64,000 nt of DNA, taken from Patescibacteria group bacterium. GTDB taxonomy: Bacteria; Patescibacteriota; Minisyncoccia; Phycocordibacterales; Phycocordibacteraceae. This document shows, piece after piece, positions 1-64,000 of the stretch. The stretch is taken from NCBI GenBank assembly GCA_038064695.1, contig JBBTSO010000001.1, forward strand, positions 85,932 through 149,931. The letters are read 5' to 3'. Both the position numbers and the translations under genes were made by a program. Under the pieces are notes generated by a model. It was not told the origin of the DNA. It was given only the letters and a program-made list of their open reading frames with translations, and did not search any database. The stretch's first letter is position 1. The number at the start of each line of letters is the position of its first letter.

Positions 1-102
1 GATACGGGTGTTGCAGTATTCCAAGGCCTTGAAAACTTTAAACGGGTATACGATTCAATTAGCAACCTTCCCAACGGAAGCCGTGTTTTTGTTTTTCAAG
101 GA

Positions 103-510
103 GTGATTTCAGCTCAAAGTGCACTTTCGCACATCAGTAATAAATTTTTTTCCAAACTTCACCAAGCCATTAAAAAAAGGAAGATTATCACTGAAGCTGT
201 TACAGGAGAAAAAACACTGGCGTTGTTTGAGACGCTTCCCACCGAACTCCTTGAGTCCCACTGGGGTCGTGCCACTATTGTCCACGTTGTTCCTGATGAG
301 TACGCTTTTTTTGACGCAGATTTTTTTTCGGTTCAAGACAAACTCTACCTACTTAACTTTTCACAAGAGCTTGCCGTAATCATTTCCAACCCTGCTGTTA
401 CTCACGCATTTCACGCCCTTCTTGGTCTTGCTGTTCACGCAGGAAGACGTGTTGACCTTAACGGTCATATAGGCGCTATTTTAGAAAAAAGAAAATTAAA
501 TCTTCTTTAG
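103..510 (+). CDS. hypothetical protein (may be 5' truncated by window start)
   Basis: ORF of 135 aa with no recognised motif. Nothing rules out the reading frame continuing upstream of position 1. Confidence 0.3.
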   Translation: MISAQSALSHISNKFFSKLHQAIKKRKIITEAVTGEKTLALFETLPTELLESHWGRATIVHVVPDEYAFFDADFFSVQDKLYLLNFSQELAVIISNPAVTHAFHALLGLAVHAGRRVDLNGHIGAILEKRKLNLL

Positions 511-537
511 TTAACGGCGCTACGGTATAGTAACTGT

Positions 538-969
538 ATGGAGGTAACGTTGGAAAAAATGAGAGAATTCGCGGCGCAGTTTGTGGCGAGGTTGCCCAAA
601 GTTCCTGGTGAAAAGGCTCATATAGTGGGGCTTTCGGGTGATTTGGGTGCGGGGAAAACAACGTTTGTGCAGCACGTGGCGCGTGAACTTGGGGTGAAAG
701 AGCAGGTGACGAGTCCCACGTTTGTTATTGCGCAGGCATACCAAACGACGCACCCTCTCTTTACGCGCCTGGTGCATACGGACGCATATCGCCTTGAGGG
801 CGAAACCAAAGACACCGTGGGGTTTGAAGAGTTTTCACACGATCCCCACACCCTTATGCTCGTTGAGTGGCCGGAAAAATTACCTCGTGAGGCAATTTTT
901 CCGGCAGACGCCTCAGTGCTGAAGTTTGAGGTAGTGGATGATAACACAAGAAATATTTCTTATGCCTAA
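538..969 (+). CDS. tsaE: tRNA threonylcarbamoyladenosine biosynthesis protein TsaE (YjeE-type P-loop ATPase)
   Basis: P-loop GDLGAGKTTF, TsaE-like SPTF motif and the characteristic size of about 140 aa. Confidence 0.85.
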   Translation: MEVTLEKMREFAAQFVARLPKVPGEKAHIVGLSGDLGAGKTTFVQHVARELGVKEQVTSPTFVIAQAYQTTHPLFTRLVHTDAYRLEGETKDTVGFEEFSHDPHTLMLVEWPEKLPREAIFPADASVLKFEVVDDNTRNISYA

Positions 970-3364
970 AAAACAAAAGCCGATTTTGGTCTTGATTGAC
1001 TCCCACGCCATTATTCACCGTGCGTACCACGCGCTTCCTGAGTTGACTGACTCTAAAGGAAACCCTGCGGGTGCTTTGTATGGACTCGCCTCAATGTTGG
1101 TGAAGTTGATAAAAGAGCTCAAACCCGAACACATTGTGGCCGCGTATGACTTGGCAGGCCCCACGCACCGCCACGAAGTGTATGAAGACTACAAAGGCAC
1201 GCGTGCAAAAACAGACGACGCGCTCATTGCGCAGCTAGATCGTTCGCGTGATATTTTTGCCGCGTTCCACATTCCTATTTATGAAGCAAAAGGGTTTGAG
1301 GCAGACGACATTATTGGGACTCTCGCCACCACATTAAAAAAAGAATTTGACGTCGTTGTTGCTTCGGGCGATATGGACACGGTACAGTTGGTGGACGATG
1401 TAGGCGTGCGTGTCTTTACTCTTCGCAAAGGCCTTAACGACACCGTGATGTACGACGAGGCGGCGGTTATGGCGCGTTACGGGTTTGCGCCCGAGTTTAT
1501 TCCCGACTACAAAGGGTTTGCAGGCGATGCTTCCGACAACATCATCGGCATTTCTGGTATTGGCGAAAAAACGGCGACAAAACTCATTCAGGCGTACGGA
1601 AGTGTTGAGAATATTTACAAAGCGTTAGAAAAAAAACCGGAAGAATTTAAAGAAAAGACAGGGGTCACCGAGCGCGTTTTTAACTTGCTTCGCGACAACC
1701 AAGAAGAAGCTGAGTTTTCAAAAGTACTCGCCACTATACGCACCGATGCCCCCGTGGCGTTTGATGAAGAAGAAGCACACTGGCAAAAGAATTTTAGTAC
1801 TGACGCCGCAAAAAAACTTTTCACGGAACTTGGATTCAGGTCGTTGATCGCAAGAGTTGAGACTCTTGTGACAGGAAACAGTGATGAAGGGTCAGTAAAG
1901 AGTGAGAAAAAAGAACAGTTAGAAAAAACTGATGATTTGTCACCAATTCCTGTATACACCGCGGATTCCTTGCTTGCCAAGGAATCCGCGGTGATGCTCT
2001 GGCTTTTGCAGTCGGAAACCACAAACCCCTCTGTGGAAGATGTGCTCAACAACACGGACTCAAAAACATTAGAAGAAGCACACGAAAAACTGCTCCGTGA
2101 CCTCAAAAAAGAAAACCTTTTAGATATTTACGAGCGTATTGAAAAACCACTCGTTCGTGTGTTGGACGTAATGAACGCAAACGGTGTGTTAATTGACGCG
2201 CCGTATTTAAAAAATCTCTCCAAGGAGTACCACAAAGAGTTAGACGCGCTCGCAAAAGCGATTTTCAAAAAAGCAGGAAAAGAATTTAATATCAACTCAC
2301 CGAAACAGTTAGGCGAAGTGTTGTTCGTGCATATGGGTATCAAGCAGGCACGCGCGAAGAAAACCTCTACCGGCCAACTTTCTACCAAAGAGTCAGAACT
2401 TTTAAAACTTAAAGATGAAAACCCGATCATTGCTGACATTCTGGCGTACCGAGAACTCCAAAAACTACTTTCTACCTACATCGACGCTATTCCACCGCTT
2501 TTGGGCGAAGACGGTCGTTTGCATACCACCTTTATTCAAACAGGGGCGGCAACAGGCAGACTTGCCTCGCAAAACCCTGGGGTTCAGAATATCCCCGTCA
2601 AAACTGAGTTAGGGCGACGTATTCGTGGTGGGTTCGTTGCTCCAAAGGGCTCGGTGTTACTCGCGCTTGATTACTCGCAAATAGAGCTTCGCCTCGCCGC
2701 CATTCTTTCAGGGGACGAAAAGTTGAAACAGATTTTTATAAACGGGGAGGACGTACACACCGCCGTTGCCGCACGCGTGTTTGGCGTGGCGCCTGACGCA
2801 GTTGAGTATGAAATGAGACGCAGAGCAAAGGTCATTAACTTCGGCATTTTGTACGGTATGGGGGTGAATGCGCTTCGGGAACAGCTGGGAACGACCCGTG
2901 AGGACGCGCAGGCATTTCTTACGCGCTACTTTGAAACCTTTACGGAACTTGAGGCATACCTCACGAAAACAAAAGCAACCGCCACACGCCTCGGGTATAC
3001 CACCACCCTCTTCGGGCGAAAACGATTTTTCCCCGGACTCAAATCAAAACTCCCGTTCGTGCGCGCCTCATCCGAACGTATGGCGATTAACGCGCCCATG
3101 CAGGGGAGTCAGGCAGATATGATCAAACTCGCAATGGTTAATATCCAGGAGCGTATAGAAAAAGATTTTGCCGATACGGTGAAAATGGTACTTCAAATTC
3201 ACGACGAATTGATATTTGAAGTGAAAGACGACGCACTTTCTGTATTCACCCCCATCGCGCGGCATTTGATGGAGTCGGTACTGTCTAAAGAAGACGCGCA
3301 GGGCGTGCCCATTATTGTTTCAAGCGAAGCCGGTCCTTCGTGGGGGGAAATGAAGAGTATATAG
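962..3364 (+). CDS. polA: DNA polymerase I: 5'-3' exonuclease plus polymerase domains, 3'-5' exonuclease domain reduced
   Basis: Family A polymerase motifs DYSQIELR, RRRAKVINFGILYGM and QIHDELIFE. N-terminal FEN-like domain present. Start taken at ATG 962 (MPKKQKP) rather than 938, which overlaps tsaE. Confidence 0.93.
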   Translation: MPKKQKPILVLIDSHAIIHRAYHALPELTDSKGNPAGALYGLASMLVKLIKELKPEHIVAAYDLAGPTHRHEVYEDYKGTRAKTDDALIAQLDRSRDIFAAFHIPIYEAKGFEADDIIGTLATTLKKEFDVVVASGDMDTVQLVDDVGVRVFTLRKGLNDTVMYDEAAVMARYGFAPEFIPDYKGFAGDASDNIIGISGIGEKTATKLIQAYGSVENIYKALEKKPEEFKEKTGVTERVFNLLRDNQEEAEFSKVLATIRTDAPVAFDEEEAHWQKNFSTDAAKKLFTELGFRSLIARVETLVTGNSDEGSVKSEKKEQLEKTDDLSPIPVYTADSLLAKESAVMLWLLQSETTNPSVEDVLNNTDSKTLEEAHEKLLRDLKKENLLDIYERIEKPLVRVLDVMNANGVLIDAPYLKNLSKEYHKELDALAKAIFKKAGKEFNINSPKQLGEVLFVHMGIKQARAKKTSTGQLSTKESELLKLKDENPIIADILAYRELQKLLSTYIDAIPPLLGEDGRLHTTFIQTGAATGRLASQNPGVQNIPVKTELGRRIRGGFVAPKGSVLLALDYSQIELRLAAILSGDEKLKQIFINGEDVHTAVAARVFGVAPDAVEYEMRRRAKVINFGILYGMGVNALREQLGTTREDAQAFLTRYFETFTELEAYLTKTKATATRLGYTTTLFGRKRFFPGLKSKLPFVRASSERMAINAPMQGSQADMIKLAMVNIQERIEKDFADTVKMVLQIHDELIFEVKDDALSVFTPIARHLMESVLSKEDAQGVPIIVSSEAGPSWGEMKSI

Positions 3365-3390
3365 TATTTTGTATAGAGTATTTAGTATGG
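3363..3390. repeat. heptad-periodic ATACTNN array (inverted copy) abutting the start codon of the IVS-family gene
   Basis: Reverse complement reads atactaa-atactct-atacaaa-atactat. It pairs with the direct copy at 3761-3790. Confidence 0.6.
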
Positions 3391-3755
3391 GAATCAAACA
3401 TTTCTCAGAACTCGATGCTTGGAAGAAAGGGCACACGCTCGTTCTTCTTGTCTACGAATATACAAAAAATTTTCCTGATGATGAGCGGTTCGGTCTAGTT
3501 AATCAAATGCGCAGAGCTGCCGTATCAATTACCTCAAATATTGCCGAAGGCTTTGGAAGAACAACCATCAACGATAAAGTACATTTCTATACCATGGCAA
3601 AGACGTCGCTTTCAGAGATTGAAAACCAAATGCTAATAGCCAAAGACCTTGACTACGTGGCCACAAATATCTATGAGCAATTTAAAACTCTGGTCGATGA
3701 AGAACATCGCCTCCTGGGGGGTCTAATGAAATCGGCACGTTCAAAAACGCACTAA
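3387..3755 (+). CDS. four-helix-bundle protein of the 23S rRNA intervening-sequence family
   Basis: About 120 aa helical protein (GIKHFSELDAWKKGH...MRRAAVSITSNIAEGFGR) typical of the TIGR02436-like family. ATG at 3387 preferred over TTG at 3369. Confidence 0.7.
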   Translation: MGIKHFSELDAWKKGHTLVLLVYEYTKNFPDDERFGLVNQMRRAAVSITSNIAEGFGRTTINDKVHFYTMAKTSLSEIENQMLIAKDLDYVATNIYEQFKTLVDEEHRLLGGLMKSARSKTH

Positions 3756-3760
3756 TGCTC

Positions 3761-3790
3761 GATACTAAATACTGAATACTCTATACTGTG
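3761..3790. repeat. heptad-periodic ATACTNN array (direct copy) upstream of the holA-like start
   Basis: gatactaaatactgaatactctatactgtg gives four 7-bp repeats of ATACTNN and is the inverted partner of 3363-3390. Confidence 0.6.
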
Positions 3791-3793
3791 TGT

Positions 3794-4480
3794 ATGCTCC
3801 ACTTGCTTATTGGTGTTGATGTCGTGGCGGCAAAAGCCGAGGCGCGCAAGCGCGCCAAGGGGGAAGTGGTCGTATTTGGCGAAGGCGCGCAGTCATTCGA
3901 CACGGCGCTTTCATACCTTGGTTCACAAGGACTTTTTGCGCCAAAAATTTCACTCCTATTTGACCGCGCGCTTGAATCTGCTGAAGGAAAAGCACTATTT
4001 GAAGAACACGCAGAAACACTCCATTCGCATGATACGGATGTATTTGTGATTGAAACGTCACTGAACGCGGAAGTAAAAAAACTTTTTCCTAAAGGTGTTG
4101 AGGTAACAGACTTTGGGAAAAAAGAAGCGGAGGAAAAGCCGATGCCGTTTACGCTCACTGATTTATTTATGGCAGGCGACCGAAAAGGTGCGTGGATTGA
4201 ATACCAAAAACTTCTGGGGCAGGGACTTTCAGCAGAGGAAATTCACGGAACGCTTTCGTGGGCAGTGCGCAGTGCGCTTTTGTCAGCAAAAACAAAAAGC
4301 GCGGACGAGGCAGGGTTAAAACCATTCGTGTACACAAAATCAAAACGTTTCGCGGAAAAGCTCGGCGTCAATGTCGTTGAAAACCTTTCACGAAAGCTTG
4401 TCCACATTTACCACCGTGCCCGTGCGGGCCAGGGAGATATGACGCTCGGAATTGAGAAATTGATTCTGGAAAAAAGTTAA
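3794..4480 (+). CDS. holA: DNA polymerase III delta subunit-like protein (short)
   Basis: N-terminal LLIGVD resembles the delta-subunit start. Helical C-terminal region (LSWAVRSALL, LVHIYHRARAG). Located next to polA. Confidence 0.5.
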   Translation: MLHLLIGVDVVAAKAEARKRAKGEVVVFGEGAQSFDTALSYLGSQGLFAPKISLLFDRALESAEGKALFEEHAETLHSHDTDVFVIETSLNAEVKKLFPKGVEVTDFGKKEAEEKPMPFTLTDLFMAGDRKGAWIEYQKLLGQGLSAEEIHGTLSWAVRSALLSAKTKSADEAGLKPFVYTKSKRFAEKLGVNVVENLSRKLVHIYHRARAGQGDMTLGIEKLILEKS

Positions 4481-4839
4481 ATTGTTTTTAAAATTTCGCC
4501 TAACTTTGCAATCATTTCTTCAGAATTTTCGTACTCAAAACGCTGAGTAACAACGTTGTCTACGGAAAATGAGACGTGAGCACCTTTTTCAGACATCGCG
4601 ATTACCGGTACACCAAACGCATCTGCCCACCCCATTTCAATGCCTGTTCCGAGCGAGGGACGCGAAACTTCAGCAACAAGCACATCAGCTCCTCGAATCA
4701 TATCTCGCGTGATTTCCTCCACTTCACCCTCGTGGGGAAGTAGAATTTCATGCTCAGTGTTGAGCGAAGAGGTGCGGAATGGTTCGTAAATCTTATTTTT
4801 AAAATCAAAGTCGCTTGAGTGAGCAATGTAGATTTGCAT
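4477..4839 (-). CDS. nucleoside 2-deoxyribosyltransferase-like protein
   Basis: GTGIEMGWA...GVPVIA resembles the NDT active-site region (G.G.E.GYA...GKPV). The MQIYIAHS N-terminus fits the family fold. Confidence 0.5.
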   Translation of the reverse strand: MQIYIAHSSDFDFKNKIYEPFRTSSLNTEHEILLPHEGEVEEITRDMIRGADVLVAEVSRPSLGTGIEMGWADAFGVPVIAMSEKGAHVSFSVDNVVTQRFEYENSEEMIAKLGEILKTI

Positions 4840-4985
4840 ATAAAAAGTATAACAAAAATAGGAAACGTCTCATAACGCTCCGACCCGGACTTTGTCGTCA
4901 CGAATAATTACTCGTCAGCCCTCGTAATTTTCGCGACCCCGGCTCACGGTCTCGTCTGCTGACTCGACATCGTTCCGCCTCGGAC

Positions 4986-5016
4986 AAAATCATAAAACCT
5001 GCCGCAGGGCAGGTGT
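4986..5016 (-). terminator. intrinsic terminator downstream of tRNA-Lys
   Basis: In the minus sense the sequence reads cctgcc-ctgc-ggcagg followed by ttttatgatttt. Confidence 0.55.
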
Positions 5017-5028
5017 TTATGTATTTTG

Positions 5029-5101
5029 TCCGCCCGCTTGGGATCGAACCAAGGACCTTCTCCTTAAAAGGGAGCTGCTCTACCGGCTGAGCTACGGGCG
5101 G
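5029..5101 (-). tRNA. tRNA-Lys (anticodon TTT)
   Basis: Manual fold of the reverse complement: acceptor CCGCCCG/CGGGCGG, D arm GCTCAGCCGGTAGAGC, anticodon loop CTTTTAA, T arm CTTGGTTCGATCCCAAG. CCA is not encoded. Confidence 0.85.
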
Positions 5102-5139
5102 AAGTTGCTCACGAAAATGATGCGGAGCATCGGTTTTGT

Positions 5140-5262
5140 GAGAGAAAGAAAAAGGATGTTTATATACTTTTTCTTGAACAAACAAAACCGTTCGGGAGTA
5201 AATTTTGTTAGAACGCCCCGCCCGTATGAACCGGCTCTGCAAGCCGACGTCATACGGGCGGA
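5140..5262 (-). promoter_or_regulatory. conserved tRNA upstream module (hairpin plus promoter-like segment), copy 1
   Basis: Shares an ordered run of blocks with 17690-17830: ccgcccgtatga...tcatacgggcgg hairpin, ttttgt.agaacgc, acaaaa, tttat.ta. It lies about 40-160 bp upstream of the tRNA-Lys 5' end. Confidence 0.45.
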
Positions 5263-5322
5263 TGTTTGAAATTATGCCTTACTTTTTTACTTTTTTCCAG
5301 CGTTCGTTGTTATACTAACTAT

Positions 5323-5868
5323 ATGACCTTCGTTTTTATTACCGGCCCCATGAAGAGCGGGAAGTCGCTGGAACTGATCGCCCGCGTAGCCCCCTTTGCA
5401 TTTGCCGATAAAAAAATTCTCTACGTTTCACCTGGGCGCAATGTTCGTGAATCAAATGTTCAGTCACGTCTTGGCATCAACGCTGAGGCGATGGTGGCGA
5501 GTTCGCTCAGCGAAATTCCTAGCACCTTTGATGTCGTGGGGGTTGATGAAGTGCACATGTTTGACGAAACAGACGCTCCCATTATTGAGCAGTGGGTGAA
5601 GGGAGGAAAGGATGTTTTTATAAGTGGACTGGATTTAGATTACCGTGGCGGCATGATTCCCATTGTGCAGAGAATTTTTGAATTTCGCCCTGATACCGTG
5701 TTGATGAAAAATGCTGTGTGCGAAGTGTGTCACGTGTACGACGCGCGGTTCACTCAAATTTTAAAAGATGGTGTGGCTGTGCGTGGCGGACTTCCTCCCG
5801 TGGTGCCGGATGATGGGAGTTATCAATATGAGACACGATGCCGCGCGTGTTTTATGAAATCAAACTAG
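5323..5868 (+). CDS. tdk: thymidine kinase
   Basis: P-loop FITGPMKSGKS, VVGVDEVHMF and a C-terminal zinc ribbon (CEVC...CRAC). ATG at 5323 is preceded by ttatact 7 bp upstream. Confidence 0.9.
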   Translation: MTFVFITGPMKSGKSLELIARVAPFAFADKKILYVSPGRNVRESNVQSRLGINAEAMVASSLSEIPSTFDVVGVDEVHMFDETDAPIIEQWVKGGKDVFISGLDLDYRGGMIPIVQRIFEFRPDTVLMKNAVCEVCHVYDARFTQILKDGVAVRGGLPPVVPDDGSYQYETRCRACFMKSN

Positions 5869-6218
5869 TACGGGAGATCAAACGCGATTGCGCCAGCGCC
5901 AGTTAAAACGAGTGTTGCCAAAATAGAAATGGCAAGTATTTTTTCTCGCCAGCCTTCTTTAGGGGCGTCTACCCCAAGCCACATGCCACGTAAAAAAACG
6001 ACCAGTATGCCAAACACGGCAACGAGTTGAGTGAGAAGACCCGCAGCAAAGAAGAGCGCAAACGCGAGCTCTTTGATCGCGAGGAGTTTACTCTTCTGAG
6101 TCTTTAGCATCCACATGCCGTAGGCGTGAAAGAGGAAGTACAACCCAATGCCTGCACGAAGCAGCACAGGGGCAAAGTAGGGGCCTAGAAATAGTAAGTC
6201 TGGAAAAATTGCGTTCAT
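5865..6218 (-). CDS. DoxX family membrane protein
   Basis: About 117 aa with 3-4 predicted transmembrane helices and DoxX-like composition. Confidence 0.55.
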   Translation of the reverse strand: MNAIFPDLLFLGPYFAPVLLRAGIGLYFLFHAYGMWMLKTQKSKLLAIKELAFALFFAAGLLTQLVAVFGILVVFLRGMWLGVDAPKEGWREKILAISILATLVLTGAGAIAFDLPY

Positions 6219-6223
6219 ATGTT

Positions 6224-6257
6224 CAGTATAGAGTATTGAGTATAAAGTATACAGTAT
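6224..6257. repeat. heptad-periodic ATACTNN array filling the 37-bp divergent spacer between DoxX and trmH
   Basis: Reverse complement reads atactgt-atacttt-atactca-atactct-atactg. Both flanking genes start within 8 bp of the array. Confidence 0.6.
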
Positions 6258-6735
6258 GGCTCAAAATATATTTCTCATCATTCACAACGTGCGGAGTGCT
6301 CACAATGTGGGTTCCTTGTTCCGCACCGCTGACGGCATGGGGGTATCAAAAATACTTTTGACAGGCTACACCGGTGCGCCCGTCGATCGTTTTAATAGAA
6401 AAGATTTAAAAATTGCGAAAGTTTCGCTTGGCGCGGAGGATGTGGTGCCGTGGGAAAAGAAAGATATTTTTGAATTGATTTATGATTTACGAAGTAAGGG
6501 TGTAGAGGTTGTGGCACTTGAACAAAGTGCACAGTCTATCTCGCTTGATTCTTTTGTCCCAAAAGGGCCGGTTGCGCTTATTGTGGGGAACGAGATAGAG
6601 GGAGTTACTGAAGATGTGCTGGCTCTTTGCGACGCTGTGATTGAAATCCCCATGAAGGGGGGAAAGGAGTCGCTCAACGTCTCAAACGCTGGCGCTATTG
6701 CGCTCTATCAGTTGTCACAAAAATTGGAATTCTAA
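6256..6735 (+). CDS. SpoU/TrmH family RNA 2'-O-methyltransferase
   Basis: C-terminal SPOUT motif IEIPMKGGKESLNVSNAGAIALYQL. Confidence 0.8.
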   Translation: MAQNIFLIIHNVRSAHNVGSLFRTADGMGVSKILLTGYTGAPVDRFNRKDLKIAKVSLGAEDVVPWEKKDIFELIYDLRSKGVEVVALEQSAQSISLDSFVPKGPVALIVGNEIEGVTEDVLALCDAVIEIPMKGGKESLNVSNAGAIALYQLSQKLEF

Positions 6736-6738
6736 TAA

Positions 6739-6765
6739 GGATTTGAAAAAATTTTTTTCAAATCC
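6739..6765. terminator. bidirectional hairpin terminator between convergent genes
   Basis: Perfect palindrome ggatttgaaaaaatttttttcaaatcc. A second hairpin (gcaatacaaaaa/tttttgtattgc) sits at 6786-6812. Confidence 0.5.
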
Positions 6766-6828
6766 TTGCTAACTTCCTCGACTCAAGCAATACAAAAAAC
6801 TTTTTGTATTGCTCCTCGTTCTACGTCG

Positions 6829-7821
6829 TTAGTAATCCACCGAGTCAATCACTAAGCCGTTTTCATCAAGCAAGCGAATGCGCTCGCGAGTGTTTTTCCA
6901 TAGCTCTTGGTCGCGGTCTAGGTAAATGCGCCACTCATTGTCATAAAAGTTTGTCTCGTTTTTGTACGCGGCCACACAGGCGCTATAGGTGAGGTCTTCC
7001 AAAATAAAGTTTCGACACTGCCCACCAATATTTTGGGGGATTTCGCTCAGGGTACTGCGACACCGCGGAATATTTTCTACAAAGCTAATGCATGCTTCAC
7101 TTGGTACAAAACTTGCCGTGATGGTGTCTGCGAGCACGTCTTCGGGTGCAGGGCACGCTTCTTCAAGGTCGGGTTCAAAGGCTTGGAACTGCGCAAAGTA
7201 GCCGGTGCACACGTTGGTGCGGAATGAGGTGCCAATAGGGGAGCGTCCTGTTACTACATAGATGGTGCTGCCGGGCGAAACCGCCACCGGAGATTCCACG
7301 TTCACCTGCCCCGAATAGGGAAGGTACGCAGCGTTCCCCAACGTTACTCCGAGCGTTGAAACCGTTGAATCAAGACGCCACGATGAAACAACCAGTCGAT
7401 CAGAAATATTTTTTCCAATTTTGATGGTGACATACTCTCCTTCGGGGTCAGTGTCACGAGCTCGTCCGATGCTCAAAGAAACGTCATTCGCGTAGGGGGA
7501 GGTAGATTCATTTATTTCTCCAAATCCGCTTCGAATTCTTTTAATAATACTGTCCAGTGAGTTTTCGGCGTCACGGTCACGGTCGGTGAGATTGGATTCA
7601 CTCGATTCAGGAATGGTGACCCCCGGAATCCCAAAGTCGGTGAGTGAGTACCCCGTTTCATTTCCTAGAGGGAAGGGAGGATTAAGGAAGGGTCCTGAAC
7701 GCGAGATGGCTCGGTCAGGGCCTCCCGTTAACGCCCACACAATTCCAAGCACGACTAAAAAAAAGATAAAAAATAAGAGATCAGTACCAGCGCCACCCTT
7801 TGGTTGTTTCATGGTATGCAT
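6829..7821 (-). CDS. membrane-anchored extracellular protein, possible lamin-tail-like domain
   Basis: N-terminal TM helix (LLFFIFFLVVLGIVW). The GEYVTIKIGKN...LVVSSWRLDS region resembles an LTD fold. No close family recognised. Confidence 0.4.
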   Translation of the reverse strand: MHTMKQPKGGAGTDLLFFIFFLVVLGIVWALTGGPDRAISRSGPFLNPPFPLGNETGYSLTDFGIPGVTIPESSESNLTDRDRDAENSLDSIIKRIRSGFGEINESTSPYANDVSLSIGRARDTDPEGEYVTIKIGKNISDRLVVSSWRLDSTVSTLGVTLGNAAYLPYSGQVNVESPVAVSPGSTIYVVTGRSPIGTSFRTNVCTGYFAQFQAFEPDLEEACPAPEDVLADTITASFVPSEACISFVENIPRCRSTLSEIPQNIGGQCRNFILEDLTYSACVAAYKNETNFYDNEWRIYLDRDQELWKNTRERIRLLDENGLVIDSVDY

Positions 7822-8642
7822 TATACCCTCGTCCAGTGGTCATCAAACGCATCTTCCATAAACCCTGCGATTGCCTGATTTTCAACCATAACTCCCACGT
7901 TATCTTTAAAAGAGAAGAGATATATACGGTTCCCGATCAAATAAATGCCAGCGTTCTGTTCGTCGATGTCGAGATGTTTAATGTCACGTCCCAGTCGTGT
8001 TGACTCGTCGGTGATACGAAAGTCGTCGGGACCTTTCGCAATAAAAAGTTTAGTGATAACCCCCATCGCACTTCGTTTCTTCAAAAATGAACGGATATAC
8101 TCTTCGAGTCCACGTGTTTCCGCAAGAAAGTTGACTCCATATCCGCGAAACCGTTTGTACTTTCCGCGCCTATAGAGGTCAAGCATACTGTCAAATAAGT
8201 GTTCAAGTCCGAGCGACCCTTCATAGTACGTAACGGAGGGAAGTGCAGTGATATTTGACTCGAGGGCTACAGAAGGGGAGAGCCCCGTCTCCAGTGATCG
8301 TTCGATACGTTTGAGTCGTGACTGTTCGTTTTTTATAAATCGGGCAAGGTGGCGATAATCACACACAAAATAACGAATGCCTCCGCGTACAGTTGACGTT
8401 ACTAATCCTTGCTCGCCGAATCGTTTTAAAATGGAATACACCGTTTGACGTGGCTCATCGGTTTTCTTTCCAATGATTGATGCCCGCGCACTTTTTTCTT
8501 CAAGTAACGCCAACGCCACTTTTACTTCCCGTTTTGAAAAGCGAAGGGCAGTCAAAATATCCTCAACATTACCGAAGTCAAAAACGGCTTTACTTCTGAC
8601 CATATCACCATATATACCATAAGTGACGAAAAAATTCGTCAC
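7821..8642 (-). CDS. TrmB-family transcriptional regulator
   Basis: N-terminal wHTH (TVYSILKRFGEQGLVT) plus a C-terminal TrmB-like domain. Confidence 0.5.
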   Translation of the reverse strand: MTNFFVTYGIYGDMVRSKAVFDFGNVEDILTALRFSKREVKVALALLEEKSARASIIGKKTDEPRQTVYSILKRFGEQGLVTSTVRGGIRYFVCDYRHLARFIKNEQSRLKRIERSLETGLSPSVALESNITALPSVTYYEGSLGLEHLFDSMLDLYRRGKYKRFRGYGVNFLAETRGLEEYIRSFLKKRSAMGVITKLFIAKGPDDFRITDESTRLGRDIKHLDIDEQNAGIYLIGNRIYLFSFKDNVGVMVENQAIAGFMEDAFDDHWTRV

Positions 8643-9169
8643 TGTTTCTATAATGAGTTGAGGATAGGTGGCTGACAGGAGAGAAGGGTGCTGAACGGTA
8701 GAAATTTTCTATTTTTATTGCAAAATTTTACTACAGTCTGATAAGAGACTGGTTAAATTTAAAGGAAAAGTATGAATTATAAAGAAAAATATCTCGTAGG
8801 TATGGCTGGCGGGGTTTTGGCTGGTGTTCTATATGAAGTCTTGTTGCAAGGTGGATGTCTTGAGTTTCTCTACTTTGCCGATTAGGAGTTTTCTCCATTA
8901 AAAATATTATTCAAAGTTTTAACTAAAAGATACGTATGGCAAGTGAAAACTTTTCAGAAACTCCTAGGCCTATTTTGAATGGGTACACAATTGGATTTTT
9001 ATCATTTACCGTTGTCATGGTATTGCTAAAACTTACTGACACAATTCCTGCACATAATTCATTTGAGTTGTGTCTTCCTCCTGAGAAATAATGGTGAATC
9101 ACCACACGTAACCTCAAAAGTGGATAGTTGTTAGGCTTTGATGCTTAGAACGCTGCTAGAAACTAACCA

Positions 9170-10402
9170 CTAGTTAAACCCTAGTGCAGCGAGTTCTTCG
9201 CGGACGACGGTGGCGTCGTCCCACGGGGTTTTTTTGCCACCCGCCTCCATAATGTAGGGATCGGTGCCTTTTCCTGAAATTAAAACCGCGTCATTTGCTT
9301 TAGCGAGCGTGAGTGCGTGGTGAATAGCTTCGCGACGGTCCATGACGATGGTGGGCGTTCGTTTCATCTCGGTCGTCATATCATTCACTATTTTTTCAGG
9401 GTCTTCGTCGTATGGGTCTTCATTGGTGAGAATAACGGTGTCGCAATGTTCATCGGCAATTTTCCCCATGAGTGGGCGCTTCCACGTGTCGCGTCCGCCG
9501 CCGGTGTTGCCGAGCACACAAATTTTTCTTTGTGGGTAGGCGCTGTAGAGGGCCTCGAGCGAGTCAGGAGTGTGAGCGTAGTCCACGATAACTTTGAACG
9601 GTTGGCCCGCCTCAATAGGTTCTACCCGTCCGCGGACTTGCGGCAAAGTTTTGAGAGCCTGGAGCGCTGCTTCATGAGGAACACCGAACGCTTCTACCAT
9701 TTTTAATGTTGCGAGAGCATTTAGATTATTGAATGTGCCTGAAAGCGGCGTGAGCGCTGGCATCCCTGACGCCTCTTCATCTCTAAAAGAAATGCGCGTG
9801 GGAACCTGAGCGTTTTCAAAAAAGATACGCACGTTTTCATCGCTCGCGTTTGCTACCAACACGCGGTGTTTTTTGGGGGAGCGCTCCAACTCGTGTACAA
9901 TGGCGCGTTTCGCGGCAACGTAGTTTTCAAAAGAACCGTGACGTTCTAGGTGTTCGCGCTGAATGTTGGTAACGATAAGTCCGTCCAAGTTTAAATAGCG
10001 ATGCCGTTCATCAAGCGTCCCTTCGGAAGTTATTTCAACGATTGCGTGCGTGGCCCCTTCGCGCTTCGCGCGAGCGAGAAAGAAGTGGAGGAACCCTCTG
10101 CCCTGCATAGTCATTTTAAAGCGATTGGGCTCTTCTCCTGACGGGGTTGCAAATCGAATGGTTGAGGCAAGTGCCGTTTTGTACCCCGCATGGGTGAATA
10201 CGACATAGAGCATATCGGCGACGGTTGATTTTCCCTTAGTGCCGGTTACTCCAATCACGGTGAGGTGTTTTGTGGGCGTGCCGTAGTAGTGATAGGCGAA
10301 CAGGGAAAGTGCCTGGTGGTACGGTGCGCGTAGCATATGTACCAGCCACTCGGGCATTACTTTTTTTAAAATCTTTGCAAGAAAAGAAACAATACTATAC
10401 AT
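9170..10402 (-). CDS. Mur ligase family protein (MurE/MurF-like UDP-MurNAc-peptide ligase)
   Basis: ATP-binding GVTGTKGKST and DYAHTPDSLEALY (Mur ligase middle domain). Short for a Mur ligase at 410 aa. Confidence 0.6.
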   Translation of the reverse strand: MYSIVSFLAKILKKVMPEWLVHMLRAPYHQALSLFAYHYYGTPTKHLTVIGVTGTKGKSTVADMLYVVFTHAGYKTALASTIRFATPSGEEPNRFKMTMQGRGFLHFFLARAKREGATHAIVEITSEGTLDERHRYLNLDGLIVTNIQREHLERHGSFENYVAAKRAIVHELERSPKKHRVLVANASDENVRIFFENAQVPTRISFRDEEASGMPALTPLSGTFNNLNALATLKMVEAFGVPHEAALQALKTLPQVRGRVEPIEAGQPFKVIVDYAHTPDSLEALYSAYPQRKICVLGNTGGGRDTWKRPLMGKIADEHCDTVILTNEDPYDEDPEKIVNDMTTEMKRTPTIVMDRREAIHHALTLAKANDAVLISGKGTDPYIMEAGGKKTPWDDATVVREELAALGFN

Positions 10403-10404
10403 GC

Positions 10405-10977
10405 TTATTTGGTGCCTGAGAGGAGTCGTAGCGCCTCGCGGATGCGGTCTTCCGCGCGCGTGAGTTCTTTCGGTATCGCGCGCGCGGTATCGCGCGCCTC
10501 TTTGAGTGAGTACCCCAAGCTGACCAGCGCGTCCACCACTTCGCCATCCGACGCGCCACTGCCCGCGCTCCCCGGTGTTGCCACTACTTTTTCTTTCAAC
10601 TCCAGCACAATTTTTTCAGCTGTTTTTCGTCCAATACCAAACGCTCGCGCCAAGACGCTCGCGTCGTTTCCTGAAATAGCGCTTTCAAGTGTTTGGATGT
10701 CGGCACTGTTTAACACGGCAAGTGCCGAGCGGGGGCCAATGCCGGAAACCGTTAAGAGTAGTTCAAACCACTGTAACTCCTCCTTACTTTCAAAGCCGTA
10801 GAGGTCGTGAGAATTTTCTCTAACCGCAAGATGAGTCCATAATGAAAGCTCAACCCCTTCGCGGGCGCTGGCAAGTGTAGGGGCAAGAACCCGCACACGG
10901 TAGCCCAACTGACCCGCGGAAATGATGACCGAGTCTCGAATGGCTGAGAGTACGGTGCCGTGGATATGTCCGATCAT
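10405..10977 (-). CDS. ruvA: Holliday junction DNA helicase RuvA
   Basis: MIGHIHGTV N-terminus, OB fold, HhH region LLTVSGIGPRSALAVL and C-terminal domain III. Confidence 0.85.
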   Translation of the reverse strand: MIGHIHGTVLSAIRDSVIISAGQLGYRVRVLAPTLASAREGVELSLWTHLAVRENSHDLYGFESKEELQWFELLLTVSGIGPRSALAVLNSADIQTLESAISGNDASVLARAFGIGRKTAEKIVLELKEKVVATPGSAGSGASDGEVVDALVSLGYSLKEARDTARAIPKELTRAEDRIREALRLLSGTK

Positions 10978-11049
10978 AAAGACAGTATAGAGCACTCCGC
11001 ACTCATCATTCAGTGCCAGTGCGGTTCAAACAAAAATGCTGATTTCCTT

Positions 11050-11077
11050 GATACTTTATACTGAATACCGTATACTG
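11050..11077. repeat. heptad-periodic ATACTNN array upstream of rpsT
   Basis: gatactttatactgaataccgtatactg matches 3761-3790 at 22 of 26 positions. It ends 10 bp before the rpsT ATG. Confidence 0.6.
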
Positions 11078-11086
11078 CTTTTCTAT

Positions 11087-11353
11087 ATGGCAATTACTAA
11101 AAGCGCAAAAAAGGCTATTCGCTCTCAAGAGCGAAAGCGTGTATTTAACGTCCGCACCAAACGCGCACTTTCAAGCACCGTAAAGGCGACCTCAGCGGCT
11201 CTCGGGAAAGATCGAAAAGAGCAAAATGAAGTCTTAAAAGCCGCCTACAAGGCAATTGATAAAGCAGCAAAACGCGGCGTCATAAAGAAAAATACCGCAG
11301 CGCGTAAAAAGTCCCGCCTCGCACAACGCCTCAAGAAATCATCCGCAAAATAA
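11087..11353 (+). CDS. rpsT: 30S ribosomal protein S20
   Basis: MAITKSAKKAIRSQERKRVFNVRTKRA is typical bS20. Start set to ATG 11087. Confidence 0.85.
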   Translation: MAITKSAKKAIRSQERKRVFNVRTKRALSSTVKATSAALGKDRKEQNEVLKAAYKAIDKAAKRGVIKKNTAARKKSRLAQRLKKSSAK

Positions 11354-11381
11354 AAAACCGCCCTCAGGGGCGGTTTTTGTT

Positions 11382-11831
11382 TTATGCGTGTGAGAGTTTT
11401 CTCCCTCCCAGCATTTTTTTTACTATAGGAACGCCAAATTTAAATCCTACCCCCGCTAGCGCTGTTGCTACTCCCGCCGCCAAAATTGTTTGAGGCATGT
11501 TTGATTTCTGCTTCATAGGAACATACTCGCCCTCCGCGTCGCGTACGTATCCCTGCGCGCGTGCCCACTCGTCATTTTTCATTTGTCCTTCTTCAATATA
11601 ACTTTGGTATTGTCGATTGCCTGCGAGGTCAGTTTTATACCCGAGCTCATCAGTAAAAGGGGAGCGAGTAGGTTTTGCTGCTGGATCAGCATCGCCACTT
11701 TCAAGGTCTATTCCAAGCACTTCACGCACCTCTTCTAAGTTTGAATAAATCGCTACGATTGCTGCTACTGCCGCAACAAGCATTCCACCCATTAAAATAA
11801 AGTTAGGTCGTTCTTTTTTTGTTTCTGCCAT
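11382..11831 (-). CDS. hypothetical membrane protein
   Basis: Two predicted TM helices. No recognised domain. Confidence 0.35.
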   Translation of the reverse strand: MAETKKERPNFILMGGMLVAAVAAIVAIYSNLEEVREVLGIDLESGDADPAAKPTRSPFTDELGYKTDLAGNRQYQSYIEEGQMKNDEWARAQGYVRDAEGEYVPMKQKSNMPQTILAAGVATALAGVGFKFGVPIVKKMLGGRKLSHA

Positions 11832-11915
11832 AAAAGTAAATTTAAACGCGCCAATAAAAGCGCTATTTGAGCATTATATACTTAAATTCTTATTTTGTCA
11901 AATATTCTGTAAGAC

Positions 11916-12866
11916 CTATTTTGAAAGGGTAGTGATGGGGCGGCTTTGGAGAATATAGAGCGTGCCGTTTTCAATTGCCCACTCAATGTCTTGTGGCCTT
12001 CCGTAGTGCTTCTCAATCATTTCTATAACGTCGGCAAGGTGAAGAATATGTTCATCGGCGAGTTTCTGGGCCTCTCTTTTTTCAGAAGGAATGTCTCTCC
12101 ACTCGCTGTCTCCTGTCTGTTTTTTGTAAAGTCCCTTTTCTTGAGAGGCAATATTTTTTTCAATAATTTCTCGTGGTTGTTTGGAAATCACGTACGCGTC
12201 TGGGGTCACGTGCCCTCCCACCACTGCTTCACCTAAACCCCACGCTCCTTCTATGAATAGGTGATTATGGTCTTCCGTAACGGGGTCTACGGAGAAGGCG
12301 ACACCTGAGGCGTCGCTCTGCACCATTTTTTGTATTACCACTGAAACAGAAATGTCGGTTTGACCAAGATTTTTCTCGTAGCGATAAAAAATAGCGCGTG
12401 GGGTGTAGAGCGATGCCCAACAGCGGCGCACATTCTGAAGCACGTGTTCTTTTGTGGTGTTGAGGTACGTATCGAGTTGACCTGCCCACGCAGCGTCGGG
12501 GCCATCTTCAACGGTTGCGCTGGAACGTACCGCCACAAATTCTGCGTTGAGTGCTCCAAACGCATCCATTATTTCGTTCGCCATCTCTGTAGGAATGGGG
12601 TGGGTATTATTTAAAATGCGCTCCTGAATTTTTTCTGACGCGAGGTCCACGCTCGCCGAGTTTTCAATGGAAACAGGCTTTAAAAGTTCTTCAATTTCTG
12701 CTTTGAGCGACGTTGAGGTAATAAAATGTTCAAAGGCTCCTGCCACCACCACAAACCCTCCTGGAACAGGAATTCCCGCACGGGTCATTTCACCAAGCGA
12801 TGCGCCTTTTCCCCCGGCGATGTTTGCGTCGTCTTTTCCGAGCTCTTGGAAGCGTTTAGTCCACAC
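11916..12866 (-). CDS. PEP-utilizing enzyme, N-terminal ATP-grasp (PPDK_N) domain protein; split pyruvate-phosphate dikinase / PEP synthase, part 1
   Basis: GGKGASLGEM...GIPVPGGF start and the YILQSRPITT C-terminal hallmark of the PEP/pyruvate-binding domain. The N-terminal 72 codons of the listed ORF look like a spurious extension. A GTG at 12866 is the proposed start, but it is uncertain. Confidence 0.7.
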   Translation of the reverse strand: MWTKRFQELGKDDANIAGGKGASLGEMTRAGIPVPGGFVVVAGAFEHFITSTSLKAEIEELLKPVSIENSASVDLASEKIQERILNNTHPIPTEMANEIMDAFGALNAEFVAVRSSATVEDGPDAAWAGQLDTYLNTTKEHVLQNVRRCWASLYTPRAIFYRYEKNLGQTDISVSVVIQKMVQSDASGVAFSVDPVTEDHNHLFIEGAWGLGEAVVGGHVTPDAYVISKQPREIIEKNIASQEKGLYKKQTGDSEWRDIPSEKREAQKLADEHILHLADVIEMIEKHYGRPQDIEWAIENGTLYILQSRPITTLSK

Positions 12867-12958
12867 AATGATACAGATTGTATCGTATGAGCTCCCGAGA
12901 CGCCATCTACCGAGTGAACCAATACTCTTGTACACTGTGGATACAAGATCTGGTTTGT

Positions 12959-14254
12959 ATGAAGATTGCTCACATTCACGCGCGCGAAGTTTTTGATTCG
13001 CGAGGCACACCCACTTTAGAGGCAGAAGTAACCACTGAACACGACATAGTGGGGCGCGCCATAGTTCCTTCAGGTGCTTCAACAGGTACCCATGAAGCTC
13101 ATGAGCTCCGAGATAATGATGAAAAACGCTTTGGGGGAAAGGGAGTATTGAAAGCGGTTAGGCACGTGAACGAAGACATCGCGCGAACGCTCATCGGGAT
13201 GCCCATAGATGCGCAGGAAACCATTGACGAGGCACTGATTACGCTTGACGGGACTCCGAATAAAAAACGCCTCGGGGCGAACGCGCTTCTCGGGGTGTCG
13301 CTTGCGACCGCTCACGCCGCAGCGAAAGAAAAAAACATTCCTCTCTATGAGTACGCGAGTCTTCTTTCAGAAGAAAAACGCGAGCCGGTGTTGCCGCTTC
13401 CGCTCATCAATATTTTAAATGGGGGCGCGCATACGCTCTGGGAATCTACCGACATTCAAGAGTTTATGATTGCTCCCGTGGGAGCTGACTCGTTTTCGCA
13501 CGCGCTTCAGATGAGCGCGGAAATTTTTCACGCGCTCAAAGGCGTCTTGAAAGAAGCGGGATACGGGACGGGAGTGGGGGACGAGGGAGGGTTTGCGCCT
13601 GCGCTTAAAGACGGTAACGAAGAAGCGTTTGCACGAATTGCCGAAGCGGTCGGGAATGCAGGGTACGTGTTGGGAAGCGACGTGGTGTTTGCGCTTGATA
13701 GTGCCGCTTCAGAATTTCATCGTGGAGAATCGTACGCGCTTCCGCTTGCGGGCAGAACTCTCACGAGCGATGAGATGATTTCGTGGTATCGCTCACTTTC
13801 AAAAAAATTCCCCATTGCTTCTCTTGAAGATGGGCTTGCAGAAGGTGATTGGGATGGGTGGAGACTCCTTACTCGTGAACTAGGGGACACGATGCAACTT
13901 GTAGGAGATGATCTTTTGGTTACCAACACCACGTTTTTAAATCGGGCAATAGAGGAAAAGGCAGGGAACGCTATTTTAATAAAGGTGAACCAAATAGGAA
14001 CACTCACTGAAACTATTCGTGCCGTTGATAGTGCGCACCGCGCAGGGTGGCGCACCGTTATGTCGCATCGTTCAGGAGAAACAGAGGACACTACCATCGC
14101 ACACCTTGCGGTAGGGTTGGGGTGCGGGCAGATAAAAACAGGGTCGCTCAGTCGTTCTGACCGTGTCGCGAAATACAACGAACTGCTTCGTATTGAAGAA
14201 CGTTTAGGAGACCGCGCAGTATTTGCGGGAAATGTTTTTCTTACTAATAACTAA
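12959..14254 (+). CDS. eno: enolase
   Basis: [38 protein letters not shown] and [10 protein letters not shown]. Start at ATG 12959. Confidence 0.95.
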
Positions 14255-14280
14255 CCACTAGCCACTAAACACTAATTTCT

Positions 14281-14898
14281 ATGGCACATCTTTTTTTAAT
14301 GCGACACGGCATGAGCGAGTGGAACAAGCTCGGACTCTGGACTGGGTGGACTGACGTTGATTTGGCTCCGGAAGGGAGAAATGAAGCACGTGCCGCTGCA
14401 AAGTTTTTTAAAGATGTTGCAATTCAGAGTGTACACACTTCTACACTGAAACGCGCGCAACAGACTTTTGCTGAAATTCAAAAAGAACTTTCGTGGCATG
14501 ACCTTGAGCCGTGTGTCTCACCGGCATTAAACGAGAGAAACTATGGGGTTTACACGGGACTCGTAAAAGAAGAAGTGCGAAAAAAGGTAGGGGAGGAGGA
14601 GTATAAAAAAATTAGACGCGGTTTCTCCCATCCCATTCCTGAAGGAGAGTCACTCGCAACCGTGTTTGAGCGCATTAGCTGTTATTTTGAAGATCATGTT
14701 CGCCCTGAACTTCGTCATGGGAAAAACGTGCTCATCGTGGCTCACGGCAACTCGCTCCGCGCACTCGTCAAATACTTAGAAAACATTGACGACGAATCTA
14801 TTGTTGACGTGCATATAGAAACGGGGGAAGTGTACCGGTATGAATTTGATTCGCGCGGACTCTTGGTGGGGAAGCAGATACTAAAAAACGCCGCGTGA
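14281..14898 (+). CDS. gpmA: 2,3-bisphosphoglycerate-dependent phosphoglycerate mutase
   Basis: LMRHGMSEWN (RHGxSEWN motif) and a histidine phosphatase fold. Confidence 0.85.
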   Translation: MAHLFLMRHGMSEWNKLGLWTGWTDVDLAPEGRNEARAAAKFFKDVAIQSVHTSTLKRAQQTFAEIQKELSWHDLEPCVSPALNERNYGVYTGLVKEEVRKKVGEEEYKKIRRGFSHPIPEGESLATVFERISCYFEDHVRPELRHGKNVLIVAHGNSLRALVKYLENIDDESIVDVHIETGEVYRYEFDSRGLLVGKQILKNAA

Positions 14899-14912
14899 GC
14901 GGTGGCGCGTGT

Positions 14913-16211
14913 TTAACGTTTCGCTTCAACGTCGCCGATGATGTTGCGGGTTGCAATAACTGCGTCAGGACTCACCGATACCGAAGTGATACCCCACTCC
15001 ACCAACTTTTGAGTGAGGTCAGGGTAGACCGAAGGCGCTTGCCCGCAAATAGAAACAGGAACACCTCTCTTTTTGCATGTGGTAATAATACGCTCCAGTG
15101 ACCACAATACGGCTTCATTTCGTTCATCAAATAGTTCTGCAAAACGCTCGTTGTCGCGATCAACCCCGAGGGTGAGTTGGGTGAGGTCGTTTGAACCAAT
15201 AGAAACGCCGTCAACACCAACATCTAAAAACTTGTCTAACAAAATAACATTGGAAGGAAGCTCAGCCATCATCCAGATACCCGCCTTTCCTATATTTTTT
15301 TCTTTGAGAAGCGCTTTCACTGTGCGCAGTTCTTCGGGAGTGTGAATGAAAGGGATCATGATGCGCACGTTATCGAATATTTTTTCAACCCGATGTAGCG
15401 CTTCTGCTTCAAGGTCAAATACATCCTTATCCACTGAGTAGCGGAATGCTCCACGAAATCCAATCATCGGGTTTTCTTCCACGGGCTCGTACTTTTCACC
15501 GCCTTCCAAGTCGCGGTATTCGTTTGTTTTAAAGTCAGTGAGGCGATAGGTAACAGGGCGGGGATGAAATGCTTTTGCAAAGATAGAAATTTTTTCAGCG
15601 AGGGTTGCGGTAAATTCTTCTCCCTTTCCTTCTTCAATCATAAAGCGGGGGTGGCGCCCAAGGTGCGCTACGATAAACTCTGCGCGAAGTAATCCTACGC
15701 CGTCAACGTTCATTTTTGCGACTTCTTCGGCGCGTTCGGGGTCAGCGAGGTTCACGTACACGTTCGTTTTTGTTTTTGAATGACGCATTGTTGCGGCAAG
15801 GTTGGTATCGGGAGTAATAGTTTGCTCTCCCGCATAGACTTTTCCTGTCGTTGCGTCAACGGTTATCATTTGGCCGTCTTTTAAGACTTCAAGCGCGTTG
15901 CCTGTTCCCACAATGCAGGGGATACCAAGTTCGCGAGACACAATTGCCGCGTGACATGTGCGCCCACCCTTGCAAGTAATAATTGCTGCCGCTTTTTTCA
16001 TGAATGGCACAAAGTCTGGCGTGGTCATATCGGTCACCAAAATAGACCCTTCGGTGAACTTTATATGAGCTTCCTTCGCATCTCTGATGATAATGACTTT
16101 CCCGGTTGCTGAACCACGACTTGCGGGAGACCCTTTCACGATCACGTCAGATGGTGTGTCCATAATTTTTTGTAGTATGGCGTTCATTATACCTAACAAG
16201 TGAATAAACAC
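14913..16211 (-). CDS. PEP-utilizing enzyme, phosphohistidine swivel domain plus C-terminal TIM barrel; split PPDK / PEP synthase, part 2
   Basis: GGRTCHAAIVSRELGIPCIVG (mobile His domain) and SIGSNDLTQLTLGVDRDNE (PEP-utilizers C-terminal domain). Confidence 0.8.
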   Translation of the reverse strand: MFIHLLGIMNAILQKIMDTPSDVIVKGSPASRGSATGKVIIIRDAKEAHIKFTEGSILVTDMTTPDFVPFMKKAAAIITCKGGRTCHAAIVSRELGIPCIVGTGNALEVLKDGQMITVDATTGKVYAGEQTITPDTNLAATMRHSKTKTNVYVNLADPERAEEVAKMNVDGVGLLRAEFIVAHLGRHPRFMIEEGKGEEFTATLAEKISIFAKAFHPRPVTYRLTDFKTNEYRDLEGGEKYEPVEENPMIGFRGAFRYSVDKDVFDLEAEALHRVEKIFDNVRIMIPFIHTPEELRTVKALLKEKNIGKAGIWMMAELPSNVILLDKFLDVGVDGVSIGSNDLTQLTLGVDRDNERFAELFDERNEAVLWSLERIITTCKKRGVPVSICGQAPSVYPDLTQKLVEWGITSVSVSPDAVIATRNIIGDVEAKR

Positions 16212-16227
16212 GTATTACACTCATATA

Positions 16228-16255
16228 TTGACGTTCAATTTTTTGGTTATATAAT
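16228..16255 (+). promoter_or_regulatory. sigma70-like promoter (TTGACG, 16-nt spacer, TATAAT)
   Basis: ttgacg at 16228-16233 and tataat at 16250-16255. The ATG of a small ORF follows at 16264, implying a leaderless transcript. Confidence 0.45.
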
Positions 16256-16263
16256 ATATTTAT

Positions 16264-16428
16264 ATGGTTAGTATGGATCAAAAAGTACTTAGTTCTTCTG
16301 AAAATCCATTCGGATTGTCTACACTCCGTGGTCCGGTCGCGTTATTGGTTGTAGCACTTGCTGGGGCAGGTCTTCTTGCAGGAGGTGCAGCATGGGGAAT
16401 TGGTGAAATGATTAAACACTACTTATAA
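16264..16428 (+). CDS. small glycine-zipper membrane peptide (54 aa)
   Basis: MVSMDQKVLSSSENPFGLSTLRGPVALLVVALAGAGLLAGGAAWGIGEMIKHYL. Below the ORF-track cutoff, but it is driven by the promoter above. Confidence 0.3.
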   Translation: MVSMDQKVLSSSENPFGLSTLRGPVALLVVALAGAGLLAGGAAWGIGEMIKHYL

Positions 16429-16480
16429 AGATTCCCAAGCATCGGCTTGAAGAGTGTTTCACCTCTGCGCTTAATGGATT

Positions 16481-17107
16481 TTATTTTTCAGCCGCAAGAA
16501 ACTTTTGTTCCCATAACTCCATACGTGTCGGAATCTCATCAATGAGTCCTCTCTTTCTTAATATTCCATAAAAGCCTCGATCTATGGTACAAAGTTTCCC
16601 TCGGGAAATACCCTCATAGTGTTCATGATAGTAAGCGAGAAGCTCTTGGTCAGACATCGAAACCCAGTCACGATACGCAGTAGGAATCTCGTCAATTAAA
16701 TTGCGGTTTCGTAGTGTTTGATAAAAACTAGGATCAATGTCTTGTAGTTTTCTCCTCGATAGTCCCTCGTAATGTTCTTTGTAGTAGGCGAGCATCTCGC
16801 TGTCGCTCATTGTTTTCCATGAACGATATTCGCGCGTTTCTTCAGCAGCTTCTCGAGAACGGCCTCCTTCACGTTCGCGAATGCGTCTCTCATCCTCGCC
16901 TTCTCCTGCAGCGCGGTCAGTACCAAGTCGCACGTCGTCTTCACTTCCTGAATCGTTAGCGGTCAGCACTATGCCTATAGCTACAGCCGCAATACTCATA
17001 CCAAGCAAAATCACACCAGTATTGTCTTTGGTTTGTGAGGTATTATCCACACCAAAATAGAATAGCGCTGACTCGGTATTACGCATAGTTCTAAAACCTC
17101 TCAACAT
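16481..17107 (-). CDS. hypothetical membrane-anchored protein with an internal 45-aa tandem duplication
   Basis: N-terminal TM helix. Two copies of MSD(S/Q)E(M/L)LAYY(K/H)EHYEG(L/I)SR.KL..ID..FY..LR.R.LIDEIPT. Confidence 0.4.
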   Translation of the reverse strand: MLRGFRTMRNTESALFYFGVDNTSQTKDNTGVILLGMSIAAVAIGIVLTANDSGSEDDVRLGTDRAAGEGEDERRIREREGGRSREAAEETREYRSWKTMSDSEMLAYYKEHYEGLSRRKLQDIDPSFYQTLRNRNLIDEIPTAYRDWVSMSDQELLAYYHEHYEGISRGKLCTIDRGFYGILRKRGLIDEIPTRMELWEQKFLAAEK

Positions 17108-17201
17108 TGATGGACTTTACTCTCTCCCGGCGTTTGTTGTCAAATAACTACTAATTTTTTGTGGTCACGAGTCACTAAGTATTTCAAACGCTCTCGGTAC
17201 C

Positions 17202-17335
17202 TGCGGGCCGAGCATTATACCCTCGGTCATTGGCATGCAAGCACGCCATGACCCTCGTGTGTGCTCTCGGTAACTAACGTTGCCGATTCGCACAACTTCA
17301 AAAATACTGAAGCAAGCTTCGTATTTTGTTCAGTT
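17202..17335 (-). repeat. additional tandem copies of the tRNA-Arg(GCG) 3' end separated by long hairpins
   Basis: gctctcggta-type copies at about 17202 and 17264. A 17-bp-stem hairpin (cacaacttcaaaaatac...gtattttgttcagttgtg) lies between copies. Confidence 0.5.
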
Positions 17336-17498
17336 GTGCTCTCGGTAGGAAGTGTCTTGTGTAAGACACAAGCACGCATCGGTCACGGATAATTTTCTGC
17401 TAAAAATTTCCGCGACCCGACAAAAGCGACGGCAGGCAGTTTTTGTCCCTGCATAGACAGGTGAGGCGCCGTCGCGCCTCCGGTTTTCGATTCCTACC
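17336..17498 (-). mobile_element. miniature tRNA-3'-end-associated element (copy at the tRNA-Arg-GCG locus)
   Basis: In the tRNA sense it starts ggtaggaatcgaaaaccggag, an inverted copy of the cognate T-loop region. It ends gacacttcct followed by taccgagagcac, a direct repeat of the tRNA 3' acceptor. It contains the ~75 bp core shared with 28033-28105. Confidence 0.55.
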
Positions 17499-17590
17499 TT
17501 TTTGCGTAGCAACACAAACCCCCGTTCAGGAAGATAGGAGTGTAAACGACGTAAGAAACCTTTGGTGTCTTACGTGGGGGTCGGGGGTTT

Positions 17591-17662
17591 GTGCTCTCGG
17601 TAGGAATCGAACCTACATTGCAAGCTCCGCAAGCTTGCGTCCTATCCATTGAACGACGAGAG
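17591..17662 (-). tRNA. tRNA-Arg (anticodon GCG by manual fold)
   Basis: Reverse complement gives acceptor GCTCTCG/CGAGAGC, anticodon stem CAAGC/GCTTG with loop TTGCGGA, and T arm GTAGGTTCGATTCCTAC. Confidence 0.7.
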
Positions 17663-17689
17663 CATAGTTGCTTACGGGAAGCGCGTAGC

Positions 17690-17830
17690 GCGTGTTTTTG
17701 TGCAAAGAAGGAAAATAGAAGCTCGTTTATATTTTCCTGAATGAACAAAAATTCGAGTAAGCAGATTTTGTCAGAACGCGCTTTCGTATGAACCGGTCAG
17801 TCGACGTCATACGAAAGCATTTACTGACTC
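17690..17830 (-). promoter_or_regulatory. conserved tRNA upstream module, copy 2
   Basis: cgtatgaaccgg...gacgtcatacg hairpin, attttgtcagaacgc, gaacaaaaa and tttatatttt, in the same order and spacing as 5140-5262. Confidence 0.45.
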
Positions 17831-18046
17831 TCTATTTCGAGAGCAGCATAGTGGAATGTACCACGAGAGCGGAGTTTTTTCACTGGTTGGCGAAGCCAGA
17901 AAGCCACAGCCGTAAGGCTATGGCTGAATGGTCGCATAGGAAAAGAACGCCCGGTGGGGCGTTCCCTGACCAGCAAAACGCCACTGGTAGCCGCCCGCGG
18001 AAAGCCCCGTCCGTTAGGGTGAGGTTAGACGGACGGCTCGTTTTAC

Positions 18047-18505
18047 CTATAATCCCAATTTTTCAACGAGCATTTCAGTGAAGGAGTCAATATCGTCAAC
18101 TTCTTCAATGTTGTTGTTTTTAAATTCGGTACGTACCGCGCGATGGTCAATATCAATAAGGGGAATGACCGTGGTTCCAAGCAACGTTTTAGTTTTGATA
18201 GTGAGACGGTAGGGGCTTGCGCGGTCGTTTATTGAAAAGAGTTCTACCGATGCCCAGGGAATGATGCGTTCATCAAGGTGAACTCCCGAATCGCTGAGTC
18301 CGTACTTTTTTTCACCCGCAGGACGAGACCCCGCAAGCATCACGGTAAAACCTCCGATTAAGATAAGGAACCCAAAAAGAATATTCCCCACAATGAAGCT
18401 CGCAAGTGCGACACCTCCCGCCACGATGCCGATAGTGACGTACCAGTTTTTGGTTTTTTTAGAAGCCGCTTCCTGGTGGCTTTGCCACATGTACTTTTTC
18501 TTCAC
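18047..18505 (-). CDS. hypothetical membrane protein (bacterial PH-domain-like)
   Basis: Two TM helices followed by a small beta-rich domain. Confidence 0.35.
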   Translation of the reverse strand: MKKKYMWQSHQEAASKKTKNWYVTIGIVAGGVALASFIVGNILFGFLILIGGFTVMLAGSRPAGEKKYGLSDSGVHLDERIIPWASVELFSINDRASPYRLTIKTKTLLGTTVIPLIDIDHRAVRTEFKNNNIEEVDDIDSFTEMLVEKLGL

Positions 18506-18567
18506 CTCTTTATTGTATATGAAAAAAGAAGTTTCATATTCACCTTGTTTAGGTATACTAAGATGTA

Positions 18568-19479
18568 ATGAAAAAACAAATAGGACTCGTTGGCTTGGGG
18601 AAGATGGGCAAGGGAATTAGCCTTCACTTACACGAACAAGGGTGGGACGTAGTAGGGTTTGATGTGTCGCCTGACGCTACTAAAGCAGTAGCTGATGCGG
18701 GGGTAAAAACAGTTGCGTCTCTCGCTGAAATGGCTAAGCAGCTTTCTGCACCACGCGTAGTGTGGGTTATGTTGCCCGCAGGATCTGTAAGCGAAGAAGT
18801 GTTTCTCGGTAAACAAGGGTTACGTGAACTTTTATCTGCAGGTGACGTAGTCATTGATGCGGCGAATGCATTTTATGAAGACTCAATGAGGAGGGCAAGT
18901 TCTTTTGAAAAAGAAAACATTTCATTTATTGATGTAGGATTTTCTGGAGGGCCACAGAGCGCTCGTACAGGAGCGTGCATTATGGTAGGGGGGGTTTCAT
19001 CTGTCGTATCTTCGCTCGCATCGCTTTTTGATGCACTGACAGTAAAAGAGGGCTGGGCACATTGCGGGTCTTCAGGGGCTGGTCATTTTACTAAAATGGT
19101 GCACAACGGAATTGAATACGGCATGATGCAGTCTCTCGCGGAGGGGTTTGCGGTTTTGCGGGAGTCTCCTTTTAACTTAGATTTAGTCACTATTGCTAAC
19201 CTGTATAACCATCGCAGTATCATTGAGTCGCGTCTTGTTGGGTGGGCGGAGAGTGGGCTTGAGCAGTTTGGTATTGATTTGGAAGAAGTATCAGGGACCG
19301 TGGCTCACACAGGAGAGGGGAAGTGGACAGTGGAAACGGCAAAAAAACTTGGCGTCCCCGTGCCGTCTATTGAGCTGGCGTACAATTTCCGCGTAGAGTC
19401 AGAAAAAAATCCTTCCTACATCGGTAAAGTGCTCTCCATGCTCCGTAACCAGTTTGGGGGACATGTCGCAAAAAAATAA
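18568..19479 (+). CDS. 6-phosphogluconate dehydrogenase (decarboxylating)-like NAD(P)-binding protein, short form
   Basis: Rossmann start MKKQIGLVGLGKMGKGI and a 6PGDH-type C-terminal helical domain. About 300 aa, like YqeC/Gnd-like proteins. Confidence 0.7.
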   Translation: MKKQIGLVGLGKMGKGISLHLHEQGWDVVGFDVSPDATKAVADAGVKTVASLAEMAKQLSAPRVVWVMLPAGSVSEEVFLGKQGLRELLSAGDVVIDAANAFYEDSMRRASSFEKENISFIDVGFSGGPQSARTGACIMVGGVSSVVSSLASLFDALTVKEGWAHCGSSGAGHFTKMVHNGIEYGMMQSLAEGFAVLRESPFNLDLVTIANLYNHRSIIESRLVGWAESGLEQFGIDLEEVSGTVAHTGEGKWTVETAKKLGVPVPSIELAYNFRVESEKNPSYIGKVLSMLRNQFGGHVAKK

Positions 19480-19481
19480 GT

Positions 19482-20489
19482 ATGGACATCGCGCGTATTG
19501 TTCAGCACTGGCCCGTTGAATTTTCTGCCGAAGCGCTCGGGAGTGCGAAACGTCCGACGACGGGGCTTTTAAATAAAACATTCTTGCTGCGGGAAGCGGG
19601 GGTTTTGTACGTGTTGCAGTCGGTACACCCGGCAGTGGCGTTTGACGGTTCGTTTAAAAACTATGACAACGTGACGCAATTTTTAAAATCAAAAGGATTT
19701 CAAACACAAACCTTCGTGCGCACCAATTCGGGAGCGCTGTGGCATGAAGAAGAAGGAGCGCGTTGGCGCCTACTTGTTGGGGTTGAGGGTGTCACCCACG
19801 AGTTCACGACCGACCCCGCGCTCGCACGGGAGGCAGGAAGTTTTTTAGGGAGTTTTACCGACGTGCTCGCTTCGTACCCTCACGCGCTTGATGAGGGGCG
19901 CCGGTCATTTGTGTATGAAGGAGAAATTGAAAGACTTGACCTCTACCACGATGAACTTATGCACGACCCTGACCCGCGTATGGGGGAGGCTGCCGAGCTG
20001 CTGCTCCGTGAATTGCCGCACCTGTTGTTGCCGAAAGATTTGCCCGAGCGCATTATTCACACCGATCCAAAAATTTCTAATTTTCTTTTTTCCTCTGACG
20101 GTCGTGCGGTTTCAATGATTGATCTAGACGCGCTTCAGGTTTTGAGCCCACTCTACGACCTCGGCGATGCTATTCGTTCGTGGTGTGGGCAAGCGGAAGA
20201 CGACCCGAACAACACCTTTAATAGTGGAATATATGAAGCGTTGGTAAAAGGGTACACAGGAGCTCTAAAAACAAGTCCACTTTCTGAAAGGGAAGTGGCG
20301 CTTATTCCAAACGCTGCAAAGTTGGTGATGCTAGGGCTCACGACACGATTTTTAAATGACTACATAGACGATTCATATTTTGGGTGGGATGCCACTCGGT
20401 ATACAAGTCGCAAAGACCATAACAAGGCGCGAGTTATGGGGCAGTTGTCACTCTATAAAACATTCGAGAAGTTTCAGGCGAATATTTGA
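19482..20489 (+). CDS. phosphotransferase family protein (APH / homoserine kinase type II-like)
   Basis: Catalytic loop IIHTDPKISNFLF and metal-binding MIDLDAL. Kinase-like fold. Confidence 0.55.
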   Translation: MDIARIVQHWPVEFSAEALGSAKRPTTGLLNKTFLLREAGVLYVLQSVHPAVAFDGSFKNYDNVTQFLKSKGFQTQTFVRTNSGALWHEEEGARWRLLVGVEGVTHEFTTDPALAREAGSFLGSFTDVLASYPHALDEGRRSFVYEGEIERLDLYHDELMHDPDPRMGEAAELLLRELPHLLLPKDLPERIIHTDPKISNFLFSSDGRAVSMIDLDALQVLSPLYDLGDAIRSWCGQAEDDPNNTFNSGIYEALVKGYTGALKTSPLSEREVALIPNAAKLVMLGLTTRFLNDYIDDSYFGWDATRYTSRKDHNKARVMGQLSLYKTFEKFQANI

Positions 20490-20544
20490 CAAGTTGTTTT
20501 TGTTAAGTATAATTTAAAAATATTTAGTTAATTAATTTTATTGT

Positions 20545-20781
20545 ATGGCGGAAATTACTAGAGCAGAGGGGGAAGGACTTCGTAATAATGCAGCGTGGTG
20601 GGCTATTTTCATCGGCGGAATTTTTATGGCTGCCGTTGGCTTGGATGTAGAAATTGAAGAGGGCAATGAAGTGGGTAAGGGTGCACCTGTCATTGTAGCT
20701 GGTGCTTTGATGGCAGTTTCTCCATGGGTGGTTAAGGCACTTTTGAAAAAGAAACCTGCAGTTGGACCAAATCAACACTAA
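20545..20781 (+). CDS. small membrane protein
   Basis: 78 aa with two hydrophobic helices. Followed by a strong terminator. Confidence 0.35.
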   Translation: MAEITRAEGEGLRNNAAWWAIFIGGIFMAAVGLDVEIEEGNEVGKGAPVIVAGALMAVSPWVVKALLKKKPAVGPNQH

Positions 20782-20790
20782 TTAATTTAA

Positions 20791-20820
20791 AAACCCTCCG
20801 CAGTGCGGAGGGTTTTTTGT
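20791..20820 (+). terminator. intrinsic terminator
   Basis: ccctccgcagtgcggaggg followed by ttttttg. Confidence 0.6.
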
Positions 20821-20878
20821 TGCGTGCACACGGATAATCAACTTTAACAAAAAACAATATTTTATATTGTTAATGTGT

Positions 20879-20967
20879 TGGCGGAGGCGGTGAGATTCGA
20901 ACTCACGGTACCGTAAAGGTACGGCGCATTTCAAGTGCGCTGGAATAAACCACTATCCGACGCCTCC
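20879..20967 (-). tRNA. tRNA-Ser (anticodon TGA), CCA encoded
   Basis: Reverse complement gives acceptor GGAGGCG/CGCCTCC, anticodon stem GCGCA/TGCGC with loop CTTGAAA, a long variable arm, T arm GAGTTCGAATCTC and a 3' GCCA. Confidence 0.85.
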
Positions 20968-20972
20968 CTAGC

Positions 20973-21452
20973 CTAGTGAGATAGTTTACCACCTAACCAA
21001 CTTTTTTCCAGGTAGTGTTCTTCATAGTGACAATTGGGACAAATGAGTTCAAGATTTAGAAGATCATTGTTACTCCGGTCGCGGTCTTTATGGTGCACGT
21101 GTAAAATTTCTTTTCGACTATACTGGCATCGCTCACACTCTACTCCACGTAGCTGGAGTAGTCGGATTTTTAGAGCTCGTTGTGTTGCCACTTTATCTTT
21201 TGGTCTACCAATATGGTATTTAATGCCAGCTCTATTTTTATTTGCGCAGCTTCGGCTACAAGTTTTTTTATGAAGTTGGGCGAGAATAGGTTTTTCACAT
21301 ATCACACAAGGTTTTTCTTTTCGTTGAGCTTGCGCGTAGCATTTCTGGCCACAAAATACGCGTCCGCGTTTAATTTCACTCGGTCTCCGGTATATCTTTG
21401 TCCCACAAACACTACATCCAATATTAGGATTTCTTTTGTACGATGTGTTCAC
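20973..21452 (-). CDS. HNH endonuclease with N-terminal zinc-ribbon repeats
   Basis: HVHHKDRDRSNNDLLNLELICPNCH (HNH motif) and four CxxC pairs in the N-terminal part. The stop codon lies 6 bp from the tRNA-Ser 5' end. Confidence 0.7.
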   Translation of the reverse strand: MNTSYKRNPNIGCSVCGTKIYRRPSEIKRGRVFCGQKCYAQAQRKEKPCVICEKPILAQLHKKTCSRSCANKNRAGIKYHIGRPKDKVATQRALKIRLLQLRGVECERCQYSRKEILHVHHKDRDRSNNDLLNLELICPNCHYEEHYLEKSWLGGKLSH

Positions 21453-21582
21453 TCATTCAGTATACCACTCATTCATTCAGCCACTCGAGTTGCATTGAGA
21501 CATTTTTGTTTATAACAAAGGTTTCTGAGCCGGGGTCGCGAACCTTAGCATTTTACGAACCAGGGGAGTAAAATGGTTAGGA

Positions 21583-22008
21583 ATGAAACTAATCAAACCG
21601 TTGAATGAAAATACTCTGGACGAGTTTGTTGTTGTTCTCTCAGAAATCAACGAGGAGCCTCTTTTGACGGAAGTAATCCAGCGTCTGAAAGACGATTTTC
21701 TACGGAACCACTACCGTGGTTTTTTGCAATATGAAGATGAAAAGATATGCGGAGTTGCGATTGTTGTTGAAGCATACTCCGCAATTCACGCAAGAAAAAT
21801 TCTCATACTCGACGAGCTTTATATACGAAAAGAATTTAGACAAAAAGGATTAGGAAAGGTTCTTTTCGATCACATTGTAGAGTATGCAAAAGGGTCCAAG
21901 TTTATGCGTCTTGAGTGGCGAACCGAAAAAGGCAACATCACTGCGCAAGATTTTTATTCTCACTATGAAGCGGATACAGACTGGATTTTTTACGCTATGA
22001 AACTCTAG
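21583..22008 (+). CDS. GNAT family N-acetyltransferase
   Basis: Acetyl-CoA-binding region RQKGLGKVLFDHIVEYAK. Confidence 0.75.
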   Translation: MKLIKPLNENTLDEFVVVLSEINEEPLLTEVIQRLKDDFLRNHYRGFLQYEDEKICGVAIVVEAYSAIHARKILILDELYIRKEFRQKGLGKVLFDHIVEYAKGSKFMRLEWRTEKGNITAQDFYSHYEADTDWIFYAMKL

Positions 22009-22014
22009 GAGTTT

Positions 22015-22452
22015 ATGAAAGTCTTTATAGAGCAACCTGTTCAAGAGAATAAGAAAAATGTTTTTGATAAGAAGACAGGACAGTTTTTGAAGACTGTACC
22101 TATTAAGTTGACCTACCCATTTCCATATGGATATATTCTAGATACTCTGGCAGAAGATGGCGACAACTTAGACTGTTATGTTATTACCAATAAGAAACTG
22201 AAAACAGGAAACATTATTGAATGTGAGCCAATCGGTATGGCGGAGTGGTTTGAAGACGGGCAAGAAGACCATAAAATACTCACCATCCTAAAAGGTGAAG
22301 ATACCGATATTACAGCGGAGATGAAAAGTAAAATAACCTATTTCGCTGAACATTTCTTTGATGATCAGCCAGATAAGAAATACAGAATGGGAAAATTTTA
22401 CGGGAAAGAAAGTGCGTTAGAGCTCATCCAAAAATATTCTAACCCTGCATGA
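22015..22452 (+). CDS. ppa: inorganic pyrophosphatase (family I)-like
   Basis: PYGYILDTLAEDGDNLDCYVI corresponds to the DGDPLDVLV motif region. Short at 145 aa. Confidence 0.65.
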   Translation: MKVFIEQPVQENKKNVFDKKTGQFLKTVPIKLTYPFPYGYILDTLAEDGDNLDCYVITNKKLKTGNIIECEPIGMAEWFEDGQEDHKILTILKGEDTDITAEMKSKITYFAEHFFDDQPDKKYRMGKFYGKESALELIQKYSNPA

Positions 22453-22532
22453 TTTTTGAGTTGCTCACTAAAATTGAGCGAGGATGCAGTGAGAGGAATG
22501 CATAAAAGTAAATGTTCACGTTAAACTGAAGT

Positions 22533-23033
22533 ATGCAAAAATACGCTTTTCTCGATAGAGACGGGACGTTTCTCTATGAGCCAGAGAAACCCGAAAAGGT
22601 AGACCCTCGCGAAACGTTTCCGCTCAAATCTATGAGTGAGTTTAAGTTTATGGACGGGGCCATAGACGGAATTCGTGCTCTCACTGAAAAAGGATTCAAA
22701 TTGGTGATGGTTACTAACCAAACATTTCTGGGAACACCAAAGCACCCGAAAGAGATGTTTGACGCAGTGATGGATAAAATAGATGAAGAATTAAAAAAAT
22801 ATAACATCAGTTTTGAGTTTAAGATGGTCTGTCCGCATGGGCCTGACGAGGGGTGCGAATGTCGCAAGCCAAAAGTCGGCGGATTAGAAGAATTTTTCAA
22901 AACGCACGAGGTTGATTTTAAAAATTCTCTTATGTTTGGCGATCGTGCCACGGATAAGGAGTTTGCAAAAAACATTGGAGTCCGCTTTGTGGAAATTAGT
23001 ACTAACGGAAAGTTTGCAGTGCCCAACGATTAG
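22533..23033 (+). CDS. HAD-IIIA phosphatase (GmhB / histidinol-phosphatase-like)
   Basis: FLDRDGT (DxDGT motif) and the Zn-binding CPHGPDEGCECRKP insert typical of GmhB/HisB-N. Confidence 0.7.
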   Translation: MQKYAFLDRDGTFLYEPEKPEKVDPRETFPLKSMSEFKFMDGAIDGIRALTEKGFKLVMVTNQTFLGTPKHPKEMFDAVMDKIDEELKKYNISFEFKMVCPHGPDEGCECRKPKVGGLEEFFKTHEVDFKNSLMFGDRATDKEFAKNIGVRFVEISTNGKFAVPND

Positions 23034-23038
23034 TTTTT

Positions 23039-23569
23039 ATGAATGAGCTGGATCTTTTTTTATTTTTCGCACTGCACAACCTGTCAGGACAATCAGCACT
23101 GGTTGATGGACTCATTGTGTTGGTAGGGCAGTACGCGCTCTACCTCGTGTTAGCCATGCTCGCGTTCTTTTTTATTCGCGCTCTGCAGCAGAAAAAGATA
23201 TCGCAGGTGTACGGAGGGGTAAGCGCGACCGTGGTCGCGCTCATTGCCCGTTTTGGTGTTGCTGAAGTCCTCTATGCGTTGTTCCAGCGTCCGCGTCCGT
23301 ATGTTGCTTTTGATATCTCACACCTCCTCTCAAGTTCTGCTTTTTCATTCCCTTCGGGGCATACCGTTTTCCTTTTCGCACTTGCTACTGGTATGTATGG
23401 AGTACATAAGACGTTTTCGCTTATTCTTTTTGGTGTCGCGGCTCTCGTAGGAGTTGCGCGTGTTATGGGGGGCGCACACTATCCTTCAGACATTCTCGCA
23501 GGCGCGGTTTTAGGAACCCTCATCGGAGGAGCAGGGATTATCTTTTTAAAAAAAATAACGAAACACTAA
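23039..23569 (+). CDS. PAP2 family phosphatase (undecaprenyl-diphosphatase-like)
   Basis: PAP2 motifs SFPSGHT and GAHYPSDILAG. Multi-pass membrane protein. Confidence 0.8.
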   Translation: MNELDLFLFFALHNLSGQSALVDGLIVLVGQYALYLVLAMLAFFFIRALQQKKISQVYGGVSATVVALIARFGVAEVLYALFQRPRPYVAFDISHLLSSSAFSFPSGHTVFLFALATGMYGVHKTFSLILFGVAALVGVARVMGGAHYPSDILAGAVLGTLIGGAGIIFLKKITKH

Positions 23570-23580
23570 CGAAGAAAATG

Positions 23581-23832
23581 CTACGGAGTAGAAGGTTCGG
23601 TGACCGGAGCTGCTTCTTTTGATTTTTTGCCGATGAAGAAAATATAAATTATTTCAAGAATGCCGAGCGTATTTATGAGGAGGAGTGCTACAAACCAGTA
23701 CCGGTGGTTGTTGCGCGCCGCTCTCCACAGTGCCCACCCTTTCCACGCAAGAGACCAGAGTAAAAGTATTCCAAACACCATCAAGAGTGAACTGCCCATA
23801 AAAAACCCTTCCATATTAGTGTATGGTATCAC
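23581..23832 (-). CDS. small membrane protein (PLD-nuclease N-terminal-like)
   Basis: 83 aa with two TM helices and W-rich loops. Confidence 0.4.
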   Translation of the reverse strand: MIPYTNMEGFFMGSSLLMVFGILLLWSLAWKGWALWRAARNNHRYWFVALLLINTLGILEIIYIFFIGKKSKEAAPVTEPSTP

Positions 23833-23873
23833 CCCTGTATACTAGACACTATGAATCCCGTTAGAATTTCTAG

Positions 23874-23907
23874 AAAGAAAAATTATCATATATGATAATT
23901 TTTCTTA
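23874..23907. promoter_or_regulatory. 32-bp perfect palindrome inside the ruvX leader (candidate operator)
   Basis: aagaaaaattatcatat|atatgataatttttctt. It lies between the inverted repeats at 23854-23870 and 23974-23987. Confidence 0.5.
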
Positions 23908-23986
23908 AAATGTTACCGTTGGAGCAAACTATCCAGAATGGGTACCCGATACACGCATGAATAACAAAAACCAAAATTCTAACGGG

Positions 23987-24385
23987 ATGAAGTGCGTTGG
24001 CATTGACTACGGAACAAAGCGCGTCGGGGTTGCGGTGTCGGACGAGGCGGGGAGACTCGCATTTCCTAAAATGACGCTCCCTAATGACAAAATGCTTATC
24101 AGCGACGTGGTTGCTTTTATAAAAAAAGAGAAAGCAGAGTGCGTCGTGGTGGGGGAATCTAAAAACAACCAGGGCCTGGAAAACCCCGTGATGCAGGGCG
24201 CGCGCGACTTCGCCAAAATGATAGAGCGTGAGACGGGGCTCACGGTTGTGTTTGAGCCAGAGTTCTATTCATCTCTAGAGGCGCGCCGTTTAATGGACGG
24301 CGGAGGCCAAGTCGATGCGGAAGCAGCTGCTATTATTTTAAATAGTTATCTTGCTAGAATAAATACCTATGACGATTTCAATTGA
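23987..24385 (+). CDS. ruvX: Holliday junction resolvase-like protein RuvX/YqgF
   Basis: MKCVGIDYGTKRVGVAVSD, a RuvC-like fold. Start taken at ATG 23987. Confidence 0.85.
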   Translation: MKCVGIDYGTKRVGVAVSDEAGRLAFPKMTLPNDKMLISDVVAFIKKEKAECVVVGESKNNQGLENPVMQGARDFAKMIERETGLTVVFEPEFYSSLEARRLMDGGGQVDAEAAAIILNSYLARINTYDDFN

Positions 24386-24698
24386 TCAGTTTAAAGAAGC
24401 AGACATTCGCGTGGGTACCGTACGCACGTGTGAAAAAGTTCCTGATACCGACAAACTCCTTCATCTGGAAGTTGATTTTGGTGACGAAGTGGGAGTACGA
24501 CAAATTGTTTCAGGCATCGCGCTGTACGTGTCTCCAGAAGAAATGGTGGGGAAGCAAGTGTTGTTTGTGGTGAATTTAGAGCCGCGAACACTTCGCGGTC
24601 TTGAATCGCAGGGCATGTTGCTTGCAGTTGGCGAAGGAGACACTTTTTCATTTTTAGTACCCACCAAAGCAGTCGCGCCGGGGAGCAAGGTTCGCTAA
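24369..24698 (+). CDS. tRNA-binding domain protein (CsaA / MetRS C-terminal EMAP-like)
   Basis: OB-fold tRNA-binding signature RVGTV...DKLLHLEVDFGDE...QIVSGIA...VNLEPR. Confidence 0.7.
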   Translation: MTISIDQFKEADIRVGTVRTCEKVPDTDKLLHLEVDFGDEVGVRQIVSGIALYVSPEEMVGKQVLFVVNLEPRTLRGLESQGMLLAVGEGDTFSFLVPTKAVAPGSKVR

Positions 24699-24703
24699 TT
24701 CGC

Positions 24704-25327
24704 ATGGATGATATGTCGCCGCAAAAAAATATAGTGTCGCGCTTGCGCGCGTGGTGGGCGTGGTTTCGCACACAGGCAGAATCACGCCATGCGCCACTTG
24801 CGGTTGCCGTGTGGTCATTTTTAAATCCGCTCCTGGTTCCGTTTCCCGCGGAGTCTCTCCTTGCTCCTATTGCGCTTGCCAATCGAAAACGAGCAGTATT
24901 TTTAACCGCACTCGCATCCGTCATGAGCACCCTTGGCGCGGGGACTGGGTACCTGCTCGCGATGTTTCTTTTTGATGCGTTTGTAGCCCCTTTGGTGGTA
25001 GGGGCAGACCTCCAAGCTCAACTTTCCGCCTTCACCAGCGCCGCGGGCCCACTCACCATTTTTTGGATTGTATTCATCGCAGCGCTCACCCTTATTCCAG
25101 ATCCGCCCTTCATCGCGGCGGCAGGGTTGCTGCACGTTGATTTTTTTACCTTTATGATTGCCTTCTTTCTTGGACGCACCCTGCGTTTTGTGCTGGTAAT
25201 TGGCGTGGTGCTTCTTTTTGGGCGGCGTGCGTGGTTTTCTTTTGAAAAAAACGAAAAACGCATCGCGCTCGCGCTTTTTCTTCTCACCATACTTCTGGGC
25301 GCGGCTTTTTTCTTTTTCTTCACATAA
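24704..25327 (+). CDS. DedA/YqaA family membrane protein
   Basis: Multi-pass membrane protein with DedA-like topology. Confidence 0.4.
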   Translation: MDDMSPQKNIVSRLRAWWAWFRTQAESRHAPLAVAVWSFLNPLLVPFPAESLLAPIALANRKRAVFLTALASVMSTLGAGTGYLLAMFLFDAFVAPLVVGADLQAQLSAFTSAAGPLTIFWIVFIAALTLIPDPPFIAAAGLLHVDFFTFMIAFFLGRTLRFVLVIGVVLLFGRRAWFSFEKNEKRIALALFLLTILLGAAFFFFFT

Positions 25328-25440
25328 AGCAAATCGTCCGCGCGTTTTGAATGTAGGGCGCGTTTTTTGTTGCGTATAATAGTGGTATGGATTTGTTTAC
25401 GCACCTCGGCGCTGTGTTTCCACCTCCCGCGTACCTTGCG

Positions 25441-26478
25441 ATGTACGCCGCGGGTGTTGATATTGGAGAACGTTCAGTGAAGGCGGTTACGTTTAAGTCA
25501 CACGTGGGGAGGTGTTTCCTTGAAAATTATACGCAGGCAGAGCTCGCTGATGGAGTCGTGGTGGGTGGAGACATTGAAAAACCCGACGCACTCGTTGAAG
25601 TGCTTCGCTCGTTTCGCCTGCGTGAACGTATTCATTTTGCGCACGCCTCTCTTCCTGAGCGTAAAGCGTACCTGTACCAAACACTCATTCCGCGCGAATC
25701 AAAAGATGATCTTAAAACGGGAGTTGAGTTTTCTTTAGAATCGCACGTTCCCATCGCGCCGTCTGATGTTCTTTTTGACTACGAAGTGGTGCGCACCGTT
25801 GAAAGTGGGACCATTGTGAGCGTTACCGCCTATGCAAAGCGAGTTGTTGAGCAGTATGTAGATGTGTTTCAGCGTGCCGGCATCACACTTCGGTCACTTG
25901 AAATTGAATCCCAAGCGCTCGGACGAGCGTTGTGGGGGAAGGAAGATAAAAACCGCACGGTGATGGCAGTTGATTTCGGAAGAAAGACCACGCGTATTGC
26001 CGTATTTGACCACGGGTCGGTAGGGTTTACCGCGACCGTTGATGTGGGAGGAGACGCACTGACGAGTGCCGTTATGAAAAACTTTTCTATATCTGCAGAG
26101 GAGGCAGAAAAAATAAAAAGTGAAAAAGGATTTTTAGAAGGAGAGAGTAATCGTCAGCTGTACGAAGCGCTCGCCACGACTGCCTCGGTGTTGAAAGATG
26201 AAATTTTGCGACACCTCTCCTATTGGAATACGCAGTCGGATGACGATATTCCTCGCCACGCCGTTGAGGCGATTGTGTTGGTGGGTGGGCACGCAAACCT
26301 CAAAGGACTACCCGAACACCTTGCGCGCTTCTTGCACATTCCCGTCTTAGTGGGGGACGTGTGGAAGAACGCGGTATCATTAAATGAACACATTCCAAAA
26401 ATGCCTCACAATACGTCGCTTGAGTTTTCAACGACCGTGGGGCTAGCACTCCGAAGTTGTAATTGTCATACATGGTAA
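25441..26478 (+). CDS. pilM: type IV pilus assembly protein PilM (actin-like ATPase fold)
   Basis: N-terminal AGVDIGERSVKAV, actin/HSP70-like fold and PilM-like length. Confidence 0.65.
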   Translation: MYAAGVDIGERSVKAVTFKSHVGRCFLENYTQAELADGVVVGGDIEKPDALVEVLRSFRLRERIHFAHASLPERKAYLYQTLIPRESKDDLKTGVEFSLESHVPIAPSDVLFDYEVVRTVESGTIVSVTAYAKRVVEQYVDVFQRAGITLRSLEIESQALGRALWGKEDKNRTVMAVDFGRKTTRIAVFDHGSVGFTATVDVGGDALTSAVMKNFSISAEEAEKIKSEKGFLEGESNRQLYEALATTASVLKDEILRHLSYWNTQSDDDIPRHAVEAIVLVGGHANLKGLPEHLARFLHIPVLVGDVWKNAVSLNEHIPKMPHNTSLEFSTTVGLALRSCNCHTW

Positions 26479-27011
26479 ACGTACTCCCTCCCAAACACAC
26501 CCGAATGATGACTGTGCGGTACTATACCCGCCTCGCGACGCTTCTGTTTTTCATACTCGCGGGGTCGTTTTTAGTGGGAGGGGCGCTCCTCATTCCTTCT
26601 TACATCGCCTCATCAGCGCAAGCAGATTCGTTTGAGCAGTACCGCGACGCGCTGGCGGGAAGCATTGGGCTTAAGGAGCGCGGGCAGACAGAAAGCACCG
26701 TGCTCGCGCTCGCAGAACGGCTTCGCATTGTGAAAGAGCACCACGAACTCGTGCGTGTCGTTGATGTACTGGAGACACTGTTTGCAAAACAGTCATCAAC
26801 GATTCTGATTGACGCGGTGTCGCTGTCGCGTACCGAAGGGGGCGTTACCATTAAAATTGCAGGAGTTGCCGACACTCGCGCCGCGCTCATTGCATTTGTT
26901 GATGTGGTGCGTGCAGATACTGCATTCAGTAACGTCGCACTCCCTGTCGCGCAGTTGGTTATTGAAAAAGATGTTCCATTTTCGCTCGGTATGGAATACC
27001 GAATTCCGTAA
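26463..27011 (+). CDS. PilN-like pilus assembly protein
   Basis: Single N-terminal TM helix plus periplasmic domain. Follows pilM in an operon. Confidence 0.45.
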   Translation: MSYMVNVLPPKHTRMMTVRYYTRLATLLFFILAGSFLVGGALLIPSYIASSAQADSFEQYRDALAGSIGLKERGQTESTVLALAERLRIVKEHHELVRVVDVLETLFAKQSSTILIDAVSLSRTEGGVTIKIAGVADTRAALIAFVDVVRADTAFSNVALPVAQLVIEKDVPFSLGMEYRIP

Positions 27012-27020
27012 CATACTTCT

Positions 27021-27536
27021 ATGAAACCTTTCTTACCACTCATTGCAACATCTATCGCAGTACTCCTCCTCGGGGGCGGATATTTTTTCATGCTGACACA
27101 AGTAGACGCATCGGTTTTGCGCATTGAGAGCGCCATTGCGTCTGCTGAAGCGTTGACGAAAAAAGATGTTGGGTTGCAAACGACAGAAGTTTTTCTTAAA
27201 GAAACCACCGAACTCAGGGAAACGCTTGCGACCACCGTGATCGGAAAAGATGATGTGGTTGAAATAATCCAACTATTGGAAACGGTTGCGCGCGACACCA
27301 ACACTGACCTCTCCATCTCTGATGTTGTTCTTGAAAGCGGGGGAGGATGGCAAAGTCACGAGCGAGCGATTGTAGTGTTTTCTCTTGAGGGGTCATTCGG
27401 TGCACTCGTTGAGTTTATGGGGACGATAGAGTCTCTTCCGGTCGTTGCACGTGTGGAAAATTCAAACTTAGAAAAATCGGGTGCACGCACGTGGTTTGGT
27501 ACGTTTACCGTCACCGTGGTAAAAGAAAAACTATGA
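27021..27536 (+). CDS. PilO-like pilus assembly protein
   Basis: N-terminal TM helix, then coiled-coil and ferredoxin-like domain. Operon context. Confidence 0.45.
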   Translation: MKPFLPLIATSIAVLLLGGGYFFMLTQVDASVLRIESAIASAEALTKKDVGLQTTEVFLKETTELRETLATTVIGKDDVVEIIQLLETVARDTNTDLSISDVVLESGGGWQSHERAIVVFSLEGSFGALVEFMGTIESLPVVARVENSNLEKSGARTWFGTFTVTVVKEKL

Positions 27537-27838
27537 AATTCACTTTTTCTCTCAATGACTTTGTCCGATCGCTTTCCCGCCCGCACCCTATTCGCGATTG
27601 GTTTTTACTCATTATTCTTGGAGCAGGGACGCTCATTTCACTTGTTACCTTCGCGGTGTATTACTTTCTCGGCATTCAGTCGGGGAGCATTATTGGAGAT
27701 GCAAGCCAAAACGTGACTCCTATCCCACGAGTGTCACGAGTAGAGTTACAAGAAGTAGTGGACGTACATACGCTACGAGCGGTGAATTATGAAGAAGGGG
27801 AAATTTCTATCCCCGACATTTCTGACCCGTCGCTGTAG
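27533..27838 (+). CDS. small membrane protein (possible PilP-like or other pilus accessory)
   Basis: One TM helix. Start at the MKFTFS ATG. Operon context only. Confidence 0.3.
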   Translation: MKFTFSLNDFVRSLSRPHPIRDWFLLIILGAGTLISLVTFAVYYFLGIQSGSIIGDASQNVTPIPRVSRVELQEVVDVHTLRAVNYEEGEISIPDISDPSL

Positions 27839-27867
27839 GGTATCAATAATGGTATTATCGGCACATT

Positions 27868-27940
27868 GGCCCCGTAGTTTAATGGATAAAACAGGAGACT
27901 TCTAAGCTCTTGATCCAGGTTCGATTCCTGGAGGGGCCAC
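27868..27940 (+). tRNA. tRNA-Arg (anticodon TCT)
   Basis: Acceptor GGCCCCG, D arm GTTTAATGGATAAAAC, anticodon loop CTTCTAA and T arm CCAGGTTCGATTCCTGG. One mismatch at 31-39 and one at 7-66. Confidence 0.8.
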
Positions 27941-27948
27941 CCGCATAA

Positions 27949-27977
27949 AACGCCGACTCTATGTCGGCAGTTTTTAT
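27949..27977 (+). terminator. intrinsic terminator after tRNA-Arg(TCT)
   Basis: gccgactctatgtcggc followed by agttttt. Confidence 0.55.
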
Positions 27978-27992
27978 AAGGGAGGGGCGCTG

Positions 27993-28116
27993 GGCCAGGA
28001 ATCGAAAACCGGAGATGCGACGGCATCGAGGTGGGGTCGCGGAATTTTTCAGCAGAAAAATATCCGTGACCGATGCGTGCTTATGTTTTATATAAGACAC
28101 TTCCTGGCGGGGCCAC
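27993..28116 (+). mobile_element. miniature tRNA-3'-end-associated element (copy at the tRNA-Arg-TCT locus)
   Basis: Starts ggccaggaatcgaaaaccggag, an inverted copy of the tRNA T-loop/3' stem. Contains the ~75 bp core at 28033-28105. Ends acttcctggcggggccac, a direct repeat of the tRNA 3' end ttcctggaggggccac. Confidence 0.55.
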
Positions 28117-28826
28117 TAAAGCACTATTTCTTTTTTCTCTCTGAGTAGGCGGATACCGAGGTAGGAGAGCGGGGTATACAAGAAACCCATCGCTACCTTA
28201 AAGAGCCACCACGTAATAATAATGCTAATGAGCGTGTTGGTGTCGTAGACTCCCAAAAATGCAATGAGCATAAAAATGACCGTGTCTAAAAGTTGAGACC
28301 ATGTGTTTGAAAGGAATGAGCGAAGCCAAAATAATTTTGCGCCGAATTTTTCTCGAAAAAAGAAAAACGACACTACGTCTTGATACTCTGCAATTAAAAA
28401 CGCCGCGAGCGACGCTACGGCAATGCGAAGCGAAATACCAAATACTTGGTTGTACCCGTTGTGCACCCACTCACCACTTTCTGCCCAGGGAAGCGCGAGC
28501 GAAAGTAGTGAGAATGCAATAAAGAGTGCCGTACTTATAAACCCCGCAAACACAAACAGTTTTGCGATGCGTTTTCCGTACACTTCACCAATAACGTCGG
28601 TCATTAAGAATACGATAGGGAATGAAAACACCGCCACCGAGAGGTGTGAACCAAACAAAAAAGGCATTATTTTTAGCCCGAGCGTGTTTGCGGCAAAAAG
28701 CGCTGTGAGGTACACCGTGAGTGCAATACCAAGGTTGCGAATGGAGCGTTCGGAGAGTTCAGGCATAGTGAATGAAAACAGTATGCCACAGAGAAACAAT
28801 AAGCCGAACATTCTTTTTGCGGTCAC
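28116..28826 (-). CDS. YhhQ-family (queuosine-precursor transporter-like) membrane protein
   Basis: VFSFPIVFLMTDVIGEVYGKR resembles the YhhQ/DUF165 signature. Six TM helices. Confidence 0.55.
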   Translation of the reverse strand: MTAKRMFGLLFLCGILFSFTMPELSERSIRNLGIALTVYLTALFAANTLGLKIMPFLFGSHLSVAVFSFPIVFLMTDVIGEVYGKRIAKLFVFAGFISTALFIAFSLLSLALPWAESGEWVHNGYNQVFGISLRIAVASLAAFLIAEYQDVVSFFFFREKFGAKLFWLRSFLSNTWSQLLDTVIFMLIAFLGVYDTNTLISIIITWWLFKVAMGFLYTPLSYLGIRLLREKKEIVL

Positions 28827-29062
28827 AATTCTTTATTTTGTGGTCACCCGGCGCTGAGAGACTTGGTCAAGCGCTCGTTCGGCGTATAAAACAATGAGCC
28901 GAACATTCTTTATGTGGTCACTCGTCACTAAGTATTTTTCTTCCTGTTGTCGAAAAATACTAAGTGCGTTCGACCCCGCCTCGCGGTCGCGTGCTTCACG
29001 CGACATCACTCCGGCCCCCACAAAGCAAAAAACCGGTACGCAGGTACCGATTTTTGTCTTTG

Positions 29063-29135
29063 TGGGCGCTGAGGGACTTGAACCCCCGACCTTCTCAGTG
29101 TAAATGAGTTGCTCTACCAACTGAGCTAAGCGCCC
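29063..29135 (-). tRNA. tRNA-Val (anticodon TAC)
   Basis: Reverse complement gives GGGCGCT acceptor, GCTCAGTTGGTAGAGC D arm, anticodon loop TTTACAC and T arm GGGGGTTCAAGTCCCTC. Confidence 0.85.
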
Positions 29136-29194
29136 GCTGAGTTTGAATCATAGTATATTAAGCGCCGTTTTTCAAACCGCGGTATAGTTCTTGC

Positions 29195-29473
29195 ATGGGC
29201 GCCGCACTGCACACAATTATTTCCGGGCGAGTACAAATGGTGATGTTTCGTGACTTCACCCAACGTAAGGCTCGTGAACTTGGATTAGTTGGGGAGGTGG
29301 AAAATCTCCCCGACGGTACCGTGCGTGTGTACGCCGAAGGGGAGAAAGAAAAACTTGAAAAGCTCGTTGAACATCTTAATAAAGGGCCTCTGCTTGCACA
29401 TGTTGAGAATGTGGCGGTGTCTTTTTCTGATGCGGTTGGGACCCATAAAGATTTTGTCATTCTATTTGAATAA
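29195..29473 (+). CDS. acyP: acylphosphatase
   Basis: VQMVMFRDFTQRKARELGLVGEVENLPDGTVRV matches the acylphosphatase signature pattern. Confidence 0.75.
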   Translation: MGAALHTIISGRVQMVMFRDFTQRKARELGLVGEVENLPDGTVRVYAEGEKEKLEKLVEHLNKGPLLAHVENVAVSFSDAVGTHKDFVILFE

Positions 29474-29475
29474 CT

Positions 29476-30195
29476 ATGGATATTATTTTTGAAAACAGTG
29501 ACGTGTGCGTCATCAATAAGCCAGGTGCGATGAGTGCTCACCAGGATGGTTTTCGTGAAGAATATACGGTGTCCGACTGGTTTGTGGAGCATGTGCCTTC
29601 CGCAAAAGATGTCGGGGAGCCGCTGGTTTTAAAAGATGGAACGAGTGTCCCCAGACATGGCGTGGTACACCGGCTCGACAAAGAAACCTCAGGGGTAATG
29701 ATACTCGCCAAAACACAAGAAGCGTTTCTCTTTTTAAAAACACAATTTCAAGACCGCGAAGTTGAAAAAGTGTACCGAGCTTTTTTGTGGGGGGAGATAA
29801 AAGTAGACGGTGGTGTTATAGACAAACCAATCGGGCGCTCTCGAGGGGACTTCCGCACGCGTTCAGCAGAGTTTGGCGCCAAACCACCGCTCCGTGAAGC
29901 CACAACAAACTTCACCGTACTCGCTCGTGGCGGGGGATTTACCTACGTTGAAGCACGGCCAGAAACGGGACGCATGCACCAACTGCGGGTGCACTTTAAG
30001 GCACACGGGAACCCCATTGTGTGTGACAAACTCTATATGCCCAGGCGTGACTGTGCCCTTGGCTTCTCTCGCCTTGCGCTCCATGCCCTTTCCCTTTCTC
30101 TAACCCTTCCCACGGGAGAAAAACATACTGTAGAGGCGCCACTTCCTGAGGATTTTCGCCAGGCAGAAGAAGAGATAAGGAAAAACATTGCTTAA
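29476..30195 (+). CDS. RluA-family pseudouridine synthase
   Basis: Catalytic motif HRLDKETSGVMILAKT. Confidence 0.85.
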   Translation: MDIIFENSDVCVINKPGAMSAHQDGFREEYTVSDWFVEHVPSAKDVGEPLVLKDGTSVPRHGVVHRLDKETSGVMILAKTQEAFLFLKTQFQDREVEKVYRAFLWGEIKVDGGVIDKPIGRSRGDFRTRSAEFGAKPPLREATTNFTVLARGGGFTYVEARPETGRMHQLRVHFKAHGNPIVCDKLYMPRRDCALGFSRLALHALSLSLTLPTGEKHTVEAPLPEDFRQAEEEIRKNIA

Positions 30196-30225
30196 AAGCT
30201 CGCTTCATGGTATTTTTCTCCGTAC

Positions 30226-30789
30226 ATGACTATTACGCTAGACGCTAAGACTCTCTCACCGGTAAACGTTGAGGAACGCAAAAATCTCGGTATTCGCGCA
30301 GGGGACACTGTTCGCGTACACCAGAAAATTCAGGAAAAGGGTAAAACTCGTATCCAGATTTTTGAGGGGCTCGTTATTGCGCGAAAACACGGCAGTGAAG
30401 CAGGGGCAACCTTCACCGTTCGCGCCACGCTCTCGGGAGTAGGCGTTGAAAAAATCTTTCCTCTTTATTCACCTCTCATTGATAGAATTGAAATCGCTCG
30501 ACGTTCAAAAGTACGACGCGCAAAACTGTACTACATTCGTGAAAAAGTTGCTCGTGAAATCCGCCGACAACTTCGCAATATGCGCATGGTGTCGCTTTCA
30601 ACCGAAAGTGAACGCGAAGTAGCGGAACGTGCTGAGAAAGAAGCTGCTGATGCCGCTGCGACGCTTCAAGCAGAAGCAGAGGCGAAGGCACTTGCTGAAA
30701 AGGAAGCAGCCGAAAAAGAAGCGGCAGCTGCCGCTCCCGCTCCCGTAGAGCCAACTCCAGAGGTGGCCGAGGAAAACAAAGAGGCGTAG
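30226..30789 (+). CDS. rplS: 50S ribosomal protein L19 with a C-terminal Ala/Glu/Lys-rich extension
   Basis: [29 protein letters not shown] is bL19. A low-complexity tail of about 60 aa follows. Confidence 0.85.
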
Positions 30790-31122
30790 TATAGGATATA
30801 TATATATGTCTTCTATAGAAGAAAGGGCAGGTTTAAAACAGGCTGGTAGAGAACTAAGAGACGTTGGAGTGTATGTAATAGGATGGAGTGCGTTCCATTT
30901 GTTTGCGACCATTCCTGCCATTGTTGTAGGAATAGTTGCAACGCATGCCCTTTTTAATGACATTCCTCTTGATGAGGCGTTTTCTATATTTGCCACAGAG
31001 GAATAGTTTTGTTTGCAAAAAGGCAAAAACCCCATAGAATACAAACACGCGCAGGTATGCAAGTATACCTGAGCAGCATTCGTAGAAAATGCGCACGTTG
31101 TCGCTCGTTTTCCTACTCATTT

Positions 31123-31206
31123 GCGCAGGTGGCGAAATTGGTAGACGCACTACCTTGAGGTGGTAGCTCCCGCAAGGGAATGGAGGTTCAAATCCTCTCC
31201 TGCGCA
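31123..31206 (+). tRNA. tRNA-Leu (anticodon GAG)
   Basis: Acceptor GCGCAGG, anticodon stem CTACC/GGTAG with loop TTGAGGT, a long variable arm and T arm GGAGGTTCAAATCCTCT. Confidence 0.85.
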
Positions 31207-31210
31207 CACG

Positions 31211-31243
31211 GCCCAAAAACTCAAACTTCTTTGAGTTTTTGGG
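31211..31243 (+). terminator. intrinsic terminator after tRNA-Leu
   Basis: gcccaaaaactcaaa-cttc-tttgagtttttgggc. Confidence 0.6.
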
Positions 31244-31371
31244 CACGTATGCGGGCCGGAGCCATGTTTTCCGTTTCGGAAAACGGGCGAGGAGGGGTCA
31301 CAACCGAGGCGAACGACGGTAAGCCGAGAGTTGTGACCACACGGCGATAAATCCGCATCCCGCTTCTTCAT

Positions 31372-31444
31372 GGTGGCTATGGTGTAACGGTTAACACTGG
31401 AGCTTGTGGAGCTCTCGATCAGGGTTCGATTCCCTGTAGCCACC
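31372..31444 (+). tRNA. tRNA-His (anticodon GTG) with genomically encoded G-1
   Basis: GGTGGCTA...TAGCCACC gives an 8-bp acceptor including G-1. Anticodon loop TTGTGGA, T arm CAGGGTTCGATTCCCTG. Confidence 0.85.
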
Positions 31445-31507
31445 CAGAATAATAAAATTCCGCGCGTGCGGGTTTTTTATTGCTCTGGGGGCTAAACGAG
31501 CAAATTG

Positions 31508-31627
31508 TTTTGCTCGTGTTGGGAATCGAAAGTCGGAGCCATGTCGCTTGCGACAGGTGAGACCGGGTAGGAGCCACTTAACGAGTGTGGCGAGTTTAGT
31601 GAGCTGGCGCCGATTCCCTGTAGCCAC
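31508..31627 (+). mobile_element. miniature tRNA-3'-end-associated element (copy at the tRNA-His locus)
   Basis: Starts gggaatcgaaagtcggag, an inverted copy of the tRNA T-loop region. Ends ccgattccctgtagccaccca, a direct repeat of the tRNA-His 3' end. Confidence 0.5.
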
Positions 31628-31655
31628 CCATTTTGTACGTTATAGTTTGAGTAAC

Positions 31656-32735
31656 GTGAAAAGTTTTTTTGAGTTACTGGAGAGATACAAACAACGCCTT
31701 CCTACCGTTGCGCTGGTGGTTGGTTTCGTTGTTGACATCATTACCTTTCGAAATCTTAACCTCTTCTACTCGCAAATTATCCTTGCAACACACCTTGCCA
31801 TTGTGGCGTTTTCAATTTTGATTATCGCGCTTCCCGTAAAAGCTGCTCGAGACTCATTTTTTATGAAAGTGCGGTCATGGCTACCAGTTGCACAGCAGTA
31901 TTCAACGGGTAACCTTCTCTCTGCGTATGTGGTGTTGTACTCAGCGAGCGCCTCAATCGTGAACAGTTGGATATTTTTTGCGCTCCTTGCGCTCAGCGTG
32001 TTAGGAAATGAACTCTTCAAATTAAAGAAGTATCAACTATCTTTCAACACCTCGCTCTTCTTTTTAAACCTGCTGCTCTTCTTTGCTCTAGCGCTTCCGA
32101 TTGTGGTGGGTTCAATTTCAGTAGCGACTTTCTTGCTCGCGTTGATTGCCGGTGCGGTTGTTTTTCAGATTTTTCAATGGATTCTCAGATTCGTGGCGAA
32201 AGAGGTTTTTTTGCGAAACCGCAAAGGCATTCACCGCGGCGCGCAATTCGTGTTTGTGTTCCTTACCGTTCTTTATTTTTTGAACATCATTCCACCTATT
32301 CCGCTTTCACTCAAAGTTGCTGATTTTTATCACCGCGTAGAAAAGGTAGGAAGCGAGTATGTGGCGTACGACGAACCGCGCGGGTTTTTTGAACATTTTT
32401 TTACCGTGCAGGGGAAAACGCTCCGCCTTGCGCAAGGTGAAGACGCATACCTCTTTAGTGCCGTTTTTGCTCCGGCGCGCATCGACGCGAACATCGTTCA
32501 CCGGTGGGAGTTTTTTGACCTGACCTCTGGGCAGTGGCATGCAAAAAATGAAGTAGGGTTCTCTATTGTAGGAGGGCGAGACTTAGGGTATAGAGTATTT
32601 TCTTATACCGAAGACCCCGTGCCTGGCAGGTGGCGGGTATCGGTTGCGACCACCAAAGGTCAGGTGATCGGGCGAGCGTATGTTTTTGTTGAGCGCGTAA
32701 ATACGCCGCCCCTCTTAGAAAGTTTTCAACAGTAA
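31656..32735 (+). CDS. multi-pass membrane protein with a C-terminal soluble domain (hypothetical)
   Basis: The listed ORF starts inside the tRNA-His 3'-end repeat, so it is trimmed to the in-frame GTG at 31656. Six to eight TM helices. Confidence 0.45.
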   Translation: MKSFFELLERYKQRLPTVALVVGFVVDIITFRNLNLFYSQIILATHLAIVAFSILIIALPVKAARDSFFMKVRSWLPVAQQYSTGNLLSAYVVLYSASASIVNSWIFFALLALSVLGNELFKLKKYQLSFNTSLFFLNLLLFFALALPIVVGSISVATFLLALIAGAVVFQIFQWILRFVAKEVFLRNRKGIHRGAQFVFVFLTVLYFLNIIPPIPLSLKVADFYHRVEKVGSEYVAYDEPRGFFEHFFTVQGKTLRLAQGEDAYLFSAVFAPARIDANIVHRWEFFDLTSGQWHAKNEVGFSIVGGRDLGYRVFSYTEDPVPGRWRVSVATTKGQVIGRAYVFVERVNTPPLLESFQQ

Positions 32736-32775
32736 TTTTTTTGAGAAGTAGCTATGACGGTGTACGGTTACCCAC

Positions 32776-33006
32776 ATGAGAGAGAAATTTTTTAATTCAC
32801 TTTACGCGTCTCTAGAGTGGCGATTTTTTGCCTTTGTCATCACGAATCTTTTTCTTTGGACAACCTCGCACTCCTTTTGGAAGGCGGCAGGACTCGCGTT
32901 AGCGCTTCAAATTATTCTTTTTGTCGCGTACACCTTCTGGCATTTTGTTCGCCACGAACACGGGCTTGACCGAATGTTTGCTGGTACGCCCCCACAACGC
33001 TCATAA
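32776..33006 (+). CDS. small membrane protein
   Basis: 76 aa with two TM helices. Confidence 0.3.
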   Translation: MREKFFNSLYASLEWRFFAFVITNLFLWTTSHSFWKAAGLALALQIILFVAYTFWHFVRHEHGLDRMFAGTPPQRS

Positions 33007-33035
33007 GGGTAGTAGGAGTTTGCTAGACTGAATGT

Positions 33036-33419
33036 ATGCACTACATTCAAAACCTTGAAGACGATACACGCGCCAACACGAACTTTAGAACGGTCGTCTA
33101 CACGGACCCTCGTTTTCAGTTGGTCCTTATGAGTCTTTTACCAGGGGAAGACATTGGAGAAGAGGTGCACGACCTGGATCAGTTTATTCGCATTGAAGTA
33201 GGTAATGGGCAGGCAGTTGTTGACGGTACTACCCATGTGCTTTTTCCAGGAAGTGCCGTCATTATTCCAAAAGGAGCGCGCCACAACATTGTAAATACCT
33301 CAGAGGCCGAAGCGCTTAAGCTCTACTCCGTGTATGCGCCCGCACAACATCCCGCGGGAACCGTGCATAAGACTAAAGCTGAAGCGCAAATCGCTGAAGC
33401 AGGAGAGCACGGAAATTAA
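33036..33419 (+). CDS. cupin domain protein
   Basis: Two-His cupin motifs (EEVHDLDQFIRIEVGNG; PKGARHNIVNTSE). Confidence 0.7.
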   Translation: MHYIQNLEDDTRANTNFRTVVYTDPRFQLVLMSLLPGEDIGEEVHDLDQFIRIEVGNGQAVVDGTTHVLFPGSAVIIPKGARHNIVNTSEAEALKLYSVYAPAQHPAGTVHKTKAEAQIAEAGEHGN

Positions 33420-33635
33420 TAACTAATGCAGGTCGGCGCTTGCGTCGCGTCGTAAGGACGGTACGCGACATGATCCCGCAGGATCAATTGCGCCGGCCTG
33501 ACTTCGCTAAGTCACATGAAAAAACAAATTCCTTTTCGAGGCACTGGAGATAAACGAACGTCACCTATGCGCGTTGCCCCTCGTATGGGCAATCAGCAGA
33601 AAAATAGGGGAATGAAAAAATCTTCTCGAGGGTAA

Positions 33636-34424
33636 CTATTCAACCAAGAGGAGCGCGAACATTATTCCAATACCAACAATAACGGCAATAAATTCAACCG
33701 CTGACTTGACCGGGTGATGCGTTTTTTGTAATTCAGGAACAAGATTTGCGGCGGCAATATAAATAAACCCGCCGGCGGTGAGCGCGATGGCAATGGGCTC
33801 AATTGATTCTATGCGGTCTCCGAGCGCGAGGAACGCAAAAATGCCCAAGAACGCAGTGATGGCAGAAATAAAATTCCAAAACAGTGCTTCGGCACGCGTG
33901 TACCCTGAGTGTAAGAGGAGCGCGTAGTCGCTCACTTCCTGAGGAACTTCGTGAAGAAATACGGCAACGGTCGTTGCAATACCTACAGGAATTGAGACAA
34001 AGTAACTGGCAGCAATAATACCGCCATCTATAAAGTTGTGAACACCGTCTCCGAAGAGCACCAAAAGCCCGAGTGGTTTTTTATTGCTGACGACACACAC
34101 CTCTCCCGGCGGGCATACTTTGTGGTGATTTGTTTTATTGTACCAACGGAGGTATTTCTCCAAGAAAAAAAAGAGGACAATGCCCGACAGTACGGCCCCC
34201 GCAAAAAGAGCACCGCTCAAACCTGCTTCAAAGACTTCAGGAATAAGGTGAATAAACGCGTCTCCTAAAAGGGCGCCCGCGGCGAGTCCAATAAAAACGT
34301 GCATACTTTTTTTTATCAGCCGGTCGTGTTTTGAGAATATAAAAATGCCAATGAGTGAGATGAGACTCACTATAAGGGTACTGAGAAGTGCGTAGGCAAG
34401 GGGGGTTGTCATAAGTTCCTGCAC
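33636..34424 (-). CDS. ZIP family metal transporter (ZupT-like)
   Basis: HNFIDGGIIAAS and GIATTVAVFLHEVPQEVSDYALL, the ZIP metal-binding helices. Confidence 0.8.
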   Translation of the reverse strand: MQELMTTPLAYALLSTLIVSLISLIGIFIFSKHDRLIKKSMHVFIGLAAGALLGDAFIHLIPEVFEAGLSGALFAGAVLSGIVLFFFLEKYLRWYNKTNHHKVCPPGEVCVVSNKKPLGLLVLFGDGVHNFIDGGIIAASYFVSIPVGIATTVAVFLHEVPQEVSDYALLLHSGYTRAEALFWNFISAITAFLGIFAFLALGDRIESIEPIAIALTAGGFIYIAAANLVPELQKTHHPVKSAVEFIAVIVGIGIMFALLLVE

Positions 34425-34573
34425 AGAGAGGATTCCTATATTCTAGTATACCTCTCCCTGCGCCAGGTGAAAGAAATTCGTTGCTCAGGCGTCTTTGAAT
34501 TGTAACCACCCTTTATTACAACAGTGGTACAATTTTGAGATAGAAACCTAAACGTCATAACCATAAAAACCAT

Positions 34574-35362
34574 ATGAAACTTTTCGAAAGTGCCCGCATT
34601 GAAAAACTTGCCGCACTCTTTCTGTTAGTCGCTGCACTCCTCGTTGCTTTCCAAGCGATTGGTGCACTAAAGGGCCTTTTTGAGCCACGCGCTGCCTACG
34701 GCAACGTCATCACCGTGGAAGGGGTAGGAAAGGTAACGGCAATTCCTGACATTGCACGCGTCTCGTTTAGCGTAAACGAAGAAGCTGACACTGCAGCCGA
34801 TGCACAGGAAATGGCAGCGGAGAAAATTAATGCCGCATTGGATCTTCTAAAAGGCGAGCTCGGAATTGAAGAAAAAGATATCAAAACCACGTCGTACAAC
34901 ATTTCTCCAAAGTATTCGTACCCACGTCCTTGCTACAGCGGATTCTGTCCCGAAATACAGTACGAACAAACTATCATCGGATATACCGCGTCACAGTCCA
35001 TTGAAGTAAAAATCCGTGACACTAAAACAGTAGGGGATGTGCTTGTAGCGCTCGGAGGTGTCGGTATTGAAAACCTCTCAGGGCCAAGCTTCACCATTGA
35101 TGATCCTGAAGCGCTCAAAGCAGAAGCGCGCGAAGAGGCAATTGAGCAAGCACGTACTAAAGCGAAGGAGTTAGCAAAAGACCTCAACGTGCGTTTGGTT
35201 CGCGTGACGGGGTTCTGGGAGAACACTGGCGGATATTACCCTTACGCTGAAAAAGCATACGGCCTTGGGGGTGACATGGCAGTCAGTTCAGTTGCACCAG
35301 AATTGCCTCTCGGGGAGAGTGAAGTGCAGGTAAACGTCTCAGTGACCTACGAAATTCGCTAA
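34574..35362 (+). CDS. SIMPL/DUF541 domain periplasmic protein
   Basis: Signal/TM region followed by a SIMPL-like fold (GVGKVTAIPDIARVSFSV...). Confidence 0.65.
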   Translation: MKLFESARIEKLAALFLLVAALLVAFQAIGALKGLFEPRAAYGNVITVEGVGKVTAIPDIARVSFSVNEEADTAADAQEMAAEKINAALDLLKGELGIEEKDIKTTSYNISPKYSYPRPCYSGFCPEIQYEQTIIGYTASQSIEVKIRDTKTVGDVLVALGGVGIENLSGPSFTIDDPEALKAEAREEAIEQARTKAKELAKDLNVRLVRVTGFWENTGGYYPYAEKAYGLGGDMAVSSVAPELPLGESEVQVNVSVTYEIR

Positions 35363-35666
35363 GAAACTTTTCAAAAACAGCACCTTGACAAAGGTGCTGT
35401 TTTTTTGTTTCATATACTCTATGAGTAAATTCATTGAGTCTTTTGACACAAATCAATCAAGCTCTGTTGAGTGGAATGAAGTTCTTGGTCCCATTGTGGC
35501 CATTCTAGCTATAAGTATCCTTCCTTACCTGCTGAATCGGCTAATTTGGGGCAAGCACGTAAGTGTACCTCCAGGTCAGGATTTTTCACTAAAGTTTTGA
35601 CTCCCGTTGTTCCACATGCTAGTATTTAAAAAGGCCCGGGGAAGGGGCCTTTTTAAATACAAAAAT

Positions 35667-35855
35667 ATGAAATCATTCTTGGACTATCTTGCTGGCGTTC
35701 GCGCTGAACTCACTCACATAAAGTGGCCTACCACCGCGCAGGCGATGGGGTACACGGTGCTCGTTATCGTGGTGTCTCTTGTCGTTGCGGCACTCCTCGG
35801 GGTGTTTGATTTTGCGTTCACGCTCGGTATTGAAGAAATTATTAAAAACTTTTAA
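35667..35855 (+). CDS. secE: preprotein translocase subunit SecE
   Basis: [22 protein letters not shown] plus a single TM helix. Sits directly before nusG. Confidence 0.8.
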
Positions 35856-35863
35856 TTTTTTCT

Positions 35864-36409
35864 ATGGCAAAACAAACACAACAGGGAGAGCGAGGATGGT
35901 ACGCGGTGCACACCTACTCAGGGTACGAAAACGCAGTACTGCGCAATTTGAAACAGCGCATTGAAAGCCTAGGTATGGGACACAAAATTTTTGATGTCGT
36001 GATTCCTTCGGAGAAAAAAATTAAAGTAACCGGCGGAAAGCGTCAAACGGTAGATGAAAAAATTTACCCAGGCTACATTCTCATTGACATGGTGGTTGAC
36101 GACGAAAGCTGGTTCGTTGTTCGTAACACTCCGCGCGTAACGGGCTTTGTGGGAGCAGGGACTACGCCGGTTCCACTCACCCAGGCAGAGCTGGACGTAC
36201 TGTTTAAACGTATGTCCACCGATACCGCAAAACACAAAATTGATTTCACTCCTGGCGAGGCGGTTGTGGTTATGGACGGTCCTTTTAAAGACCTGGAAGG
36301 GAGAATTGGCGAAATTGACGAGGAGAAAGGAAAAATTAAAGTCTTGGTTTCAATGTTCGGTCGCGAGACCCCCGTTGAACTGGACTTCTTGCAAGTCAGG
36401 AAAATATAA
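35864..36409 (+). CDS. nusG: transcription termination/antitermination factor NusG
   Basis: NGN domain [15 protein letters not shown] and a C-terminal KOW domain. Confidence 0.9.
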
Positions 36410-36428
36410 GTAGTATTGAATAACCTCT

Positions 36429-36857
36429 ATGGCAAAAAAGAAAATCACTAAGGTCATTAAGCTTCAGATCCCCGGCGGGGCAGCAACTCCTGCGCCACCT
36501 ATCGGTACCGTTCTTGGTCCTGCAGGCGTTAACATCGGTGAGTTTGTAAACCAGTTTAACCAGAAAACACAAGACAAGCGTGGCGACATCGTTCGTGTAG
36601 AATTGACCGTCTACGAAGACCGTACGTTTGATTTCATAATGAAACAGCCACCTGCGGCTCGCATTCTCTTGAAACTTCTTGGGAAAGATAAAGGATCAGG
36701 AAAAACTCCTGCGGTAAAAGCTGGCGTACTCACCAAAGCGCAACTTCGTGAGGCAGCAGAGAAAAAAATGTCAGACTTAAACACCGAAGATGTTGATCAA
36801 GCCATGAAAATTATGGCAGGCACCGCCCGAAGCATGGGGATTGACGTGAAAGAATAA
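36429..36857 (+). CDS. rplK: 50S ribosomal protein L11
   Basis: [29 protein letters not shown] is uL11. Confidence 0.9.
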
Positions 36858-36882
36858 AAACATCTGACACTATACAAACAAT

Positions 36883-37158
36883 ATGACGCAGGAAAATCCC
36901 GGTAAAAAAGATTCAAAAATAAAACCGTTTGTGCCGCACCCTGTTCTAGCACAACGTAAAAAAGAGGCAGATAGATTTATTGTTGCAACTATTAGAGAGG
37001 TGCTTAAGTCGGCTGGAGTTTTAGGGGCAATTTTTTTAGCACTTGATGTTACCGATTCAGCATATGCTGCAACCGATTGGTTTGACCTCTCTCCAGAGCC
37101 AGATTCAGTAGATGAGTTCTTGACCACGTACGAAGACTATCAAGTTTCCTCACGATAG
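36883..37158 (+). CDS. hypothetical small protein (occupies the usual rplA position)
   Basis: 91 aa. No uL1 similarity. Confidence 0.3.
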   Translation: MTQENPGKKDSKIKPFVPHPVLAQRKKEADRFIVATIREVLKSAGVLGAIFLALDVTDSAYAATDWFDLSPEPDSVDEFLTTYEDYQVSSR

Positions 37159-37198
37159 AAAAAGCGCCGTGGCGCTTTTGCCGGTTTAGGATGTACGT

Positions 37199-37945
37199 AT
37201 GCAATTTATCCCGTATAAAACGCGTGTCCTCACTCCGCCTAAAGACGACCTTTTTGAAGCTATTAAGAGTGCAAAACTCAATATCAAAGATGGGGACGTG
37301 ATCGTCGTTTCTTCAAAGGTGGTGAGTATTGGTGAGGGGAGGTGTCTTCCTTTCAAAAACCAAGCTCAAAAGGATCGCCTTGCCAAAGGTGAAGCTGACT
37401 ATTTTGTAGACATACGCCGTTCCTCTGTATGGAAATCGCTCTTTACGGTTACCGAAGGGGTGCTTATAGGGCGAGCGGGAATTGATGAAAGTAACGGCAA
37501 AGGTCACCTCATTCTGTATCCGAAAAACCCTATGAAAAGTGCGGATACTTTACGAAAATGGTTTCAAAAAACGTACTCAGTAAAAAAACTTGGAGTCATA
37601 ATTTCCGACTCGCGCAGCACCCCTTTGCGTCGTGGTGCTATCGGGTTTGCACTTGGGTGGGCAGGCATTGTGCCCTTAAAAGACTACCGAAAAACAAAAG
37701 ATTTATTTGGGCGCGCGTTTCAGGTTGAAATCGCGAACATCGCCGACGGACTCGCGGGAGGAGCGGTGGTAGCGATGGGGGAAGGGAATGAGCAAACGCC
37801 GATAGTTGTTATACGAAATGCGCCGGTGGTATTTACTGAAAAAAAACGACCACAAGAGCGAATAGTAAAAGTGAAATTAGAAAATGACCTTTTCAGTCCG
37901 TTTCTTTTAAAATTGAAGTGGAAGAAAGGAGGGGGAAGAGATTAA
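37199..37945 (+). CDS. coenzyme F420-0:gamma-glutamyl ligase (CofE)-like protein
   Basis: DGDVIVVSSKVVS.EGR and GIDESN motifs of the CofE/FbiB N-domain family. Confidence 0.55.
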   Translation: MQFIPYKTRVLTPPKDDLFEAIKSAKLNIKDGDVIVVSSKVVSIGEGRCLPFKNQAQKDRLAKGEADYFVDIRRSSVWKSLFTVTEGVLIGRAGIDESNGKGHLILYPKNPMKSADTLRKWFQKTYSVKKLGVIISDSRSTPLRRGAIGFALGWAGIVPLKDYRKTKDLFGRAFQVEIANIADGLAGGAVVAMGEGNEQTPIVVIRNAPVVFTEKKRPQERIVKVKLENDLFSPFLLKLKWKKGGGRD

Positions 37946-38439
37946 ACTTTTTCGTAGCGCGCCCACTGGTACACTACTCCGCCTTCTTCACGTGGTGCTT
38001 CACGACTTACTTCTCTAAAAAGATTTTCATACGCGGGGAAGAATGTGGTTGCGTTTGGTTCTTCGCCTTCAATGTGGGTAAGTTCAAGATGGGTGGCAAA
38101 GGGAAGTGCTTGCGTGTATATTTCTCCGCCGCCAATCACAAACACTTTGCTACTCCCTAATTCGTGAGCATAAGAGGATGCTTTTTCTAAGGAGTGGGCA
38201 ACCACCACGCCTTCGTGCGACCAGTTGGTGTCGCGGGTGACGACGATGTTGATGCGATTCGTGAGTGGTTTTCCGATTGAGTCAAACGTTTTCCTTCCCA
38301 TGATGATGGGGTACCCGGTGGTCAGCTCTTTAAAGTGCTTCAGGTCATCTTTGAGACGCCACGCAAGTTCGCTTCCTACTCCCAACTCTCGGTTTTTGCC
38401 AATCCCCGCAATGATAATTATTTCGTCTTTTTGTGCCAC
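37942..38439 (-). CDS. folA: dihydrofolate reductase
   Basis: IIIAGIGKNRELG...MGRKTFDSIG. Confidence 0.85.
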   Translation of the reverse strand: MAQKDEIIIIAGIGKNRELGVGSELAWRLKDDLKHFKELTTGYPIIMGRKTFDSIGKPLTNRINIVVTRDTNWSHEGVVVAHSLEKASSYAHELGSSKVFVIGGGEIYTQALPFATHLELTHIEGEEPNATTFFPAYENLFREVSREAPREEGGVVYQWARYEKV

Positions 38440-39116
38440 GGCTGTTTCTTTTTTATATCACGATCATTCCAGAGTTGGGGAAGCATCATTTCAGGTTTCC
38501 AACTTTTTTTCAACTTTGCGAGGTCGGTAGTTGTTTGGTATTTGCCGCTCGCGGTATAGTCGCGCGCGATAATGGGTCCTGTTTCGTAAAAAATAATTTG
38601 CGCGATGCGTCGCCCCACGACTAGCGGAATAATGTAGTGTTGAGAACTGTTCTGAATTTCCATCGTCCAGCGGTTGATATACCCCACGTCGCCCCACCCT
38701 GCGCACTTGCAGACGTTTATAAAATTTCTTCCTAAAGACGAGCGCGCCTTCATCATCGTCGTTACGGTGTCGCGTCCGCCAATAAATTCTTGCGTGTGGG
38801 CAAGAATAGTTTCCCCCGGTTCAAGCAGAATGACCTTATCGTCGGGGCGGATGCCATCGTGCACCAAACTCACGTTTTTAAACGATTCCTTGGCGCTCTT
38901 GGCTCGGTGCGGTTCAGCGCCCCACACTTTCTCCGTGTCGCTTTTGCTGTAGAGGTTAAAAACTTTTTTGTGATTTTCGGGTGGTTGTTCGCGGTAGTAC
39001 CATTCGCCAAGAGTTACGTCGTAGCTTGAAGTCGCGAGGTTTTCTTTCGCAAACGGTTCAATAACCACCGTTCCTTTTTTCTTTTCTTCTAGAATGCGTT
39101 TGTCAGAAAGTGCCAT
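38418..39116 (-). CDS. dCTP deaminase family protein
   Basis: N-terminal MALSDKRILEE...GTVVIEPF resembles dCTP deaminase / dUTPase-like beta-barrel. Larger than canonical Dcd. Confidence 0.5.
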   Translation of the reverse strand: MALSDKRILEEKKKGTVVIEPFAKENLATSSYDVTLGEWYYREQPPENHKKVFNLYSKSDTEKVWGAEPHRAKSAKESFKNVSLVHDGIRPDDKVILLEPGETILAHTQEFIGGRDTVTTMMKARSSLGRNFINVCKCAGWGDVGYINRWTMEIQNSSQHYIIPLVVGRRIAQIIFYETGPIIARDYTASGKYQTTTDLAKLKKSWKPEMMLPQLWNDRDIKKKQPWHKKTK

Positions 39117-39233
39117 GGAAGACAGTGTACAGCGGATAGTGTTCAGTGGATAGTTGAAAACAAAAAACTAGATATTTGTGGAGAGCCATACGTCGCTTGA
39201 CATTTCTTTTTTACCATAGTATAAAGGATTTCT

Positions 39234-39500
39234 ATGAATAAATTTTCTGCTGTGCCTTTGGGGGTACTGTCTTTATTCGCCGCTTATGTAAGCTTGGTCA
39301 GTGTCGATATGTGGGATGGTGAAATGAACTGGTTCACCTTACCTGACGATGTTAGCGCGGAAGAGCAGGCAGAATATGCAGATGGTGCGCGAGAATATGC
39401 CGGTGAATACTCTGCATTTAAAAAAGGAGTTATTACGAGTAGTTTTGCTGGACTCTCGGCGCTTTCTGGATTTACCTCTTATCGAATTGCCCGACGTTAA
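39234..39500 (+). CDS. hypothetical small secreted protein
   Basis: Signal-like N-terminus. No recognised domain. Confidence 0.3.
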   Translation: MNKFSAVPLGVLSLFAAYVSLVSVDMWDGEMNWFTLPDDVSAEEQAEYADGAREYAGEYSAFKKGVITSSFAGLSALSGFTSYRIARR

Positions 39501-39511
39501 ATTCTTGTATT

Positions 39512-39542
39512 AAAAAACGGGCGCAAAAAGCGCCCGTTTTTT
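39512..39542. terminator. bidirectional intrinsic terminator
   Basis: aaaaaacgggcgcaaaaagcgcccgtttttt, a symmetric hairpin with a U-run on both strands. Confidence 0.55.
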
Positions 39543-40374
39543 ACACCGCCATGTTGGCTTTGATGGGGGGGTGTGATTCGTACCCTTCAAGTTTGATGTC
39601 GTCCATTTTAAAGTCGTCTATATTTTTTATATCAGGGTTGAGCCAGAGTGCTGGCGGTTTTAAAGGGGTGCGTGACAGTTGTTCTTTGACCGCGTCAAAG
39701 TGGTTGTTGTAAATGTGCGCGTCTCCAAGTGAGTGGACAAGCTCTCCTGGCTTTAATCCCGTCACCTGCGCCACCATCTGCAAGAGAAGCGAGTATGAAG
39801 CAATATTGAATGGGACACCAAGAAACATGTCGCACGAGCGTTGGTGCATGAAGAGCGACAATTTGCCATCTGCTACAAAAAATTGGAAAAACATATGGCA
39901 GGGAGGTAACGCCATTTCAGAAAGTTCCCCTGGATTCCAGGCGGTGACAATCATACGTCGGTCGGCGGGGTTCGTTTTTATTTTTTGAATTACTTCCGCG
40001 ATTTGGTCGACGGTTGTACCATCTGGTTTCTTCCACGCTCTCCACTGCACGCCATAGATACGTCCTAGATCCGTTTCGTGTGCACGTTTCGGTTTCCAAT
40101 AATCTGCTTCAAGATTTGCAGTCCAAATTGTTTTCTCACTCCCGTTTAACTCGCGTAGTCGCGCGTCGTCGTTTGACCCTTCCAAAAACCACAACAATTC
40201 ACTCTTCACTGCCTTGAACGCGAGTTTTTTGGTGGTGACTGCGGGGAACCCTTCCGAGAGGTCAAAACGCATTTGCAATCCAAACAGTGCACGTGTTCCC
40301 ACTCCCGTTCGGTCTTTACGGTCTGACCCCTCGTTAAGAATCTTTTGGAGGAGTGAAAGGTACTGCGTTTCCAT
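39541..40374 (-). CDS. thyA: thymidylate synthase ThyA
   Basis: HMFFQFFVADGKLSLFMHQRSCDMFLGVPFNIASYSLL. Start set to MET at 40374 (METQYLSLLQ). Confidence 0.9.
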   Translation of the reverse strand: METQYLSLLQKILNEGSDRKDRTGVGTRALFGLQMRFDLSEGFPAVTTKKLAFKAVKSELLWFLEGSNDDARLRELNGSEKTIWTANLEADYWKPKRAHETDLGRIYGVQWRAWKKPDGTTVDQIAEVIQKIKTNPADRRMIVTAWNPGELSEMALPPCHMFFQFFVADGKLSLFMHQRSCDMFLGVPFNIASYSLLLQMVAQVTGLKPGELVHSLGDAHIYNNHFDAVKEQLSRTPLKPPALWLNPDIKNIDDFKMDDIKLEGYESHPPIKANMAV

Positions 40375-40395
40375 ATAAGGTATATTGTAGCAAGA

Positions 40396-41016
40396 ATGAA
40401 AAAAGGAGTTTTTATTGCTATTGAAGGGGGAGACGGGTCGGGAAAGTCCAGCGCGGTCCAATGGCTTAAACAAGAACTCGGAGAAGAAAAATTTTTATTC
40501 ACTCGCGAACCGGGGGGAATAGACTCTGCGGAGGAAATTCGTAACGTGTTGGTGAAGCATCGCGAACAAGACTTGGAAGTGTTGACGCAACTTTTTTTGT
40601 TTGAAGCGGGGCGCACGGAACATGTGACAAAAAAAATACGCCCCGCGTTGGAGTCAGGTATGCATGTTATTACGGATCGTTTTTCTGCTTCAAGCTACGC
40701 CTATCAAGTTGTTGCCGGAGGCGCGCCGCATCTTAAATCTTTTTTTGAGGACGCCGACCAACGCGCGCGCGGAGGGTTGCTCCCCGATCTCACTATTTTC
40801 CTTGACGTCGCTCCGGAGATAGGGATTGCGAGAAAAAGTTCTTCGGGGGACGAGCTGAACACTTTTGATACCAAAGAACTCGCGTTTTACACCAATGTGC
40901 GCAATGGGGTAAAGGAGTACCTCGCCGACAAACCGCACGTTACTATTAACGCAGAGCAATCGCAGGAAAACGTGCGTGGAGCAATCAAAAAAGAAATTTT
41001 AAAAATAACGACGTAA
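40396..41016 (+). CDS. tmk: thymidylate kinase
   Basis: P-loop FIAIEGGDGSGKSS. Confidence 0.85.
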   Translation: MKKGVFIAIEGGDGSGKSSAVQWLKQELGEEKFLFTREPGGIDSAEEIRNVLVKHREQDLEVLTQLFLFEAGRTEHVTKKIRPALESGMHVITDRFSASSYAYQVVAGGAPHLKSFFEDADQRARGGLLPDLTIFLDVAPEIGIARKSSSGDELNTFDTKELAFYTNVRNGVKEYLADKPHVTINAEQSQENVRGAIKKEILKITT

Positions 41017-41025
41017 TAAAAATAT

Positions 41026-42270
41026 ATGCACGACGAAGCAGTATTCAATGCCATCGCGGGAGAAGAGAAACGCCAAAGGGAAGGACTGGAGTTAATCCCT
41101 TCTGAAAATTACGTGTCACGCGCGGTGCGTGAAGCTTTGGGAAGCGTGATGACCAACAAGTATTCAGAAGGATACCCGGGCGCTCGCTACTACGGAGGTC
41201 AAACGTACACTGATGTTGTTGAAGACCTTGCTCGTGAGCGCGCTAAACAACTTTTCAACTGTCAGTTTGTGAATGTGCAGCCGCTCTCGGGTGCCCCAGC
41301 AAACTTAGAACTCTACGCGGCACTTTTGAACCCCGGCGACACGGTTTTAGGAATGGACCTCTCCCACGGTGGGCACTTGACCCACGGCCACCCCGTCACG
41401 CTTCCCGCAAAAATTTACAATTTCGTTCGATACAAAATGAAAAACCCTGACACGGGTGAAATTGACTACGACGAAATGCGCGAGGTGGCGAAGCGTGAAA
41501 AACCAAAAATTGTGCTTGCGGGTTTTTCCGCGTACTCTCGCGAACTAGACTACGATGCCTTTGTTTCTATCGCGCGTGAAGTGGGGGCGTTCGCCGTGTT
41601 TGATATCGCGCACATTGCAGGGTTGATTGCGGGGAAGGCGATCAGAAATCCGTTTGACGCAGGATTTGATGTGATGACCACCACCACGCACAAAACGCTC
41701 CGTGGTCCGCGGGGCGGGATGATTTTGACTCGCGAGGATGCTGACATTGCAAAGAAAATTGATAAGTCTGTTTTTCCTGGGCTTCAGGGAGGCCCCCACA
41801 TGAACGTCATTGCCGCAAAGGCCGTTGCGTTTGGCGAGGCGCTCACGCCAGCGTTTGGAACGTACGCCATGCAAATTTTGAAAAACGCGAAAGCGATGGA
41901 GGTCGTGTTTGCCAAAGAAAAAGTGCGTATGTTGGGAGGAGGAACGTCTAATCACCTCATTTTGGCGGACGTGTTCGGTAGCTTGGGTGTCACGGGCGCT
42001 GAAGCGGAAAAAGTATTGGATGAGGTAGGCATTACGCTCAACAAAAACTCCATCGCTGACGATACGCGGAAACCAATGGACCCTTCAGGTATTCGCTTTG
42101 GCACCCCTGCTGTTACCACGCGCAATTTTAAAGAGGCAGAGTGTACGCGTGTTGCCGAGCTTATGATCCACACCCTCAAACATAAGGATGAAGAGAAGGT
42201 AAAACTAGACGTACGCGCGGAAATCAAGGCACTCGCCGAAAAATTTCCGATTCCCGAGTCGTTTGTCTAA
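41026..42270 (+). CDS. glyA: serine hydroxymethyltransferase
   Basis: LIPSENYVS and TTTHKTLRGPRGG (PLP-lysine region). Confidence 0.95.
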   Translation: MHDEAVFNAIAGEEKRQREGLELIPSENYVSRAVREALGSVMTNKYSEGYPGARYYGGQTYTDVVEDLARERAKQLFNCQFVNVQPLSGAPANLELYAALLNPGDTVLGMDLSHGGHLTHGHPVTLPAKIYNFVRYKMKNPDTGEIDYDEMREVAKREKPKIVLAGFSAYSRELDYDAFVSIAREVGAFAVFDIAHIAGLIAGKAIRNPFDAGFDVMTTTTHKTLRGPRGGMILTREDADIAKKIDKSVFPGLQGGPHMNVIAAKAVAFGEALTPAFGTYAMQILKNAKAMEVVFAKEKVRMLGGGTSNHLILADVFGSLGVTGAEAEKVLDEVGITLNKNSIADDTRKPMDPSGIRFGTPAVTTRNFKEAECTRVAELMIHTLKHKDEEKVKLDVRAEIKALAEKFPIPESFV

Positions 42271-42280
42271 AAGTTTTCAA

Positions 42281-42302
42281 CAGGCCGAAAGGCCTGTTTT
42301 TT
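42281..42302 (+). terminator. intrinsic terminator after glyA
   Basis: caggccgaaaggcctg followed by tttttt. Confidence 0.6.
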
Positions 42303-42359
42303 ATATACAAAACCTGTGCACACCGTACTATATGCGTATAACAATAAATACGAAAAGAA

Positions 42360-42761
42360 ATGACACAGGCTGTTGCACTAAAAAGTGCATTAGAAGTTGA
42401 GTACGATACGCAAAAATGTTGGGGGGTTGTTGCTTCCGTCAACGTGTATGGGTGCCATAGCGAGTACATCAAAACTCCAGAGAAAATAAAACAGTATGTA
42501 ACCGAACTGTGTGAAAAAATTGGGATGATAAAGCACGGTCCCACGCTGGTTGAGCGTTTTGCGGAAGGAGCATTGGAGGGGTATTCAGGGTTTCAGTTCA
42601 TTGAAACGTCATCCATTACGCTCCACTTCGACGAAACAGAAAACCGCGCGTTCATTGATATATTCAGCTGTAAATACTTTGACCCGGAACTTGCTAAAAA
42701 GTTCAGTTTAGAGTTTTTTGAAGGAACATCTGCCTCTGTAGTACACTTACTCAGGAGCTAG
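42360..42761 (+). CDS. speH: S-adenosylmethionine decarboxylase proenzyme (SpeH-type)
   Basis: GFQFIETSSITLHFDETENRAFIDIFSCKYFDP parallels the SpeH self-processing region (ESH.T.H..PE......D..TCG..DP). Confidence 0.6.
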   Translation: MTQAVALKSALEVEYDTQKCWGVVASVNVYGCHSEYIKTPEKIKQYVTELCEKIGMIKHGPTLVERFAEGALEGYSGFQFIETSSITLHFDETENRAFIDIFSCKYFDPELAKKFSLEFFEGTSASVVHLLRS

Positions 42762-44438
42762 ATGGAGGAACTTTTAAAGAACAAAATTAAAGAGGCACTA
42801 CAGGCGCTCGGGATTGAGGATGTCCTACCGGCGTTGGAATTTCCTGCGGAACTATCACATGGGGATTTTTCCACCAACGTGGCGTTGGTGGCTGCAAAAA
42901 ACGCGAAGCTCTCTCCAAAAGCGCTCGCCGAAAGAATTGTTGACGAGCTTGGTACTATAGACGGTGTTGAGAAAATTGAGGTCGCGGGCCCCGGATTCAT
43001 CAACTTCATCCTTCCCCGTGCATATTTTTCAAATACGATTTTAGGGATAGATGAGATGTGGGGGGAAAATAGTGTCCACTACGGGAAAAAGATTGTTGTT
43101 GAACACTCAAGTCCGAATTTGTTTAAGCCTTTTCACATCGGACACGTAATGAATAATGCTATCGGTGAATCGATGGTGCGTCTCATGCGGTTTTCCGGGG
43201 CAGAAGTTGCCGCTATTTCGTACCCTTCCGATGTCTCGCTCGGAATTGGCAAAGCAGTCTGGGTCATCCTCAATGATGGGGGAGTAGATAAACTTAGATC
43301 AATTGGTGGCTCTGTGGAGACACTCGCGTATCTGGGTGATTGCTATGTTCAGGGCACAAAACTGTATGAAGAAAACGCAGAAGTTGCACAAGCAATGAAG
43401 CAAATAACTTCTGACCTTTACGAAAAAAAGAAAGGTGAGGCGTACCGTGTATATGAAGAAGCAAAAGAAATTAACCTCGCTTATTTCAAAACAATAACAA
43501 GTCGTCTCGGGTCAACGTTCGATGATTTTATTTTTGAAAGTGAGGCGGGCATTGAGGGAACCGAAATCGTTCGAGCCAATACACCGGCGGTGTTTAGTGA
43601 GTCGCAGGGAGCATTCATATATGAAGGAGAAAAAGACAACTTACACACACGCGTTTTTATAAACAAGGAAGGGTATCCTACCTACGAAGCTAAAGATGTC
43701 GGTCTACTTTCGCTTAAATTTAAAAAATATAATCCCGCCCTTTCGATATTTGTCACTGACCACGAGCAAGAGCAATATTTTAAGGTGGTGATAGCGGCGG
43801 CAGGAAAAATAAAATCTGAGTGGAAAGATAAAACAGTACATGTAACTCATGGCCGAATGACCTTTAAGGGTAAAAAAATGTCTTCACGGCTCGGAGGTGT
43901 TCCCATCGCTCAAACGCTTGTCGATTCTCTATTTTCAGAAGTTGCTGAACGCGCTGAAAGACTCGATGCGGAAAAAGATTGGTCGAGTATTAACGCGATT
44001 GGTGTCGCGTCTCTCAAATATAGTATTTTGCGTGCTGGGTGTGGAAAAAATATTGATTTTGATCCGGAACAGTCGCTCTCATTTGAAGGGGACTCAGGTC
44101 CGTATTTGCAGTATTCATATGTGCGCGCAAAGAGTGTTTTGGAGAAGGCGAATAGTCAGCATCCAACAGTCAGTAGTCAGCCTGAAGTGTTATCTCAACT
44201 TGAACGTTTACTCCCACGTTTTCCACACGTAGTTCTACGCGCGCAGCGCGAATTTGAACCTCATTTCGTTACGACATACCTCACTGAACTTGCGAGCGCG
44301 TTTAACAGCTGGTACGCGAACGAAAAAATTATAGGAGGCGAGCACGAAGCCTACAAGCTCGCGCTTACGCGAGCGTTTGCTCAAACGATGAAAAATGGCC
44401 TCTGGCTCCTCGGTATTGCCGCACCGGAAAAAATGTAA
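42762..44438 (+). CDS. argS: arginyl-tRNA synthetase
   Basis: N-terminal HGDFSTNVALVAAK, HIGH-like PFHIGHV and a C-terminal DALR anticodon-binding region. Confidence 0.85.
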   Translation: MEELLKNKIKEALQALGIEDVLPALEFPAELSHGDFSTNVALVAAKNAKLSPKALAERIVDELGTIDGVEKIEVAGPGFINFILPRAYFSNTILGIDEMWGENSVHYGKKIVVEHSSPNLFKPFHIGHVMNNAIGESMVRLMRFSGAEVAAISYPSDVSLGIGKAVWVILNDGGVDKLRSIGGSVETLAYLGDCYVQGTKLYEENAEVAQAMKQITSDLYEKKKGEAYRVYEEAKEINLAYFKTITSRLGSTFDDFIFESEAGIEGTEIVRANTPAVFSESQGAFIYEGEKDNLHTRVFINKEGYPTYEAKDVGLLSLKFKKYNPALSIFVTDHEQEQYFKVVIAAAGKIKSEWKDKTVHVTHGRMTFKGKKMSSRLGGVPIAQTLVDSLFSEVAERAERLDAEKDWSSINAIGVASLKYSILRAGCGKNIDFDPEQSLSFEGDSGPYLQYSYVRAKSVLEKANSQHPTVSSQPEVLSQLERLLPRFPHVVLRAQREFEPHFVTTYLTELASAFNSWYANEKIIGGEHEAYKLALTRAFAQTMKNGLWLLGIAAPEKM

Positions 44439-44485
44439 TAAAAGCCTTCTATCTTCTAAAAACCCCTCCGTGATACTATAGAAAA

Positions 44486-47368
44486 ATGAATGAGGAAGTT
44501 CAGAAATCTGAATCCGCGTTACGGGAAGAGAAGATTTTAGAGTTTTGGCACGACAGAGATATTTTCGCAAAAACCCTGCAGAAAAAATCCCCCAAGGGTG
44601 AGTTTGTGTTTTACGATGGGCCGCCCTTTGCGACGGGGCTTCCTCACTACGGACATATTCTGGCGTCGGTTATCAAAGACACCGTGCCGCGGTACTTCAC
44701 CATGCGCGGGTACCACGTGCCGAGAGTGTGGGGGTGGGATTGCCACGGACTCCCGATAGAAAATATTGTTGAAAAAGAGCTCGGATTCAAACATAAAAAA
44801 GAAATCCGCGAGTATGGAGTGGCAAAGTTTAATGAAACCTGTCGTGAACGTGTTTTAACCTACACATCGGAGTGGGAAAAAATTATTCCTCGCATCGGGC
44901 GATGGGTAGATATGAAAAACGCGTACCGAACCATGGACAAGTCGTTTATGGAAAGCGTGTGGTGGGTTTTTAAATCAATTTATGACAAGGGGTTGGTGTA
45001 CGAGGATTACCGTTCAATGCACGTTTGCCCGCGATGTGAAACAACGTTAAGTCAGCAAGAGGTATCAGAAGGATACAAAGACGTAAAAGATATTGCGATA
45101 ACCGTCAAATTTAAATTGAAAAAAAATAACGTGATCGGATTGTCTGGGGATGTGTATGCTCTTGCGTGGACCACGACCCCTTGGACACTTCCTGGTAACG
45201 TTGCCCTCGCAGTAAACTCAGAAATTGAGTACGAAGTATGGGAGAAAAACGGCGAGATGTTACTTGCGTCTAAAAAATACTGGGAGGAGCATCCTGGCGA
45301 TAAACCCGTAACACGCGGGGTATTATCTGGGGTCACTCTCCTTGGTCTTGAGTACGAACCGCCGTTTGATTACTACAAAAACGATACGACACTCAAGAAT
45401 CGCGAAAATGGATGGAAGGTGTACCATGCTGACTTTGTGACGGCAGATGCGGGAACGGGTATTGCGCATGAAGCCCCTGCCTTTGGTGCGGATGACTGGG
45501 AACTTTTAAAGAAAGAAAATCTTCCTTTTGTTCAGCACGTGAATTACGACGGAACCATGAAGACAGAAGTTGCTGCATTTGCGGGGATGGAAGTAAAGCC
45601 ACGCTCTGACGATGACCGAGTTCGTCTTGGTACCGATATCGCTGTCCTCACGTACCTTCAAGAACACAATCTCCTCTTTTTGAAAGAAAATATTACACAC
45701 GCGTATCCTCACTGTTGGCGATGTGATTCACCACTTTTAAATTACGCTACTTCGTCATGGTTTGTAAGTGTAGAAAAAATTAAAGACCGAATGTTAAAGA
45801 ACGCGCAGTCAATCAACTGGTCTCCCAAACATATAAAAGAGGGGAGGTGGGGAAAGTGGTTAGAGGGCGCGCGCGACTGGTCTATTTCACGTCAGCGCTT
45901 TTGGGCGAGCGTCATACCGATTTGGGTATGTGAAACCTGCAAAGAAAAACGTGTGTTCGGTTCAGCGTCAGAGCTTGAAAATGCGAGCGGAAAAAAGGTA
46001 GATGACCTTCACAAGCACATCGTGGATGAAATTACTGTTCCGTGCGCGTGTGGCGGCGTGATGCGACGCGTTTCTGATGTACTCGATACGTGGTTTGATT
46101 CAGGGTCCATGCCGTATGGAGAAAAACACTATCCTTTTGAAAAAAAAGAAGCATTTGACCGTACGTTTCCGGCGCAGTTTATTGCCGAGGGGCAAGACCA
46201 AACGCGAGCGTGGTTTTACTATCTTCACGTTTTTGCGACGGCGCTTTTTAACAAACCAGCCTTTCAAAATGTCATTGTGAACGGGATTATGCTTGCCGAA
46301 GATGGCAAGAAAATGTCTAAAAGGCTTCAAAACTATCCTGACCCAATGAAGGTGGTTGACCGCTACGGCGCAGACGCGCTTCGCTACTACCTCCTCTCGT
46401 CTCCCGTGGTCCAATCAGAAAACTTAAGCTTCGCTGAGAGCGGTGTTGACGAGGTATTGAAAAAACACATCAATCGTTTAATGAATGTGCTCTCATTTTA
46501 CAAACTCTATGAAGACGGAACAAAACGTTCGGGGGAGAGTAAACACGTTCTTGATCGTTGGATATTGCTCCAACTTGATGAACTCGTGTGGGAAATAACC
46601 CGTGCGTATGAGCGCTATGAATTAAACAATGCAGTACGACCGCTCGCGCTTTTTGTTGATGACCTTTCGGTGTGGTATTTGAGAAGAAGCCGAGATCGTT
46701 TAAAAAACAGCAGTGCTGACCAAAAAGCTGCACTCGCGACCCTGCGTCAGGTACTCTATACACTTTCACTGGTGATTGCTCCTGCCATGCCATTTACGGC
46801 AGAATCGCTCTACCAAGAAGTTAAAGAAGGTGACGATCTGGAGAGTGTTCATTTATGTAGTTGGCCTGAAAGACGTAAACCATTCTTTTCTTTCCCTCAC
46901 CACTTTGGCAGATCTCTTAAAGAGTCGCCCCTTATTGCGGACATGAGCGAGGTACGTCGCGTGGTGTCGCTCGCGCTTGAAAAGCGTTCGTCGGTAAACA
47001 TTAAGGTGCGCCAGCCACTGCAGCAGCTCACCGTGAAGGATGAACGGTTGAAAGGGAAATATGAACTTGTAGAACTTATTAAAGAAGAGGTGAATGTGAA
47101 GGACGTGGTGTTTGATAAGAATCTTTCCGAAGATGTTCTCCTAGACACGGCTATCACCGACGCATTAAAAGAAGAGGGAGATGTTCGTGAGTTGGTGCGT
47201 CTCATTCAAGATTTGCGAAAAGCATCAGACCTTTCGCCAAAGGATACAGCGACTCTTACGTTTGCGGGAGATGCTACGCTCTTAGAAAAATACTGGGAAC
47301 AAATTTCAAAGACGACGAACCTTGCGCGATTTGAGCGCGGAGACGAGAACCATGTCACGAAGTCATGA
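44486..47368 (+). CDS. ileS: isoleucyl-tRNA synthetase (eukaryote/archaeal type)
   Basis: FYDGPPFATGLPHYGHIL, KMSKRL and a CP1 editing domain. 960 aa. Confidence 0.9.
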   Translation: MNEEVQKSESALREEKILEFWHDRDIFAKTLQKKSPKGEFVFYDGPPFATGLPHYGHILASVIKDTVPRYFTMRGYHVPRVWGWDCHGLPIENIVEKELGFKHKKEIREYGVAKFNETCRERVLTYTSEWEKIIPRIGRWVDMKNAYRTMDKSFMESVWWVFKSIYDKGLVYEDYRSMHVCPRCETTLSQQEVSEGYKDVKDIAITVKFKLKKNNVIGLSGDVYALAWTTTPWTLPGNVALAVNSEIEYEVWEKNGEMLLASKKYWEEHPGDKPVTRGVLSGVTLLGLEYEPPFDYYKNDTTLKNRENGWKVYHADFVTADAGTGIAHEAPAFGADDWELLKKENLPFVQHVNYDGTMKTEVAAFAGMEVKPRSDDDRVRLGTDIAVLTYLQEHNLLFLKENITHAYPHCWRCDSPLLNYATSSWFVSVEKIKDRMLKNAQSINWSPKHIKEGRWGKWLEGARDWSISRQRFWASVIPIWVCETCKEKRVFGSASELENASGKKVDDLHKHIVDEITVPCACGGVMRRVSDVLDTWFDSGSMPYGEKHYPFEKKEAFDRTFPAQFIAEGQDQTRAWFYYLHVFATALFNKPAFQNVIVNGIMLAEDGKKMSKRLQNYPDPMKVVDRYGADALRYYLLSSPVVQSENLSFAESGVDEVLKKHINRLMNVLSFYKLYEDGTKRSGESKHVLDRWILLQLDELVWEITRAYERYELNNAVRPLALFVDDLSVWYLRRSRDRLKNSSADQKAALATLRQVLYTLSLVIAPAMPFTAESLYQEVKEGDDLESVHLCSWPERRKPFFSFPHHFGRSLKESPLIADMSEVRRVVSLALEKRSSVNIKVRQPLQQLTVKDERLKGKYELVELIKEEVNVKDVVFDKNLSEDVLLDTAITDALKEEGDVRELVRLIQDLRKASDLSPKDTATLTFAGDATLLEKYWEQISKTTNLARFERGDENHVTKS

Positions 47369-47942
47369 CATCACCGCGCGAGGAGTGGTGGTGAGTCGTG
47401 CTCCCTCCGGGGAAGGAAGCGTGCGGGTTTCTATTTTTACTGAAAGCTTGGGGTTAGTGAATGTGCTTGCGAAAAGCGCGCGTGAAGAGCGTTCCAAACT
47501 TCGCCCCCACTTGCAGGTTGGGTCGTACGGGTCGTATACGCTTGTTCGTGGTCTCTACGACTGGCGCGTTACCGGTGCTGTTGATACAGAAAATTCATAC
47601 TTTGAACTTAGGGGCAAACGGTACGCGCAAACGGCAGGCGCGCGTGTTGTTGGTGTGGTTCGTCAGTTAGTTCACGGTGAAGAAAAAAACGCTGAATTGT
47701 TTGAAGCGCTGTGGTTTTTTCTCTACGCGCTCGGTACGTTGTCGGAAGATGAAGTAAAAACTGCCGAACACCTCGCGGTGGTGCGCATTCTCTCAGCTCT
47801 CGGCTACGTTCCTCCTCAGAAAGAAGTGCCGTTTGTGGAAGAGGTGTCCTACACTGCTGAAGTCTTAAACGCGGTAAAACCGTATGAAAAAAAGCTTGTA
47901 AGGGCAATTAATGAAGCACTTTTGGCAAGTAATTTGGCGTAA
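47352..47942 (+). CDS. recO: DNA repair protein RecO
   Basis: N-terminal OB fold (GVVVSRAPSGEGSVRVSIFTESLGLV) and helical C-terminus. Overlaps the ileS end by 17 nt. Confidence 0.6.
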   Translation: MSRSHDITARGVVVSRAPSGEGSVRVSIFTESLGLVNVLAKSAREERSKLRPHLQVGSYGSYTLVRGLYDWRVTGAVDTENSYFELRGKRYAQTAGARVVGVVRQLVHGEEKNAELFEALWFFLYALGTLSEDEVKTAEHLAVVRILSALGYVPPQKEVPFVEEVSYTAEVLNAVKPYEKKLVRAINEALLASNLA

Positions 47943-48026
47943 TAATAGGAAACAGTAATGAGTGAAGAGTAATCAGCGGTGAGTAATGAGAGATAGAAAT
48001 GAGTATCGTATAATGCAAAGATATGG

Positions 48027-48139
48027 ATCCCGTTAGAAATAACGGACTCCTAAAAGTTTTCATGTTTATTTTTATTAAAAAACTTAACCGAATAGGCGTG
48101 CGTAATAAAATTACGTTTACGTCCTATTTCTAACGGGAT
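48027..48139 (+). promoter_or_regulatory. inverted-repeat-bracketed 5' leader of the surface-protein gene
   Basis: atcccgttagaaat (48027-48040) pairs with atttctaacgggat (48126-48139). The downstream arm abuts the ATG at 48138. Same architecture as the ruvX leader. Confidence 0.45.
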
Positions 48140-50003
48140 GGAAAAAAAGAGCGCGCTTGAGCGCCTCGCGAAAAAATTAAACTCGCGCACCGACGGAGAG
48201 TTCCACGCGCGTCGCTCAACACTTTCCGCGGAAAGTACTACTCCCGCTCGGTCGTGGCAGAGTGAAAAGCCGGTCACCGCGCTTGAAACAGGTGGTCGTA
48301 AAAAAATGAAAAGACTGAGTTACCTAGAACTATTTTTTATTGGCTCAGTGGTCTTTTTTGTTATTGCTGGCGCGTCCGCCGCGTTCCTCTTCTTTTCGGG
48401 AAGCAACACGGTTTCAACGAGAAACGTAGATATTGCCATAAGCGGTCCGACTTCAGTGCGCGCCGGCGAAGTACTTCCACTCCAAATAGTGTTGACTAAC
48501 CGCAACTCGGTGCCGATGGAACTTACCGACCTCGTGGTTGAGTTTCCACCAGGCACGCGAAGCGAGAATGATGTCACGCTTGAATTGCCGCGTATTCGCG
48601 AAAGCCTCGGCACCATAAAACCAGGGGAGAGCGTGAACCGAACCGTGCGCGCCATTATGTTTGGACAGGCAGATCAAAATTTAGACATCACCGTTTCGGT
48701 TGAGTACCGCGTACCATCTTCAAACGCCATTTTCCTTGCTGAAGAAACGTACTCGCTCCCCATTAGCCAGTCGCCCGCAAGCATCACGGTGGAGTCGCTC
48801 CAAGAAATAGTGTCAGGTCAAGAAACCGCGCTCACGGTCACGGTCACTTCAAACGTGACCGAGGTGTTAGACAACCTTCTCTTAGTTGCGGAATATCCGC
48901 CAGGGTTTTCATTTAAATCCGCCTCGCCTACCGCGGTGACGGGGAGCAACACATGGCGCTTGGGCGACATAGAGGCGGGAGGAAAACGCACCATCACTAT
49001 TCGTGGGGTGTTTACAGGCGAAGATGGTGACGAGCGCGTGGTGCACTTCACGACGGGAACTGAAAATGGAAATGCAAAAGATGAAATTGCGGCGCCACTG
49101 GCAACGGGGGATGTCGCGTTGAAATTGGCAAAGCCATTTGTTTCACTTTCGCTCTCGCTCGACGGGAGTGTTGCAACGGAAAAGGTGGTCGTGCGTGGGG
49201 CTCCCGTTCGCGTGGACTTGCGTTGGGTGAACAACCTGCCCCAGCGCGCGCAGGATGTTGAGCTAGAGGTGAAATTAAACGGCGCTATTTTGGATAGAAA
49301 CAGCATCGTGGCGCAAAAAGGTTTCTGGCGCTCTAGCGACAACACCGTTATTTTCAGTCGAGAAACTGACTCTGCACTGAACGATGTGGCTCCAGGGGGA
49401 ACAGGAACGTATTCGTTTAGTTTTGCGTCACTTCCGTTTGAATCTGGAGTATTTAAAAACCCCGAAATAACACTCTCGGCAACGGTGCGCGCGCGCCGTA
49501 TTACCGAATCAAACGTACCTGAAACTATTGAATCTAAAACAACGTCGCGGGTGCTGGTGGCAACAGACCTTTCACTCGCAAACTCTCTTTCATACCTCTC
49601 GGGGAGCAAACCTCCCAAAGCAGACACCGACACCACCTACCTTGTCAGTTGGACAGTGAACAATACCGCAAACGCGGTGGCGAACGCGCAAGTAACAGCA
49701 GCGCTGCCGAGCTACGTAAAATTTGTTCAAGGGTCAACGAACGACGCTATTTCGTACAACTCAATTGGTGGCGTGGTGACGTGGACGGTGGGGGATTTGG
49801 AGGCAGGGCAGTCAAAAAATGCCACATTCCAGGTTACCTTAACCCCATCTCTTTCTCAGGTGGGGAATATGCCAACGGTGATTTCTGACCAGCGTGTCTA
49901 CGGGTTTGACCGCTTTACCAGAACTAACATAGAACGTTCTGCTCAGGCACTGACCACGCAGAGCGCCGGCGCTACACCGCAGCTGTCGTCTGTGGTACCG
50001 TAG
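48138..50003 (+). CDS. large membrane-anchored extracellular protein (hypothetical)
   Basis: TM helix at about aa 60-85, then about 530 aa of beta-rich Thr/Ser/Val-rich repeats. Confidence 0.5.
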   Translation: MEKKSALERLAKKLNSRTDGEFHARRSTLSAESTTPARSWQSEKPVTALETGGRKKMKRLSYLELFFIGSVVFFVIAGASAAFLFFSGSNTVSTRNVDIAISGPTSVRAGEVLPLQIVLTNRNSVPMELTDLVVEFPPGTRSENDVTLELPRIRESLGTIKPGESVNRTVRAIMFGQADQNLDITVSVEYRVPSSNAIFLAEETYSLPISQSPASITVESLQEIVSGQETALTVTVTSNVTEVLDNLLLVAEYPPGFSFKSASPTAVTGSNTWRLGDIEAGGKRTITIRGVFTGEDGDERVVHFTTGTENGNAKDEIAAPLATGDVALKLAKPFVSLSLSLDGSVATEKVVVRGAPVRVDLRWVNNLPQRAQDVELEVKLNGAILDRNSIVAQKGFWRSSDNTVIFSRETDSALNDVAPGGTGTYSFSFASLPFESGVFKNPEITLSATVRARRITESNVPETIESKTTSRVLVATDLSLANSLSYLSGSKPPKADTDTTYLVSWTVNNTANAVANAQVTAALPSYVKFVQGSTNDAISYNSIGGVVTWTVGDLEAGQSKNATFQVTLTPSLSQVGNMPTVISDQRVYGFDRFTRTNIERSAQALTTQSAGATPQLSSVVP

Positions 50004-50046
50004 GTCATACGAAGTATGACCAGTAAACAGGAATCAGTAATGAGTT

Positions 50047-51453
50047 ATGAGTGAAAACCAAGAAAACGTAATGGAAAAAATTGTGTCGCTCGCCAAAAGG
50101 CGCGGGTTTATTTTTCAAGGTTCTGAAATTTATGGGGGGCTTGCGGGCGTGTATGATTTTGGCCCGAACGGAGTGGAACTTTTAAGTAACATCAAACAGT
50201 CGTGGTGGAAAGCGAATGTGTACGATAAAGAAAACTATTTTGGTATTGATTCTGGAATGTTCAAACATCCCAAAACGTGGGAGGCGTCTGGCCACACGAG
50301 CGGGTTTTCAGACCCACTTGCGGAGTGTAAAAACTGCAACACGCGCATTCGTGTTGATAAAGAGCTCGCCGCGCTTGGTGTAGAGGCGGATGAAAAAATG
50401 TCTGAGAGCGAGCTCAACGAGTTGTTTGACGCGCATCGGGAGAAAATAAAATGCCCTACCTGTGGTAAAAAAGATTTTTCAAAAGTCCGCGCGTTTAACT
50501 TGTTGGTGAAATCAAATCTCGGCGACTTCACTTCCGAAGGTACCGACCCGGTGTACCTGCCGGGCGAGGCGTGCCAGGGAATCTACCTCAACTTTAAAAA
50601 TATTGTGGACAGCATGCACCCGAAAATTCCTTTCGGCGTTGCGCAAATCGGTAAGGCATTTCGAAATGAAATCAGTCCTCGTAACTTTCTTTTTCGTACA
50701 CGCGAGTTGGAACAGGCGGACACGCAGTACTTTGTAAAACCAAACGAAAACAAAGATGCGTACGAAAAAATAAAACAAGAACGCTGGCAGTGGTATCTAA
50801 GTTTGGGCATTGAAGAAAACAAACTGCGTTGGAAACAACATGAAAACCTTGTCTTCTACGCGAAAGACGCGTGGGACATTGAGTACGAATTTCCGGGAGG
50901 GTTTGATGAAGTGGAAGGTATCCACGACCGCACTGACTACGACTTAACCCAGCATATGAAGTTCTCTGGAGTTGACCTACGCTACACCGACCCGGAAACC
51001 GGCGAGAAGTACATTCCGTGGATTCTTGAAACTTCTATGGGTGTGGGGCGCGTATTCCTTGCGGTGCTTGCAAACGCGTACCGCGAAGATGAACTCGGAG
51101 GGGAGAAGCGCGTGTACTTAAAACTTCCTCCGCACCTGGCGCCCGTAAAAGCGTGCGTGTCGCCACTCCTTAAAAACAAACCAGAGTTGGTTGAAAAAGC
51201 GCGGGAAGTCTATGCAACACTCAAAAAAGAGGTTCCACAAATCGTGTGGGACGACAACGGCAATATTGGTAAACGCTACCGCCGTCAAGACGAAATTGGT
51301 ACGCCGTTCTGCATCACCGTTGATTTTGACACCTTGGGCGAACACGCGGAACTAAAAGACACCGTAACGCTGCGCCACCGTGATACTGGAGAACAGGAGC
51401 GTTTGAGTATTGAAGATGTCGTTAAAAAAGTAAAACAGAAAATTACTTTGTAA
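50047..51453 (+). CDS. glyQS: glycyl-tRNA synthetase (alpha2 dimeric type)
   Basis: RRGFIFQGSEIYGGLAGVYDFGPNG, class II motifs, a zinc-ribbon insert and a C-terminal anticodon-binding domain. Confidence 0.85.
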   Translation: MSENQENVMEKIVSLAKRRGFIFQGSEIYGGLAGVYDFGPNGVELLSNIKQSWWKANVYDKENYFGIDSGMFKHPKTWEASGHTSGFSDPLAECKNCNTRIRVDKELAALGVEADEKMSESELNELFDAHREKIKCPTCGKKDFSKVRAFNLLVKSNLGDFTSEGTDPVYLPGEACQGIYLNFKNIVDSMHPKIPFGVAQIGKAFRNEISPRNFLFRTRELEQADTQYFVKPNENKDAYEKIKQERWQWYLSLGIEENKLRWKQHENLVFYAKDAWDIEYEFPGGFDEVEGIHDRTDYDLTQHMKFSGVDLRYTDPETGEKYIPWILETSMGVGRVFLAVLANAYREDELGGEKRVYLKLPPHLAPVKACVSPLLKNKPELVEKAREVYATLKKEVPQIVWDDNGNIGKRYRRQDEIGTPFCITVDFDTLGEHAELKDTVTLRHRDTGEQERLSIEDVVKKVKQKITL

Positions 51454-51459
51454 TTTTTT

Positions 51460-52287
51460 ATGCAAAAAAGTGCTTTGTGGCGTTTTATTTGGCTGCAAGC
51501 TTTCTTTAAAAACTTTCATTACTACATTTCTAATAGAGATGTGTATAGGGCCTTCAGAAGGGCTGAGCAAAAAGGAATGTTTAATCTTGGCACTGGCAAA
51601 ACCGAACTACGTGCAGAGGTTCAGAATCCAAACATAACTGATATTTTAATTAAAGAATTTAAACCCCACGAAAACGTTTTCCAGCTCACCATTACCGATC
51701 ATTATAAGATTCAAAAAGAACGCGACTTAGTAAATAAAAAATATGAGAAACAGCTAGAGAGAAGCAAGGAAACCGCAGGCCCAGGCATAGGAGGGGAAGT
51801 TTTTGCAGTTGATGGATTGATTTATATTGGCACTTTTGTTTTGACGTTTTTTATACAGTGGATAACACAACATCTTGCTGGAGAAATAGATGATAAAGCG
51901 TGGTCACTATTTAAAAAATCATTTATAAATGTTTTTGAAAAGTTAAAAAAACAAAAAACTGAAGGCAGTATTGCCATTGTCACATCTTATAAACCAGAAC
52001 AAGCTCCAAGACCAACCATTTACTTTGTTCTCCCGACATCTATTTCTACAGAAAAGGAATTAATGGAAATATTAGAAACAATTAGAAATTTTACTTACGT
52101 TATTAACTCTATACACCAGGAGTTTAATGGGCGAATATCAGTTTACTCCATATGTTTTGATACTGAAGCCAAGATATGGAGGCTCGGTACTTCCGGTGAG
52201 TGGAATCCGGAAGAATCAGAGATTCAGGAAAACATAGAAAAGGTGATTCATGAAAAAACAAACATTCAAATCATAATTCGAAAATAG
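51460..52287 (+). CDS. hypothetical protein (low-GC gene)
   Basis: 275 aa. No recognised domain. Visibly AT-rich relative to its neighbours. Confidence 0.35.
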   Translation: MQKSALWRFIWLQAFFKNFHYYISNRDVYRAFRRAEQKGMFNLGTGKTELRAEVQNPNITDILIKEFKPHENVFQLTITDHYKIQKERDLVNKKYEKQLERSKETAGPGIGGEVFAVDGLIYIGTFVLTFFIQWITQHLAGEIDDKAWSLFKKSFINVFEKLKKQKTEGSIAIVTSYKPEQAPRPTIYFVLPTSISTEKELMEILETIRNFTYVINSIHQEFNGRISVYSICFDTEAKIWRLGTSGEWNPEESEIQENIEKVIHEKTNIQIIIRK

Positions 52288-52314
52288 CGTATAACTCTTT
52301 GATATAGTGCCGGT

Positions 52315-52872
52315 ATGAAAAAAGTTTTTATTCTCCACGGGTGTCCGTCTTTTGAAAAAGAAGGTCCAGAGCAGACCTATGCGAAACACTGGATGCCGTG
52401 GATAGAGAGAGAACTTATTGAAAGGGGATATGAAGTAGTGCGCCCCATGATGCCAGAGCCGTGGGCGCCGAAGTACGCTGCATTTAAAGAAGAATTTGAG
52501 AAAAACGAAATACCTGATGATGCTATTTTGATTGGCCACTCTTGTGGCGCCGCGTTTTTAGTTCGGTGGCTTGGAGATACAAAGCACAAGGCCTCACAAT
52601 TAATTTTAGTCGCTCCTTGGAAAATTCCTGATGAAGGTGATGTGGGGCGGCAAAAATACTATGGCTACGACATAGACAAAACAATTCCATCTCGAGTGCC
52701 GAATATCGTGATGTTCACTTCTGACACTGAGGAAGAAGAGGGGAAAGAGAGTGTAAAAATTTTTCACGAAGCGCTCGGCGGAAAGTTGATAGAATTAAAA
52801 AACAAAGGACACTACAAGCTTGGGGAAATGGGCGGAGAAGAGTTTCCTGAACTTCTTGAAGAAATTTTATGA
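52315..52872 (+). CDS. RBBP9/YdeN-family serine hydrolase (alpha/beta fold)
   Basis: LIGHSCGAAFL nucleophile elbow and the family-typical length of about 185 aa. Confidence 0.65.
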   Translation: MKKVFILHGCPSFEKEGPEQTYAKHWMPWIERELIERGYEVVRPMMPEPWAPKYAAFKEEFEKNEIPDDAILIGHSCGAAFLVRWLGDTKHKASQLILVAPWKIPDEGDVGRQKYYGYDIDKTIPSRVPNIVMFTSDTEEEEGKESVKIFHEALGGKLIELKNKGHYKLGEMGGEEFPELLEEIL

Positions 52873-53591
52873 ACCTCATCGTTGATGCAAAACTTCAGGA
52901 AACAATTGATGCCATAACATTGAACTTTAATCCGGTGTCAATTTTTCTTTATGGTTCGCGTGCTCGTACCGATGCACTTGATCAAAGTGATTATGAAATC
53001 GGAGTACTTTATAAAAGAGAAAATAAAATATCACGTCTAGAGTTAAAAGCTATAAACCCACACGAAGAGGTCGTTATTTATCCATTTGAATATGAGGATT
53101 TTCTGGCGTACAAAATTGATACGCCCTTCCCTGAAGGGATTTATTTTAGAGAGCTTATTGGTGTGGGAAAAACTTTGTATGGTGAGGAGGTTCTTGAACA
53201 CCTAGATTCGCCCAAAATCACTACACTGGATTTATTGCAACGTGTCCGTTTTGATACCGCTTTTGCACTTGCGGCCATTTTGTCAAAACGGAATGGCGAC
53301 GAAACTACTGCAGCAACAGAATTTTCAAAATCATGTCTGTTCGGGGTGCGTTGTCTGATTATTCTTGAGACAAAACGATTTCCGTTCACCTATGACGATA
53401 TTTATGAACAGTCTAAATTACTCGACTTAGGTGAGTATGGTCACGTTGTTGAACACGCTTTTGCTGTACGAAAAGGAACAGAGAGGCTAGACGAAAATTT
53501 GCTTTATCGCAATGTATCGTTGTTAAATAAAATTATTAAAAACCGAATTGTAGATTTAATGGGGAAAGAGGGGAATAAAGGATTGTTGTAA
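52869..53591 (+). CDS. nucleotidyltransferase (Pol-beta superfamily) with fused helical C-terminal domain (KNTase/ANT(4')-like architecture)
   Basis: LYGSRARTDALDQSDYEIGVLY (GS...SD.D motif) plus a helical substrate-binding-like C-terminus. Confidence 0.5.
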   Translation: MNLIVDAKLQETIDAITLNFNPVSIFLYGSRARTDALDQSDYEIGVLYKRENKISRLELKAINPHEEVVIYPFEYEDFLAYKIDTPFPEGIYFRELIGVGKTLYGEEVLEHLDSPKITTLDLLQRVRFDTAFALAAILSKRNGDETTAATEFSKSCLFGVRCLIILETKRFPFTYDDIYEQSKLLDLGEYGHVVEHAFAVRKGTERLDENLLYRNVSLLNKIIKNRIVDLMGKEGNKGLL

Positions 53592-53596
53592 CTTAT

Positions 53597-53956
53597 ATGA
53601 ACCTCATCGTTGATGTACAGGCGAAAGATTTGAATAGGGCAGTGAAGTTTTATACTGATGTTCTTGGGTTAAAGTGTCGTATTCATGAAAAAGATTGGGC
53701 GGGGATAGTGGTTGGGGATGCGGAAATACATTTGTACGTTGACGGGGGTGTCACTGAAGGAGTTGAATTTTATGTGGATGACATTGACACAGAAGTGAAA
53801 CGTCTTTCGGCGCTTGGGGTACAGTTTTTTGCAGGAAGCGATAAACCAAGTTTTATAAAGGCAGATGAACAAAACATCAGTGAGTTTCCATTCGGCCGCT
53901 TAGCATACTTCAAAGACTCCGAAGGCAACGAACTCGCTCTCGTTAAAGATTTTTAG
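53597..53956 (+). CDS. VOC family protein (glyoxalase / bleomycin-resistance fold)
   Basis: KFYTDVLGLK...HLYVDGG...FKDSEGNELALV. Confidence 0.7.
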   Translation: MNLIVDVQAKDLNRAVKFYTDVLGLKCRIHEKDWAGIVVGDAEIHLYVDGGVTEGVEFYVDDIDTEVKRLSALGVQFFAGSDKPSFIKADEQNISEFPFGRLAYFKDSEGNELALVKDF

Positions 53957-53996
53957 TAAGGAGTTTTGAAGGTATAATGCTTTTTGAAAATGTTTT

Positions 53997-54992
53997 ATGA
54001 AAACTCTAGCATTTTTTACGCCATCATTGATTATCTCCGTGTTCGTTTTGGGAGCGGTGTTTTGGTACGGGGGAGTGGAAGCACTTTTTTTGGCGGCGCT
54101 TCTTTCAGTCTTGGAAGTAACCCTCTCCTTTGACAACGCGGTGGTGAACGCCAAAGTGTTGGCGCGCATGACCCCTGCATGGCAACAACGCTTTCTTACG
54201 TGGGGGATTTTGATCGCCGTGGTAGGGACACGGCTCATCTTGCCTATTTTAATTGTGGCGGTAACCGTGTGGACCTCCCCGTGGGTGATTGCCAAACTCG
54301 CGTTTTTTGATCCTGAAGCGTATGGGCACCTGTTAGAAGGTGCGCGATACGCCATTAATTCATTTGGCGCATCATTTCTGCTTATGGTGTCTTTAAAATA
54401 TTTTATGAATGCTTCAAAGGACCGTCACTGGCTCCATGTGATTGAACATTATCTTGCGCGTTCAGGGAAGATTGAATCTATCGCGGTTGCGGTAGTGTTG
54501 ATAGCCCTCACCGCCGTTTCGTTTTTGGTGCCTGACGAAGCATCAACAGTGGTACTAGTTGCCGGTATTGTGGGGATAGTTATTTTTATTTTAATGGAAG
54601 GTATCACTAGTTCGTTTTCGGTTTCTACCGAGGAAGTAGAAAAGGCAGGACTCGCGATGTTTATTTACCTTAACGTCTTAGATACCGCATTTTCATTGGA
54701 CTCTGTCGTTGGTGCGTTTGCGCTTTCAAATTCCATTCCGGTTATTGTAGCGGGCTTAGGTATTGGTGCGTACTTTGTTCGTACACTCACCATTTACCTT
54801 GTAAAGAAAAAAGCACTCGACACCATTATTTTTCTAGAGCATGGTGCTCACTGGGCAATTTTTGGACTTGCTGCTTCAATGTTAGTGGGGACGCTGGTTG
54901 AAGTTCCTGAAATTATTACAGGAGGTATCGGTCTCTTTTTTGTCGTTGCTGCCTATTACTCATCGTTACTCTTAAAGAAAAAAGAAGTATGA
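53997..54992 (+). CDS. TerC/DUF475-family integral membrane protein
   Basis: LSFDNAVVNA (SxDN-type motif). Eight to nine TM helices. Confidence 0.5.
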   Translation: MKTLAFFTPSLIISVFVLGAVFWYGGVEALFLAALLSVLEVTLSFDNAVVNAKVLARMTPAWQQRFLTWGILIAVVGTRLILPILIVAVTVWTSPWVIAKLAFFDPEAYGHLLEGARYAINSFGASFLLMVSLKYFMNASKDRHWLHVIEHYLARSGKIESIAVAVVLIALTAVSFLVPDEASTVVLVAGIVGIVIFILMEGITSSFSVSTEEVEKAGLAMFIYLNVLDTAFSLDSVVGAFALSNSIPVIVAGLGIGAYFVRTLTIYLVKKKALDTIIFLEHGAHWAIFGLAASMLVGTLVEVPEIITGGIGLFFVVAAYYSSLLLKKKEV

Positions 54993-55201
54993 CTCTAAAA
55001 ACACTGCTTAAATTTCTGCGAACATTTTCTATCGTTATCGGACTCGTCCTCATTTGGCGGGGAATTTGGTACATTTTGGATTGGATAGACTTCACCTTTT
55101 TAGCGAGTCAGCACGTGTGGACAGCGGTCGGGGGGATTGTGTTGGGGCTCCTTATTCTCTACATTCCCGACGGAGATTTGAAAGAAATTGAAAAGTTGTA
55201 A
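54989..55201 (+). CDS. small membrane protein
   Basis: 70 aa with two TM helices. Start overlaps the stop of the preceding gene (translational coupling). Confidence 0.3.
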   Translation: MTLKTLLKFLRTFSIVIGLVLIWRGIWYILDWIDFTFLASQHVWTAVGGIVLGLLILYIPDGDLKEIEKL

Positions 55202-55281
55202 TCTTTGTCCTAAAAAATACAATACGTCAGTTTTGTGCCGGCACACCGGTGAGTGGTTGACAGGGTTGATAGAATAAGAGT

Positions 55282-55821
55282 ATGAAAACCGTTGCCGTTC
55301 TTGTAGGTAGTCTGAGGAAAGAGTCGTTTAACCGATCGCTCTTTGAGGCGTTTAAAAAGTATGCTCCCGCTGACCTTCACTTCCAAGAGGTGTCTCTTAC
55401 GATGCCTCTTTATAATGCTGATGTGGAGGAGCGTGGAATTCCTGAAGAAGTTCAACGCGCAAAAGAAATAATTGACCGCGCCGATGGGGTGCTTATCGTC
55501 ACCCCTGAATATAACCGCTCACTACCGGGGGTGTTAAAAAACGCCATCGACTGGACTTCGCGCCCTGGTGGAAAAAGTTCGTGGAAGGGGAAACGAGTTG
55601 CGGGAGCGGGTGCTACCAACGGGTCACTAGGCACGGCACCAGCACAACAACACCTCCGTTCGATATTGGTATATCTTGACACCCGCGTTATGGGTCAGCC
55701 GGAGTTTTATCTCTCTGGGGTTAAAGAAAAAATTGATACCGATGGAACTGTCCGCGATGTGCCTACCAAAGAGCGTGTAGAAAAATTTCTTGCGTCATTT
55801 CTGGCGTTTTTAGAGGCATAA
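55282..55821 (+). CDS. NAD(P)H-dependent FMN reductase
   Basis: VAVLVGSLRKESFNRSL and IVTPEYNRSLPGVLKNAIDW. Confidence 0.8.
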   Translation: MKTVAVLVGSLRKESFNRSLFEAFKKYAPADLHFQEVSLTMPLYNADVEERGIPEEVQRAKEIIDRADGVLIVTPEYNRSLPGVLKNAIDWTSRPGGKSSWKGKRVAGAGATNGSLGTAPAQQHLRSILVYLDTRVMGQPEFYLSGVKEKIDTDGTVRDVPTKERVEKFLASFLAFLEA

Positions 55822-55847
55822 AGTTGTCTTTGTGTTACTATTTGCCT

Positions 55848-56921
55848 ATGGCAACGAAGGCGCCTTCTCCCATTATTATTCATATTTCTCCGACCAGCGT
55901 TCTCTCCACGATCGCTATCGCGCTTGCTATTTGGCTCTTGTTTTACCTCAAGGATCTCGTTCTTATTGTCTTAACCGCCATTGTCATTGCTTCGTCCATT
56001 GAACCCGCGGTCTTATGGTTTATGCGCTATCGGGTAATTCGCCCGGCGGCGGTGGCACTGGTATATGCGCTAGTGTTTGGGTTTTTGTTTGGGTTTGCAT
56101 ACCTCCTCTTTCCACCGCTGATTGAAGAAACAAGTGGATTTGTTTCAACACTTCCAAAGTACATTGAGACATTTAATTTGAGCAGCCTTCTTTCAAATCA
56201 GTTTGCCGCTACCACGCAAGAAGTTACCTCTACCGCTTCACTTGCCACCACCTTGAGCGAGTTCCAGAGTATTTTCACTGCAACAGGTGAAGGTGCATTC
56301 CGTGCTGTTGCCGGTGTGTTCGGCGGGGTGTTCTCCTTTTTCCTCATTCTTCTCTTATCGTTCTATTTTGCCGTTCAGGAAACAGGCATTGATGACTTCC
56401 TTCGCGTCGTGACCCCTATCAAACACCAAAAGTACGCCATTGGCCTTTGGCGCCGCTCACAAGTAAAAATTGGGCTCTGGATGCAGGGACAACTCCTCCT
56501 ATCGCTCATTGTGGCAGTGTTGACCTACCTTTGGCTCACCGTGCTCGGCGTGCCGTACGCCCTTCTCCTTGCCATATTTGCGGCTATTGCTGAGCTAGTT
56601 CCGGTGTTTGGCTCCTTGGCGGCGGCAATACCCGCTATCGCGGTTGCAGGGACTTTTGGGGGCCTCCCTACGGCTCTTTTGGCGGGAGGTGGGTACCTCA
56701 TCATCAACCAAATTCAGGGAAACTTAATTTACCCCCTCGTGGTGAAGCGTGTGGTGGGAGTACCTCCGCTTTTGGTTATTTTGGCGTTGATTGCCGGCGC
56801 GCAGTTGGCAGGATTTTTGGGTGTTCTTCTTTCAGTGCCAATCGCGGCGGCTTTGCAAGAGTTGGTTTCTGATGTAGAAAAGAGCAAGCGCGAACACGAA
56901 CTCGCTGAACAGAATGGATAA
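55848..56921 (+). CDS. AI-2E family transporter (PerM/YhhT-like)
   Basis: Eight-TM topology and a conserved LVPVFGSLAAAIPAI region. Confidence 0.65.
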   Translation: MATKAPSPIIIHISPTSVLSTIAIALAIWLLFYLKDLVLIVLTAIVIASSIEPAVLWFMRYRVIRPAAVALVYALVFGFLFGFAYLLFPPLIEETSGFVSTLPKYIETFNLSSLLSNQFAATTQEVTSTASLATTLSEFQSIFTATGEGAFRAVAGVFGGVFSFFLILLLSFYFAVQETGIDDFLRVVTPIKHQKYAIGLWRRSQVKIGLWMQGQLLLSLIVAVLTYLWLTVLGVPYALLLAIFAAIAELVPVFGSLAAAIPAIAVAGTFGGLPTALLAGGGYLIINQIQGNLIYPLVVKRVVGVPPLLVILALIAGAQLAGFLGVLLSVPIAAALQELVSDVEKSKREHELAEQNG

Positions 56922-58359
56922 GAAACCGCTCTACATTACCACCACATTGCCGTATGTGAACGCCGATCCGCATATTGGGTTTGCGTTAGAAATTTTACAA
57001 GCAGACGTGTTAGCACGACACGCATCGCTTTCAGGCAGGGAAGTATTTTTTAATACCGGCACCGACGAGCATGGGCAGAAAATTTTTGAAACCGCACAGA
57101 AAGCAGGGCGTGACGTGCAGGAATATGTTGATTATTATGCGAGCGAGTTCAAAAAATTAAAAGATGCGCTTGGACTTTCTTCCAGTCTTCATTTCATTCG
57201 CACTACAGAACCTCGTCATATTGAAGCAGCGCAAGAAATGTGGAAACGATGTGCAGCAAACGGCGACATTTACAAAAAAGCATACGAGGGGCTCTACTGT
57301 GTAGGGTGTGAAAAGTTCCTCACCCAAAAGGAAATAGTAGACGGCAAGTGTCACATTCACGGGAAAGAGCCGGTTTTACTTAAAGAAGAAAATTATTTTT
57401 TTAAATTCTCAGAGTACCAAGAAAAATTACTCCAATATCTAAATCGTACTGACGTGGTCATACCAGAGTGGCGCAGGCAAGAGGCAATCAACTTTGTGAA
57501 AGAGGGACTGGAAGACTTCAGTATTTCGCGAGAGAAAGCGCGACTTTCATGGGGTGTGCCAGTGCCGGGGGACGATACGCAGGTGATGTATGTGTGGTTT
57601 GATGCGTTGACGAGCTACATCTCCACCTTAGGTTGGCCGAATGAGGGAGGGGACTTTGAGAAATTTTGGCAGGAAGGTCATGTATTGCAGATGGCGGGGA
57701 AGGATCAAATTCGCTTTCAGTCTTTAATATGGCAGGCGATGATTATGTCGGCAGGAGTAAAAAACACCGACCAAGTTTTCTATCACGGATTTATCAACTC
57801 CGGCGGGCAGAAAATGTCCAAGTCACTAGGGAACGTCATCAACCCGTACGAGCTGGTGCAGAAGTATGGCACTGATGCCACGCGCTACCTTTTGCTTCGC
57901 CACGTTCACTCAACCGAAGATACCGATGTCACGTGGGAAAAACTCGATGAGTGGTATACGGCAGACTTGGTAAACGGAATCGGTAACTTTGTCGCGCGGG
58001 TAATGAAGTTAGCTGAAGAGTACCTACCAGGCCCAGTTGCTATTACCGAAGAGAAAAATTCTCTCATGGTCTCTGCCACCTTAGGTGCTTTTGATTTCAA
58101 CGCCGCACTAGGCTCTCTAATGGGAGTTATTAGTGAAGAGGATGAGTTTATTCAAAAGACAGAGCCATATAAAAAAATAAAGAGCGAAAGTTCTGAAGAA
58201 AAAAAACAGGCAGTAGAAAATATTGAAAGGTTAGTGAGACAAATTGAGTGGTTGGCGTATTATTTTCAACCTTTCATGCCCGAGACCTCAGGAAAAATTC
58301 TTAAGGCCATAGCAGAAAACAAAAAACCAGAGAATTTGTTCCCTAGACTACATGATTGA
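56914..58359 (+). CDS. metG: methionyl-tRNA synthetase (core enzyme without C-terminal tRNA-binding domain)
   Basis: TTTLPYVNADPHIGFA, KMSKSLGN and a zinc knuckle CVGCEKF...C.IHG. Confidence 0.9.
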   Translation: MDKKPLYITTTLPYVNADPHIGFALEILQADVLARHASLSGREVFFNTGTDEHGQKIFETAQKAGRDVQEYVDYYASEFKKLKDALGLSSSLHFIRTTEPRHIEAAQEMWKRCAANGDIYKKAYEGLYCVGCEKFLTQKEIVDGKCHIHGKEPVLLKEENYFFKFSEYQEKLLQYLNRTDVVIPEWRRQEAINFVKEGLEDFSISREKARLSWGVPVPGDDTQVMYVWFDALTSYISTLGWPNEGGDFEKFWQEGHVLQMAGKDQIRFQSLIWQAMIMSAGVKNTDQVFYHGFINSGGQKMSKSLGNVINPYELVQKYGTDATRYLLLRHVHSTEDTDVTWEKLDEWYTADLVNGIGNFVARVMKLAEEYLPGPVAITEEKNSLMVSATLGAFDFNAALGSLMGVISEEDEFIQKTEPYKKIKSESSEEKKQAVENIERLVRQIEWLAYYFQPFMPETSGKILKAIAENKKPENLFPRLHD

Positions 58360-58621
58360 AGTTGTTCTCGGATACGCTCTGATGTTTATGAGCCTACTTG
58401 TGGTATTTTTTGCCTTTCCCAGCCAAGTTTGGAAGAATCATAAAGATAAAAAATTTGGAATTTCTCTCATTTTAGTTTTATTTGGAATTGGAATTTATTC
58501 CTTGCGCATCCCATATACTTTTATTCGTGAAGATTATTTTATTCTCATTCCCGATATTTTCGGTTTACTGGTACACCTAATACTAATTTATCAATTTTTC
58601 TTATACAGGCGTTCAAAATAA
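58352..58621 (+). CDS. small membrane protein
   Basis: 89 aa with three TM helices. Confidence 0.35.
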   Translation: MIEVVLGYALMFMSLLVVFFAFPSQVWKNHKDKKFGISLILVLFGIGIYSLRIPYTFIREDYFILIPDIFGLLVHLILIYQFFLYRRSK

Positions 58622-58630
58622 GAAGTTAAT

Positions 58631-59482
58631 ATGCAATTTAAGTATATAGATATTCATTGCCATCCAAACTTGTCGGGGCTTAAAGAAAACCAAGATGAAG
58701 TGATTGCAAAAATGGCAGAGGAGGGGGTGTTAGGAGTTGTCGTCGGCACTAACCTTGAAAGTTCCCGCGAGGCGGTGAAACTCGCCGAGCAGTACAAACA
58801 TCTCTACGCCACCGTGGGGCTCCACCCCAATTACACTCAAAAAGAAAAATTTGATATATCAAATTTTTCGGAGCTTTTGAAACATGAAAAGGTTGTGGGA
58901 GTGGGGGAATGCGGGGTGGATTATTTTAGGCAAAGCACATCTGCGCCAGGAGACACGCATCAAGACGGATGGAAAGAAAAACAGTGGGAAGTTTTTAAAC
59001 AGCACGTAGAGCTTGCGCTAGAGCACGACAAACCCCTCATGATCCACTGCCGTCCCTCAAAGGGAAGCATGGACGCTTACGAAGAGGTCGCCACCTACCT
59101 CGAGTCATTTGGTCAATGTCCGGACATTGACCAAAAGGGGGGAGGGCGGCACGTAAAAGGGAATATGCACTTTTTTGTGGGGAACGTGGAAGTGGCGAGG
59201 CGGTTTTGGAGTTTAGGATTTACTACTTCGTTTACGGGGGTTTTAACGTTTACCAAAGACTACGACGAGGTGGTACGCGAAGCTCCTGCCGATATGATTC
59301 TCTCTGAAACCGATGCGCCGTGGGCCGCCCCGGTTCCTCACCGCGGGGAAACGAACCATCCTACTTACGTTCGCTACGTCGCAGAAGCGATAGCGCGTAT
59401 TCGTGAAGAACCTGTCGAGGAGGTTCAAAAGACTCTCTTTGCCAATGCGAAGCGTATTTTCGTAATTTCTTCGAAAATTTGA
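58631..59482 (+). CDS. TatD family metal-dependent hydrolase
   Basis: IDIHCHPN, GECGVDY and TDAPW motifs. Confidence 0.8.
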   Translation: MQFKYIDIHCHPNLSGLKENQDEVIAKMAEEGVLGVVVGTNLESSREAVKLAEQYKHLYATVGLHPNYTQKEKFDISNFSELLKHEKVVGVGECGVDYFRQSTSAPGDTHQDGWKEKQWEVFKQHVELALEHDKPLMIHCRPSKGSMDAYEEVATYLESFGQCPDIDQKGGGRHVKGNMHFFVGNVEVARRFWSLGFTTSFTGVLTFTKDYDEVVREAPADMILSETDAPWAAPVPHRGETNHPTYVRYVAEAIARIREEPVEEVQKTLFANAKRIFVISSKI

Positions 59483-59542
59483 CAATCTCGTTTCTACAAA
59501 GCATAATTAGTTCGTTTGTTATAAAAATAAAATCCCTTATCT

Positions 59543-60016
59543 ATGGTCCTAGAAGCTTTTGATTTCATTTCAGATTTTTTCCACGCTCATGGTGCGGATG
59601 CGCATGGCAGTGATCTTCTCTATCGCCTTTTCAGTCATGACACAATGAGTAATCTAAACAACCAACAAGTTGTCGCTGATTACGATTCGATAACGGTTTT
59701 GGAAGAAGTTTCACAAGAACAGCCTCCGTCCAACGCTGCTCTGATTGAAAAATGGGACATTGAACTCCAACAGTCGATTAATGATGCTCAGCAAGCAATC
59801 AATAACATGCCTGTCACTACAGATGTCGAAAAAACTTATAAAATCTATCTTCAAAATCAACTTGATCATGTGAGTGATGAGGAACACAAAGTTCTAAAAA
59901 ATTTCCATTACACAAGTCATGAAAGACTTCAAAAACTTTCAGAGCTAAAACAGGCCGCTGACTCAATCGAGTTGCACGCCGAAAATCCTAACTGGAACAA
60001 TCCTTATAATCCCTAG
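59543..60016 (+). CDS. hypothetical protein
   Basis: 157 aa, AT-rich. No recognised domain. Confidence 0.3.
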   Translation: MVLEAFDFISDFFHAHGADAHGSDLLYRLFSHDTMSNLNNQQVVADYDSITVLEEVSQEQPPSNAALIEKWDIELQQSINDAQQAINNMPVTTDVEKTYKIYLQNQLDHVSDEEHKVLKNFHYTSHERLQKLSELKQAADSIELHAENPNWNNPYNP

Positions 60017-60237
60017 GACACTACTCCAGGTCATTTCGTGCCTGCCTCGGTTCCGCACTGTGGGAAGCTAAACCAGCTTGTGCATGTTCAATATGTTGCC
60101 GTGGCGGTCGCGTATTCGAGGAGAAGCAGTTGAAGATGTTCAACGAGCACTCCTTTCGAACGCAAAGCGGGGGTTTGGCATTGCTACAGAGCCCCGTATT
60201 GCCTGAATAACGACCCCGTGATACGCTGTCCTAACTT

Positions 60238-60750
60238 ATGGATACTGATATGGAAGTTACCGATTACAGCGCCGTTGTGGAGGCGGATGCAGCCAAGGAC
60301 GCTACAGGAGTCTATGAAGTGGGATACCACCTCATCCCTTCTCTTTCTGAATCAGACGTTGAAGGACAGGCATCTGCCTTGGTGGTCGCTCTTAAAAAAG
60401 CAGGAGGTTCGGTTATTGGTGAGCGCGCTCCTATTAAAATGAATCTCGCGTACGCGCTTGAAAAAAAAGTTGCGGGCGCCAAACGTTCATATAACGAAGC
60501 GTACTTCGGATGGGTTGCCTTTGAAGCACCAACTGCATCTCTCAAAACGATTGAAAGCGTTTTTGCTAAAGAAGAAAATGTACTTCGCCACCTGCTTGTT
60601 ACCACCACGGGCGACACCGTTGCGGCGGTACTTGCTGACCCGCTGCTTGACGCGGCATCAGTTCCAGAAGAACTTCCTGAAGTAGCTGCCGAAGCTGAAG
60701 CGGGAGGAGTGGTAGAATCAGTAGGAGCCGATTCTTCTGAGGAGGTCTAA
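60238..60750 (+). CDS. rpsF: 30S ribosomal protein S6 with an acidic C-terminal tail
   Basis: YEVGYHLIPSL...NLAYALEKK...AYFGWVAFEAP...VLRHLLV matches the bS6 pattern. Sits before ssb and rpsR. Confidence 0.7.
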   Translation: MDTDMEVTDYSAVVEADAAKDATGVYEVGYHLIPSLSESDVEGQASALVVALKKAGGSVIGERAPIKMNLAYALEKKVAGAKRSYNEAYFGWVAFEAPTASLKTIESVFAKEENVLRHLLVTTTGDTVAAVLADPLLDAASVPEELPEVAAEAEAGGVVESVGADSSEEV

Positions 60751-60762
60751 ACAATTCTACCT

Positions 60763-61206
60763 ATGTATCTCAATAAAGTCTTTGTTGCGGGTAATCTCAC
60801 TCGTGACCCGGAGTTAAAAGCGCTTCCGAGCGGATCGTCAGTCTGCACCTTTAGTGTTGCCACGAACCGTGTATGGTTTGATCAAAATAAACAAAAACAA
60901 GAAGCGGTAGAGTATCACAACATCGTGGTGTTTGGCCGACAAGCTGAAACATCCGCGCAGTATTTAAAAAAGGGAAGTGGGGTGTTGATAGAAGGGCGCA
61001 TACAAACTCGTAGTTGGGAGAAAGAAGGGCAAAAACAGTACCGCACTGAAATCGTTGCTGAGCGCGTTCAGTTTGGTGCACGTGCAGGGACTGCAGGGCC
61101 TACCCAAGAAGTGCGTGGCGGCGACCAGCCAGGCCAGGAGGGAAGTAGCGCGGGAGGTATAGAGTACCCTACTGAAGAAATTAGCCCTGACGATATTCCA
61201 TTTTAG
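60763..61206 (+). CDS. ssb: single-stranded DNA-binding protein
   Basis: OB-fold start VFVAGNLTRDPEL and a C-terminal DDIPF tail. Confidence 0.9.
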   Translation: MYLNKVFVAGNLTRDPELKALPSGSSVCTFSVATNRVWFDQNKQKQEAVEYHNIVVFGRQAETSAQYLKKGSGVLIEGRIQTRSWEKEGQKQYRTEIVAERVQFGARAGTAGPTQEVRGGDQPGQEGSSAGGIEYPTEEISPDDIPF

Positions 61207-61252
61207 GGAATAGTTGAAAATGTAATGAAAAGCGTGTAGAATCTCTGAACAT

Positions 61253-61435
61253 ATGGATAGCACCCCCAAATACCTTGATTATAAAAATACTGCCTACCTT
61301 AAGCAGTTTTTGAATCCACACGGACGAATTTTAGGAAAGAAGCGTTCTCGTGTCCCTGCTTCACACCAACGTGAAATTGCTTCTGCAATAAAACAGGCAC
61401 GCTTCATGGCGCTCCTCCCGTACGTCATAAAATAG
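61253..61435 (+). CDS. rpsR: 30S ribosomal protein S18
   Basis: YLDYKNTAYLKQFLNPHGRILGKKRSRV is bS18. Confidence 0.85.
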   Translation: MDSTPKYLDYKNTAYLKQFLNPHGRILGKKRSRVPASHQREIASAIKQARFMALLPYVIK

Positions 61436-61475
61436 CACTCCACAAAACCCCCTTCTCAAGGGAGATAAACGCTAC

Positions 61476-61500
61476 AAGCCCTTTCGAAAGGGCTTTTGTT
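61476..61500 (+). terminator. intrinsic terminator after rpsR
   Basis: aagccctttcgaaagggctt followed by ttgttt. Confidence 0.55.
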
Positions 61501-61581
61501 TCGTTTGGCAGGGAGATATAAAAGGAAACTAACGGTTTCTCGGGCCGGTTCGTATAATCATAAGCGCGCAGCAGTGCGCGT

Positions 61582-62157
61582 TTATGATTTACTCACCCTT
61601 TCTACGTACTCTCCGGTTTCGGTGTTGAGGCGCACAATGTCGCCTTCATTAATGAAAAGGGGAGTATTCACGACTGCTCCTGTTTCAAGCACTACCTGCT
61701 TTGAGCCGCCTTGGGCGGTATTTCCTTTAACCGCGGGAGGTGCCTCTTTAACCATAAGCTCTACTTTAATAGGAATTTGAATACCAATGACGGATTCGTC
61801 CCACACGAGGGCGGTGACTACGCTCTTTTCCTTTACGTACTGAATTTGTTGCCCCACCATTTCCTCTCCGAGAGCAATGCGGTTTTGAGGTTTTCCTACC
61901 TCATGAAACCACACCTCACCTTTTGCTTTATAAATATAGACAAACTCTTTTTTCTCCACGTCAGCTTCTTCCACCGTTTCAGTTTGGTGGAATGAAATTT
62001 CCAGTACTTTGCCTGTTTTGATGGCGCGGAGCTTCGTTTGGTTCACCGGTTTTCGTTGCTGTTTTCTAAAAACCCACGAAGAAAGAACCTCAAAGGGTTC
62101 GTTGTTATAAATGATCACTTTTTTAGGAAGGATTTCGTTGTATGAAAGTATTGCCAT
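61582..62157 (-). CDS. efp: elongation factor P
   Basis: Three-domain EF-P pattern (GEYVERVSK at the C-terminus; VWDESVIGIQIP in domain II). Start set to MAILSYNEI. Confidence 0.75.
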   Translation of the reverse strand: MAILSYNEILPKKVIIYNNEPFEVLSSWVFRKQQRKPVNQTKLRAIKTGKVLEISFHQTETVEEADVEKKEFVYIYKAKGEVWFHEVGKPQNRIALGEEMVGQQIQYVKEKSVVTALVWDESVIGIQIPIKVELMVKEAPPAVKGNTAQGGSKQVVLETGAVVNTPLFINEGDIVRLNTETGEYVERVSKS

Positions 62158-62246
62158 GTAACCTTTGATGAGTTCGTCGAGTAGTAACAGTAGTAGCCTG
62201 CGCCAGGGAGTACTATACACCACAATACGACGCGCGCGCTACCTCT

Positions 62247-62873
62247 ATGATACCGGTCAAACTTCTTGACAAAGTACATCTGCTCCCGCTTGATGTAGTG
62301 GTACGTATGCACATACACACTGATGACATAGAGAAACTTTCAGACGAGTCACTCTTGTCATACGCGCTTGAACACCCCGACGCGTTCTCATTTTTGGTCA
62401 AGCGGTATCAGCGAGAGTTTCTGGAACGTGCGCAGTACATAGTGAAAAGTCGTGATGACGCAGAAGATGTAGTGCAGGACGCGTTCGTGCGCATTTATCG
62501 GTTTGCGCCACGTTTTCGCGGCCAGTCGGGAACCTTTAAGAATTGGGCACTCACCATTCTTATGAACGTAGCGCGTACGCGGTATCAACAAAAAGCGCGA
62601 GAGTGGAAACGTACCGCGCCTTTAACTCAGGAGCACTACGAGGGGCTCGCTGCGCCTAGCGGGGAAGAGGGGGCTCTCGCGAAGGACATCATTGAGCGCG
62701 CGCTTCTCCACGTGGGGGAAGAGACTGCCACGCTGCTTAAACTGGCCTTCATTGATGAACTGCCGTACGAAGAAATTGCAAAGCGACAAGGTATTCGGGT
62801 AGGTGCCGTGAAAACGCGCGTTCACCGCGCAAAGAGATCACTCCGTTCTATTATTGGAAACATTACACTATAA
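62247..62873 (+). CDS. ECF-type RNA polymerase sigma factor
   Basis: Region 2 (DVVQDAFVRIYRF...FKNWALTILMNVARTRYQ) and region 4 HTH (ELPYEEIAKRQGIRVGAVKTRVHRAKRSL). Confidence 0.8.
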   Translation: MIPVKLLDKVHLLPLDVVVRMHIHTDDIEKLSDESLLSYALEHPDAFSFLVKRYQREFLERAQYIVKSRDDAEDVVQDAFVRIYRFAPRFRGQSGTFKNWALTILMNVARTRYQQKAREWKRTAPLTQEHYEGLAAPSGEEGALAKDIIERALLHVGEETATLLKLAFIDELPYEEIAKRQGIRVGAVKTRVHRAKRSLRSIIGNITL

Positions 62874-62880
62874 TTACTCT

Positions 62881-63240
62881 ATGAAAACTGACCAGGATAT
62901 TACCGATACTATTATGCGCCGCGTGCACGTCGTGCACGCGCGCCGTATGGTGCTGGCGCCCCGCACGCGCTTTTTTGCATTGGTAGTGGTGACGTTTGCG
63001 CTTGGTATTTCAGTTTCAATTAAGAACGTGATTGGGAATGCGCTCGCAGCCGCTTCTTCATGGAGTGGTTTTTTGTTTTTTATTGGAGATGCATTCCGTT
63101 CAACGGAATTTTTTGTTCAACTCTTTATACTGGGCGCAATCATCCTTGCCGTGTTTTCAATTCGCGACGTGTGCGTGTACTGTGTTGCTCACGACTTCAT
63201 TCCGTTTCTTCGCCACGCCGAACACGAACGCTCGGCCTAA
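62881..63240 (+). CDS. putative anti-sigma factor (membrane protein co-transcribed with the ECF sigma)
   Basis: Position immediately downstream of the ECF sigma gene. N-terminal cytoplasmic segment plus three TM helices. Assigned from context only. Confidence 0.4.
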
Positions 63241-64000
63241 CCCGTCTTCAATTTCTCGCGTATCTCTTTGAGTAATTTGTTGGCGATTGGTTTGTTTTCA
63301 CGCAAATAGGTTCGCGCCGCGTCATACCCGCGTCCCAATTTTTCTTCTCCGTACGTGTATGAGCTCCCCGTTTTAGTAACGAGTGCGTATTTTTCGCCAA
63401 GCGCCAAGAGCTCTCCCTCTTGAGAAATACCCTCGTTGTACATGAGGTCAAACTCGGTTTGTTTAAAGGGCGCGGCAACTTTATTTTTTACCACTTTCAC
63501 CCGCACGCGGCCTCCCACCACTTCCTCGCCTTTCTTAATTTGCGCAATGCGGCGAATATCCATACGAACTGAGGTGTAGAACTTGAGGGCTTTTCCTCCC
63601 GGAGTTGTTTCAGGGTTGCCAAACATCACGCCAATTTGCATACGGATTTGGTTAATGAAAATAACCACGGTCTTACTTTTTGCGACAATAGCGGTTAGTT
63701 TGCGGAGCGCTTGGCTCATCAAGCGTGCTTGGCGTCCTACGTGTGTCTGCTCCATATCGCCCTCAATTTCGGCGCGGGGAGTGAGCGCGGCGACGGAGTC
63801 AATGACGATGACGTCTATTTTTCCGCTTCTGACCAGCGACTCTACAATATCCAACGCCTGTTCTCCGGTATCGGGCTGTGAAACCAAGAGGTCGTCTATT
63901 TGTACCCCAAGGCGTTTTGCATACTCAGGATCAAGCGCGTGCTCAGCATCAACGAACGCGCAGATGCCGTTCTTTTTTTGTGCTTCAGCAACAATATGGA
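63237..64000 (-). CDS. recA: recombinase RecA (C-terminal two thirds; N-terminus lies beyond the window end)
   Basis: [51 protein letters not shown] and SVRMDIRR. The reading frame stays open to position 64000. Confidence 0.9.

Follow-up and report, generated by a model that had tools for sequence, protein, structure and literature searches.

The 64,000-nucleotide (64-kb) stretch of Patescibacteria DNA analysed here, hereafter the window, carries on its minus strand an intact tRNA-Arg(GCG) gene, followed downstream by four units and three displaced copies of the tRNA 3′ end (DR1 to DR3). Coordinates below are those of the window. A′ denotes a reverse-complement copy of the 3′ part of the local tRNA, lying on the 5′ side of a core, and R1 is the covariance model used to find the core family. 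Going downstream from the tRNA, the features are as follows.

17592–17663 (−): tRNA-Arg(GCG), intact, CCA not encoded, the putative insertion target (ARAGORN; Rfam tRNA 62.7 bits)
17499–17591 (−): trailer and long hairpin, locus-specific (DNA fold z = −4.5), with a weak terminator-like site; 12-bp outer stem 17513–17524 with 17582–17593, inner hairpin 17549–17575
17486–17498 (−): A′ GGTAGGAATCGAA, reverse complement of the tRNA T-loop and 3′ T-stem, 13/13
17381–17485 (−): unit-1 core, family 1 (R1 and alignment with the Arg(TCT) copy)
17352–17380 (−): subfamily-specific 3′ extension, GATGCG and hairpin H3
17334–17351 (−): DR1 TTCCTACCGAGAGCACAA, tRNA positions 59–73 plus CAA, 18/18
17273–17333 (−): unit 2, short and hairpin-only (family 3; fold and homologues)
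17257–17272 (−): DR2 TACCGAGAGCACACAC, second displaced tRNA 3′ copy, 15/16
17201–17256 (−): unit 3, second hairpin-only unit
17190–17200 (−): DR3 GTACCGAGAGC, third and most decayed displaced copy, 10/11
17150–17189 (−): unit 4, 3′-half remnant of a family-1 core with long P3 (ATACTTAGTGACTCGTGACC), then ACAAAAAA

The original prediction for this locus, that an element opens with an inverted match to the T-loop and closes with the tRNA acceptor end, is borne out at both boundaries. Read in the tRNA sense, the element starts GGTAGGAATCGAAAACCGGAG, and GGTAGGAATCGAA matches tRNA TTCGATTCCTACC (17599–17611) at all 13 positions; in the predicted folds the first 8 nt of A′ pair with DR1 and close unit 1. 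Its far end reads ..AAGACAC followed by DR1, which repeats the tRNA 3′ end and three trailer bases in direct orientation. The two further 3′-end copies that had been proposed also exist, the nearer as DR2, whose core GTGCTCTCGGTA matches at 12/12 (17261–17272), and the farther as DR3, which lies at 17190–17200 rather than at about 17202. The exact 12-mer GTGCTCTCGGTA occurs three times in 64 kb, all within the tRNA-Arg(GCG) locus, against about 0.008 occurrences expected by chance according to our own arithmetic. Between these copies, the hairpin described earlier as a 17-bp stem is real but interrupted, an 8-bp outer and an 11-pair inner stem surrounding an internal loop (z = −4.5 as DNA; ungapped 24-nt arms 71% complementary), and the second inverted repeat forms a 12-pair hairpin with one bulge at about 17226–17254.

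The locus had been assigned to one element family; the family exists, and not all four units belong to it. Unit 1 (17334–17591) is a member of the CCGGAG..GTGACC family, running from a linker AA through CCGGAG, hairpin P2 and two extra hairpins, which stand in place of the GAGG junction, to hairpin P3 (GGGTCGCGG...CCGTGACC). Its core scores 42.8 bits against R1 in the sense direction (E = 6e-9) and 12 bits antisense, and its GATGCG plus H3 extension is common to the Arg(TCT) copy of the window and to loci L253 and L085. Unit 2 consists of an interrupted 19-pair hairpin, GTGCGAATCGG and a small loop; in L198, where tRNA-Arg is followed by a single insertion, that insertion matches it at 87% identity over 92 nt, and further relatives lie in L149, L156, L207, L190 and L169. 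Unit 3, likewise hairpin-only, comprises a 12-pair hairpin GGTCATGGC..GCCAATGACC and a degraded inverted arm GCTCGG, in a layout that resembles L236 by inspection only. Unit 4 is the long-P3 remnant, which matches L101 at 23/23 positions and by eye resembles the tRNA-Val copy of the window. After each insertion the intact tRNA stands upstream and a displaced copy of its 3′ part downstream; later insertions come to lie between the tRNA and earlier ones, so that preservation is best in the copy closest to the tRNA.

The proposed homology to 27860–28120 holds as well: the Arg(GCG) and Arg(TCT) elements can be aligned over about 110 bases, of which roughly 90% are identical, and the ends of each match its own tRNA. 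The module occurs behind other tRNAs of the window as well and is spread across Patescibacteria, which had gone unnoticed in the original prediction, as had the truly odd feature, an inverted arm re-matched to each tRNA. In all, five of the seven window tRNAs are followed by the three-helix module and tRNA-His by a more divergent relative. The additional copies are listed here.

27940–28116 (+): sister element behind tRNA-Arg(TCT), R1 75.4 bits; terminator, A′ CCAGGAATCGAA 27995–28006, core 28007–28071, H3 28072–28100, displaced copy TTCCTGGCGGGGCCAC 28101–28116
28850–29062 (−): family-1 element behind tRNA-Val, core about 28916–29014, R1 22.7 bits; displaced 3′-end copy 28850–28865 (−), 15/16
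about 28790–28849: GTGACCACA..AAAGAAT remnants downstream of the tRNA-Val element
4880–5028 (−): family-1 element behind tRNA-Lys, core 4896–4978, R1 35.1 bits; closing helix TTTGTC/GACAAA
31207–31345 (+): family-1 element behind tRNA-Leu, core 31256–31338, R1 33.0 bits
31445–31630 (+): divergent relative behind tRNA-His, missed by R1; A′ GGGAATCGAA 31521–31530, displaced copy 31611–31630, 20/20

Within the window the module is confined to positions downstream of tRNAs, on the tRNA strand. As at Arg(GCG), the inserts behind tRNA-Arg(TCT), tRNA-Val and tRNA-His lie between direct repeats formed by the 3′ part of the tRNA.

The core of the family is a 61-nt three-helix module (CCGGAG..GAGG.GGGGTC..GTGACC), extended in some copies to about 110 nt. 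It comprises a 2-bp P1 with a GGA/GA internal loop and two hairpins, P2 and P3, the latter carrying a bulged A and an almost invariant G·U pair (112/113 sequences). Loop sequences AGCA and GACGG are conserved, and CTGC and GCAG loops are enriched and may form CTGC/GCAG kissing loops. Flanking the core, A′ is able to pair either with the displaced copy, which closes the core, or with the 3′ end of the tRNA itself; eight loci (L253, L220, L231, L085, L246, L129, L040 and L115) show a split layout in which a hairpin separates A′1 from A′2.

Compensatory changes were found for 13 of 22 pairs on a MAFFT alignment and 17 of 22 on a model-fitted alignment, in which 96.5% of cells are paired, compared with 73.5% in shuffles and 36–47% with slid partners. 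In the flank helix, G·T pairs outnumber A·C pairs by 100 to 26, which identifies the sense strand as the folding strand; the ungapped statistic for this helix is crude (mean score 5.5 vs. 3.5 in controls), and its controls are inflated because they share T-loop sequence. The element folds with z = −6.8. Compensatory changes that preserve the helices and an asymmetry between the strands, the two signs of selection on a structured single strand, are therefore both present.

A motif scan of genome contigs returned at least 120 matches, mostly from Patescibacteria among those listed, and R1 recovered at least 116 copies in 97 loci, on about 97 contigs of Patescibacteria. A tRNA lies on the same strand within 400 nt upstream of 81 of the 116 listed copies (median 65 nt), and the tRNAs upstream of listed copies represent 16 of 18 amino-acid types. 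The first set of loci had been chosen for carrying the element; an unbiased sample of 611 kb yielded 12 matches, a low frequency. Every copy points the same way as the tRNA or gene upstream of it, and in many a canonical terminator separates the tRNA from the element. Inserts measure about 60–255 bp, typically about 100–250 bp, and the direct repeats 3–58 nt. The displaced copy begins at tRNA position 56–63, depending on the family, and its right end is fixed at 73–76; over positions 61–72, 31 of 38 displaced copies show no difference from the tRNA, and most keep the discriminator. CCA is present in only 9 of the 38; most copies have the gene’s own CAA trailer. By inspection, one long near-perfect inverted repeat extends in L137 and L104 from T54 across the trailer to A′.

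Some family copies are found away from tRNAs. The uvrC gene of L027 has a net 78-nt in-frame insertion relative to that of L029, so that this copy is translated, and the T- and D-loops of pseudo-tRNAs also contain copies. Cargo lies between the repeats in L072 (2.5 kb) and L066 (about 1.1 kb). In L027, a large serine recombinase gene adjoins tRNA-Ala.

Comparison of orthologous loci shows that occupancy varies. At 91 of 110 orthologous tRNA-Arg loci there is no downstream copy of the 3′ end; among the tRNA-Arg(GCG) loci, L218 and L168 are empty, L198 has unit 2 only, and L253 and L085 have unit-1-type insertions, so the insertions are both polymorphic and serial. Occupancy also differs among the 10–11 syntenic infB-rbfA-tRNA clusters, and tRNA-Leu(taa) sites are empty in some. 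The same layout is found at orthologous tRNA-Arg genes around at least four cores unrelated to one another. Exact-protein lookups with four window proteins, including the 100%-identical entry P0001, returned no encoding contig and so gave no same-species alleles for comparison; no same-species empty allele, excised form or mobilising enzyme was found. Of the repeated integration and excision suggested originally, the first part stands, the direct repeats deriving from separate stacked insertions, and nothing indicates excision.

The accompanying idea of att-type recombination found no support; the window, with about 70 ORFs, encodes no integrase, transposase or reverse transcriptase. Clustering of 1072 ORFs from 96 loci (8-kb) revealed only housekeeping families and no recurrent recombinase near the elements, and neither a TnpA/TnpB nor an IS110 recombinase was found in the window or related loci. 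The direct repeats argue against membership of IS200/IS605-derived PATEs or IS110-type elements. In Rfam 15, only tRNAs of the window reached the gathering score; at E ≤10, region 27860–28140 gave tRNA-overlapping hits and one weak chance match, and no tmRNA or tRNA model matched there beyond the real tRNA. Two scans of viral contigs gave random coding matches or none, BLAST searches of phages and plasmids gave nothing, and no description of the element family was found in the literature.

Several simple identities were rejected. Peptide coding from GGAG..ATG was discarded on account of frames that are not conserved, an early stop in the Lys copy and changes that are compensatory for the helices. 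Known ribozymes and RNAs were set aside on the negative Rfam result and on a junction that by eye is unlike the hammerhead core order, and phage or plasmid origin on the lack of any copy in viral, phage and plasmid collections. Retro-origin from mature tRNA conflicts with the scarcity of CCA, with the lack of a reverse transcriptase in the window, and with class 2 copies, in which A′ pairs with trailer bases absent from mature tRNA. An intron is contradicted by L027, whose insert is translated in frame, and by L059 and L083, which have an intact tRNA copy just downstream.

We conclude that the locus is probably a pile-up of at least four small, non-coding, non-autonomous insertions at a single tRNA 3′ end. 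The elements in general are best read as structured, MITE-like insertions that are non-autonomous and directed at tRNA 3′ ends. They would be selfish DNA mobilised in trans, entering by way of the tRNA 3′ part in a Campbell-type event or at a staggered cut, and the folded sense strand, as ssDNA or RNA, may be what the mobilising machinery recognises. Copies may also pass from one genome to another when DNA is taken up and recombined by the RecA-type pathway of the host, with the tRNA providing homology.

It is possible, though rather unlikely, that the elements are instead functional tRNA-linked structured RNAs, their polymorphism reflecting gain and loss of an accessory gene. A′ and the displaced 3′ end would then form an acceptor/T-stem-like helix with the cognate discriminator, many copies having a hairpin between the acceptor-like and T-stem-like arms and the core replacing the T-loop; RNase P and RNase Z could release such an RNA, which might then gain CCA and serve as a decoy, a sensor or an aid to processing. 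The conservation of the core across very distant lineages, with its G·U pair and loops, is more in keeping with a functional RNA than with a MITE, and the strong covariation, the bulged A, the favoured sense strand, the constant orientation, the split layout in eight loci and the enriched CTGC/GCAG loops all agree with this. The 31 of 38 displaced copies identical through position 72, most with the discriminator, point to recent insertion, gene conversion or selection, not to neutral relics. Against an RNA function, a canonical terminator precedes the element in many copies, and A′ is often just 5–8 nt, including in both Arg copies of the window, so those copies have no acceptor mimic. Most orthologous tRNA-Arg genes have no element, decayed and truncated copies are stacked, one copy is translated within uvrC, pseudo-tRNAs are disrupted, and Rfam offers no match.

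Improbable, in our judgement, is the view that the repeats are ordinary att sites of integrase islands or prophages later deleted to CIME-like remnants. Integrase att sites in tRNAs run from the T-loop or T-stem to the 3′ end, as the direct repeat does here, and the cargo in L072 and L066 and the serine recombinase gene beside tRNA-Ala in L027 would suit such an origin. The elements have no integrase within them or nearby, however, and the same module of about 100 nt recurs without an island at 16 tRNA types and is missing from viral, phage and plasmid collections; what is conserved is a covarying single-strand structure rather than protein-binding arm sites, and the whole insert is typically only about 100–250 bp.

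Marginally more improbable still is an origin with no dedicated mobile element, in replication template switching at hairpin-rich, highly transcribed tRNA ends, the cores being captured or locally evolved filler. Fold-back template switching gives direct-inverted-direct products, and the A..A′..A layout resembles these; the long near-perfect inverted repeats of L137 and L104 and the unrelated cores that share one layout also speak for it. A conserved core family of at least 116 copies with compensatory evolution, also found away from tRNAs, is not accounted for in this way, and in the young copies L087 and L081 A′ does not mirror the whole arm. An assembly artefact, a collapsed or chimeric contig such as short repeats can produce in a metagenome-assembled genome like this one, can practically be dismissed, as the repeats (10–18 nt) are below typical assembly k-mers and differ from each other, and independent assemblies (L198, L253 and L085) show the same architecture at orthologous loci.

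What fits MITE-like insertion least well is that near-identical cores occur at different tRNAs, and that in each case A′ as well as the direct copy fits the local tRNA. Arms re-matched per tRNA, together with unrelated cores in the same layout, are not expected of an element with a fixed attachment site. We tentatively raise a bolder and rather doubtful proposal, namely that the elements represent a target-templated, structure-driven class of insertion or else a cognate tRNA-mimic RNA made at every occupied tRNA locus. In the first case, a three-way-junction module (RNA or ssDNA) would enter any tRNA 3′ end or hairpin-bearing gene end, and the complementary arm would be copied from the target at each event, so that specificity would be reprogrammed with no dedicated element-encoded enzyme; in the second, the RNA would have a function in the tRNA biology of these reduced bacteria.

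Patescibacteria have tiny genomes and few recognised mobile elements. If the elements are selfish DNA, they would be a successful tRNA-homing element without an enzyme of its own, whose target-matching arm changes with the target, and their mechanism could reveal a new insertion or repair pathway; if RNA, they would be an unrecognised tRNA-linked class in organisms with poorly known RNA processing. They account for serial partial tRNA copies that might otherwise pass for prophage att sites, may mislead tRNA annotation and assembly, and could serve as markers for strain-level variation.

Among known systems, tRNA-targeting integrative elements and CIMEs likewise leave the tRNA intact, duplicate its 3′ end, from the T-loop or T-stem onwards, as a displaced direct repeat, accrete in tandem and, as some copies here, carry cargo. 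The present elements differ in their size (60–255 bp), in having no integrase nearby or in related loci, in their covarying single-strand fold, in the number of tRNA types that one family occupies, at least 16, each target being represented by an inverted copy, and in their absence from viral, phage and plasmid collections. In being small, non-coding, multi-copy, strongly folding and non-autonomous, with no transposase of their own, and in lying near gene 3′ ends or terminators, they resemble RPE, Correia/NEMIS and REP/REPIN repeats. Rickettsia palindromic elements (RPE) insert in frame in protein genes, as one copy does here in uvrC. Unlike in MITE-like repeats, the terminal inverted repeats are copied from the target rather than element-specific, the duplication is not of fixed length, the preference for tRNA 3′ ends is strict and the orientation fixed, and the core spans a superphylum rather than a genus.

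Integron attC and CTXφ attP(+) sites also fold as one strand, with structure conserved above stem sequence, G·T pairs and an extra-helical base; in CTXφ two inverted target-like sites pair and mimic the chromosomal site, comparable to A′ with the tRNA 3′ copy. Here, unlike in attC, there are no R″/R′ core sites (RYYYAAC/GTTRRRY), the core ends being CCGGAG and GTGACC, and no IntI was found; and, unlike in either, the stems match many targets and the loop is a conserved three-way junction. An internal segment complementary to the flanking target is shared with group II introns (EBS/IBS), IS200/IS605 elements and the IS110 bridge RNA. The arm here is 5–20 nt, however, differs between near-identical cores and is accompanied by a direct repeat of the target, and neither an intron nor a TnpA/TnpB or IS110 recombinase gene turned up. 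Finally, like the tRNA-like domain of tmRNA and viral TLSs, many copies can enclose a large insert in an acceptor and T-stem helix that carries the cognate discriminator; they differ in that the insert replaces the T-loop, in that many copies are without an acceptor part, and in that there is one mimic per tRNA locus.

Sequence comparison at tRNA-Arg(GCG) confirmed the stacked copies of the tRNA 3′ end and the inverted T-loop match that the original prediction had placed behind this gene (13/13 for the inverted match; 18/18, 15/16, and 10/11 for the copies), and all three exact matches to the 12-mer GTGCTCTCGGTA in the window fall at this locus. Four successive small insertions (units 1–4, unit 1 nearest the tRNA) lie here. 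Unit 1 (17334-17591, minus strand) and its surroundings are laid out as follows.

17592-17663, minus strand: tRNA-Arg(GCG)
Directly downstream of the tRNA, 93 nt: trailer, folding as a long hairpin with a 12-bp outer stem (z = -4.5)
17486-17498: A′, GGTAGGAATCGAA, a 13/13 reverse complement of the tRNA-Arg(GCG) T-loop and 3′ T-stem
17381-17485: structured core of unit 1, 105 nt
17352-17380: 3′ extension with hairpin, 29 nt
17334-17351: displaced copy TTCCTACCGAGAGCACAA, an 18-nt identity to the tRNA-Arg(GCG) 3′ end plus three trailer bases
17257-17272: second displaced 3′ end copy, 15/16
17190-17200: third displaced 3′ end copy, 10/11

The hairpin predicted between the copies with a 17-bp stem is real, but its stem is interrupted (8 + 11 pairs); the second long inverted repeat likewise exists, as a 12-pair hairpin with one bulge. 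The four stacked units are of more than one family. Unit 1 is an element of family 1, whose CCGGAG..GTGACC core contains helices P1, P2, and P3, and unit 4 is a family-1 remnant, the 3′ half of a long-P3 core with a 23/23 match to locus L101 of another genome and a likeness, by eye, to the window tRNA-Val copy. Family 3 accounts for units 2 and 3, which are short, lack the core, and consist of a hairpin plus an inverted arm.

The same element is found behind other tRNAs of the window. Behind tRNA-Arg(TCT) (27940-28116), ~110 nt are alignable with unit 1 at roughly 90% identity, and the ends, CCAGGAATCGAA and TTCCTGGCGGGGCCAC, copy, in inverted and direct orientation respectively, the T-arm and 3′ end of tRNA-Arg(TCT) itself. 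The core is nearly identical between the Arg elements, while A′ and the direct copy match each element's own tRNA. A descriptor (CC-GGA...GA-GG..GGGTC) and then a covariance model located the core behind tRNA-Lys, tRNA-Leu, and tRNA-Val as well, and a divergent relative lies downstream of tRNA-His. Every window copy is on the tRNA strand, scans of the whole window with both descriptor and model gave no core elsewhere, and the sense scores (75, 43, 35, 33, and 23 bits) compare with 16 for the best antisense match. Behind tRNA-Val, GTGACC-ACA..AAAGAAT(GTTCGGC) is repeated three times in tandem around a displaced 3′ end copy (28790-28930, minus strand), making this a second stacked locus like that of tRNA-Arg(GCG). 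CCA is encoded only in tRNA-His among the seven window tRNA genes. tRNA-Ser (20882-20967, minus strand) is the only one without a family-1 element; its trailer contains GATTATCCGTGTGCACGC, resembling part of the Arg-type core, and a co-oriented HNH endonuclease ORF (20973-21452, minus strand; Pfam HNH, E = 5.6e-5) has its end 6 nt before the tRNA start.

Among 110 tRNA-Arg orthologues having the first 27 nt of the tRNA in common, many also with the same 152-aa gene upstream, 91 have no downstream 3′ end copy. Of the closest syntenic loci, L218 and L168 have native trailer directly after the tRNA, with a terminator in L218. The sole insert in L198 is a 62-nt unit, 87% identical to window unit 2, succeeded by the repeat and the native terminator, and longer relatives of this unit-2-type element are present in L190 and L169. 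The occurrence of unit 2 alone in L198, and of the unit-1 type including the 3′ extension in L253 and L085, fits the window order, with unit 1 as a probable later insertion between the tRNA and unit 2.

Element occupancy also varies tRNA by tRNA in the infB-rbfA-tRNA-Cys-Leu-Lys-Leu cluster of 10-11 genomes, where the next gene directly abuts empty tRNA-Leu(taa) sites. The four tRNA genes of this cluster also differ between genomes in how they are ordered and oriented (L049, L050, L073, L089, L099, L104, L108, L111, L114, and L121); frequent local inversions are likely, and are possibly linked to the inverted tRNA-derived arms. In L027, the element forms a net 78-nt in-frame insertion in uvrC that is absent from uvrC of L029. 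The same locus contains a 631-aa large serine recombinase ORF (5077-6972, minus strand) running into tRNA-Ala (5325-5397), an integrative element of classical type that is distinct from the uvrC insertion and ~1.6 kb away from it. Pseudo-tRNA copies hold the element in the T-loop (L083) or D-loop (L059), with intact genes just downstream. Some elements have cargo between the tRNA-derived repeats: in L072, 2.5 kb encoding a membrane protein and a Cys-rich zinc-finger protein lie between 58-nt repeats that include the terminator, and in L066 the repeats are ~1.1 kb apart, the element being closely preceded by tRNA-His and tRNA-Arg(tcg) genes.

A pattern scan (CCGGAG-N10-40-GAGGNGGGGTC-N25-55-GTGACC) of a species-representative genome collection yielded at least 120 matches; those listed were mostly from Patescibacteria (Saccharibacteria, Paceibacterota, and Kaiser-, Adler-, Yonath-, Berkel-, and Moraniibacteria), the remainder being chance matches in high-GC coding DNA. 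Among the matches listed, the covariance model of the family-1 core (R1) found 116 copies in 97 loci, a sample selected for element presence; 81 of these 116 copies have a same-strand tRNA ending ≤400 nt upstream (median distance 65 nt), and tRNAs with the element represent 16 of the 18 amino-acid types present. When 100 loci were picked by the tRNA-Arg 27-mer alone, R1 gave 12 hits in 611 kb, so family 1 is widely but unevenly distributed and unusually abundant in the genome of the window. The element is absent from viral, phage, and plasmid collections; it is chromosomal.

In class 1 elements, the tRNA is followed by a trailer and hairpin (in many cases a canonical terminator), A′, a purine-rich linker, the core, and a direct copy of tRNA positions ~57-74. 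A′ here is the reverse complement of about positions 54-73 of the tRNA, and in some elements a hairpin divides it into acceptor-like and T-stem-like parts. In class 2, A′ is reverse-complementary to the final bases of the tRNA plus the trailer (e.g., CTTTGTGCC), with a direct repeat of just 3-8 nt; class 3 elements bring a 5′ hairpin of their own (GAGAAC..GCAAGG). Repeats tend to end on the right at tRNA position 73-76, and their left end varies with family; over positions 61-72, 31 of 38 displaced copies show no difference from the tRNA. At least four unrelated cores occur in a common inverted-arm/direct-copy layout at orthologous tRNA-Arg genes. A second unrelated family (..GGTGTACTG..hairpin, loop CTGTAAG..) has this layout behind tRNAs in L021, L037, L061, L076, L108, L120, L157, L175, and L246, in the last around the tRNA-Arg trailer, and a fourth (CCTGAAGGAGGTCGGGGAAACTG..) is present in L256, L243, and L233. 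Where CCA is not encoded (loci L018-L137), the discriminator is nearly always followed by C, in most cases with AA next (N73-C-A-A-A), and pairing of this trailer with the T-run of the terminator hairpin behind it is frequent.

When 50 minimal cores were aligned with MAFFT, RNAalifold predicted 22 pairs, 13 of them with compensatory changes. In a model-fitted alignment of 116 copies, which is biased towards the model, 96.5% of cells pair (vs. 73.5% for shuffles and 36-47% for slid partners), and double changes affect 17 of the 22 pairs. Covariation extends to the 2-bp helix P1 (CG 104, GC 6, AU 2, UA 1), and 112 of 113 sequences share one G.U pair. Beyond the core, pairing is better between an element's own 5′ and 3′ flanks than between mismatched flanks. 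The excess of G.T over A.C in the flank helices (100 vs. 26) and the stronger fold of the window element in the tRNA sense (z = -6.8, vs. -5.3 antisense) indicate that the sense strand folds, as RNA or single-stranded DNA. CTGC is enriched in upstream-hairpin loops (17/65 vs. about 0.5 in shuffles) and the complementary GCAG/AGCA in core loops (24-35 of 65), making a CTGC/GCAG loop-loop contact possible.

No transposase, integrase, or reverse transcriptase was found in the window, nor was any recurrent in 96 loci; the elements are non-autonomous. The window carries housekeeping genes (PolA, RuvA, RecA, RecO, SSB, enolase, several aminoacyl-tRNA synthetases, L19, L11, and NusG), and its 6-phosphogluconate dehydrogenase shares 100% identity with a protein of a ‘Patescibacteria group bacterium’ MAG, the next relative being at 73%. 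A 128-aa ORF (3369-3755, plus strand) with no reverse transcriptase nearby belongs to the 23S rRNA-intervening-sequence protein/bAvd-like family (E = 1.7e-34), which includes diversity-generating retroelement accessory proteins. PPDK/PEP-synthase is a split or rearranged enzyme here, with the N-terminal ATP-binding domain in one and the mobile and PEP-binding C-terminal domains in the other of two minus-strand ORFs (11916-13082 and 14913-16211), between which enolase and phosphoglycerate mutase lie on the opposite strand.

Insertion would proceed via the tRNA 3′ part, and the resulting sequence is the one expected if a small unit (3′ copy, hairpin, A′, and core) had undergone Campbell-type integration. 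Staggered-cut insertion, or insertion just after position 74 of a unit bringing its own 3′ copy, would fit equally well; judged by sequence alone, the three look the same. CCA is encoded in 4 of 38 tRNAs with a class-1 element, compared with 24 of 85 element-free tRNAs and 9 of 38 displaced copies. The tRNA-Arg(TCT) gene (27868-27939) has a G7.A66 acceptor-stem mismatch (3′ strand AGGGGCC), which its displaced copy (28101-28116, CGGGGCC) would repair by pairing perfectly. Together, the fewer CCA ends in element-bearing genes and this mismatch suggest that the displaced copy is the ancestral tRNA 3′ end. Natural competence is reported in Saccharibacteria (PMC10187176), which, with the presence of RecA, RecO, RuvA, and SSB, makes it plausible that the elements spread between genomes by recombination, the tRNA serving as homology.

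We rate the elements as small, non-autonomous insertions homing to tRNA genes. Rfam 15 contains no match, and full-text searching found no description of the family among the papers covered, an absence that is not proof of novelty. The probability is low but not negligible that the target-matched arm or a tRNA-mimic RNA function makes them new in kind. Guide-bearing elements are one of the nearest known kinds and share some features with them, but no TnpA/TnpB or IS110 recombinase was found in the window or the loci, and the direct repeats argue against membership. The other near kinds are tRNA-targeting integrative elements with their integrase-less remnants, MITE-like palindromic repeats (RPEs, for example), folded single-strand sites (attC and CTX-phi attP), and tRNA mimics; the elements resemble each of these in part and lack at least one tested defining feature of each.

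Follow-up and report, generated by a model that had tools for sequence, protein, structure and literature searches.

The Correia elements of Neisseria are bacterial MITEs of roughly 100-150 bp that are often located just upstream of genes. Correia-type MITEs resemble the sequences reported here in their terminal inverted repeats, a 2-nt target duplication and many copies, and also in being co-transcribed with repeats that can form an RNA hairpin. They differ in that the target is here the start codon (ATG-R-A) with an ATG rebuilt by the element, and in that our family occurs in many lineages of Patescibacteria with a GIY-YIG nuclease as coding partner instead of the transposase of a known IS. 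A further parallel is provided by REP/REPIN-RAYT and IS200/IS605, in which a small nuclease-type protein acts in trans to move short non-autonomous repeats that form hairpins. These systems rely on HUH/Y1 chemistry without a target duplication and occupy intergenic 3' regions, whereas the coding element described below comprises about 0.28 kb and is located at start codons. For the minimum size of an autonomous insertion sequence, reference is usually made to IS200 (about 0.7 kb).

Selfish genes that are based on a GIY-YIG catalytic domain are represented by the T4 Seg proteins and I-TevI. These enzymes are about 200-250 aa long or longer, harbor a separate DNA-binding domain and spread by allelic homing. 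They lack the terminal inverted repeats and the duplication that are both present here, and the protein of our long form consists of 94 aa with the catalytic domain only; the tethered separate DNA-binding domain of classical homing endonucleases is absent from it. I-TevI leaves 2-nt 3' overhangs, which would fit the 2-nt duplication. UPF0213/YhbQ and Slx1 (URI-type GIY-YIG; 1ZG2, 1YWL, 7WME) are similar in size and include the closest solved relatives, but to our knowledge they are neither mobile nor bounded by inverted repeats nor multicopy. Slx1 is a structure-specific nuclease, suggesting that a hairpin or cruciform formed by the arms may be recognized. The only established class of transposable elements that integrates by a GIY-YIG endonuclease is, as far as we know, that of the Penelope-like retroelements. 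The latter are eukaryotic, based on reverse transcriptase and kilobases long (PMC8557442). In rRNA genes of the CPR, non-intron insertions encode GIY-YIG proteins and resemble neither group I nor group II introns nor classical homing (PMC11270868). Compared by description only, they share the organisms and the nuclease family with our elements, whereas inverted-repeat ends, start-codon insertion and short derivatives are not described for them (PMC11270868). GIY-YIG genes are also among those transferred from Patescibacteria (PMC12455944).

The window, i.e. the whole stretch of 64,000 nucleotides analyzed in the current study, contains two short sequences with inverted-repeat ends in front of unrelated genes. 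We consider it probable that they are non-autonomous, MITE-like copies of a mobile family of the Patescibacteria/CPR that is moved in trans by a nuclease. The literature that we searched contains no account of a start-codon-inserting family or of its arrangement with GIY-YIG, and a family that combines both appears to be undescribed there.

Two insertions at start codons in the window

The features of both sites are given below; all are located on the forward strand (+).

23838..23843 (+): -10-like hexamer TATACT, putative ancestral leaderless promoter of ruvX, 7 nt 5' of the original ATG
23851..23854 (+): original ruvX ATG and first base of codon 2 (A), now apart from the gene
23855..23988 (+): copy 1 of the element, non-coding and 134 nt long; four orthologous loci lack it
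23855..23869 (+): left terminal inverted repeat of copy 1, ATCCCGTTAGAATTT, core ATCCCGTTAGAA
23875..23906 (+): internal perfect palindrome of copy 1, 32 nt (16+16)
23974..23988 (+): right terminal inverted repeat of copy 1, AAATTCTAACGGGAT, core TTCTAACGGGAT
23987..24385 (+): ruvX ORF, 132 aa, begins at the rebuilt ATG
48009..48014 (+): -10 hexamer TATAAT, putative ancestral leaderless promoter, 8 nt 5' of the original ATG
48023..48026 (+): original start ATG and G of the gene for the 621-aa protein; GG at 48025-48026 is the left copy of the duplication
48023..48133 (+): 36-codon uORF MDPVRNNG...TSYF, from the original ATG to a TAA in the right arm
48027..48139 (+): copy 2 of the element, non-coding and 113 nt long; three orthologous loci lack it
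48027..48041 (+): left terminal inverted repeat of copy 2, 15 nt
48125..48139 (+): right terminal inverted repeat of copy 2, 15 nt; its final AT belongs to the rebuilt ATG
48138..50003 (+): ORF of the 621-aa DUF11/CLIPPER-domain protein, begins at the rebuilt ATG 48138-48140

The sequence-only reading had described repeats that bracket both leaders and end on the start codons of two unrelated genes, and these observations are borne out. The arms are perfect over 15 nt at both sites (100% complementary and 104 nt apart in copy 1, with 83 nt between them in copy 2), each right arm ends with the AT of the ATG (23987-23989 for ruvX), and the same leader arrangement precedes ruvX and the gene for the 621-aa protein. 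The palindrome within copy 1 proved to be perfect over 32 nt as proposed, but the span assigned to it (23874-23907) was one base too wide on each side. The arms have no further copy anywhere in the 64-kb window, and a 10-mer search at one mismatch retrieved six sites versus 4.1 expected, which is not significant alone. Four exact 12-15-mers that form two inverted pairs, both of which terminate on a start codon, are not due to chance.

The sequence-only reading did not mention the ATG+N directly before each left arm (ATGA 23851-23854; ATGG 48023-48026), whose bases recur at the right end, nor the -10-like hexamer 7-8 nt further upstream. The duplicated dinucleotide is GA at 23853-23854 and 23989-23990 for copy 1, and at the second site the right copy of the duplication is GG at 48140-48141. 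RuvX homologues have 132 aa and their alignment begins at Met 23987, and the homologues of the 621-aa protein range from 610 to 626 aa with 100% coverage. The original ruvX ATG (23851) opens a 14-codon uORF (MNPVRISRKKNYHI), and the uORF at the second site stops 4 nt before the ATG of the 621-aa gene.

Empty orthologous sites provide the key to the origin of this arrangement. Four ruvX loci with 72-78% identical proteins (L122-L125) read gTATACT-N6-7-ATGAAG, compared with TATACT-agacact-ATGA(134 nt)GAAG in the window, and the hexamer TATACT is thus found there 6-7 nt before the ATG. Their neighborhood is that of the window, with a DUF5652 gene on the opposite strand, ruvX and a tRNA_bind gene, and the intergenic spacers comprise only 34-50 nt. 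Equivalently, three loci of the DUF11 gene (L129-L131; proteins 70-80% identical), which has recO and a tRNA synthetase gene (tRNA-synt_2b domain) as its neighbors, have the sequence TATAMT-N7-8-ATGG, compared with TATAAT-gcaaagat-ATGG(113 nt)GGAAAAAAAG in the window. The absence of the element from seven orthologous sites together with the 2-nt target duplication documents that the two sequences are insertions and not conserved leaders. Comparison with the empty sites shows that each window copy was inserted after ATG+N with duplication of G+N. The terminal AT of the element and the duplicated G rebuild the ATG, thereby leaving the ORF of the host intact. Since the empty sites consist of a -10 box, 6-8 nt and the ATG, ruvX and the DUF11 gene were originally leaderless. 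As in MITEs, the window copies are short, lack a gene of their own (the 14- and 36-codon uORFs are their only ORFs), and have terminal inverted repeats, a target duplication and many dispersed copies.

Short copies across the Patescibacteria

Our scan for the two-arm pattern (ATCCCGTTAGAA, 85-115 nt, TTCTAACGGGAT; one genome per species) retrieved exact arms in at least 119 loci of public genomes, in which the same 12-nt ends bracket 85-136 nt. The further copies that the sequence-only reading had proposed to look for are thus found far beyond this genome. The pattern has 24 specified bases, and by our own estimate about 0.1 chance matches are expected in 596 Gb; exact conservation of the arms among the listed loci is partly by construction, the pattern being exact. 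Nearly all of the matches listed belong to the Patescibacteria. The lineages named are Saccharibacteria, Kaiser-, Nomura-, Jorgensen-, Taylor-, Zambryski-, Vogel-, Moran-, Yanofsky-, Lipton-, Sungii-, Levyi- and Kerfeldbacteria, Paceibacteria/Paceibacterota and others. The loci harbor at least 126 copies, several of which are often found within the same 8 kb or the same genome assembly, and several assemblies supply more than one contig among the matches listed.

The geometry of the window sites recurs throughout the family. ATG plus one or two bases are present on one side of 107 of the 126 listed copies, and G plus the same base(s) follow the other end in 102 of these 107 orientable copies. 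The duplicated base X is A in 69, G in 19, T in five and CA in five listed copies, and the target-site duplication usually comprises 2 nt (range 1-3). One end forms the ATG of a long ORF (median 224 codons) in 121/126 listed copies, which precede more than 100 unrelated genes. X is followed by A in 115 of 122 listed copies, and this A is not duplicated, indicating ATG-R-A as the target and G-N as the duplication. A duplication of the whole ATGX or ATGXA need not be assumed; the left junction still begins with the A of the element where the base after X is not A. Left-hand GTG, TTG, CTG or ACG variants may represent decayed ATGs. Rebuilt ATG-R-A sites have been hit again, resulting in tandem copies (L006, L045, L083, L095, L097, L149); nested copies are likewise present, and the forms range from 31 to 136 nt.

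The ends, which are constant or have changed in concert on the two arms, enclose interiors that can be grouped into many subfamilies. Copy 1 can be aligned with a subfamily of 133-136 nt (L027, L081, L062, L002) whose conserved hairpin adjoins the left end and corresponds to the palindrome of copy 1. In this alignment 9 of 31 predicted pairs are kept via two-sided changes, which preserve the hairpin and an extension of the terminal stem. Copy 2 belongs to a subfamily with the CGAATAGG motif and the subterminal sequence TCCTAT in common, and TCCT is also present at this subterminal position in 55 of 63 long copies (see below). Pairs of copies with related interiors have the same orientation relative to the gene in 95 cases and the opposite one in six. 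Clusters of 14, 7, 6 and 6 short copies share their interior before different genes in different genomes, thus indicating that short forms spread as short forms. The right arm recurs internally as ACGGGA between +20 and +40, a candidate for an alternative pairing partner that was not adopted. This sequence is about threefold enriched in the sense orientation only and could be a relic of the YTG codons of the nuclease described below.

The preference for gene starts exceeds that expected from selection. The ATGRA sites of the window comprise 34 at gene starts and 26 intergenic ones. Selection alone on an ATGR or ATGRA target therefore predicts about 50-57% of the copies at gene starts (about 57% in the model based on these ATGRA sites) versus about 96% observed (p = 1e-23), so that intrinsic targeting or some further filter is needed. 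Targeting of transcription starts or leaderless genes was rejected as well: a -10 box is located 5-9 nt upstream in 45/107 insertion sites and in 33/86 long ORFs of the window (p = 0.66).

Several other candidates were examined. A search for carriage by phages gave no matches among 2.9 million viral contigs. Rfam retrieved only tRNAs and noise, both from the window at the gathering threshold and from the site plus eight loci at E <= 10. The arms were also compared with the cores of integron attC sites (GTTRRRY/RYYYAAC), whose two motifs are in the wrong order, and with Xer/dif sites and the 3' tail of the 16S rRNA, without a convincing match.

The long form and its GIY-YIG nuclease

In five loci (L075, L076, L119, L114, L035) the same arms as in the short copies delimit elements of 279-287 nt. 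The usual ends of this long form are ATCCCGTTAGAG...CTCTAACGGGAT, and it is filled by a single ORF for a 94-aa GIY-YIG nuclease. The Pfam model PF01541 (GIY-YIG) matches residues 9-75 with 61 bits versus a cutoff of 22.6, and the only other matching models are the related T5orf172, MUG113 and GIY_YIG_2; the NCBIfam model for group I intron endonucleases reaches 18 bits versus a cutoff of 56. The conserved Tyr, Tyr-x-Gly, Arg, Glu and Asn positions of the domain are present. Among solved chains, the UPF0213 proteins 1ZG2 (E = 7e-10) and 1YWL (1e-4) are closest, and SLX1 (7WME) is a weak match in the structural database (E = 0.1).

At 90% identity, at least 2,296 clusters of this protein were retrieved, most of them with 93-95 aa, and among the matches listed the clusters with a named source belong almost all to the Patescibacteria or one of their lineages. 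In the best 120 of these at least 2,296 clusters, 97 proteins start with MNPV(R/K) and 116 end with LTG (typically MNPVRD...FLSLTG), and the catalytic columns Y-x-Y, YTG, DLRKR, YYE and KNR are at least 95% conserved in 102 proteins. The left repeat is read as N-P-V-R and the right one as S-L-T-G in the frame of the nuclease, i.e. the terminal inverted repeats are its first and last codons. The ORF usually begins at the original ATG of the host and terminates with a TGA that consists of the TG of the rebuilt ATG plus X = A (ATGA). Called GIY-YIG genes end 4 nt into the next gene (L126-L128).

A metagenome scan for the long form retrieved at least 120 loci, of which 117 of the 120 listed are GIY-YIG-like. 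The nuclease frame is uninterrupted in 74 and contains stop codons in 46 of the 120 listed copies, and in about one third of the listed copies the nuclease is encoded in another frame behind an internal ATG. The rebuilt ATG is present in 111 of 119 listed loci, with a downstream ORF of 246 codons in the median, and the right flank reads GAA in 92 of 119. X = A is found in 57/63 intact in-frame long copies versus 84/122 short ones (p = 9e-4), as expected if the long form needs its TGA stop.

In the scenario that we favor, the GIY-YIG nuclease would cut with a stagger of 2 nt and would mobilize its own long form as well as, in trans, the short forms. The long form would rely on the promoter, the ribosome-loading signals and the start codon of the host for its expression. 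A tblastn search with the nuclease gave no match in the 64-kb window, and an action in trans from elsewhere in the genome is therefore assumed. The window copies are short non-coding members of the family and were probably mobilized in this way. Homology between the interiors of short copies and the nuclease gene is not significant (nhmmer E > 10), and local alignments are marginally better in the sense orientation (p = 0.003). The derivation of the short copies is hence inferred from the common ends, the geometry and the orientation. The 94-aa single-domain protein has no obvious DNA-binding module, which counts against an insertion at start codons that is driven by the nuclease.

The lack of detectable interior homology would also be compatible with an ordinary MITE that is moved by an unsampled conventional transposase (DDE or similar), with the GIY-YIG ORF as a passenger or unrelated occupant. 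Terminal inverted repeats with a short duplication are classical for cut-and-paste elements, and we know of no GIY-YIG transposase in prokaryotes. Yet about 0.9 Mb of fetched loci contained no arm pair more than ~320 nt apart and no other gene between arms, neither a kilobase-size autonomous element with these ends nor a transposase of the known IS classes (DDE, DEDD, HUH, Ser, Tyr). For a passenger, the embedding of the repeats in the first and last codons of the nuclease itself across thousands of clusters would be unexpected, and the GIY-YIG-like character of nearly all listed long-form loci likewise argues against it. We regard this scenario as improbable.

Even less credible is the idea that the long form represents a homing-endonuclease gene of the free-standing type, with homing as its only means of spread and with short copies as products of decay in place that never moved. 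GIY-YIG homing endonucleases are well known, and both the long copies with interrupted nuclease frames and the forms down to 31 nt might be taken as stages of such a decay, but the short subfamilies that share one interior before different genes in different genomes contradict immobility. Furthermore, insertion with a duplication at more than 100 non-homologous genes is transposition-like and not allelic.

We thus favor mobilization by the nuclease, and the long form is, as far as we know, outside every IS family that is defined by DDE, DEDD, HUH, serine or tyrosine enzymes (ISfinder classes). Our confidence is evenly divided on the more far-reaching proposal that the ~280-bp form represents a new class of autonomous prokaryotic transposable elements and the smallest one known. 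It would consist of a single 94-aa GIY-YIG gene that has the terminal inverted repeats as its first and last codons, integrate specifically at start codons, borrow the promoter and ATG of the host and return a rebuilt ATG by its stop/start overlap (ATGA), and it would have seeded short derivatives that are now the 5' leaders of many genes. If the nuclease mobilizes the elements, a GIY-YIG-based class is added to the prokaryotic transposable elements and the minimum known size of an autonomous element falls to ~0.28 kb. Start-codon targeting with reconstruction of the ATG would allow the parasite to live in a streamlined, 90%-coding genome without killing genes, which raises the question how a 94-aa protein finds start codons rather than any ATGRA. 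Very small nucleases with a defined target might also be obtained from this family.

Terminal repeats and host transcripts

Relaxed matching retrieved arm variants that are altered on both sides together. Examples of these compensatory changes are G-C at position 12, C-G at position 2 and triple changes in two loci (L087, L044). The long form exhibits the same pattern at the protein level, where residues 6 and -4 of the nuclease covary (D/S 79, A/A 10, G/P 2) as a result of complementary changes at position 13 of the repeat. These patterns suggest that the ends act as nucleic acid, i.e. as a DNA hairpin or cruciform, as two identical protein-binding sites or as an RNA stem.

The arms would form a 15-bp RNA stem that takes in the A and U of the AUG of the gene, with predicted folding energies of -46.7 (site 1) and -43.4 kcal/mol (site 2) and z = -6.5 and -4.8. 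Transcripts from the old +1 would start with AUG-N and carry a leader of 136 nt (ruvX) or 115 nt (DUF11), whose ends would pair over the AUG of the respective gene. At both sites the old AUG opens a uORF of the type M-(N/D)-P-V-R.... The corresponding frame lacks stop codons in 34 of 99 listed copies versus 9-15 in the other frames, which would be expected for a relic of the nuclease frame as well as under selection for termination beside the AUG of the gene. Translation from the old 5'-terminal AUG, i.e. of the uORF, or an internal promoter may keep the genes expressed. Promoter-like sites are located inside both window copies and could give rise to transcripts without the left arm.

The occlusion of the start codon by an mRNA stem, as envisaged from the sequence alone, is therefore plausible, but only as a secondary property and not as that of a dedicated gene-specific leader, given its absence from the orthologues; the alternative of paired operators is at odds with the many unrelated downstream genes and the target duplication. 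A conserved cis-regulatory leader or operator pair, in which the arms hide the start codon or bind a regulator, could draw on the stable predicted stem, the compensatory changes and the open uORF frame, but is very unlikely in view of the seven orthologous loci without the sequence, the duplication, the lack of conservation of the interiors from copy to copy, the occurrence before more than 100 unrelated genes, the lack of an Rfam match, the same ends around a nuclease gene and the tandem and nested copies.

Based on the insertion of mobile copies, which we prefer, any effect on translation would be a consequence of the insertion. The change from leaderless mRNAs to structured leaders with a uORF makes it probable that the elements affect expression, and they have altered the 5' ends of many genes of Patescibacteria. 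They also provide a simple sequence marker for this lineage. Wrong start-codon calls have already been caused in public annotations, one example being the deposited RuvX of 142 aa, whose start (23957) falls inside element copy 1.

Start codons of ruvX and other host genes

The RuvX protein called by NCBI/ENA in the window (P0001, 23957-24385) comprises 142 amino acids and reads MNNKNQNSNG-MKCVG... at its N-terminus, which places its start ATG within the short, non-coding element that precedes ruvX (23855-23988). The ten closest RuvX homologues (P0002-P0011), which are 64-78% identical, have 132 amino acids each, and their alignment begins at the methionine of 23987, the ATG rebuilt at the right end of the element. 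According to this comparison, the insertion has led to a misannotated ruvX start codon.

The hexamer TANNNT is located 5-9 nt upstream of the ATG in 33 of the 86 long ORFs of the window (~38%), in contrast to 8.6% of all ATGs. Leaderless transcription thus seems to be common in the source genome.

Examples of ORFs preceded by TANNNT
Window 5323
Window 18568
Window 25387
Window 62881

Long copies and their nuclease

In about one third of the long-form copies (~280 nt) among the matches listed, the GIY-YIG nuclease is not in the reading frame set by the host ATG (L132, L157, L164, L213, L251 and others; L numbers denote fetched genome or metagenome loci), and its start codon is an internal ATG located 12-20 nt inside the element. 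A two-base X, i.e. the bases following the host ATG that recur in the target-site duplication (e.g. ATGCA), turns the host ATG of such copies into a four-codon uORF, MQSR, whose TAG stop lies within the left repeat, 9 nt upstream of the internal nuclease ATG.

No GIY-YIG similarity was found in two sequences of 270-276 nt located between long-form ends (L153:6094-6369; L203:1045-1313). On the minus strand of L093 (5230-5560), a GIY-YIG ORF that belongs to the long-form nuclease family is flanked by different inverted repeats (CCCTGTTAAAT...ATTTAACAGGG), thereby suggesting the existence of sister families whose ends and nuclease diverged together.

Interior motifs, derivatives and distribution of short copies

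The interior motifs of the short copies (L001-L119, element positions +20 to +80) are strand-specific, and their reverse complements are rare. They may either act in cis or be remnants of the nuclease codons for YTG and RSRE.

Interior motifs of the short copies in L001-L119
+20 to +40: GGG(A)
+50 to +80: GTC(G/A)A
+70 to +80: AGGAG, Shine-Dalgarno-like

Several loci contain tandem and nested copies, in which an earlier element's rebuilt ATG has received a later element or multiple arms are nested in each other. There are also very short forms of 31-83 nt, some hardly exceeding two arms and a loop; part of them occupy start codons and show a duplication. These forms could represent extreme deletion derivatives or excision remnants.

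Tandem, nested and very short copies
L006:7672-7897, tandem/nested
L045:6502-6722, tandem/nested
L149 near 202, tandem/nested
L170:2752-3023, tandem/nested
L036:7263-7576, tandem/nested
L107:2525-2555, very short
L074:831-883, very short
L015:4314-4393, very short
L089:5719-5798, very short

One copy each was found on short contigs of two metagenomic bins labelled as non-Patescibacteria, namely, an Omnitrophota MAG (L007) and a Gammaproteobacteria MAG (L022), which could reflect mis-binning or a rare transfer beyond Patescibacteria.

Follow-up and report, generated by a model that had tools for sequence, protein, structure and literature searches.

Introduction

Tyrosine-recombinase att duplications, together with their integrase-less derivatives (CIMEs, satellites), offer an obvious comparison for any small unit found behind a tRNA gene, and they share with the elements reported here the tRNA 3' site, a duplication of the tRNA's 3' part in direct orientation and a displaced copy of ancestral appearance, as well as presence/absence among relatives and accretion in tandem. 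Other described systems resemble these elements in other respects: tRNA-like processing signals, such as plant mitochondrial t-elements and the mascRNA of MALAT1, the known ones being degenerate whole tRNAs; the primer-binding sites of retroviruses and LTR retroelements, which are exact complements of the last ~18-22 nt at the 3' end of one particular tRNA; structured bacterial repeats and MITEs, such as REP/BIME, Correia, RPE and RUP; and tRNA introns, which in archaea may lie in the T-loop.

The elements in question (hereafter, modules) stand behind tRNA genes, and in each of the complete ones a complement and a copy of the neighbouring tRNA's end enclose a conserved core. Unlike att duplications, the modules use one core for 26 isoacceptors, have the complement and the copy built into a covarying helix, are 100-200 nt long without an integrase, and have the edges of the copy fixed at C56 and C74. 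With t-elements and mascRNA they would share acceptor/T-arm-like stacked helices placed beside other RNAs, as candidate substrates of RNase P/RNase Z, but the modules have a non-tRNA core for the T-loop, a single hairpin for the D and anticodon arms, and helices that are sequence-matched to the neighbouring tRNA. The exact complement to a tRNA 3' end that reaches into the T-loop is a feature of primer-binding sites too; in the modules, however, this complement is split by a hairpin (P0), there is neither a reverse transcriptase nor an LTR context, the gene of that very tRNA is adjacent, and complementarity to CCA exists only where CCA is gene-encoded. REP/BIME, Correia, RPE and RUP are likewise small, gene-less, multi-copy, hairpin-forming, intergenic, often near terminators and patchy, whereas the modules lack fixed terminal inverted repeats and a short target duplication, target solely the tRNA 3' flank, take their terminal arms from that target, and are diverged with compensatory changes, showing no recent burst. 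A MITE was rejected for the locus studied, as the terminal arms vary by locus (being the local tRNA end), the copies in the stretch analysed are diverged, and none of them lies away from a tRNA. As to non-canonical tRNA introns, one locus (L062) does have the core within the T-loop of a tRNA-Arg, and another (L086) has a bacterial group I intron, in the anticodon loop, yet the modules are devoid of a bulge-helix-bulge and of a group I or II core, and 88 of the 89 copies leave the tRNA uninterrupted.

The TIGR-Tas/box C/D guide arrays of CPR bacteria were weighed as well, for their tandem G-A-like loops and CPR distribution, the published account of TIGR-Tas being without a tRNA link; they were rejected, the module consensus having no RUGAUGA/CUGA boxes and the surroundings of 77 copies no Tas-like neighbour.

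No known counterpart was found for arms that are an exact copy and an exact complement of the neighbouring tRNA's last 19-21 nt, arranged round a conserved junction core. If confirmed, the modules would represent a class of structured non-coding elements that is both abundant and widespread in Patescibacteria, and would provide a handle on tRNA transcript termination and maturation in reduced genomes, on the persistence and movement of gene-less elements in bacteria dependent on DNA uptake, and on the tRNA 3' end as a programmable address.

Results

The tRNA-Arg(TCT) locus

The locus lies within a 64-kb stretch of Patescibacteria DNA that was analysed as a whole (hereafter, the window) and that is ordinary chromosome, encoding PolA, enolase, several aminoacyl-tRNA synthetases, SHMT, ThyA and RecA; among the 38 of its ORFs that were tested, Pfam searches revealed no integrase, transposase or reverse transcriptase. 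The tRNA-Arg(TCT), in whose sequence G7 and A66 form a mispair, is separated from the module by a terminator, T1 (GCCGAC-TCTAT-GTCGGC followed by a T tract, with an A tract on the upstream side). Beyond it, TTCGATTCCTGG (27920-27931) recurs exactly in inverted orientation at 27995-28006, and TTCCTGGAGGGGCCAC (27925-27940) recurs directly at 28101-28116 with a single mismatch, C standing for A at tRNA position 66. A first-pass annotation of this locus had quoted both repeats, the inverted one as a 12/12 T-loop copy, and had its strings and coordinates right; its description of a small, non-coding, non-autonomous unit at a tRNA 3' end, lying between the 3' end proper of that tRNA and its duplicate, holds as well.

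Both repeats are real, the contribution of chance being negligible: by our own arithmetic, the chance p of an exact 12-mer on either strand within ~200 nt is ~2e-5, that of a 16-mer match in a 250-nt span, one mismatch being allowed, is ~3e-6, and window-wide shuffles at relaxed settings give 0.3 expected matches. Since the two repeats are mutually complementary and form the closing stem of the unit's fold (GCCAGGAA at 27994-28001 pairing with UUCCUGGC at 28101-28108), they are one feature and not two independent ones. The fold itself reaches -62.3 kcal/mol on the + strand (z = -6.6 vs shuffles) and -49.1 kcal/mol on the - strand (z = -5.4). The coordinates of this locus and of its sister modules are given in Table 1, where X denotes the tRNA 3' end, X' its complement (X'T being the part that complements the T-stem 3' strand and the T-loop), and P1 to P4 are helices of the module.

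Table 1. Features of the tRNA-Arg(TCT) locus and of the sister modules, in window coordinates
Feature	Position	Strand	Evidence or remark
tRNA-Arg(TCT)	27868..27939 (ends 27867/8-27939/42 by caller)	+	ARAGORN; Rfam RF00005, 59.6 bits
Proximal X of tRNA-Arg(TCT)	27920-27940	+	T-loop, T-stem 3' strand, acceptor 3' strand, A73, C74
T1, bidirectional intrinsic terminator	27951..27977 (hairpin 27951-27969 + T tract)	both	terminator scan, both strands
GGAGGGGC, 8-nt direct copy of tRNA 27930-27937	27981..27988	+	sequence; comparison with full modules
Conserved core, R1 match	27994..28080	+	covariance model R1; 73.8 bits, E 3e-19
X'T, CCAGGAATCGAA, exact reverse complement of tRNA T54-G65	27995..28006	+	sequence, fold
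P3, long hairpin, GGUCGCGGAAUUUUUC-AGCA-GAAAAAUAUCCGUGACC	28035..28071	+	fold; covarying helix 5 in alignment A3
P4, extra hairpin within P1 3' strand (CCGAU/P4/UUCCUGG)	28075..28100	+	fold, comparison
Distal X, TTCCTGGCGGGGCCAC, direct copy of tRNA positions 59-74	28101..28116	+	15/16, C66 replacing A66
Module behind tRNA-Arg(GCG) (tRNA 17591-17663)	17261..17498	-	R1 core match 17372-17498; has P4
X'T of Arg(GCG), GGTAGGAATCGAA	17486-17498	-	
Distal copy of Arg(GCG), TTCCTACCGAGAGCACAA	17334-17351	-	third partial copy 17261-17272
Module behind tRNA-His (tRNA 31373-31445)	31518..31630	+	distal copy CGATTCCCTGTAGCCACCCA, 20/20, at 31611-31630
Module behind tRNA-Leu(GAG) (tRNA 31123-31207), class II	31241..31347	+	
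Module behind tRNA-Val(TAC) (tRNA 29062-29135), class II	28850..29029	-	
Module behind tRNA-Lys(TTT) (tRNA 5028-5101), class II	4887..4993	-	CGGACAAAAT complement at 4981-4990

Sister modules in the window

The covariance model R1 has exactly six matches in the window, every one of them directly following a tRNA gene on the same strand, and none elsewhere, so that six of the seven tRNAs are occupied (Arg-TCT, Arg-GCG, His, Leu-GAG, Val and Lys), tRNA-Ser alone being without a module. The flanks of Arg(GCG), His and Val had first been flagged by a tRNA-centred repeat scan, which looked downstream of each tRNA for its own T-loop in inverted orientation and its own 3' end in direct orientation. 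The six copies are strongly diverged among themselves, and three of them (Val, Lys and Leu) belong to a class II of shorter register, the closing helix of which consists of the last few tRNA nucleotides plus an A-rich flank and the complement of both; this helix extends the terminator's own stem, the 5' strand of the module prolonging the 3' arm of the terminator. Behind tRNA-Val(TAC), the GCGCCCACAAAG complement is found at 29014-29025 and the distal copy, CAAGTCTCTCAGCGCC, at 28850-28865; behind tRNA-Leu(GAG), the closing strand copies just the tRNA end and flank (CACACGGC), and tRNA-His begins 26 nt past the module.

A family behind Patescibacteria tRNA genes

BLAST of the Arg(TCT) unit against 80 syntenic loci from Patescibacteria genomes (tRNA-Val, Vut_1, ..., tRNA-Arg(TCT), pilus genes) showed no simple conservation. 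The tRNA flanks have in common the motif GAATCGAAAG-NCGGAG-hairpin-GAG-NCGGGGUC-long hairpin-GUGACCGA, and R1 retrieves 83 copies outside the window, 6 in the 80 Patescibacteria genome loci and 77 in 80 metagenome loci; as the latter loci were picked by a pattern scan with TCGAAAGNCGGAGNCATGTC, which includes the T-loop complement, class I is over-represented in the statistics that follow. A same-strand tRNA lies at most 400 nt upstream of 69 of the 89 copies, usually across a gap of 22-104 nt, and 26 isoacceptors are represented. The remaining copies are situated at contig ends, are second units of tandems, stand behind tRNAs with group I introns (which ARAGORN misses), or are among a few orphans, which follow decayed tRNA remnants; the upstream RNAs of L086 and L109, for which tmRNA was considered and rejected, are tRNAs carrying group I introns. 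A terminator separates tRNA and module at 48 of 62 loci, and at the other 14 the gap is without a T tract. Occupancy, at six of seven tRNAs in the window, is 5/61 in relatives not selected for the motif.

Searches of Rfam 15 with the locus and three good copies, at gathering and permissive E thresholds (up to 1-10), placed no family on the module, the matches at these loci being tRNAs only, plus the one group I intron in L086. No Rfam match and no core motif recognizable by eye spoke for a hammerhead, hairpin, HDV, twister or pistol ribozyme, and these were rejected. A pattern scan of IMG/VR yielded no copy, BLAST of phages and plasmids with the full module yielded no match, and the clustering of neighbouring proteins round 77 copies returned housekeeping genes only, with no recurrent family or enzyme. 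In the full-text literature, the coverage of which is incomplete, no prior description or comparable family was found, and an earlier description is possible; the modules thus apparently form an undescribed family of folded, RNA-like elements directly behind the tRNA genes of Patescibacteria (CPR bacteria).

Conserved fold and architecture

RNAalifold applied to 12 copies, after which R1 was built, found compensatory changes in 23 of 27 pairs. In alignment A3 (77 copies), 93.8% of the cells pair, a double-sided change is seen in 26 of the 27 pairs, and the covariation score is 0.562, compared with 0.157 for shuffles, of which 0/500 attain the observed value, and no more than 0.09 for slid controls. 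Of the 50 pairs in the full-length alignment A4, compensatory change is seen in 33, including pairs of the acceptor-like helix, of P0 and of P1, and single-sequence MFE folds reproduce the architecture of this alignment. The module is a conserved, covarying structured element that is specific to tRNA flanks and has its closing helices programmed by the 3' end of the adjacent tRNA. The excess of G-U over A-C pairs (41 vs 16) indicates the tRNA-sense strand, the + strand fold being likewise the more stable one, and this strand bias, taken together with the orientation, would favour a function as RNA rather than as ssDNA.

A complete copy starts from a tRNA ending in X (positions 56-74), usually followed by T1, and then comprises X'acc (complementary to the acceptor 3' strand, N73 and C74 included), hairpin P0 with its YUGY tetraloop, GU, X'T, AAAG, the core, the direct X copy and, often, a second terminator. 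The core is a three-way junction of P1b, GGAG-P2-GAG and GGGGU-P3-GUGAC, within which the nucleotides of GGAG, GAG and GGGGU are unpaired and invariant. In the predicted fold, X' and distal X pair into an acceptor-like helix of 8-9 bp and a P1 of 8-11 bp, the two being coaxial, with the 3' strand unbroken and the 5' strand split by P0, and both the T-loop nucleotides (within P1) and the discriminator are paired. The topology so modelled is that of the acceptor/T-arm "top half" of a tRNA, with the core in the place of the T-loop. Such stacked helices with a continuous 3' strand are predicted for the complete members, and P1 only for the Arg(TCT) copy.

The segment at 27981-28116 is a member, in part degenerate, of this family of ~100-200-nt structured elements at tRNA 3' flanks. 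Its X'T is perfect, its core is present and its distal X agrees at 15/16, but X'acc and P0 are absent, GGGAGGGGCGCTGGG standing there instead and containing a stray direct 8-mer of the tRNA (GGAGGGGC) in the slot where complete members have the acceptor complement and P0; L062 carries the homologous CAGGGGCGTTGGG. With X'acc and P0 missing, this copy is possibly non-functional. Its core runs P1 5' strand, AAA, P1b (ACC/GGU), GGAG, P2 hairpin (28014-28027), GAG, P3 and CCGAU, and the additional P4 is common only to the Arg(TCT) and Arg(GCG) modules of the same genome. The distal X, which provides the P1 3' strand and the acceptor 3' strand, abuts the stop codon (28116-28118) of a Vut_1/YhhQ-type transporter gene that lies in convergent orientation (an exact-sequence lookup of the window's Vut_1 protein returned no record). 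Its C66 pairs with G7, as does the C66 of L020, a relative in which the site is empty, whereas the tRNA itself uses A66; this supports C66 as the probable ancestral state, a pattern to be expected if the native 3' end was displaced.

Arms and the local tRNA

The inverted T-loop/stem agrees with the local tRNA at 10 or more of 12 positions in 46 of the 62 copies, the distal copy at 14 or more of 15 in 32, and the inverted acceptor at 7 or more of 8 in 31. The direct copy begins at C56 in 27/32 cases and stops 1-2 nt beyond N73 in 20/32. Rather than copying the tRNA 5' strand, X' complements the 3' strand, as is evident from L065/L066 (GCAGG vs GTAGG in the tRNA) and also from L001; between L001 and L002 one T-loop base differs, and X' covaries with it, and the conserved GU (its U following P0) produces a mismatch at position 65 that is systematic. 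Of the 36 positions at which distal copy and tRNA disagree, X' forms a Watson-Crick pair with the tRNA in 28 and with the distal copy only in 3. The agreement of X' with the tRNA, closer than that of the distal copy, hints at a real X'-tRNA interaction or a templating mechanism.

Relatives, empty site and turnover

In L020, a syntenic relative, tRNA-Arg(TCT) is followed by unrelated sequence, which is the empty site, while L065, L061 and L048 have another core between the inverted T-loop copy and the direct 3'-end copy, with arms that covary with their own tRNA-Arg (CCTGC replacing CCTGG); the cores of L066 and L062 are homologous to that of the window's Arg(TCT) module. L062, L065, L066 and L061 come from close strains, and their tRNA-Arg loci nevertheless differ, those of L062 and L065 being entirely different between nearly identical flanks. 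Tandem arrays are either recent (L114, 98.7% identity) or diverged (L098 and L117), both units still folding in the latter. Cores 85-99% identical are found behind unrelated tRNAs, with arms re-matched, and mostly it is the core alone that is shared; L083 and L120 share terminator T1 as well, and T1, P0 and core moving as one mobile scaffold ("mosaic re-writing") was rejected as a general mode, being restricted to this pair. As the borders of the core, GGAATCGAAAG and GUGACCGAUUCC, go back to the conserved T-loop, recombination between modules can explain core exchange.

L062, from Parcubacteria bacterium Greene0714_7 (VMHB01), is peculiar in that its tRNA-Arg(TCT) reads GGTTCGAT/module/TCCTCGCGGGGCTAC, with the proximal 3' end missing; virtual splicing restores a tRNA-Arg(TCT) that ARAGORN accepts, the acceptor stem having two G-U pairs, and a virtual-splicing scan for more interrupted tRNAs among the 89 copies returned L062 only. 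Such a variant hides a tRNA gene from tRNA finders. A classic partial-tRNA duplication also exists in the same clade, at the tRNA-Ile of L050.

Discussion

On balance, we lean towards the module being a co-transcribed element of the tRNA trailer, a gene-less mimic of the tRNA top half that turns over via the duplicated 3' end, and not an att scar. It would be transcribed from the tRNA promoter, which requires read-through where T1 is present, and at the approximately one-fifth of loci where no T tract stands between tRNA and module co-transcription would be obligatory; it is these 14 of 62 gaps, along with tRNA-His only 26 nt after the Leu module, that argue for co-transcription, and the terminator intervening at the other 48 loci would limit the transcription of the module. 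X' could pair alternatively with the tRNA's own 3' half (T1 then becoming part of a long hairpin) or with distal X, the latter in this manner freeing the tRNA and giving a closed module that, as a tRNA-like substrate, enzymes of tRNA end processing might excise; with neither T-loop nor elbow in the mimic, and with the discriminator in a pair, it is not assured that RNase P or RNase Z would recognize it. The element would persist as a gene-less hitch-hiker, the direct X repeats permitting its precise loss and, together with the conserved tRNA, its regain by homologous recombination in bacteria that naturally import DNA, and cores might swap between modules through the common T-loop-derived borders. 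Recombination accounts for loss, regain and core exchange, but not for the first origin of arms matched to 26 tRNAs, and the closeness of X' to the tRNA likewise falls outside what this reading spells out.

Three other readings are less probable, in the order in which they are taken here: a quality-control or processing switch, a guided or primer-like device, and a T-loop intron. The first, which seems rather unlikely, would make the module a host-beneficial cis-regulatory element of the tRNA 3' trailer, with X' sensing whether tRNA positions 54-74 are free or folded, and, no more probably, with the choice between X:X' and X':distal-X setting processing, degradation (e.g., by RNase III acting on the X-T1-X' duplex) or read-through. 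Each complete copy does possess three mutually exclusive pairing partners, X' complementarity is held to the tRNA more than to the distal copy, the structure is under strong purifying selection (diverged tandem copies included), position and orientation are strict, and in class II the module 5' strand prolongs the terminator. A housekeeping device, however, would be expected to be more uniform than what is seen, namely 6/7 tRNAs here vs 5/61 in unselected relatives, an empty site, swapped loci, and orphan, degenerate and tandem copies, and a downstream gene to regulate is often absent, the Arg(TCT) flank being a convergent gene.

Also unlikely, and less credible than the switch, is a tRNA-programmed RNA device in which X'acc and X'T guide to tRNA positions 54-74, distal X is a spare or product and the core is catalytic or recruits protein, and which would act on tRNA 3' ends by exchange, repair, priming or sensing, or insert itself behind whatever tRNA gene it targets by re-templating its arms from there. 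Its more specific form is improbable to a slightly greater degree: a nucleic-acid-guided mobile or acting RNA whose X', as a guide or a primer-binding-site-like segment, pairs with the 3' 19-21 nt of the tRNA or its gene. Equally doubtful are the roles assigned to the other parts, the core recruiting or being the catalyst and distal X being the product or replacement copy, and, to the same extent, the activities proposed, i.e., tRNA-primed or -templated reverse transcription, 3'-end exchange or repair, or guided insertion. If true, this would be an RNA-guided system of an undescribed kind. Retroviral primer-binding sites and tRF-3 fragments cover the same tRNA 3' span, and the arms are indeed exact complements and copies of tRNA 54/56-74 with sharp edges at T-loop and 3'-end landmarks; X' follows the tRNA, near-identical cores occur at unrelated tRNAs with re-matched arms (L083 and L120 having T1 in common too), and the core has its invariant unpaired GGAG, GAG and GGGGU. 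Yet a reverse transcriptase, nuclease or transposase was neither found in the window nor recurs beside modules, P0 splits the complement, as a simple copying reaction would not be expected to do, the conserved GU causes the systematic mismatch at position 65, and most pairs of loci share the core alone, for which plain recombination suffices. The copy, moreover, stops at C74 as in the gene, without CCA unless this is gene-encoded, which indicates that it derives from DNA or a precursor and not from the mature tRNA.

That the element is a T-loop intron, interrupting the tRNA between positions 55-59 and 56-60 and removed as RNA, with proximal X and T1 as accessories, is very improbable. For the window copy it was rejected outright, tRNA-Arg(TCT) being intact, and elsewhere it draws on the interrupted tRNA of L062 with its ARAGORN-accepted spliced form, on X'T complementing the ligated junction, and on a read-through transcript being able to fold with tRNA positions 1-55 paired to distal X; against these stand the single copy of that type among 89, its pseudogene-like acceptor stem with two G-U pairs, the intact tRNA and terminator preceding the module at most loci, and a ~90-nt core that matches no known ribozyme or intron model.

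The first-pass annotation had proposed a remnant, or a miniature mobilised in trans (weighed here as cis-mobilisable), of tyrosine-recombinase integration into the T-loop region, with the duplicated 3' half as attL/attR, and had suggested looking for an empty site, for further core copies and for an integrase. The empty site exists (L020 has the tRNA-Arg(TCT) and not the unit), and so do further copies of the core, five more in the window and 83 in other Patescibacteria contigs by R1; no tyrosine integrase was found among the 38 window ORFs tested. A 3'-end repeat at every tRNA, which the annotation had named as counter-evidence, is nearly the situation in the window (6/7). What stands of its alternative of miniature element or att remnant is a non-autonomous unit that is gained and lost; the att scar does not, given the family-wide RNA-like fold. 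The direct repeat of an att remnant is present (15/16), the distal copy has the ancestral-looking C66, and classic partial-tRNA duplications occur in this clade (the L050 tRNA-Ile), but an integrase within the window and specificity for a single tRNA are both lacking. A single integrase with a single attP cannot yield one core at 26 isoacceptors with arms re-matched each time, and att remnants have no reason to preserve a deeply covarying secondary structure. In an attR, furthermore, the 5' strand of the T-stem and the loop would be found in direct orientation, whereas the "inverted T-loop copy" serves as the P1 5' strand and complements the tRNA 3' strand, and is, hence, no recombinase core site. 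With six of seven tRNAs occupied within 64 kb, and no recurrent protein family beside the modules, the integrase reading fails on its target range, the covarying fold and the missing recombinase; it is largely refuted and has, in our estimate, scarcely any chance of being correct. The tRNA-3'-end repeats of the modules do, nonetheless, resemble the att sites of prophages and islands, by which island predictors are liable to be misled.

Module variants at tRNA-Arg(TCT)

Among the Patescibacteria genome and metagenome loci compared with the window (L-numbered here), L062 carries a tRNA-Arg(TCT) whose T-loop is split by the module (GGTTCGAT / CAGGGGCGTTGGG...GCCGA / TTCCTCGCGGGGCTAC, slashes marking the breaks), and which possesses neither a proximal 3' end nor a terminator. 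This gene is not called by ARAGORN, and virtual splicing of the locus restores the tRNA-Arg(TCT); it would represent either a pseudogene or a tRNA with a T-loop intron.

At the same tRNA, a second core unrelated to the first (“type A”) occupies the same frame in L065, L061 and L048, the order being acceptor complement, hairpin, T-stem/T-loop complement, core and direct copy of the tRNA-Arg(TCT) 3' end. Composite or tandem units are seen in L061 and L066, where TTCCTGCAGG recurs at every junction and the last copy holds a conserved 26-nt insert. In the relatives L048, L061, L062, L065 and L066, RibD_C-like and F420-0:gamma-glutamyl-ligase-like genes separate Vut_1, the YhhQ-type transporter gene, from the tRNA-Arg module; the window's ligase-like gene (37199-37945) lies 9 kb away, beside dCTP deaminase and thymidylate synthase genes, and it is due to this different gene order that the distal tRNA copy now adjoins the Vut_1 stop codon.

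Coordinates of features discussed in this section
Feature	Location	Strand	Model match
Module-interrupted tRNA-Arg(TCT)	L062:4985-5160	window orientation = reverse	
“Type A” core loci	L065:4955-5215; L061:2235-2904; L048:4975-5702		
tRNA-Ile partial duplication	L050:2100-2210	-	
33-nt direct repeats and further repeats	window 28794-28932		
TACCGAGAGCAC copies downstream of tRNA-Arg(GCG)	window 17261-17347	-	
Group I intron in tRNA	L086:1727-1967	-	Rfam RF00028, 76 bits

Other tRNA-associated repeats and 3' ends

A partial tRNA-Ile duplication in L050, running from the anticodon stem through CCA and placed 30 nt downstream of the gene, is a classic, ordinary integrase-type att signature and shows the clade to contain tRNA 3' repeats of either kind.

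Between the tRNA-Val module and the Vut_1 start, the window holds a pair of 33-nt direct repeats (AAACAATAAGCCGAACATTCTTTTTGCGGTCAC, 91% identity) and additional GTGACCRCA...AAAGAAT repeats, which look like stacked partial module 3' ends within the transporter leader; Rfam called no preQ1 riboswitch. TACCGAGAGCAC is found three times, in tRNA-Arg(GCG), in the distal copy of its module and 75 nt beyond, the third copy being preceded by a terminator and a GTGCGAATCGG stub, which together look like a collapsed second module.

Most window tRNA genes (at 5028, 17591, 27868, 29062 and 31123) lack an encoded CCA; their position 74 is a C, with an A-rich stretch after it (..AC/AAA), and this C74 is where the module's tRNA 3'-end copy ends; CCA is gene-encoded in tRNA-His and tRNA-Ser. 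At 31123-31630, tRNA-Leu(GAG), a terminator, a module, tRNA-His, a second terminator and a second module follow one another, with only 26 nt between the Leu(GAG) module and tRNA-His, an arrangement implying either leaky terminators or a promoter within the Leu module.

The RNAs upstream of the modules in L086 and L109, considered as tmRNA 3' ends, were rejected as such in favour of a group I intron within a tRNA (RF00028, L086); similar sequence is present in L109 near 14320-14480, and both tRNAs escaped detection by ARAGORN.
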